From assembly GCA_037137755.1 (NCBI GenBank), contig JBAXJR010000039.1:1-21618 (forward strand): DNA of 21,618 bases, in the 5' to 3' direction. Position numbers and translations under genes: made by a program. The DNA comes from Methanomicrobiales archaeon (lineage in GTDB: Archaea > Halobacteriota > Methanomicrobia > Methanomicrobiales > Methanospirillaceae). Of this stretch, positions 1 to 21,618 are shown one piece after another. Numbering within the stretch: the first letter of the stretch is position 1; every line of letters starts with the position of its first letter. The notes under the pieces were generated by a model that was given only the letters and a program-made list of their open reading frames with translations, was not told the origin of the DNA and ran no database searches.

Positions 1-536
1 TCGTAGGTCACAGAATCCAGTACCAGTTTTCGTACGCGTTCAGGGTGATCGATAACCAGTTGCTGGGAGACCGATGAACCCATCGAGACCCCGTATACAT
101 TCATGCTGTCATAGCCAAGTGCAGGAATCAGTTTTGCGGCATCATCTGCATAGAGTGCAATAGTGGGTGACCCATTATATTCGCTACTGTAGCCCATTCC
201 CCGGTGATCATAGGTATATACATGGTATTTCGAGGCGAGGATGCCAATGAACGTCTCATTCCAGTCATCAATGGTGTCCCCGAATCCCTGGGCCATCAGG
301 AGTGGTTCACCTGCTCCGAATTCCCGGTATCCCAGCGTAACTCCATTGACCTTTACGTATTGGACAGGGGTTGCGTTGAACGATACAGGCTGGGGCGCCC
401 TGATTACCGGAGTTACGGGTTGGCTGGTGACGGTACCGGGTGTGCCGGGGGTACCCGGGGCACTTGTACACCCTGCCGTCACGAGGAGGCAGATCATTAC
501 AGCGATTACCAGGGTTGAAATATGTGTCTTGTCCAT
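1..536 (-). CDS. Alpha/beta-fold hydrolase with lipoprotein-type signal peptide (partial; runs off the left edge)
   Basis: Not in the ORF track because it has no stop in the window. Manual translation from the ATG at 536 gives MDKTHISTLVIAVMICLLVTAGCTSAPGTPGTPGT...YVKVNGVTLGYREFGAGEPLLMAQGFG...YDHRGMGYS...YGVSMGSS...HPERVRKLVLDS. It has a G-x-S-x-G nucleophile elbow (GVSMG), a DHRGMG motif and a TAGC lipobox. Confidence 0.88.
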   Translation of the reverse strand, partial: MDKTHISTLVIAVMICLLVTAGCTSAPGTPGTPGTVTSQPVTPVIRAPQPVSFNATPVQYVKVNGVTLGYREFGAGEPLLMAQGFGDTIDDWNETFIGILASKYHVYTYDHRGMGYSSEYNGSPTIALYADDAAKLIPALGYDSMNVYGVSMGSSVSQQLVIDHPERVRKLVLDSVTY

Positions 537-699
537 GAACGATCCTCTTAACCGATTAATTGTGAAGTAACTTGTATTAACTATCAAAATTTAAAAGTTC
601 GGTTATTTTTTTGTATTTTTTGTTATCCCGGTGAACGGTGTACTATGTTAAAAAACTTTAAAAAACGATAAGAAAATTGGTATGAAAAAAGGATACAAA

Positions 700-740
700 A
701 AGCGAACACAGGCGTTCGTTGTGCGTACATTGGAACCGGT
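700..740 (+). repeat. Degenerate intergenic repeat, copy 0 (block A only)
   Basis: 713-730 CGTTCGTTGTGCGTACAT matches 2608-2625 CGTTCGTTTTGCGTACAT at 17/18. Both are followed shortly by CCGGT. This copy abuts the histidine kinase stop codon. Confidence 0.75.
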
Positions 741-2464
741 TATGATTTGATGCGATACATCCCAGTCGGCACGGTAATTTCGAAGCGTGCTCCTTCCCCG
801 TAAACACCTGTTTCTTCGATTCCGATACCCGTTATTGACATGATTTCCTGGATTAAAAACATGCCAAAACCCGTGTTTTTCCCAAAACCCCGTAAGAATA
901 TCTTACTTTTCTCGTCAGGTGGAATACCTCCTCCGTTATCCTCGTACAGTATTTTCAGGCAGTTCTCTCCTTGGATTGTTTTTAATGTAATCTTCGTTAC
1001 CTGCCTGCCATGCCTGATGGAGTTATCAATCAGGTTGTAAAATACCCTGTCGAGTAAAGGATCGGTAAAAATCTCCAGGTCAGTCAGATCGGAGGAAAAC
1101 ACAATCCCGCTGTCGGAAAACGACTTGCAAGCATTTTCAAAGGATACCAATGGGTTCAACCATACCGGTTTATGGAGCCCGAGTTCCTGGTAATCGCGTG
1201 TGAAATGGAGCAAATCTTTTATTTTAACCGATGCATTCTGTCCTTTCTTTATATAATCAAGTTTAATCTTGTCGTTCTCATTCGTCTCCAGGATATCCAG
1301 GTACCCTATAATGATGGTGAGCTGGTTGAGAATATCATGCCGGGTAATGCTGGAAAGGAGTTGTAATTTTTGGTTATAAGTCTTTAATGCCTCCTCGGCA
1401 TGCTTTTTCTCGGTGATATCCCGGAAATTCAGTATTCTCCCAATTATTTCACTGTTAACCCGGTATGGGGTGATAGTTACGTCGTAAATACGTCCTGTAC
1501 TGAATGCAAGTGTGGTTTCCAGCGTTTGTTCAGTTGAAGAGGTGTCGTGGATTAAAGTGTGCTCCAGTAATTCCTGGTTAGTTACCTGATTTTTAATAAG
1601 AACCACGATGTTGATTTTATTATCATACATATCACGATGACCGGATATGTCCAGGATATGGTCAGCAGCAGTGTTGGAATCCCTGATCATACCCTCAAAA
1701 TCAACTACGACGATACCGTCCGGGGAAGATTCAATGGTCGCATTTTTCAATGCGTTTGTCTTTTCGAGATCGTAAGTACGTTCCTGAACAAGCGCTTCAA
1801 GGTGTTCTTTGTAAGAAATTAATTCGTATTCACCCTCTTTCCTCCTGTCAATCGACTGGGTGAGTGCTCCAAGGACCAGCAATCCGAAAAAGATAAGACC
1901 AAAAACCTGAATCTTGTCCAACAGCGAAACCAGGTTTGTTTGAGATCCTGCTGGAGGATACAGGAAAAAGGCACTTATCGTTATAGCTGATACCAGCAGC
2001 GAGAAAAAGACCAGTTCTCCAGGGTAGGATATTGGAAATAAATTTCGTTTCTTTATAAAAAAAACTGAGATACTGGCAATAAACGTCCCTATTATGAGAA
2101 ATATGTCTGGTGGTGATATGGTCCCATGCTGGAGAAGGAATATTGAAATAAGGAAAATACACGTTGTGATCCCGGCGGATAGTATTCCGCCCACAAATCC
2201 CGCAAGTGGGATAATGATACCATTTATGCCCATTCCCGTCTGTTGTGCCCCTGACTGGGAGATCAGGACTGCAGTCAATGCAGCAAAACCAAAAAGAATC
2301 CCAACAATGACCCGGAAAGCATTTTTTTTCAGGAGGAATATCCTGTCAGGGATGAAATTATAAAAAAAGACGATCAGGATTAATAAGGCAATACTCTGAA
2401 TCCCGCTCTGGTATAACCCAAGTAACTGTGAACCATATGCCTGGGGTGCAAACGCCGGATCCAT
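740..2464 (-). CDS. Membrane sensor histidine kinase (multi-TM LytS/5TM-like N-terminus, PAS-like domain, HisKA, HATPase_c)
   Basis: About 200 hydrophobic N-terminal residues, then a coiled coil (LEALVQERT) and a PAS-like region (SSPDGIVVVD...FRDITEKK). H-box TRHDILNQL, N-box NLIDNSIRHG, G1 DNGGGIP, G2 GFGKNTGFGM. ATG 2464 is preferred over TTG 2470 because AGAGGA lies 7 nt upstream. Confidence 0.93.
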   Translation of the reverse strand: MDPAFAPQAYGSQLLGLYQSGIQSIALLILIVFFYNFIPDRIFLLKKNAFRVIVGILFGFAALTAVLISQSGAQQTGMGINGIIIPLAGFVGGILSAGITTCIFLISIFLLQHGTISPPDIFLIIGTFIASISVFFIKKRNLFPISYPGELVFFSLLVSAITISAFFLYPPAGSQTNLVSLLDKIQVFGLIFFGLLVLGALTQSIDRRKEGEYELISYKEHLEALVQERTYDLEKTNALKNATIESSPDGIVVVDFEGMIRDSNTAADHILDISGHRDMYDNKINIVVLIKNQVTNQELLEHTLIHDTSSTEQTLETTLAFSTGRIYDVTITPYRVNSEIIGRILNFRDITEKKHAEEALKTYNQKLQLLSSITRHDILNQLTIIIGYLDILETNENDKIKLDYIKKGQNASVKIKDLLHFTRDYQELGLHKPVWLNPLVSFENACKSFSDSGIVFSSDLTDLEIFTDPLLDRVFYNLIDNSIRHGRQVTKITLKTIQGENCLKILYEDNGGGIPPDEKSKIFLRGFGKNTGFGMFLIQEIMSITGIGIEETGVYGEGARFEITVPTGMYRIKS

Positions 2465-2589
2465 ATCCAAATCCTCTGTTTAACATATTATGGAAGGATT
2501 TTTGATACAACTAATATAGATCTCCATTATATTATAGTACCTTGAGCTAAATAGGGTGGTGCTCAGGATACGAATATAAAAAAATCAGG

Positions 2590-2708
2590 TAAAACGCGGA
2601 GCAGATACGTTCGTTTTGCGTACATAGTCCGGTATTTATTGCACCTCCACGCTCATGAATCTGCTAACCGGTGATTTCATCAGGGTTCCTGCATATTTTT
2701 TATTTAAT
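2590..2708 (+). repeat. Degenerate intergenic repeat, copy 1 (block A + 13-bp spacer + block B)
   Basis: Block A 2608-2625 and block B 2639-2704 (TTGCACCTCCACGCTCATGAATCTGCTAACCGGTGATTTCATCAGGGTTCCTGCATATTTTTTATT). Block B is 51/66 identical, ungapped, to 5966-6031. Confidence 0.85.
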
Positions 2709-2802
2709 CTGGAGAATTTTAATATTGGACACTGTTAATTGAGATATTCTACAACTATCGTAATAGTCAGTGGGCCTTCCATAAAAGTAACTCAATTCAG
2801 TT

Positions 2803-3552
2803 CTATTTTCTCGCAGCAATGAGGTAATATGTCTTACCGGGTGCAAATCGCCGGTACCAGGGCTGTTGTGGTTTCTGCATGTCCTGGATGTACATTAAAT
2901 CCCGGTAGCGGATACCGGTGAATCCGGCGTTTTCCAAGTCGGATACCATTGTTTCCTTCGGTACTCCCCCATCATAGGGGAGCTGGCTCCTGAGTTTTTC
3001 ATCATAATGGCCGCCATGGGTGTGACCGAAAATCTTTGCCAGCCCGTCGCTCACTATCCGCTTCGCCCGGATTGAAACGCTATTATCCTTCCAGATACCC
3101 TCGATGATGAGGACAACACCCCCTTTTTTTAATACACGGTGCCATTCCTCCAGGGCAATCTCCGGGTGAGGGAGTGTCCAGACGAGGTGCCGGTTGACAA
3201 CCACGTCAAAAGATCCGTCATCGAACGGAAGGTGTTCGGCATCCCCCGTCCTCAGCTCAATCGGAAGGTTATGTGCATCTGCTTTCTCGCGTGCTTTTGC
3301 AATCATCGCTTCCGAAAGGTCGACCCCGGTAACCTGGTGTCCCATCTCGGCAAACAGGAGGCCTATAACAGCTGTTCCGCACCCTACATCGAGTACCCTT
3401 TGTGGCGATACTGGTATGTTCCGGGCCAGTTCCTGTTTCCATGCGACTTTCTCCGCCTCAGTCCCGATCCCGTGGCCCGGACAGCTGTCATACATAACTG
3501 AGGAGTGGTCCCAGCTCTTCCGGACTGCATCCTTGATCTCATGGTCAATCAT
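2803..3552 (-). CDS. Class I SAM-dependent methyltransferase (UbiE/Methyltransf_11-like)
   Basis: Motif I VLDVGCGTA, post-I GVDLSEAM, motif II GDAEHLPFDDGSFDVV, motif III RVLKKGG; 249 aa. Confidence 0.93.
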   Translation of the reverse strand: MIDHEIKDAVRKSWDHSSVMYDSCPGHGIGTEAEKVAWKQELARNIPVSPQRVLDVGCGTAVIGLLFAEMGHQVTGVDLSEAMIAKAREKADAHNLPIELRTGDAEHLPFDDGSFDVVVNRHLVWTLPHPEIALEEWHRVLKKGGVVLIIEGIWKDNSVSIRAKRIVSDGLAKIFGHTHGGHYDEKLRSQLPYDGGVPKETMVSDLENAGFTGIRYRDLMYIQDMQKPQQPWYRRFAPGKTYYLIAARK

Positions 3553-3707
3553 ACTGATACCTTAATGGTGTATGGTCAATTTTTTATGATTATTTTGAGA
3601 ATCCAGATAAATATTCCCTGGATCTCTCTTCTATACCGGGTCCGGGTTATCCCGGTCGGTGATTGTATCCATCGTTTAGATGTTTTCTCTGATAGGGTAA
3701 AAACCAC

Positions 3708-3826
3708 TAATAACCGGAGATGAGTGTTCTTATTGCATACCTTGCACTTTTGAAATTGTACCTATATGCTCATCAATCTGCCATTCAGGGAATTGATCCA
3801 CGTTTTCTGGCCCGGTTTTTCATTTA
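3708..3826 (+). repeat. Degenerate intergenic repeat, copy 2 (block A + 13-bp spacer + block B)
   Basis: 3725-3742 TGTTCTTATTGCATACCT is 13/18 identical to block A. 3756-3798 TTGTACCTATATGCTCATCAATCTGCCATTCAGGGAATTGATC is 31/43 identical to block B of both copy 1 and copy 3. The A-B spacing (13 bp) is the same as in copy 1. Confidence 0.75.
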
Positions 3827-4016
3827 TCCGCGCAATAAGGTCAGGCATCTTTTGGTTTTGTAAGACATCTCGTCTTCCGGCTCGGCCCGGAGTTTTGTTA
3901 CGGCCCATGTCAGTTTTCACCTAACCTGTGGCTCTGGATACGCACCGGCATCATATAGAGAGTACTGCCCAAACATAACCAGGATCCCCTTCCATTTCGC
4001 ACCGTTATTTCTCTTG

Positions 4017-4978
4017 TTACCCGAGTATCGCGTTGAAAAGTAACCCGGTCAGTGTAATGGCAACAAACAGGATTCCAACAAATATTGCAATCAATTTGAT
4101 CTTAATTACCCGCCTGAGAATAATCATCTCCGGAAGTGAGAGGCCGACGACCGCCATCATAAAGGCGAGGGCAGTCCCGATGGCCATACCTTTCGAGGTA
4201 AGTACCTGCATGATCGGGAGCATCCCGGCAGCATTCGAGTAGAGAGGGATTCCTATCAGCACGGCAATAGGGACTGCAAGGGGATTATCAGGTCCCGCGA
4301 TATTCAATAGGAAATCTTCCGGGGCATATCCGTGAATTATCGCACCAATGGCGATACCGATGAGGATATAGGGCAGGACTTTGAGGGTGATACTTTAGAC
4401 TCAACAACGGCAAAGTCGAACCGGTCCCGCCATGTCATCGTTTTATCGGGTTGGTCATACATCTTGCATTTGTAAACAAACTCTTCGACCTGGCTTTCAA
4501 GGCGGAGCCGCCCGATAATAATTCCTGCAACAATTGCAATGATCAGGCCTGATACAATGTATAGCGCTGCAATCTGCCAGCCGAATAATGCGAACAGCAT
4601 TGCAACCGCAACCTCATTGATCATTGGTGAGGAAATCAGGAACGAGAAGGTAATCCCTAATGGCACACCCGATTCAACGAACCCGATAAACAGTGGGACC
4701 GCGGAACAGGAGCAGAACGGTGTCGGGATCCCGAGCAACGCCGCAAGAACATTTCCAACACCTTCAGTCCTCCCGCCGACCAATTTTTTCACCTTCTGCG
4801 GGGTGATGTAGGTTCTGATGATCCCCACAATGAATACGATGATCGCGAGGAGCGCAGTAACCTTGATTGAATCATAGATGAAGAAATTGACCGACGACGC
4901 AAGCGGACTTCCTGCAGTCATTCCCAATACCGTGTACGTCAGCCAGTCGGCAAACTGCTGCAGGTAATCCGGGATCAT
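4017..4978 (-). pseudogene. arsP: ArsP/DUF318-family permease split by a single-base frameshift near 4394 (pseudogene or sequencing error)
   Basis: The N-terminal part (4337-4978) has TPFCSCSAVP and FLISSPMINE. The C-terminal part continues in another frame as ITLKVLPYILIGIAIGAIIHGYAPEDFL...GIPLYSNAAG...GLSLPEMIILRRV to the stop at 4017. Adding one base at GAG TCT AAA [+1]GT ATC ACC restores a 320-aa protein. Confidence 0.85.
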
Positions 4979-5038
4979 AAAATGATAACTTCCCCATGAA
5001 ATGTTGATTCATCCAAAGTACTGTTCCCCGATTGCGTA

Positions 5039-5428
5039 CTATACGCACTGACTTTTCACTGCATTGACGACCATTTCAAGATCACACTCATCAAATACCG
5101 GTCCCGGAACTTTTTCAATGCCAAGGTCTGTGATAACCACATAGTCATCAATGGTAAGCCCCTGTGCCACCATAATTTTCTTTCCACAGGCAAGAGGGCA
5201 GCCATCGATGACAATCCGCCGGTCTGCTGCTTTTCCTAATCCCATAAGTTTTTCTACGGACCCACCTATACCTGCGAGACACGATCCGCTTCCGAATCCT
5301 TCATTTGTCAGGCGGCAGGCCGCAGCGTTTGATAATTGTCCAACGTTCGACCCCAGGCCGGAACAGGAATAAATTATGGTGGTTTTTCCTTCCGATCCAC
5401 AGTTACAGGATGATTGTTGCTGGTTCAT
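5039..5428 (-). CDS. DGC-domain putative zinc-binding protein
   Basis: Motifs YSCSGLGSNVGQ, SCLAGIG and IDGCPLACG. The likely start is ATG 5428 (MNQQQSSCNCGS), because the longer ORF-track start at 5488 overlaps the promoter region. Confidence 0.88.
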   Translation of the reverse strand: MNQQQSSCNCGSEGKTTIIYSCSGLGSNVGQLSNAAACRLTNEGFGSGSCLAGIGGSVEKLMGLGKAADRRIVIDGCPLACGKKIMVAQGLTIDDYVVITDLGIEKVPGPVFDECDLEMVVNAVKSQCV

Positions 5429-5440
5429 GTAAATCACGGT

Positions 5441-5456
5441 TTCAACTTTTATTGAA
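5441..5456. promoter_or_regulatory. Candidate ArsR operator 1 (TTCAA-N6-TTGAA, i.e. TTCA-N8-TGAA)
   Basis: Palindrome TTCAA CTTTTA TTGAA in the 76-bp divergent intergenic region, just upstream of the DGC gene start. Confidence 0.55.
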
Positions 5457-5485
5457 GTCTTGATGTAAAGAGTAATATATTTTAT

Positions 5486-5507
5486 CATTTCATATATTTT
5501 TGAAATG
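5486..5507. promoter_or_regulatory. Candidate ArsR operator 2 (CATTTCA-N8-TGAAATG) overlapping the arsR start codon
   Basis: Perfect 7-bp inverted repeat with the same TTCA-N8-TGAA core as 5441-5456. An AT-rich TATA-like stretch (TAATATATTT, about 5473-5482) lies between the two sites. Confidence 0.6.
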
Positions 5508-5933
5508 ACGGGGCCGATGGTAAAAGAAATATTAACAATTCCACCTGTTATCCAGGAAGAACTGGACAGGAGAGGTGGGTTGAACGGATTGATTTCACGG
5601 CTTCCTGACGACCAGGAACTTCAAAATCTTGTCGAGGTCCACCATGCCCTTTCTGACCTGATCAGGATGAAGATCCTTCATCTTCTCACCTCTCAACCGC
5701 TTTGTGTTTGTGTAATCAGGGAAATTATTGGAATTTCTGATTCTAACCTATCATATCATCTTAATGTACTGAAAAAAGCAGGCATAATCGTTGGAGAACA
5801 ACAAGGGAGCTGGATAATATATAGTCTCACCGAAAGGGGAAAGAAATACAGCATTGTCGCGCAGGATTCTGATAAGGTGGTCCATGAATCCAGACTTATG
5901 TGCTACAATGAACCCCGGAAGAATAAGAAGTAG
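5505..5933 (+). CDS. arsR: ArsR/SmtB-family metalloregulatory transcription factor
   Basis: HALSDLIRMKILHLL...PLCVCVIRE (a CVC site like the ArsR ELCVCDL motif) and SNLSYHLNVLKKAGII...GSWIIYSLT winged HTH. Divergent from DGC-arsP. Confidence 0.9.
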   Translation: MTGPMVKEILTIPPVIQEELDRRGGLNGLISRLPDDQELQNLVEVHHALSDLIRMKILHLLTSQPLCVCVIREIIGISDSNLSYHLNVLKKAGIIVGEQQGSWIIYSLTERGKKYSIVAQDSDKVVHESRLMCYNEPRKNKK

Positions 5934-5965
5934 ATTATTGAAATAGGTAGTAAGTTGAGTACTCG

Positions 5966-6031
5966 TTGCATCTGTAAGCCAATTAATCTGCTAATCAGGG
6001 ATTTCGTCAGGTTTCCAGCACATTTCTTATT
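5966..6031 (+). repeat. Degenerate intergenic repeat, copy 3 (block B only)
   Basis: TTGCATCTGTAAGCCAATTAATCTGCTAATCAGGGATTTCGTCAGGTTTCCAGCACATTTCTTATT is 51/66 identical to 2639-2704 with no gaps. Confidence 0.85.
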
Positions 6032-6116
6032 CTTGTTCATCCCGGCATCCGGCGGTTTGAAAATAATACATCTGGTTCATATCCCTGGCTGCTCATAATG
6101 AACGATTGACTACATT

Positions 6117-6458
6117 ATGAATCAGCCACCTGATGTCCCGGTTATTATCCTCTCCACTGCATCTCCTGACAATGCGAAGACCATTGCGCGAGCCCTCGTA
6201 GAAGAAAGGATTGCCGCGTGCGTGAACATGACCGGAATTTCGTCATATTACCACTGGAAAGGGGAATTCTGCGATGATGCCGAGACCCTCCTGATTATCA
6301 AGACAATGGATTCCAGAAAGAGCGAGGTGATGGACGCCATCCGCCGCCTCCATACGTACGAACTCCCTGAAATGATTGTAATTCCCATTACCGGGGGTTT
6401 TCCTCCGTACCTGGCTTGGCTTAACGATGAACTGGCGAAGGATAGTCCGTCCGGCTGA
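6117..6458 (+). CDS. cutA: Divalent-cation tolerance protein CutA
   Basis: IARALVEERIAACVN, SYYHWKGE, ETLLIIKT, LHTYELPEMI and YLAWL are canonical CutA motifs; 113 aa. Confidence 0.95.
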   Translation: MNQPPDVPVIILSTASPDNAKTIARALVEERIAACVNMTGISSYYHWKGEFCDDAETLLIIKTMDSRKSEVMDAIRRLHTYELPEMIVIPITGGFPPYLAWLNDELAKDSPSG

Positions 6459-6604
6459 TATCCGGATGGGGGAATCCTTCTGCGCAGTGTAGTGTATCCG
6501 GTCCGCTGCGTGTAACATCGGTACGCATGATAGTACCCCCGGCCGGGCATAACTCGCACTATTGAAATAGACGGAGCCCGCTAGTTTAGATAAGGTAGAT
6601 TGAA

Positions 6605-7084
6605 TTGCCGGATACGAAAACAGGGCCGCATGATGCGCTCCTTCTCCTCGGGTGCCCGCAGGTACCGATACAGACAAGTGTGGCATTATACCTCGCCAGT
6701 AAGCTCCGCAAGCAGGGAATTACTACGGTGATTACCGGGAACAGGGCAGCGAGAACTAACATCGAAGTCGCTGATCCCGACCGCCATTATATCGGTGAGG
6801 TTACCGATATAGACCGGATTATTGCACAGCTGGCAGAGAAAAAGCGGGACTTTCATTTTTGTTTTTCGTTCATCCATAACGATGCCGGCCTTTCCTATGC
6901 AGCAACGGTAAAGGCGATTTCACCGGCCGCCCAGATCCTGATTATCTTTGGCGAGCATTACCAGGAAGTGGCCTCCTCGGTGGATTTTCCTGCCGAAATA
7001 ATTGCAGTAAATGCCGTGCATAACCCGATGCCATTGAAGGCTAAAATAGACGAGGTGTTCCCATGGGTTGTCTCGAATCTATGA
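6605..7084 (+). CDS. DUF1890-family methanogen protein
   Basis: LLLLGCPQVPIQTS, VADPDRHY, FIHNDAGLSY and AVHNPMPL resemble the methanogen DUF1890 family. TTG start; overlaps the next gene. Confidence 0.8.
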   Translation: MPDTKTGPHDALLLLGCPQVPIQTSVALYLASKLRKQGITTVITGNRAARTNIEVADPDRHYIGEVTDIDRIIAQLAEKKRDFHFCFSFIHNDAGLSYAATVKAISPAAQILIIFGEHYQEVASSVDFPAEIIAVNAVHNPMPLKAKIDEVFPWVVSNL

Positions 7085-7341
7085 AACATGAGATTATATT
7101 GAGGGATGCGAGTTTCAAGGAATGCCGGGAATATATTTTATCGCACTTTCCTGAAAACTTCGTGGTGTTGCCCGGGTACAAGATATTTGAGAAGCATCTT
7201 ATCGGCGTACCACCGCTCTACATTGCCGTTGACGGGGATGATGTAATTATACCCTATACGAAGCCCTGTTATGGGACGTTCCTGATCCGGGTCCCTGACC
7301 CTGAAATGGCTTCTGAATTACGGCAGAAAATGTCAAAATAA
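7063..7341 (+). CDS. DUF1894-family methanogen protein
   Basis: MGCLESMKHEIILRDASFKECREYI...PGYKIF...IGVPP...YTKPCYGTF. This family is typically paired with DUF1890. Alternative ATG at 7081. Confidence 0.8.
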   Translation: MGCLESMKHEIILRDASFKECREYILSHFPENFVVLPGYKIFEKHLIGVPPLYIAVDGDDVIIPYTKPCYGTFLIRVPDPEMASELRQKMSK

Positions 7342-7565
7342 CTTTTTCCGTTTCAGGGCACAGAGTATTTTCTGTTCATACGGTGCGATTTGCCGCCCTG
7401 ATCAACAACCGGTTCCCCTATCTCGTTGGGGATGCATAGCGCATCTTTTCGTATCATGCAGACTGGTCAGGTACAGTCCTGGTGATGTTATGCCTGTTGT
7501 TCCGGACAGTCAGGAACCTATAATTTCTCGCAGGGACACACATTCGTGTGCCAAGGGGAGGTACC

Positions 7566-9230
7566 ATGAACGACATATCAGTCCTGATAGGAGGAAAAGC
7601 CGGGGACGGAATCAACAGTGCAGGTCTCACGATTGCCCACCTGTTCAACCATCTCGGGTACCGGGTGTACATGTATTTTGATTACCCATCCCTCATCAAG
7701 GGAGGGCATAATTTTGCTATCGTGAGGGCATCTGAACATAAAATCGGGTCGCACCGTGAGACTGCTGACTTTCTTCTCGCATTAAATAATGATGCCATTG
7801 ACTTTCACACCGGCATGGTGCGGCCGGACACCGAGGTCATCTACGATGCCGGTAACGCTACCAGGGCGAGCGGCACCCCCGTTCCTGTCAGCGAAATCCT
7901 CAAAGATGAAAATGCCCCGCAGATCATGGGCAACTCAGCAATAATAGGTGCTTTTGCAAAAACTGCCGGTATACAATGGAACGTTATCGAAGAAGTGTTC
8001 AGCCGGCACCTGCAGAAAGAGACGGGGAAAAACCTGTCTGTGGCACGAAAAGCCTATGATGTAGCACAAACTAAACGGGTCGTGCCTGTTATCGGGACTG
8101 GACATCTGCCCGTCATCACCGGAAACGAGGCGATGGGCCTTGGCCTCATCAATGGAGGCCTGGATGCCTATATCTCCTACCCTATGACACCGACCTCCAA
8201 CCTCCTCCATTTTCTCGCAGAACAGGCCCCCCACTTCCCTATCACCGTGGTCCACCCCGAAAATGAGATCGGTGTGATCATCATGGCGCTCGGATTTGCG
8301 TATGCCGGGAAAAAAGCTGCCGTAGGTACATCCGGGGGTGGGTTCTGCCTGATGACCGAAGGTCTCTCATTTGCAGGTCAGTCTGAGATCCCGGTGGTCA
8401 TTATGGTCGGGCAGCGGACCGGACCGAGTACCGGCCTTCCCACGTATACCGGACAGTCCGAGCTCCATTTCGTCCTTCATGCAGGGCAGGGGGAGTTTCC
8501 GCGGCTTATTGTTGCTCCCGGTGATACCGAGGAGTCATACGGGTGGTCCTCTCTCGCTGTGCAACTTGCATGGAAATACCAAATCCCTGCGATTATTCTC
8601 GGTGATAAGACGTTGAATGAGGGTACCTACAGTTTCGACCGGAAAGAAACCGAAGGATACAGCCTGGATCCTGAAATTCCTGGTGAGGCTCTGGTTACCG
8701 GGCCGGGGTATGGGCGCTACAGGCTGACCGGATCGGGAGTCTCCCCGCCTGCTTTTCCCGGTACACCTGGCACGGTTGTCAAGATAACCAGTTACACCCA
8801 TGACGAGACCGGCCTGTCAACCGAAGATGCGGGAATTTCCGCGATCATGGCTGAAAAGAGGATGAAAAAGGGGGCACGGCTGTTGGAAGAGATTGACCGT
8901 CTCGAGGCGGTCAGGACATATGGAGACCGCAGCAGCCCGGTGGCGCTCCTGGCGTGGGGTTCTAATAAGGGTGTGGCCTGCGAGGTCGCAGGGTTGCTTG
9001 GCCTTCGTGTTATTCAGCCGGTGGTACTCTCTCCGTTCCCGCTTCGCCAGATGAAAGAGGCGCTTTCCGGTGTAAAGCGGCTGGTATCTGTCGAGGATAA
9101 CATGGAAGGACAACTGGGTTCCCTCCTTGCAACCCATAGAATTTTCGTGGATGACCAGGTACTGAAATACGATGGCAGGCCCTTTTCGGTCGAAGAACTT
9201 CATAAAAAGGTCATGGAGGTGTTGAAATGA
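7566..9230 (+). CDS. korA: 2-oxoacid:ferredoxin oxidoreductase alpha subunit (gamma-alpha fusion, KorA-type)
   Basis: N-terminal GGKAGDGINSAG and YPSLIKGGHN (gamma-like domain). Alpha domain has YPMTPTS, ENEI, TSGGGFCLMTE and QRTGPSTGLPT. ATG 7566 is preceded by GGAGG. Substrate specificity cannot be determined from sequence alone. Confidence 0.92.
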   Translation: MNDISVLIGGKAGDGINSAGLTIAHLFNHLGYRVYMYFDYPSLIKGGHNFAIVRASEHKIGSHRETADFLLALNNDAIDFHTGMVRPDTEVIYDAGNATRASGTPVPVSEILKDENAPQIMGNSAIIGAFAKTAGIQWNVIEEVFSRHLQKETGKNLSVARKAYDVAQTKRVVPVIGTGHLPVITGNEAMGLGLINGGLDAYISYPMTPTSNLLHFLAEQAPHFPITVVHPENEIGVIIMALGFAYAGKKAAVGTSGGGFCLMTEGLSFAGQSEIPVVIMVGQRTGPSTGLPTYTGQSELHFVLHAGQGEFPRLIVAPGDTEESYGWSSLAVQLAWKYQIPAIILGDKTLNEGTYSFDRKETEGYSLDPEIPGEALVTGPGYGRYRLTGSGVSPPAFPGTPGTVVKITSYTHDETGLSTEDAGISAIMAEKRMKKGARLLEEIDRLEAVRTYGDRSSPVALLAWGSNKGVACEVAGLLGLRVIQPVVLSPFPLRQMKEALSGVKRLVSVEDNMEGQLGSLLATHRIFVDDQVLKYDGRPFSVEELHKKVMEVLK

Positions 9231-10078
9231 CCGGGCGTAACCTTATTACCCCGGCACAGAACACCTGGTGCCCGGGATGTGGCAACTTCTCCCTCCAGTT
9301 TGCATTGAAGTCTGTTCTCGGGGAACTTGAAGAGTCCGGGACGTCACTTGATGATGTCGTCCTGGTGACCGGGATTGGTTGCCATGCGAAGATGGCCGAC
9401 TACCTGAATATCAACAGTTTTTATTCCATCCACGGTCGGACGGTCCCGGCTGCAATCGGGATTAAACTTGCAAACCCGCGGCTGAAGGTCATATGCTGTG
9501 CCGGGGACGGGGACTGCTATGCAGAAGGCCTGGACCACCTCATATTTGCGGCGAAACGAAATGCCGATATCACCGTGATTATCCATAATAACCGGGTATA
9601 CGGGCTTACAACCGGGCAGTATACGCCAACGTCCCCCCTGGGATTCCGGGGGCGCTCAACACCCGGCGGTACAACAGAACTCCCGATAAATCCCCTTGAA
9701 CTGATGCTCGCAAGTGGTGCGACGTTCGTTGCACGTGGTTACACGAGGAAGATGGAACAGTTACGTTCCCTGGTGAAACAGGGCCTGTCACACCGTGGTT
9801 TCTCCTTCATTGATGTCCTCCAGATCTGTGCGACGTACAACAATATGACCGGATATTACCATGATCACGTCTATGACCTGAAGGACCACGATACATCCGG
9901 GTTTGAAACGGCATTCCGGAAGGCGAGGGAATGGGATTATAATGGCGATGCCAGGATCGCCCTGGGACTGTTCTACCAGCAGGTAATGCCGACCTATGAG
10001 GACAGGATTTTTGCCCACCCGCCGGATAACACTGACCGGCAGAAGAAAATAGATGAGATCCTGCAGGAAAAAATGTAG
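9227..10078 (+). CDS. korB: 2-oxoacid:ferredoxin oxidoreductase beta subunit (TPP-binding)
   Basis: TWCPGCGN, GIGCH, IHGR, the GDGD...NN TPP motif, YGLTTGQYTPT and LQIC. ATGA overlap with the alpha-subunit stop. Confidence 0.93.
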   Translation: MTGRNLITPAQNTWCPGCGNFSLQFALKSVLGELEESGTSLDDVVLVTGIGCHAKMADYLNINSFYSIHGRTVPAAIGIKLANPRLKVICCAGDGDCYAEGLDHLIFAAKRNADITVIIHNNRVYGLTTGQYTPTSPLGFRGRSTPGGTTELPINPLELMLASGATFVARGYTRKMEQLRSLVKQGLSHRGFSFIDVLQICATYNNMTGYYHDHVYDLKDHDTSGFETAFRKAREWDYNGDARIALGLFYQQVMPTYEDRIFAHPPDNTDRQKKIDEILQEKM

Positions 10079-10288
10079 ACCCGGCCTTTCCGGCAGTCCT
10101 CATTTTTCAACGTTTTTCAGTTTAAGATCCCGGGTAAGGCATACATTTTTTACTCTGCCAGGCCGGCACATGACGATGTCTCCTGTTTGAAAGGCGTCAT
10201 TACCAGGGACCGCATGGCCTGGTTAAGGAATTACAGTTATAAGTTGGGATGCAATTACTACCTAGGATATAAACGGTGGAAACCCGGA

Positions 10289-10888
10289 ATGACCGATGCT
10301 CTTACCCTGACTCCATTTTTTGCATGGGTCGTACTCCCCCTGCTGATATTTTTTGCCCGCATATGTGACGTAACGCTGGGCACAATCCGGGTTATCTTCA
10401 TCTCAAAGGGGTTCAAATACATCGCTCCTGTAATCGGGTTTTTCGAGGTGATCATCTGGCTCCTTGCCATCGGACAGGTGATGAATAATGTCACGAATGT
10501 CGCTTCGTATATCGCCTATGGGGCCGGTTTTGCAACCGGAACTTTTGTTGGAATGGCAATTGAGGAGAAATTATCACTTGGTACCGTAATTGTAAGGGTG
10601 ATCACGAACCATGAGGCAAAAGACCTGGTTGAATATTTACGTGCCCACCATTATGGTGTAACGGCAATTGATGCGACGGGCTCTACCGGTCATGTGAAAG
10701 TTCTCTTCATGGTGATAAAACGGCAGGACCTTGGCATGGTAACCGGGATAATCAGGCAGTTCCAGCCTAATGCATTCTATTCAATCGAGGACGTAAAATC
10801 CGCGGCTGAAGGTGTGTTCCCTGATAAGAAATCAAGATACCTCATGAGCTACCGGGATATGATGAAATTTTTCCGGAAGGACAAGTAA
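10289..10888 (+). CDS. UPF0316 / DUF2179 (DUF5698)-type membrane protein
   Basis: IFFARICDVTLGTIR, GFFEVIIWL and YGAGFATGTFVG, with C-terminal GVTAIDATG...PNAFYSIEDV. Likely start is ATG 10289, downstream of a TTATAA box at about 10237. Confidence 0.85.
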   Translation: MTDALTLTPFFAWVVLPLLIFFARICDVTLGTIRVIFISKGFKYIAPVIGFFEVIIWLLAIGQVMNNVTNVASYIAYGAGFATGTFVGMAIEEKLSLGTVIVRVITNHEAKDLVEYLRAHHYGVTAIDATGSTGHVKVLFMVIKRQDLGMVTGIIRQFQPNAFYSIEDVKSAAEGVFPDKKSRYLMSYRDMMKFFRKDK

Positions 10889-10944
10889 TATCCCTCTAAT
10901 TACCCTTGAAATTGCCTATTCCTTTCTGCCCATCCTGTAATTTA

Positions 10945-12576
10945 CTAGGGCCTGTCGCCGCTGTACGACGGCTGCCAGATGATGTTGAGATGATGTGGAT
11001 AGTATGAAACCCTGGTCTGCGCCTGCTCCCTGACAAAGGAAAGAAGATAATAGGGGCCCCCTGAGCCCCTGCCTGTTGAACCACTTGCATTCCAGCCGGT
11101 AAATGACTGGGACCCCGGCCAGGCACCGGTTGTTGCTCCCCCGGCACGGTTGGCATACGTTACACCTGCCCGTACATGACTGAAGAAATAGTCCATTTCA
11201 CCGGCATCCTCCGAGAAGATTCCTGCGGTAAGGCCGAAGTCTGACTGGTTTGCGTATTCAACCGCTTCCTGTAAGGTACTGTAGTGAGCGACGATAAGGA
11301 ACGGGACAAATAATTCGTTCTTGTGGAGCGGGTGACCGGGCGGGATTCCGGTAACCACCGCAGGAGTGACATAGTGCCCTTTTCGATATAAGGTCCCGGT
11401 CAGCACTTCCCCGCCTGTTTCAATGGTCCCGCCTTCAGCTATAACCTGTCTGACCGCCGAGGTGTATATGTCCTCAGCCCTGCGGTCAATTAATGGCCCG
11501 AAAAATGTTGCTCTCTCCCGTGGGTCACCGACTATGATTGATCCCACTCTCTGTTTCAGCTGCTCCATGAATGGGGAATAGACCCCCTCCTGGACGTACA
11601 CCCGCGATGTCGCACTGCATTTCTGGCCGGCATATCCAAATGCTGAACGTACCACTCCTTCCACCGCTTTCGTGAGATCTGCCTTTCCGGAGACGATCAC
11701 GGGGTCCTTACCCCCCATCTCGATAACAAGGGGCTTTGGGTACCGCTGCCCCTGCGCGAATTCTCTCCAGAGCCACATTCCGGTGTTTACTGATCCGGTG
11801 AATGCAATCCCGTCGATATCCATGTGTGTGACAACCGTTTTTCCAAACGGTCCCCCTGGACCGGTGACCAGGTTCAGGACCCCGTCAGGCACTCCTCCCG
11901 AAATAAACGATTTATAGAGTTTTATCCCGGATAATGGGGCCTCGCTGGTCGGTTTGAATACCACGGTATTCCCTGTTAGCAATGCCCCTGTACACATTCC
12001 TGCTGCAAGTGCAATAGGAAAATTGAACGGCGAAATCACCGCCCAGACCCCGTAGGGTTTCATAACAGATAGGGACTGTTCACCGGTGAGTGGTGTTTTT
12101 ATGGGGTGTACGTAACCCCCCGAACGTTCATAGACGTTACAATAATACCGGAGGAGGTCAATTGTTTCGAAAACTTCGGCCAGTCCCTCGGTGCGTGTTT
12201 TTCCTACTTCCCACGTGAGAAGTGCAGCCAGGTCAAATGCCTGTGATTCTATATGGTCCGCTGTGGCCCTGATTATCTTCACCCGTTTTTTCCAGCCTGC
12301 CTGGTCCCATTCCGGGAAGGCTGTGTTTGCCGAATGAATCGCTTTCTCTGTATCTTCACTATCCCCTGACTGGAAGGAACCAATCAGGGTTTCCCCGTCT
12401 ATGGGCGAATATACCGTGAACTCAGGTCTCTCCCTGACACTGCTGCCGCCGATATGCAGTGCGTGATGCTGCCCCAATTCCCCAAAGACCCGTTTCAGTG
12501 CACTTTCGTACGCCGGGTGGACCTGTTCATCTTCGGCGAGCGTAACGTAGGTAATCTTTTTTGGAACTTCTGCCAT
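10945..12576 (-). CDS. NAD(P)-dependent aldehyde dehydrogenase, 1-pyrroline-5-carboxylate dehydrogenase (RocA)-like
   Basis: ISPFNFP, FTGS, catalytic Glu in EMGGKD, catalytic Cys in GQKCSATSR, and FGLTAG. In-frame starts at 12588, 12582 and 12576; GGTGA upstream of 12576 favours the last. Confidence 0.9.
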   Translation of the reverse strand: MAEVPKKITYVTLAEDEQVHPAYESALKRVFGELGQHHALHIGGSSVRERPEFTVYSPIDGETLIGSFQSGDSEDTEKAIHSANTAFPEWDQAGWKKRVKIIRATADHIESQAFDLAALLTWEVGKTRTEGLAEVFETIDLLRYYCNVYERSGGYVHPIKTPLTGEQSLSVMKPYGVWAVISPFNFPIALAAGMCTGALLTGNTVVFKPTSEAPLSGIKLYKSFISGGVPDGVLNLVTGPGGPFGKTVVTHMDIDGIAFTGSVNTGMWLWREFAQGQRYPKPLVIEMGGKDPVIVSGKADLTKAVEGVVRSAFGYAGQKCSATSRVYVQEGVYSPFMEQLKQRVGSIIVGDPRERATFFGPLIDRRAEDIYTSAVRQVIAEGGTIETGGEVLTGTLYRKGHYVTPAVVTGIPPGHPLHKNELFVPFLIVAHYSTLQEAVEYANQSDFGLTAGIFSEDAGEMDYFFSHVRAGVTYANRAGGATTGAWPGSQSFTGWNASGSTGRGSGGPYYLLSFVREQAQTRVSYYPHHLNIIWQPSYSGDRP

Positions 12577-12849
12577 GTTCATCACCATGTTTGACGGGTA
12601 CCGGTATCGCTTTATCCGGTAGTTTTCCCTTACTTCTGTCAGCCAGCGGTGCAGTTGATACTGCCTGCAGAGTGCCGGATAGGTCTGGCCGGATTAATAT
12701 TCTGTCGTTTATAGTTGGTTGCAGTCACCCCTTGTTTATTACTATCCAGACGGGATGTGCATCCTGGTGACCGCGTGTCAGGTGAATACCTGCCTTTCCT
12801 TTTTGGAAATTGCCAAGGTACAATTTCCCCCTGTCATTTTGCCTTTGGT

Positions 12850-13563
12850 TCAGCAGGGTTGTTGAAAGAGGGGATAGAGGAGCCCCGGGAGGTCAAGAAT
12901 CGAATTGAGTGTAAATTCTGCGGGGACCTCGCAGCGGGTATTCGCCAGGCGGTCGCCATAACGTGCGTAAAATGTCTGCATCCCGACCTCTCGGGCGGGT
13001 GCAAGGTCGCGGTGAGGGCTGTCGCCGATCATCGCCGTTGCAGCACTTTCGCTGCCGAGTTTCCTGAGAGCGAGCAGGAATGGGGCTGTATCTGGTTTTT
13101 TCCGACCGGTCATCTCGTAGGTGACGATGTGGTCAAATGCACCGGAAAGACCAGCTTTCTCCAACCTGCGTCTTGCATGAGACATATCGGCATCGGTGAC
13201 CAGTGCGAGGGGCACACCTTTTTGTCGAATTTCGAGGACTACCTCTCTGACACCCGGATATGCGGTGATATGGTTCAGTTTTTCCTGTTCGTACAGGCTG
13301 CAGACCTCAAAATACCTGGGAATTGTAAAAATATCCCGGTCAAGGAGGTAGTCACGGATATTCCGCCAGTCCTCAAATCCCCAGTCCGGCCTGAGAAAGT
13401 AGGCAAAGAGTTCCTGGCCGTCATCCCGTTCCAGGTACCCTGACGTGGTATCACATGCTGCCATCTTTGCACCAATAAGGTCAAAGAGCGTGTTATCCAT
13501 GTCAAATATTACAGCCCTGACCCCTTCCCCCGTCCGTTTAACCGGTGTAGTATCCTCTGCCAT
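12850..13563 (-). CDS. HAD-superfamily hydrolase (subfamily IA)
   Basis: Motif I IFDMDNTL, motif II LVTD, motif III KKPD, motif IV MIGDSPHRD. Confidence 0.92.
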   Translation of the reverse strand: MAEDTTPVKRTGEGVRAVIFDMDNTLFDLIGAKMAACDTTSGYLERDDGQELFAYFLRPDWGFEDWRNIRDYLLDRDIFTIPRYFEVCSLYEQEKLNHITAYPGVREVVLEIRQKGVPLALVTDADMSHARRRLEKAGLSGAFDHIVTYEMTGRKKPDTAPFLLALRKLGSESAATAMIGDSPHRDLAPAREVGMQTFYARYGDRLANTRCEVPAEFTLNSILDLPGLLYPLFQQPC

Positions 13564-13684
13564 CAATGGTATCCTTGTTTAGAATATCTTCCCGGACCAA
13601 TGTAATTGATTCCATTTATACCATGGGGGTTAAAAAAAGTGTCATAATCCCTGTTAATTCTCTGAAAGGTGGGATCCCTCAGTT

Positions 13685-14251
13685 TTAACTGAGTTTTTTC
13701 ATCCTGACGATATTGACCGGAAGGCCCCACTGTGCAATTGTTAGCGCATCCGGTCTCCCTTTCGCGGTGAAGGAGACAACTATTCCGTCCTGTGAAAACT
13801 CGGGATCGAGGTCAAGTGGTAGGTACCGTACAACACCGGATTTACCCCCGGTATCTACAATTATCCCATAAAAACCTCCTTCGGTCGTGATATAGGTCAC
13901 GTTGCCGATACCATAGATATACCCGCTGTCGCCGGGGATTTGCTGCATCAGGACGAGATAAACCGGAATTCCTTTCTGGACAGGGTAATAGGGGTTAGGA
14001 ATTGTGCGCCCTGAGAATGCGACGTTGTCACCGTTTTTGAAGTGATCCGGTGGGAACGGGGATGGGATATAGATAAGCCCGTCATCGCCGTTAATCCTCA
14101 ACGAAGACCCGAATATATCAGGGAGATTCAAAACCCCGGTGCCTTCAACCGATGTCCGTTCTGCAACCATAGTATTCGTACAACCTGTAACGATGCTAAA
14201 AATCGCAAGAATAACAGCGAGCAGGAGGGCAGTGACGTGGTTTCTATTCAT
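13685..14251 (-). CDS. Hypothetical lipoprotein with two tandem related beta-rich domains
   Basis: Signal peptide with lipobox (LAIFSIVTGC) and an internal duplication (see findings); 188 aa. Confidence 0.75.
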   Translation of the reverse strand: MNRNHVTALLLAVILAIFSIVTGCTNTMVAERTSVEGTGVLNLPDIFGSSLRINGDDGLIYIPSPFPPDHFKNGDNVAFSGRTIPNPYYPVQKGIPVYLVLMQQIPGDSGYIYGIGNVTYITTEGGFYGIIVDTGGKSGVVRYLPLDLDPEFSQDGIVVSFTAKGRPDALTIAQWGLPVNIVRMKKLS

Positions 14252-14411
14252 AAAATGGTCTTTTAGCTCATTGAAATAAGTAACTTCCTGCCTGCCATGG
14301 CAATGTAGTGTCCTGGTCCAGGCTCACAAAAATTGTGTTGGTACCTTTGTTGATGGGAGTGTCCACAACTATTATAACGGGTACTCCTAAAGGAAAAAAG
14401 AGGACAAAGGG

Positions 14412-15785
14412 ATGATACTACGACAGGTCACTTCGGAAGGGCTGGCCCACCACTCTTATTATATCGGGTCCGGCAGGACTGCGGCAGTAATTGACCCACG
14501 CAGGGACTGCGATGTGTACCTCGATATCGCAAGGGGGCTTGACCAGCAGATAAGCATTATTTTTGAGACACACCGGAATGAAGACTACGTGACCGGTTCA
14601 TGTGAACTTGCAAACCGTTCCGGGGCTGCAATTTATCACGGCCCAGTGACCGCTTTTTCCTACGGGGCCCGTGTTGAAGAGGGGATGCGCTTCGCGGTCG
14701 GGGATCTCGAAATCTCGGTGCTCGAGACCCCGGGCCATACTCCCGACAGCATATCGCTTGTAGTTCGGGATAAGAAAGTCTCCGGTGACCCGTACCTGGT
14801 ATGTACCGGGGACGCCTTGTTCGCGGGTGATGTCGGCAGGACCGATCTCTTCGGCAGGGGCACGGGTGAAGAGGCAGCCGGCATGCTCTACGATAGTATC
14901 TGGAACAAGATCCTTCCCCTCGGAGAGGCTGTCCTGCTCTACCCGGCCCATGGAGCGGGGTCGGTTTGCGGGGCAGACATTGTTGACCACCCGGTGACTA
15001 CCACCGGGTACGAGAAAAAAACAAACCCCCTTCTCCAGAAGGACCGCCAGGCATTTATCGATTACAAAACAAGGGAGCACCATTACGTCCCCCCGTATTT
15101 CCGGAACATGGAAGTTTTCAACCAGAAAGGTCCGTCGCTTATCGGGCCGCTCCCGGAACTTATCCCCTGTAACAACCGCGAGGTGAAGGAACTGGCCGGC
15201 AGGGGGGCACAGCTCCTGGATATCAGGGCCCCTGGCAGTTTCGGATCAGGGCATATCGAAGGAAGCCTCTCTGTCTGGCGGGAAGGGCTGTCCGCATACA
15301 TGGGGTGGTTCCTTAACTACGAGGCCCCGGTCATCCTCGTTGATGACTTCAATCTCGACCTGGAGCCGGTCATACAGCAGTTTGTCAGGCTCGGGTATGA
15401 TAACCTGAAGGGGTACCTTGCCGGGGGTTTCCCTGGGTGGTATAAGGCGGGGGAACGTTTCAACAGGCACCGTGTATGGTCTGTTTATGACCTTCATACG
15501 GCAATTGAGTCTGCCAGCGAAGAATTGTACCTTCTCGATGTCCGCGATATCCATAACCGGGAAAAAGCTGGACACATCGCCGGTGACCACCATGTGTATG
15601 TCGGTGAGCTCCCTCAAAGAATCATGGATGTGCCGCGGGACGCGAACATTGTTCTCTACTGTGATGCGGGGTACAAGGGCTGCCTTGCTGCCAGTTTCCT
15701 TTCAATGCATGGCTACCCGCGTGTCACCAATATCCTTGGTGGTATGGCAGGCTGGTCCGGGGCAGGTCTTCCCATTGAAAAATAA
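14412..15785 (+). CDS. MBL-fold metallo-hydrolase fused to two rhodanese domains (persulfide dioxygenase/CstB-like)
   Basis: VIDPRRD, ETHRNEDY, TPGHT, TGDALFAGDVGRTDL and PAHGAGSVCG. Rhodanese repeats LLDIR...GHIEG and LLDVR...GHIAG...YCDAG...GGMAGW. GAGGA upstream of the start. Confidence 0.92.
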   Translation: MILRQVTSEGLAHHSYYIGSGRTAAVIDPRRDCDVYLDIARGLDQQISIIFETHRNEDYVTGSCELANRSGAAIYHGPVTAFSYGARVEEGMRFAVGDLEISVLETPGHTPDSISLVVRDKKVSGDPYLVCTGDALFAGDVGRTDLFGRGTGEEAAGMLYDSIWNKILPLGEAVLLYPAHGAGSVCGADIVDHPVTTTGYEKKTNPLLQKDRQAFIDYKTREHHYVPPYFRNMEVFNQKGPSLIGPLPELIPCNNREVKELAGRGAQLLDIRAPGSFGSGHIEGSLSVWREGLSAYMGWFLNYEAPVILVDDFNLDLEPVIQQFVRLGYDNLKGYLAGGFPGWYKAGERFNRHRVWSVYDLHTAIESASEELYLLDVRDIHNREKAGHIAGDHHVYVGELPQRIMDVPRDANIVLYCDAGYKGCLAASFLSMHGYPRVTNILGGMAGWSGAGLPIEK

Positions 15786-16003
15786 CCGGCTGCATTTCAT
15801 TTTTTATCAACCGGAATGTTCCAATGAACGCAACCTGATGTAAGGTGTGGCCAGCCGGTGTTCAGGTATGATCAAGGGCAGGTGCCGGGATAATCAGGTC
15901 GTCCTTTCAGGTACTGTCCGGGTGTGGTCTCCCGGGAGGTGCCATTCCGGGAATAAATTACAAATCTTTATCAATACACGCCGGATATTCACATAAGATC
16001 GGA

Positions 16004-16480
16004 ATGGAGATTGTAAAGATCCCAAGAATGGAAAAAGTGGAATACGACCGCCTGATAGAAGAGGGGTATATCAGCCGTATTGCGTTCCAGGGCGAAAAAT
16101 ACCCCTACATAGCCCCGTTTCTTTATGTTTTTGACGGCCAGTTCATTTACTTCATCTCTACAAAATACGGGAAGAAGATAGAGTATTTCAGAAAAAGCCC
16201 CTATGTCTCGGTAGAGGTGGAAAAATACACGAAAGACCTCTCGTGCTATACCTTCGTTACCATGCAGGGGTACCTTGAAGAGGTGCACGATTCGATCGAG
16301 AAAAAACTTATCAGGCAGCGTTTTATCGATTTAATCAAGGAAAAACACCTTTCGATGAACATTCTCGCAGCCCTCGGTCATTCCCCGCTTGACCCGCCTG
16401 AGGCAATTGCCAGAGAAGAGCGGTCCCTTGTATGGAAGCTTACCGGTGTGAAAGATCTCGTTGCCCTTAAAAATCTCTAA
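16004..16480 (+). CDS. Pyridoxamine 5'-phosphate oxidase-like FMN-binding protein (NimA-like split barrel)
   Basis: SRIAF...[16 protein letters not shown]...[17 protein letters not shown] matches the Pyridox_ox_2-type pattern. Confidence 0.85.
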
Positions 16481-18641
16481 CTTTTTTTAATGGAAACCTG
16501 CTGCCCCGCCTTTCATACATCTTTTCAAGTTCCCCTGCCATGGTATCCGCATCAATGGCCGGATAGGAGCAAGCATGGTTTTTGCAGATATAGGCGGTTG
16601 CTTTCCCACCGCTTTCTTTCATCTCTCCTGTGAATCCTGATATACGGTCGATTTCGAACGGTCCGTCTCCTCCAGGCCGATGGAGGACTACAAGAGACGG
16701 GAAATACCGGGAATTTATTGCTGCATTCATGGCAACTGTGCCGGGTGCCCTGGCATCGCCGACTATTACCACGCTTGCTGCCGGACCAAGAGCAAAATCA
16801 AGGGATGAAAGGAATTCCGTATACGCTGAAGGTGAACGTTCAACAAGCGTCGAGAAGGCCCCTGCAAGGTCCCATGCCCGTGCATGGTAGTCCTTATTGG
16901 TGGTCATCAGCCCGAGCCGCACAAGATTTTTCATTGCTATGGAGTTGACCGATGGGAGCGCACCATCATAGATCTCCTTCTGGCGGACAAGGAGGCCCGC
17001 CTCGTCCTCGTGAGATGTAAAATATCCCCCGGTTCTGCCATCAAGGAAATGATTCGTGAAATATTCCTCGATCCCGATCGCTGCCTCCAGGTATTCCGGC
17101 ATACACGTAAGTTCATACAGGTCCAGGAGCCCTGCACAGAAATACGCGTAGTCAGATGCAACCCCGCGGATGCCAACCTGTCCATCCCTGTACCGGTGGA
17201 AGAGCTCCCCGGACCGGGACCGCATCGTAGCGAGGATGAAATCCGCGGCACCGGTTGCTGCTTCCATATACCAGGGATTCCCGAATGCTCGGGCAGCACG
17301 TGAAAGTGCCGAGATAACAAGACCGTTCCAGTCAGTCAGTACCTTGTCATCTCTGAGGGGCGGGACACGGTTCTTCCGGTATGCGAAAAGGCGTTCCCGT
17401 GTACGTGAAAGCGTCGGGAGATATTCTTCTTCCGGTACACGGGCAATTTTTGCCAGCTGTTCCGGTGAAGCGGTGAGGTGCAGGATATTCTCCCCTGTCC
17501 GTTTCCCGGTATCAGGTGCGGAAAAATTCCCTTCAGATTTTACATTGTAGGCGCTGATAAACGCGGGTGCATCATCGCCGAGCACCTCTTCGACCTCCCT
17601 CTTTCTCCAGAGGTAGAATTTCCCTTCAATTCCTTCGCTGTCTGCGTCTTCGGCCGAAAAAAATCCTCCCTTGGGATCATGCATATCGCGGAGGAGGTAC
17701 GTAAGGACCTCCTCTGCCGTTGTCCGGAATGACATGGTACCTGTCGCGAGGTATGCTTCTGTATAGGCGGTCACGAGCAATGCCTGGTCGTACAGCATTT
17801 TCTCAAAATGTGGTACGAGCCACGTAGAGTCTGTTGAATACCGGTGGAACCCGTACCCTAGATGGTCATACATTCCCCCAGCTGACATTGCGTGAAGTGT
17901 TTTATCAGCCATCGCGAGTGCATTTTCTTTACCCGTCCTCCTCCAGTACCGGAGAAGAAACGATATGGTGTGGGGTGTAGGGAATTTCGGTGCACTGGAA
18001 AACCCCCCGTTGCCCGCATCGAACCGCAGTGCAAGGTCGTGGTATGCGGCATGGAGGAGCGTTTCGGTCGCTGGCTGACCCGCCCTTGTTCTCTCCCCGT
18101 GTTGAAGGGCACGGGTAATCTTTTCTACCGTTTCCCTGATATCGCCCCGCCGGGTTTTCCAGAAGGTCTCGATAGCGGGAATGAGGTCAATGAGACCATT
18201 CGACCCGAACCTGCTCTCCTTCGGGATATAGGTCGCCGCAAAAAAGGGTTCTTTTTCGGGTGTCATAATGATGGTGAGCGGCCAGCCGCCCGATCCCGTG
18301 AGTGCCTGGGCAACTGAAATATAGAGTGCATCAATGTCAGGACGCTCTTCCCTGTCTACCTTGATGCAAATAAACGCCCTGTTCAGCAGGGCGGCCACTT
18401 CACCGTCCTCGAATGATTCATGCGCCATCACGTGACACCAGTGGCAGGTTGAATACCCGACCGAGAGGAACACCGGGCGGTCCTGCACCTTTGCCAGCTG
18501 GAATGCCTCATCCCCCCACGGGTACCATTCAACCGGGTTGTATGCATGCTGGAGCAGGTAAGGGCTGCTTTCCCCGGAGAGCCTGTTCGGGCGTTGAGGC
18601 CCTTTTTTCCCTGCAGGACCCTTGTTTTCATGGGACGGCAT
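16467..18641 (-). CDS. YyaL/SSP411-like thioredoxin-domain protein with alpha/alpha-toroid domain
   Basis: [74 protein letters not shown] and [12 protein letters not shown]. Confidence 0.95.
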
Positions 18642-18818
18642 ACCCGTCCATTGGTCACGAGCTTATTTCTGTATTTCCCAAGGGTATGTTAATGGGACTA
18701 AAAAACAGACCTTTTCCGGAGGGTAGTCTCCCTGTGGGATATGGTAAGCATTGGGCAACCATGGTGTGGCTTTACAACGGGGTGTAGTGACCAGTAACTG
18801 ACACCCTGGTTGTCCTGT

Positions 18819-18834
18819 AAAAAAATAAAAGAAG
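18819..18834 (-). terminator. Probable archaeal oligo-U terminator of the cyclophilin gene
   Basis: The minus strand reads TCTTCTTTTATTTTTTT immediately after the stop codon at 18838. Confidence 0.45.
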
Positions 18835-18837
18835 ACC

Positions 18838-19308
18838 TTACTGAATCGTTGCCTTGATAATTTTTACCGTCGTTTTTGGCCTGTCACTGGCATCCTTCGG
18901 GACTTTTGCGAGCTTATCCACCACGTCCATCCCGGATGTGACCTTTCCGAAGGCCGGGTGGCGGCCGTCAAGGAAGTTGTTATTTACCAGGTTGATGAAA
19001 AACTGGCTCCCTCCTGTGTTCGGTCCGGAATTTGCCATCGAAATGGTACCGCGGTTGTTTTTGCTGGGGGGTGTAAATTCATCGCGGATTGCATAACCCG
19101 GTCCTCCGCACCCGGTTCCGGTCGGGTCCCCGCCCTGGATCATAAAACCGTCGATGATCCGGTGGAAGATGACCCCGTCATAATATCCCTCTTTTACGAG
19201 CTTTTCAAAATTCCCTGCAGTGATTGGCATGTTGTTGTCGAGTTCAATAGAAATAGTTCCCATCGTCGTCTCAAGAACCGCAATGCGTGGTTTTCCACCA
19301 TCAGTCAT
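18838..19308 (-). CDS. Cyclophilin-type peptidyl-prolyl cis-trans isomerase
   Basis: YYDGVIFHRIIDGFMIQGGDPTGTG, SMANSGPNTGGSQFFI, FLDGRHPAFGKV. Confidence 0.96.
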   Translation of the reverse strand: MTDGGKPRIAVLETTMGTISIELDNNMPITAGNFEKLVKEGYYDGVIFHRIIDGFMIQGGDPTGTGCGGPGYAIRDEFTPPSKNNRGTISMANSGPNTGGSQFFINLVNNNFLDGRHPAFGKVTSGMDVVDKLAKVPKDASDRPKTTVKIIKATIQ

Positions 19309-19475
19309 GTATATACAATCGTTTCCGGACTGCTATTAACCTTCCATTCGTACTGATAATGATATGTTCCGGTTACAGCCAGGGGAATGTTCCCGTGATT
19401 GGGGACGAAGACTCCGGAAACCTCGTACTCATACCGCGAGATATTTCCGATCTGTTTTCCTAATGGTAAACAAGA

Positions 19476-21618
19476 ATGCCGCAGGAGACCGGAGCTGGGA
19501 ATGAAGGCAGCGGAAAACGCCTTACTCCCGTAATGGAGCAATATCATACGCTCAAGAAAGAATGCGGCGCCTCGATACTCTTCTTCCAGATCGGCGATTT
19601 TTACGAGACCTTCTGGACCGATGCAGAGGTGGTCTCGAGGGAGCTCGATATCGTCCTGACCTCCCGTTCAAAAGGCTCAGACGGAGAAAAGATCCCGCTT
19701 GCAGGTGTTCCGTGCCATGCGTTCGATGCGTACATCGCGCGCCTTGTCAGGAAGGGTTACCGCGTGGCGGTCGTCGACCAGGTGGGTGACCCGAAAGAGT
19801 CAAAAGGGATCGTAAAAAGGCAGCTCACCCGTGTGATTACACCCGGGACCGTGATCGATCCATCAATGGTCCCCTCAACTGCTGCCGCATATCTCATGGC
19901 CGTTGCTGAAGACAGCACTGCCGGGGTCGTGTCAGCGGCATTTCTTGATATCACTACCGGGGAGTTTTTCTACTCTGTATGCCCGAAGGAGAACCGTTTC
20001 CAGTCACTTGATGCAGAAATTGCGAAGTATCACCCCGGGGAATGCATAGTTTCACCGGGGACTGACCCCCTGGCGATCACCCTTATCAGGGACCGCGGGG
20101 TCCCTGTGACACAGTGGAAGCAGGAAGTATTCGGTCTTGAGAGGGCAAAAGAGGTGTTGATGTCGCATTTTCATGTGGCATCGCTTGACGGGTTCGGCCT
20201 CTTATCCCGGGGATCGGCGGTCAGGGCACTGGGGGGAGCGTTATCGTATGCAAAAGAGACGCAGGGGAAAGAACTGCCGCATATCACGGGTATTTCTGAC
20301 CGCACGGTCACCGGTACCATGGTGCTCGACGCCGTAACGCTCCGAAACCTCGAAGTGCTCAACAATATCCGTGACGGGGGGGAGGACGGGACCCTGAAAA
20401 AGACTCTTGACCTGACAAAGACCCCCATGGGGAGCCGCCTTCTTGTCCGGTGCCTTACCAACCCACTCCTTGACCATGAAGAGATCAATGCACGCCTTGA
20501 TGCGGTTGCTTATTTTGCCTCGCATGCACCCGTCCGTGCTGCTCTCCGTGACCTGTTATCCCGGTGCAGTGACATCTCCCGAATTGCCGGCAGGATATCC
20601 TATGGAAACGCAGGTCCCCGTGACCTCTTCACCCTGTCCTGGTCGCTCCGGGCAATCCCTGAGATCAGGTCGCTGATCGAGACAGGGACTGATGATCTTC
20701 CCCGGGCGATACGAAATGCACTATTGTCCCTTATGGACCATCGTGCAACAATTGACCTCATCCAGCGGGCAATTGTGGACGACCCCCCGGCAACGGTAAA
20801 GAATGGCATGGTGATCAGGGAAGGCTATGACAGCGAGCTTGACGACCTGAGGGGTGTATCAGGGTCAGGAAAAGACTGGATTGTACAGCTACAGCAGGAA
20901 GAACGGGCCACAACCGGGATCAAGTCCTTAAAAGTTGGCTATAATTCTGTATTCGGGTATTACATCGAGGTAACAAAGCCAAACCTCAGCCTTGTCCCGC
21001 CATCCTATGAGAGGAAACAGACCACGTCGACGGGTGAACGGTTCACCATCCCATCCCTCCGGGAGAAGGAGGCAAGTATTGCCAATGCTGACGAACGGCT
21101 GCTCGCACGGGAGGCCGTCCTCTATTCAGCCCTCCTCCGTGAACTGCAGGAGGCGGTGCCGGCAGTCCAGTCCTCTGCGGATGGTATCGGGCACCTCGAC
21201 CTGTTCGCGGCCCTCGCTGAATCCGCCCGCAAATACCAGTATATAAGGCCGAAAGTAGATCCCGGGAACCGGCATCTCATCAGGGAAGGACGGCATCCGG
21301 TTGTAGAGTACCGGATGACCGGTGGTTTTGTCCCAAATGATGTCATGATTGATGCGGCCGGTGAACAGGTACTGATCATCACCGGGGCGAACATGGCCGG
21401 GAAATCCACCTACATGCGCTCCGTTGCCCTGATTACCATCATGGCCCAGATGGGGAGTTTTGTTCCGGCGTCCTATGCAGAGATCGGGGTCGTTGACAGG
21501 ATTTTTACCAGGGTCGGTGCCTTTGATGACCTGGCCTCCGGCCAGTCGACATTCATGGTCGAGATGATAGAACTCGCGAATATCTTAAACAACGTGACAA
21601 AAAAGAGCCTGGTGATCC
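19476..21618 (+). CDS. mutS: DNA mismatch repair protein MutS (MutS1), partial; runs off the right edge
   Basis: Not in the ORF track because it has no stop in the window. From ATG 19476: MPQETGAGNEGSGKRLTPVMEQY...FFQIGDFYETF (F-x-E mismatch motif)...LAGVPCH...RVITPGT...GRHPVVE...TGANMAGKSTYMR (Walker A, same frame)...FTRVGAFDDLASGQSTFMVEM. Confidence 0.97.
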   Translation, partial: MPQETGAGNEGSGKRLTPVMEQYHTLKKECGASILFFQIGDFYETFWTDAEVVSRELDIVLTSRSKGSDGEKIPLAGVPCHAFDAYIARLVRKGYRVAVVDQVGDPKESKGIVKRQLTRVITPGTVIDPSMVPSTAAAYLMAVAEDSTAGVVSAAFLDITTGEFFYSVCPKENRFQSLDAEIAKYHPGECIVSPGTDPLAITLIRDRGVPVTQWKQEVFGLERAKEVLMSHFHVASLDGFGLLSRGSAVRALGGALSYAKETQGKELPHITGISDRTVTGTMVLDAVTLRNLEVLNNIRDGGEDGTLKKTLDLTKTPMGSRLLVRCLTNPLLDHEEINARLDAVAYFASHAPVRAALRDLLSRCSDISRIAGRISYGNAGPRDLFTLSWSLRAIPEIRSLIETGTDDLPRAIRNALLSLMDHRATIDLIQRAIVDDPPATVKNGMVIREGYDSELDDLRGVSGSGKDWIVQLQQEERATTGIKSLKVGYNSVFGYYIEVTKPNLSLVPPSYERKQTTSTGERFTIPSLREKEASIANADERLLAREAVLYSALLRELQEAVPAVQSSADGIGHLDLFAALAESARKYQYIRPKVDPGNRHLIREGRHPVVEYRMTGGFVPNDVMIDAAGEQVLIITGANMAGKSTYMRSVALITIMAQMGSFVPASYAEIGVVDRIFTRVGAFDDLASGQSTFMVEMIELANILNNVTKKSLVI

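Follow-up and report, generated by a model that had tools for sequence, protein, structure and literature searches.

How did unrelated accessory genes come to stand side by side next to cutA in an archaeon of the Methanomicrobiales, with copies of a single non-coding repeat marking off each set? The window, by which we mean the whole stretch of DNA that was analysed (21,618 nt), is a complete contig (C39) of the 2.64-Mb assembly G000. An initial annotation had described in it a bipartite element, made of blocks A and B, in the order A-[histidine kinase]-AB-[methyltransferase]-AB-[arsP, DGC, arsR]-B-cutA, and had proposed that it might serve gene capture or tandem integration at a hotspot. Pfam matches and element positions bear out this order (Table 1).

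Table 1. Modules, repeat units and first flanking gene at the left end of the window
Feature	Position	Strand	Evidence
α/β-hydrolase gene, 5′ part (remainder on contig C40); module 3	3–587	−	Pfam Abhydrolase_1, E 3e-17
Unit 1, P-O part; palindrome 691–728, block A 713–730; continues into kinase 3′ end 731–810 (functional H)	661–730	+	A+H profile, 30-unit alignment
PAS/HATPase_c sensor histidine kinase; module 4	740–2470	−	Pfam HATPase_c 1e-13, PAS 7e-5
Unit 2: diverged P, O (block A 2608–2625), arm B 2626–2717	2558–2717	+	A+B and B profiles
Class I SAM-dependent methyltransferase; module 5	2803–3552	−	Pfam Methyltransf_11 7e-29; under all NCBIfam cut-offs
Unit 3: diverged P-O (block A 3725–3742), arm B 3744–3836	3709–3836	+	A+B and B profiles
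Module 6 (ars)	4017–5933	mixed	Pfam; three genes
ArsP_1 permease, module 6; broken by 1-nt deletion near 4393	4017–4978	−	Pfam; frameshift evident against a congener's intact 338-aa gene
DGC-domain protein, module 6	5039–5488	−	Pfam
ArsR-family regulator, module 6	5505–5933	+	Pfam
Unit 4: arm B only (P-O undetectable by profile); last unit before conserved flank	5946–6047	+	B profile, E 6.5e-12
cutA, first gene of conserved right flank	6117–6458	+	Pfam CutA1, E 2.8e-32

Repeat units and their anatomy

The element is real, as described, but larger: conservation begins ∼50 nt to the left of block A. In an alignment of 30 units, from which the anatomy was read, it is a composite of ∼100–190 nt, with a conserved left part of ∼70 nt (P-O) followed by one of two unrelated right arms, H or B, the latter being block B of the initial annotation. 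Nhmmer profiles built solely from the copies of other genomes and run against the entire 2.64-Mb assembly recovered all four copies of the window with E values from 2.7e-8 to 3e-36. The B profile matched 5946–6036 (E 6.5e-12), 2615–2703 (2.7e-11), and 3732–3824 (2.7e-8), the A+H profile matched 661–810 (3.2e-36), and the A+B profile matched unit 2 at 2558–2705 (4.2e-19) and unit 3 (2.2e-7); the best match that is not a copy had an E value of 0.86. A repeat search of the window returned 2632–2704/5959–6031 as its longest direct repeat (73 nt, 75% identity), along with 704–730/2599–2625 at 81% identity. The coordinates and identities first reported held for block A copies 1 and 2 (17/18) and for block B, where 2639–2704 and 5966–6031 agree at 51/66 positions and 3756–3798 agrees with each of them at 31/43; block A copies 1 and 3, given as 13/18, agree at 12/18, and it is copies 2 and 3 that share 13/18. 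All copies had been said to point the same way, and across 8 oriented loci every A match (19/19) and every B match (11/11; E<0.01) lies on the same strand relative to cutA. Repeat and profile searches also agree with the earlier statement that the housekeeping part of the window holds no further copy, and genome-wide P-O and B are confined to contigs C39 and C40 rather than scattered. These searches confirm that the repeat is real, far above chance, and specific to this locus in G000.

P-O contains a 38-nt imperfect palindrome, which has arms of 15–17 nt, a 6-nt spacer, and a 2-nt bulge; block A is its right arm. The element had been held to lack both attC ends and dif symmetry; it is indeed unlike attC, but dyad symmetry is present. 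In computed folds the palindrome forms a local hairpin, and whole units fold no better than shuffled sequence (z of −0.11 for DNA, 0.61 and −0.41 for RNA). On the minus strand, which is that of most module genes, a T run follows the palindrome as in a terminator, and the two together probably double as a predicted terminator that insulates the modules. A known RNA family is ruled out, Rfam 15 covariance models giving 0 matches at E≤1 over the entire window.

Arm H, ∼85 nt long, is what remains of a histidine-kinase 3′ end, together with a T/A run. The end of HATPase_c is encoded in this arm, and kinase paralogues at many other places in the genome match its 3′ coding portion. In copy 1, block A runs into the 3′ end of the kinase gene proper, a stretch that recurs as a non-coding relic elsewhere in the array; H terminates three intact kinases of the array in all. 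Such an arm, next to a terminator-like palindrome, is what one would expect if the units were passive, either as terminators or insulators or as 3′ leftovers of tandem duplication of a kinase cassette whose bodies were later replaced, with the island varying by unrelated indels. The relic, however, ends at the identical position beside at least nine unrelated modules, which points to one origin followed by spread with different cargo. Units at orthologous positions also stay conserved amid diverging intergenic DNA, and an 18-nt block within the non-coding relic is invariant in 25 of 30 copies, a hint at a sequence-specific function that plain homology would not need. This block and the P-O core are far better conserved than the remainder of the unit. 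We consider passive units improbable; the earlier suggestion that the copies are relics of homologous duplication is right in part, as regards the kinase-derived arm.

The island in this genome and its relatives

The start of the window and the end of contig C40 share a 55-nt overlap, and on C40 the array continues as far as a conserved aminotransferase gene. From aminotransferase to cutA, the full array in G000 comprises six modules and seven units in the same orientation, in the order TrmB-LEH, large kinase, hydrolase, kinase, methyltransferase, and ars. The modules hold one to three genes on both strands, including sensor kinases, regulators, hydrolases, a methyltransferase, and metal or metalloid transporters, and several carry their own regulators, such as ArsR and TrmB. 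Beyond the array on C40 lie the aminotransferase, a LysA-like decarboxylase, an OB-fold protein, RadA, and a HAD hydrolase; the conserved right flank consists of cutA, DUF1890, and a 2-oxoacid:ferredoxin oxidoreductase. The array part of the window is thus the right half of a hypervariable island of accessory genes. In one genus of uncultured Methanomicrobiales, this island occupies the divergent intergenic region between aminotransferase and cutA, and cutA adjoins the locus in 12/12 same-genus genomes searched.

Across 8 genomes of the genus and 10 metagenome contigs, the same two flanks enclose differing module sets, all sequences compared being metagenome-assembled genomes (MAGs) or metagenome assemblies; the proposed hotspot of element-bounded, unrelated modules is supported by these congener loci. 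Genome G004 carries TrmB-LEH-HTH248, hydrolase, aquaporin, and methyltransferase modules; G007 carries unk131, HTH248, and TerC; G003 a kinase interrupted by an IS (kinase::IS), hydrolase, HXXEE, and aldo-keto reductase; and G010 a module of hydrolase, radical SAM, and methyltransferase, followed by ars. The α/β-hydrolase module occupies different array positions among congeners.

In related genomes, too, modules begin and end at the element, as the proposal of the initial annotation requires. Relative to the window, G004 lacks exactly the ars module and one B copy. Taking the ends of long BLAST matches between positions 600–6120 and 8 congeners as synteny breakpoints, 18 of 19 fall inside a unit or at most 70 nt away, whereas the units with 70-nt margins make up about 20% of that stretch; 6 of the 19 represent one shared boundary at 6068–6071, where synteny with the window begins in six congeners, and are non-independent. 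Both the ars difference and the breakpoints weigh against passive units. Unit-free junctions, namely hydrolase/radical SAM in G010, TerC/cutA in G007, and LEH/HTH248 in G004, would fit that explanation.

A single module order is retained in most differences between genomes, which could stem from differential loss out of a long ancestral array. The sole clear conflict sets a metagenome contig with HXXEE, unit, and TrmB in succession against G012, where TrmB precedes hydrolase, unit, and HXXEE; the contig measures 2.1 kb and may be a chimeric join within the repeat. In L032, the units around one module in the same genome are identical at 83 of 88 positions, against a between-genome median of 80%.

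A native core at the aminotransferase start

In the array-free genomes G001, G008, and G009, the 14-nt core of O abuts the aminotransferase ATG, and the A profile matches precisely there, though weakly (E 0.012, 0.1, and 0.023). G008 is an empty site with 125 nt from aminotransferase ATG to cutA ATG. The O core is thus native to the aminotransferase start region, also in genomes without the array. In 9/9 array loci extending as far as the aminotransferase, the leftmost copy begins at this core, without P; at the other end, the G003 rightmost copy has P-O but lacks both H and B.

Short, non-coding, palindrome-bearing, intergenic units could be small non-autonomous mobile repeats, akin to MITEs or REP/BIMEs, that inserted themselves into existing intergenic regions, and G003 and G006 have a few copies at a second locus. 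This is very unlikely, and the decayed MITE that had been offered as an alternative is not upheld: the G000 copies all lie at one locus in one orientation, the leftmost is partial and built upon native sequence, and the aligned units showed neither terminal inverted repeats nor target duplications. No Y1/RAYT-type transposase (PF01797) was found in 5/5 array genomes, and when 185,579 species genomes were scanned for the exact pattern, the unit turned up in 4 same-genus MAGs only, at the island in each.

Switch points within units and the search for a recombinase

The position at which sequence associated with the left module gives way to sequence associated with the right one varies among units. 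In units with HXXEE on the left, the switch falls at the P/O border, exactly between left arm and spacer; with hydrolase on the left, it falls at the O/H border; with TrmB on the right, it lies in mid-H; and in G004 and L033 it lies in mid-P. A contig from sequencing run X6 departs from the window at 730 and continues into an H relic. Such variation is better explained by homologous recombination or gene conversion than by a single fixed crossover, although later gene conversion could alternatively have been overlaid on site-specific insertions.

Site-specific capture or tandem accretion would require a trans-acting recombinase with the 38-nt palindrome or the O core as its site of strand exchange, for which candidates are the XerA-like tyrosine recombinase (as for pdif modules) or the integrase of a sometimes-absent mobile element. 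Ahead of the aminotransferase gene, integrase-less P-O+arm modules might then integrate serially at the native core, in the manner of CIMEs or tycheposons. PMC2958812 describes a search geometry for tyrosine-recombinase sites of 11–15 bp arms and a 4–10 bp spacer, and the palindrome lies inside that geometry. Empty sites carry the native core, truncation of the leftmost copy is at one and the same base in 9/9 loci, and the G003 rightmost copy is P-O alone; together these match the att pattern B-O-P′ ... P-O-B′, and the HXXEE-left switch and the excess conservation of the P-O core and H block point the same way. G000 also has 11 matches to PF00589, all on contigs other than C39 or C40.

Set against this, a Pfam search of C39, C40, and congener loci found no recombinase gene in the array or its flanks. 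Left of the window, where further copies had been anticipated together with a tyrosine or serine recombinase, C40 supplies the copies but neither type of enzyme. No integrase lies beside any unit in the genomes, viral contigs, or metagenome contigs searched, and the viral contigs hold no copy of the unit. The XerA-like gene is the sole PF00589 member present in 6/6 genomes checked and the only PF00589 match in array-bearing G007 (83% complete); no Y1 transposase was found in 5/5 array genomes, and a serine recombinase in 1/5 only. Outside the array, G000 has no second site with the palindrome half-sites, as a chromosomal dif would be. The switch points differ among units, and a single ancestral event may account for the truncation of the leftmost copy. 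Of the original gene-capture reading, the repeat-bounded hotspot survives, but the locus offers neither a recombinase nor a fixed crossover, and we regard site-specific accretion as possible but rather unlikely.

A model for module exchange

Since related species carry different modules between the same repeats, the repeats probably guide gene gain, loss, and reshuffling. We favor, with moderate confidence, a model in which the island gains, loses, and reshuffles modules through unit-to-unit recombination, mostly driven by homology. The units would act as portable recombination sites: recombination between two of them could loop out, or in a Campbell-type event insert, a module with one unit, or DNA taken up by the cell might replace a module through a double crossover in the units on either side of it. 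Given the variation in switch points, we attribute the exchange mainly to homology, by way of RadA-type recombination and gene conversion, rather than to catalysis at a single crossover point. The palindrome with its T run may in addition terminate transcription between modules. Neither an excised circle nor a deletion junction was seen (read data gave short contigs only, with no joint across a module), and we therefore infer mobility by comparison alone. Also counting against the model are the junctions that lack a unit, the second-locus copies of G003 and G006, and the invariant 18-nt block of H. The origin of P and the entry of new genes between units fall outside what the model accounts for.

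Comparison with known systems

The repeats of chromosomal integrons, such as those of Vibrio cholerae, are species- or genus-specific and similar in sequence. Like integron arrays and CALINs, the island consists of unrelated accessory modules, each followed by a conserved element of ∼100–150 nt in the same orientation, with content that varies among close relatives and repeats similar in sequence and restricted to a species or genus. According to Ghaly et al. (2022; PMC9668308), archaeal integrons share the structure and components of bacterial ones, and most reported cases lack an adjacent integrase. Unlike an integron, the island has no IntI (no PF00589 match on C39/C40, and housekeeping genes flank the arrays of 5 congeners). 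By inspection of the alignment, its units lack the RYYYAAC ... GTTRRRY ends and R″/R′ core sites of attC, and in the fold test they form no whole-site hairpin, only the local palindrome. Integron cassettes are mostly single promoterless ORFs in one orientation, whereas the island modules are multi-gene, use both strands, and bring their own regulators; a further difference is the gene relic that forms one arm of the unit.

CIMEs arise when integrated elements accumulate in tandem at a single att site. As in such accretion, the direct repeats of the island share a core, the 14-nt O core, with the empty target. In Prochlorococcus tycheposon islands, the attachment motif recurs as a direct repeat between one cargo segment and another (bioRxiv 10.1101/2020.12.28.424599). 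The likeness to CIME and tycheposon islands extends to a fixed site, direct repeats around successive cargo, many integrase-less segments, and older elements pushed inwards; the target differs, being the 5′ edge of a protein gene here instead of a tRNA. Unlike in either system, the island repeats are long (100–190 nt) and composite, the genomes, viral contigs, and metagenome contigs searched hold no integrase-bearing family member, and switch points are unfixed.

The pdif modules of Acinetobacter plasmids are bounded by 28-bp sites (11-6-11) in alternating inverted orientation. The island resembles them in its small, recombinase-less modules and in palindromic sites with a 6-nt spacer that a housekeeping Xer recombinase could possibly use. 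It differs in that its units are all direct and much longer, with palindrome arms of 15–17 nt and a bulge, and in that G000 has no dif-like site with the same half-sites elsewhere. Minimal mobile elements, known from Neisseria, are hypervariable regions whose conserved flanks serve their exchange by homologous recombination. The island likewise has differing gene sets between two conserved genes, without a mobility gene, and would depend on homology after DNA uptake; unlike in minimal mobile elements, its internal repeats add homology that would allow exchange module by module, as well as deletion and reordering.

A repeated composite unit separates the modules of one locus

The window is the entire 21,618-nt contig C39 of an assembly of 2.64 Mb in 106 contigs, and all repeat units of this genome (G000) are confined to a single locus. 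The last 55 nt of contig C40 equal window positions 1-55, an overlap within the hydrolase gene; C40 is thus the left neighbour of the window, and the array goes on into it with more copies of the unit, as the initial annotation had thought worth checking. Joined, the two contigs give six modules and seven units in one island between the aminotransferase gene and cutA. C40 carries genes for a HAD hydrolase, RadA, an OB-fold protein, a LysA-like decarboxylase and the aminotransferase, in that order, and then the array: a partial unit, TrmB with a limonene-epoxide-hydrolase-like gene, a unit, a 1334-aa response-regulator/PAS kinase, a unit and the hydrolase. The G+C content of the island (window 601-6000) is 39-52%, with ~41% over the kinase, versus ~52% in the remainder of the window, as would fit accessory or imported DNA. 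The break between the two contigs falls inside a module, the hydrolase gene, and outside the repeats. A 1-nt deletion (window 4337-4400, near 4393) breaks the ArsP_1 permease gene in two; its counterpart in congener G010 is intact (338 aa), the extra T is also present in a contig of the public sequencing run X11, and the split marks either a pseudogene or an error of assembly.

Features of the island, its left flank and related loci (slashes separate modules)
Source	Feature	Position	Strand	Remark
C40	RadA	9391-10368		four genes left of array
C40	frame from leftmost partial unit into aminotransferase ORF	13155-14345
C39	alpha/beta hydrolase	3-587	minus	runs off contig end
C39	unit	661-810		nhmmer E 3.2e-36
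C39	imperfect palindrome	691-728		38 nt
C39	PAS/HATPase_c histidine kinase	740-2470	minus
C39	unit	2558-2705		nhmmer E 4.2e-19
C39	class I methyltransferase	2803-3552	minus
C39	unit	3709-3825		nhmmer E 2.2e-7
C39	ArsP_1 permease	4017-4307 + 4337-4978	minus	two pieces
C39	DGC-domain protein	5039-5488	minus
C39	ArsR regulator	5505-5933	plus
C39	cutA	6117-6458	plus
G004	island			TrmB-LEH-HTH248 / hydrolase / aquaporin / methyltransferase
G007	island			unk131 / HTH248 / TerC
G003	island			kinase interrupted by DDE transposase / hydrolase / HXXEE / aldo-keto reductase
G010	island			hydrolase, radical SAM, methyltransferase / ars
G012	island			TrmB-LEH-HTH248 / ... hydrolase / HXXEE, unk141 / methyltransferase
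L013 (G003:C340)	DDE transposase	5152-6360		Pfam DDE_Tnp_ISAZ013, E 3e-145
L039 (G003:C350)	second locus	4394-6356
L037 (G006:C69)	second locus	3158-3204
G000 C25	HTH248 region	19687-20993		no unit

The identity counts first given for the repeat copies were reproduced, except that copies 1 and 3 of block A agree at 12/18 positions rather than 13/18. In a direct-repeat search of the window, no repeat was longer than 2632-2704/5959-6031 (73 nt, 75%). Using nhmmer profiles made solely from the copies of other genomes, with the window absent from training, we recovered from the whole assembly the three copies of block B (E 6.5e-12, 2.7e-11 and 2.7e-8; next match 0.86) as well as the units that contain block A (table), which bears out the repeat as a real and specific feature. 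The window has no match in Rfam. Mismatches between the B copies, counted by hand, number 5, 7 and 6 by codon position and so lack codon periodicity, as had been stated; coding potential was rejected on this ground for B and for the unit, where a 36-codon frame through P-O-H has no ATG in the hydrolase-linked copies.

Thirty copies, taken from this genome and its relatives, align to a unit that is composite and larger than the two blocks described at first. Its conserved left part, P-O (about 70 nt), holds an imperfect palindrome whose arms, 15-17 nt long with a 2-nt bulge, enclose a 6-nt spacer; block A is only the right arm of this palindrome. To the right of P-O comes either arm H or arm B. 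Arm H spans ~85 nt and a T/A run and represents the 3' end of a minus-strand histidine-kinase gene: it is a real gene end in three intact array kinases and elsewhere a relic, which ends at one fixed position beside at least nine unrelated modules and includes, in its non-coding form, an 18-nt block identical in 25 of the 30 copies. Taken alone, the coding part of H likewise matches paralogous kinase genes on contigs elsewhere in the assembly. Arm B, the former block B, is found ahead of the methyltransferase, ars module and cutA. Two origins of B were rejected. As a diverged H, its local alignment scores lie within those of dinucleotide shuffles (24 pairs, p 0.04-0.97); as the native spacer between aminotransferase and cutA, it matches the spacers of three array-free congeners (G008, G001 and G009) at shuffle level outside the O core, and a 10-mer common to B and these spacers is not significant, so that this origin was dropped as unsupported.

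The same flanks enclose different modules across the genus

The genus is an uncultured one of Methanomicrobiales; cutA is present in 12 same-genus genomes, and the region is readable in eight of them. Comparison of the cutA-upstream locus, which the initial annotation had proposed, found different modules between the same two flanks (table). At least 16 different gene modules occur across the genus with the conserved unit at nearly all junctions, those between TerC and cutA in G007 and between LEH and HTH248 in G004 being without it, and orientation relative to cutA is uniform (19/19 A matches and 11/11 B matches at E<0.01). The exact IUPAC pattern of the P-O core was found at 7 loci among 185,579 species genomes, only in 4 same-genus MAGs, at 10 metagenome loci that add further arrangements, and at none in viral contigs. 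All of these sequences are MAG or metagenome assemblies, in which repeats of such size can produce mis-joins, and the kin genomes are non-independent. In congener G003, the DDE transposase splits a large response-regulator/PAS kinase.

Module boundaries coincide with the units. In BLAST comparisons of window 600-6120 with eight congeners, long matches have 19 ends, and 18 of these lie inside a unit or at most 70 nt away, where units and 70-nt margins cover ~20% of the interval and six of the 19 ends are the common, hence non-independent, boundary at 6068-6071; the exception, at 3580, is 129 nt from a unit. The precise presence or absence of a module that the initial annotation had proposed to look for is seen in G004: relative to the window it lacks precisely the ars module and one B copy (window 3808-6070). 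In G010, a radical SAM gene stands where the window has unit, kinase and unit; the breakpoints are outside the units, by 41 nt and 66 nt, with just a short H-like remnant at the junction. The palindrome and T run may form a putative terminator or insulator on the strand of most module genes, a role compatible with all readings; units that were nothing else, purely passive relics or terminators, would fit the data poorly, and we hold this to be improbable. A MITE-like repeat is likewise a poor fit and is very improbable indeed.

How modules may enter and leave

More distant congeners lack the array. In G008 the aminotransferase and cutA are 125 nt apart, and in G001 and G009 the flanks enclose 1.8 kb and 2.6 kb of other, unit-free DNA, making the spacer a hotspot for insertions of more than one kind. 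The inserts of G001 (L014) and G009 (L016) begin ~70 nt from the aminotransferase ATG. Even in these three genomes a 14-nt O core adjoins this ATG, a spot that the A profile matches weakly (E 0.012 in G001, 0.1 in G008, 0.023 in G009), and the leftmost copy starts at the O core, without P, in 9/9 array loci that reach the aminotransferase. The island has a native core at its left end, complete P-O-arm units inside the array and, in G003, a last unit with P-O and neither H nor B, a structure that fits an att-type scheme. Given this layout, modules would most likely have entered, and leave, jointly with one unit through unit-to-unit recombination.

The units themselves bear on what drives such exchange. 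We compared units with one common neighbour and located the switch point at which the sequence leaves left-module tracking for right-module tracking. Switch points differ among units: they separate left palindrome arm from spacer in HXXEE-left units, coincide with the end of O (window 730) in hydrolase-left units, and fall mid-H in TrmB-right units and inside P in G004 and the related locus L033. A contig of the public run X6 independently tracks the window up to 730 and then the H relic. Units around a single module can be near-identical (83/88 in locus L032); strong homogenisation within genomes was rejected, as within-genome identity (81-94%) only slightly exceeds the between-genome median (80%). 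Module order is mostly constant between genomes, and most module differences could be explained by differential loss. One conflict in order was found: HXXEE, unit and TrmB-LEH on contig L026, which is just 2.1 kb and may be a chimeric join, against TrmB-LEH left of hydrolase, unit and HXXEE in G012. No circular or deletion intermediate was observed. Contigs from four public runs, which comprise short unitigs only and are uninformative for the parts they leave uncovered, showed no module-skipping joint.

A recombinase acting in trans or lying left of the window had been suggested; no recombinase gene lies in or beside any array. The 11 PF00589 matches of G000, with a XerA-like protein on C21, are all away from C39 and C40, a XerA-like protein is the sole PF00589 match in G007 (83% complete), Y1 transposases occur in 0/5 array genomes, and a serine recombinase occurs in 1/5. 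Because switch points vary, and because no recombinase is found at the locus or is common to the array genomes bar the XerA-like one, an engine of homology-driven recombination and gene conversion is better supported. On balance, we favour the reading that units mediate exchange, mainly in this way. That a site-specific enzyme acts in trans at the palindrome is a minority possibility; the palindrome's geometry is within the range used, in one account, in searches for tyrosine-recombinase sites (PMC2958812). No other site with the palindrome half-sites was found in G000. A palindrome-like site on contig C20, 6 kb from an integrase, was rejected as a chance match within a 609-codon ORF. The inner stem of the palindrome is invariant and its outer-stem changes are without compensation, evidence neither for nor against structure. 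A fuller version, which we think unlikely, is a non-integron archaeal platform for gene capture in which a host recombinase, possibly XerA, would recognise the conserved arm motifs of P-O along with its 38-nt palindrome, without an adjacent partner gene; integrase-less cassettes would be inserted and excised at the aminotransferase gene's 5' edge, yielding a programmable accessory-gene array.

Relation to known systems

Archaeal integrons, as one account describes them, share the structure and components of their bacterial counterparts and have attC sites and IntI or CALINs (PMC9668308). The island fails both the attC and the IntI test; whole units fold no better than shuffles (z -0.11, 0.61 and -0.41) and are thus not attC-like. 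Its closest functional analogue is tandem accretion at one attachment site, as outlined for tycheposon islands. CIMEs are similar to such islands, and pdif modules and the minimal mobile elements of Neisseria are further analogues. In tycheposon islands, as described, each further integration moves older elements deeper into the island, and partial-tRNA repeats stay behind (bioRxiv 10.1101/2020.12.28.424599). A full-text literature search for comparable arrays in Methanomicrobiales or other archaea found none among the titles listed; one may be in print.

Among archaea that lack obvious conjugative elements, methanogens included, little is known of how small accessory gene sets are gained and lost, and the locus is a clean natural example, with two fixed flanks and an empty site in one relative. 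The cargo (an ArsP-type permease with ArsR, aquaporin, TerC, aldo-keto reductase, hydrolases and sensor kinases) suggests that the island serves local adaptation. If units are recombination substrates, they would provide simple cassette exchange that needs no recombinase at the locus, is testable in long-read metagenomes and possibly offers a reusable landing pad; were a recombinase to act in trans, the locus would represent a second kind of cassette system besides the integron, in Archaea.

RadA, the archaeal strand-exchange protein, is encoded near the array at the same place in all genomes examined, probably a coincidence, although of note given the homology-driven reading. In the leftmost partial unit of G000, and likewise in L032, the kinase-relic frame enters the aminotransferase ORF without a stop; the A/T-rich relic stretch lies ~24 nt upstream of the aminotransferase ATG, and this unit may now supply a putative promoter for that gene. 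Pieces of the unit also occur at a second locus in two congeners (L039 and L037; table), which adjoins a CHAD/HD-domain gene and a CHASE4 kinase and contains an O-H arm with an aldo-keto-reductase fragment, the HTH248 gene and P-O. The HTH248 region of this locus is present, 93% identical and without a unit, on contig C25 of G000. Taken together, this suggests exchange between the island and the second locus.
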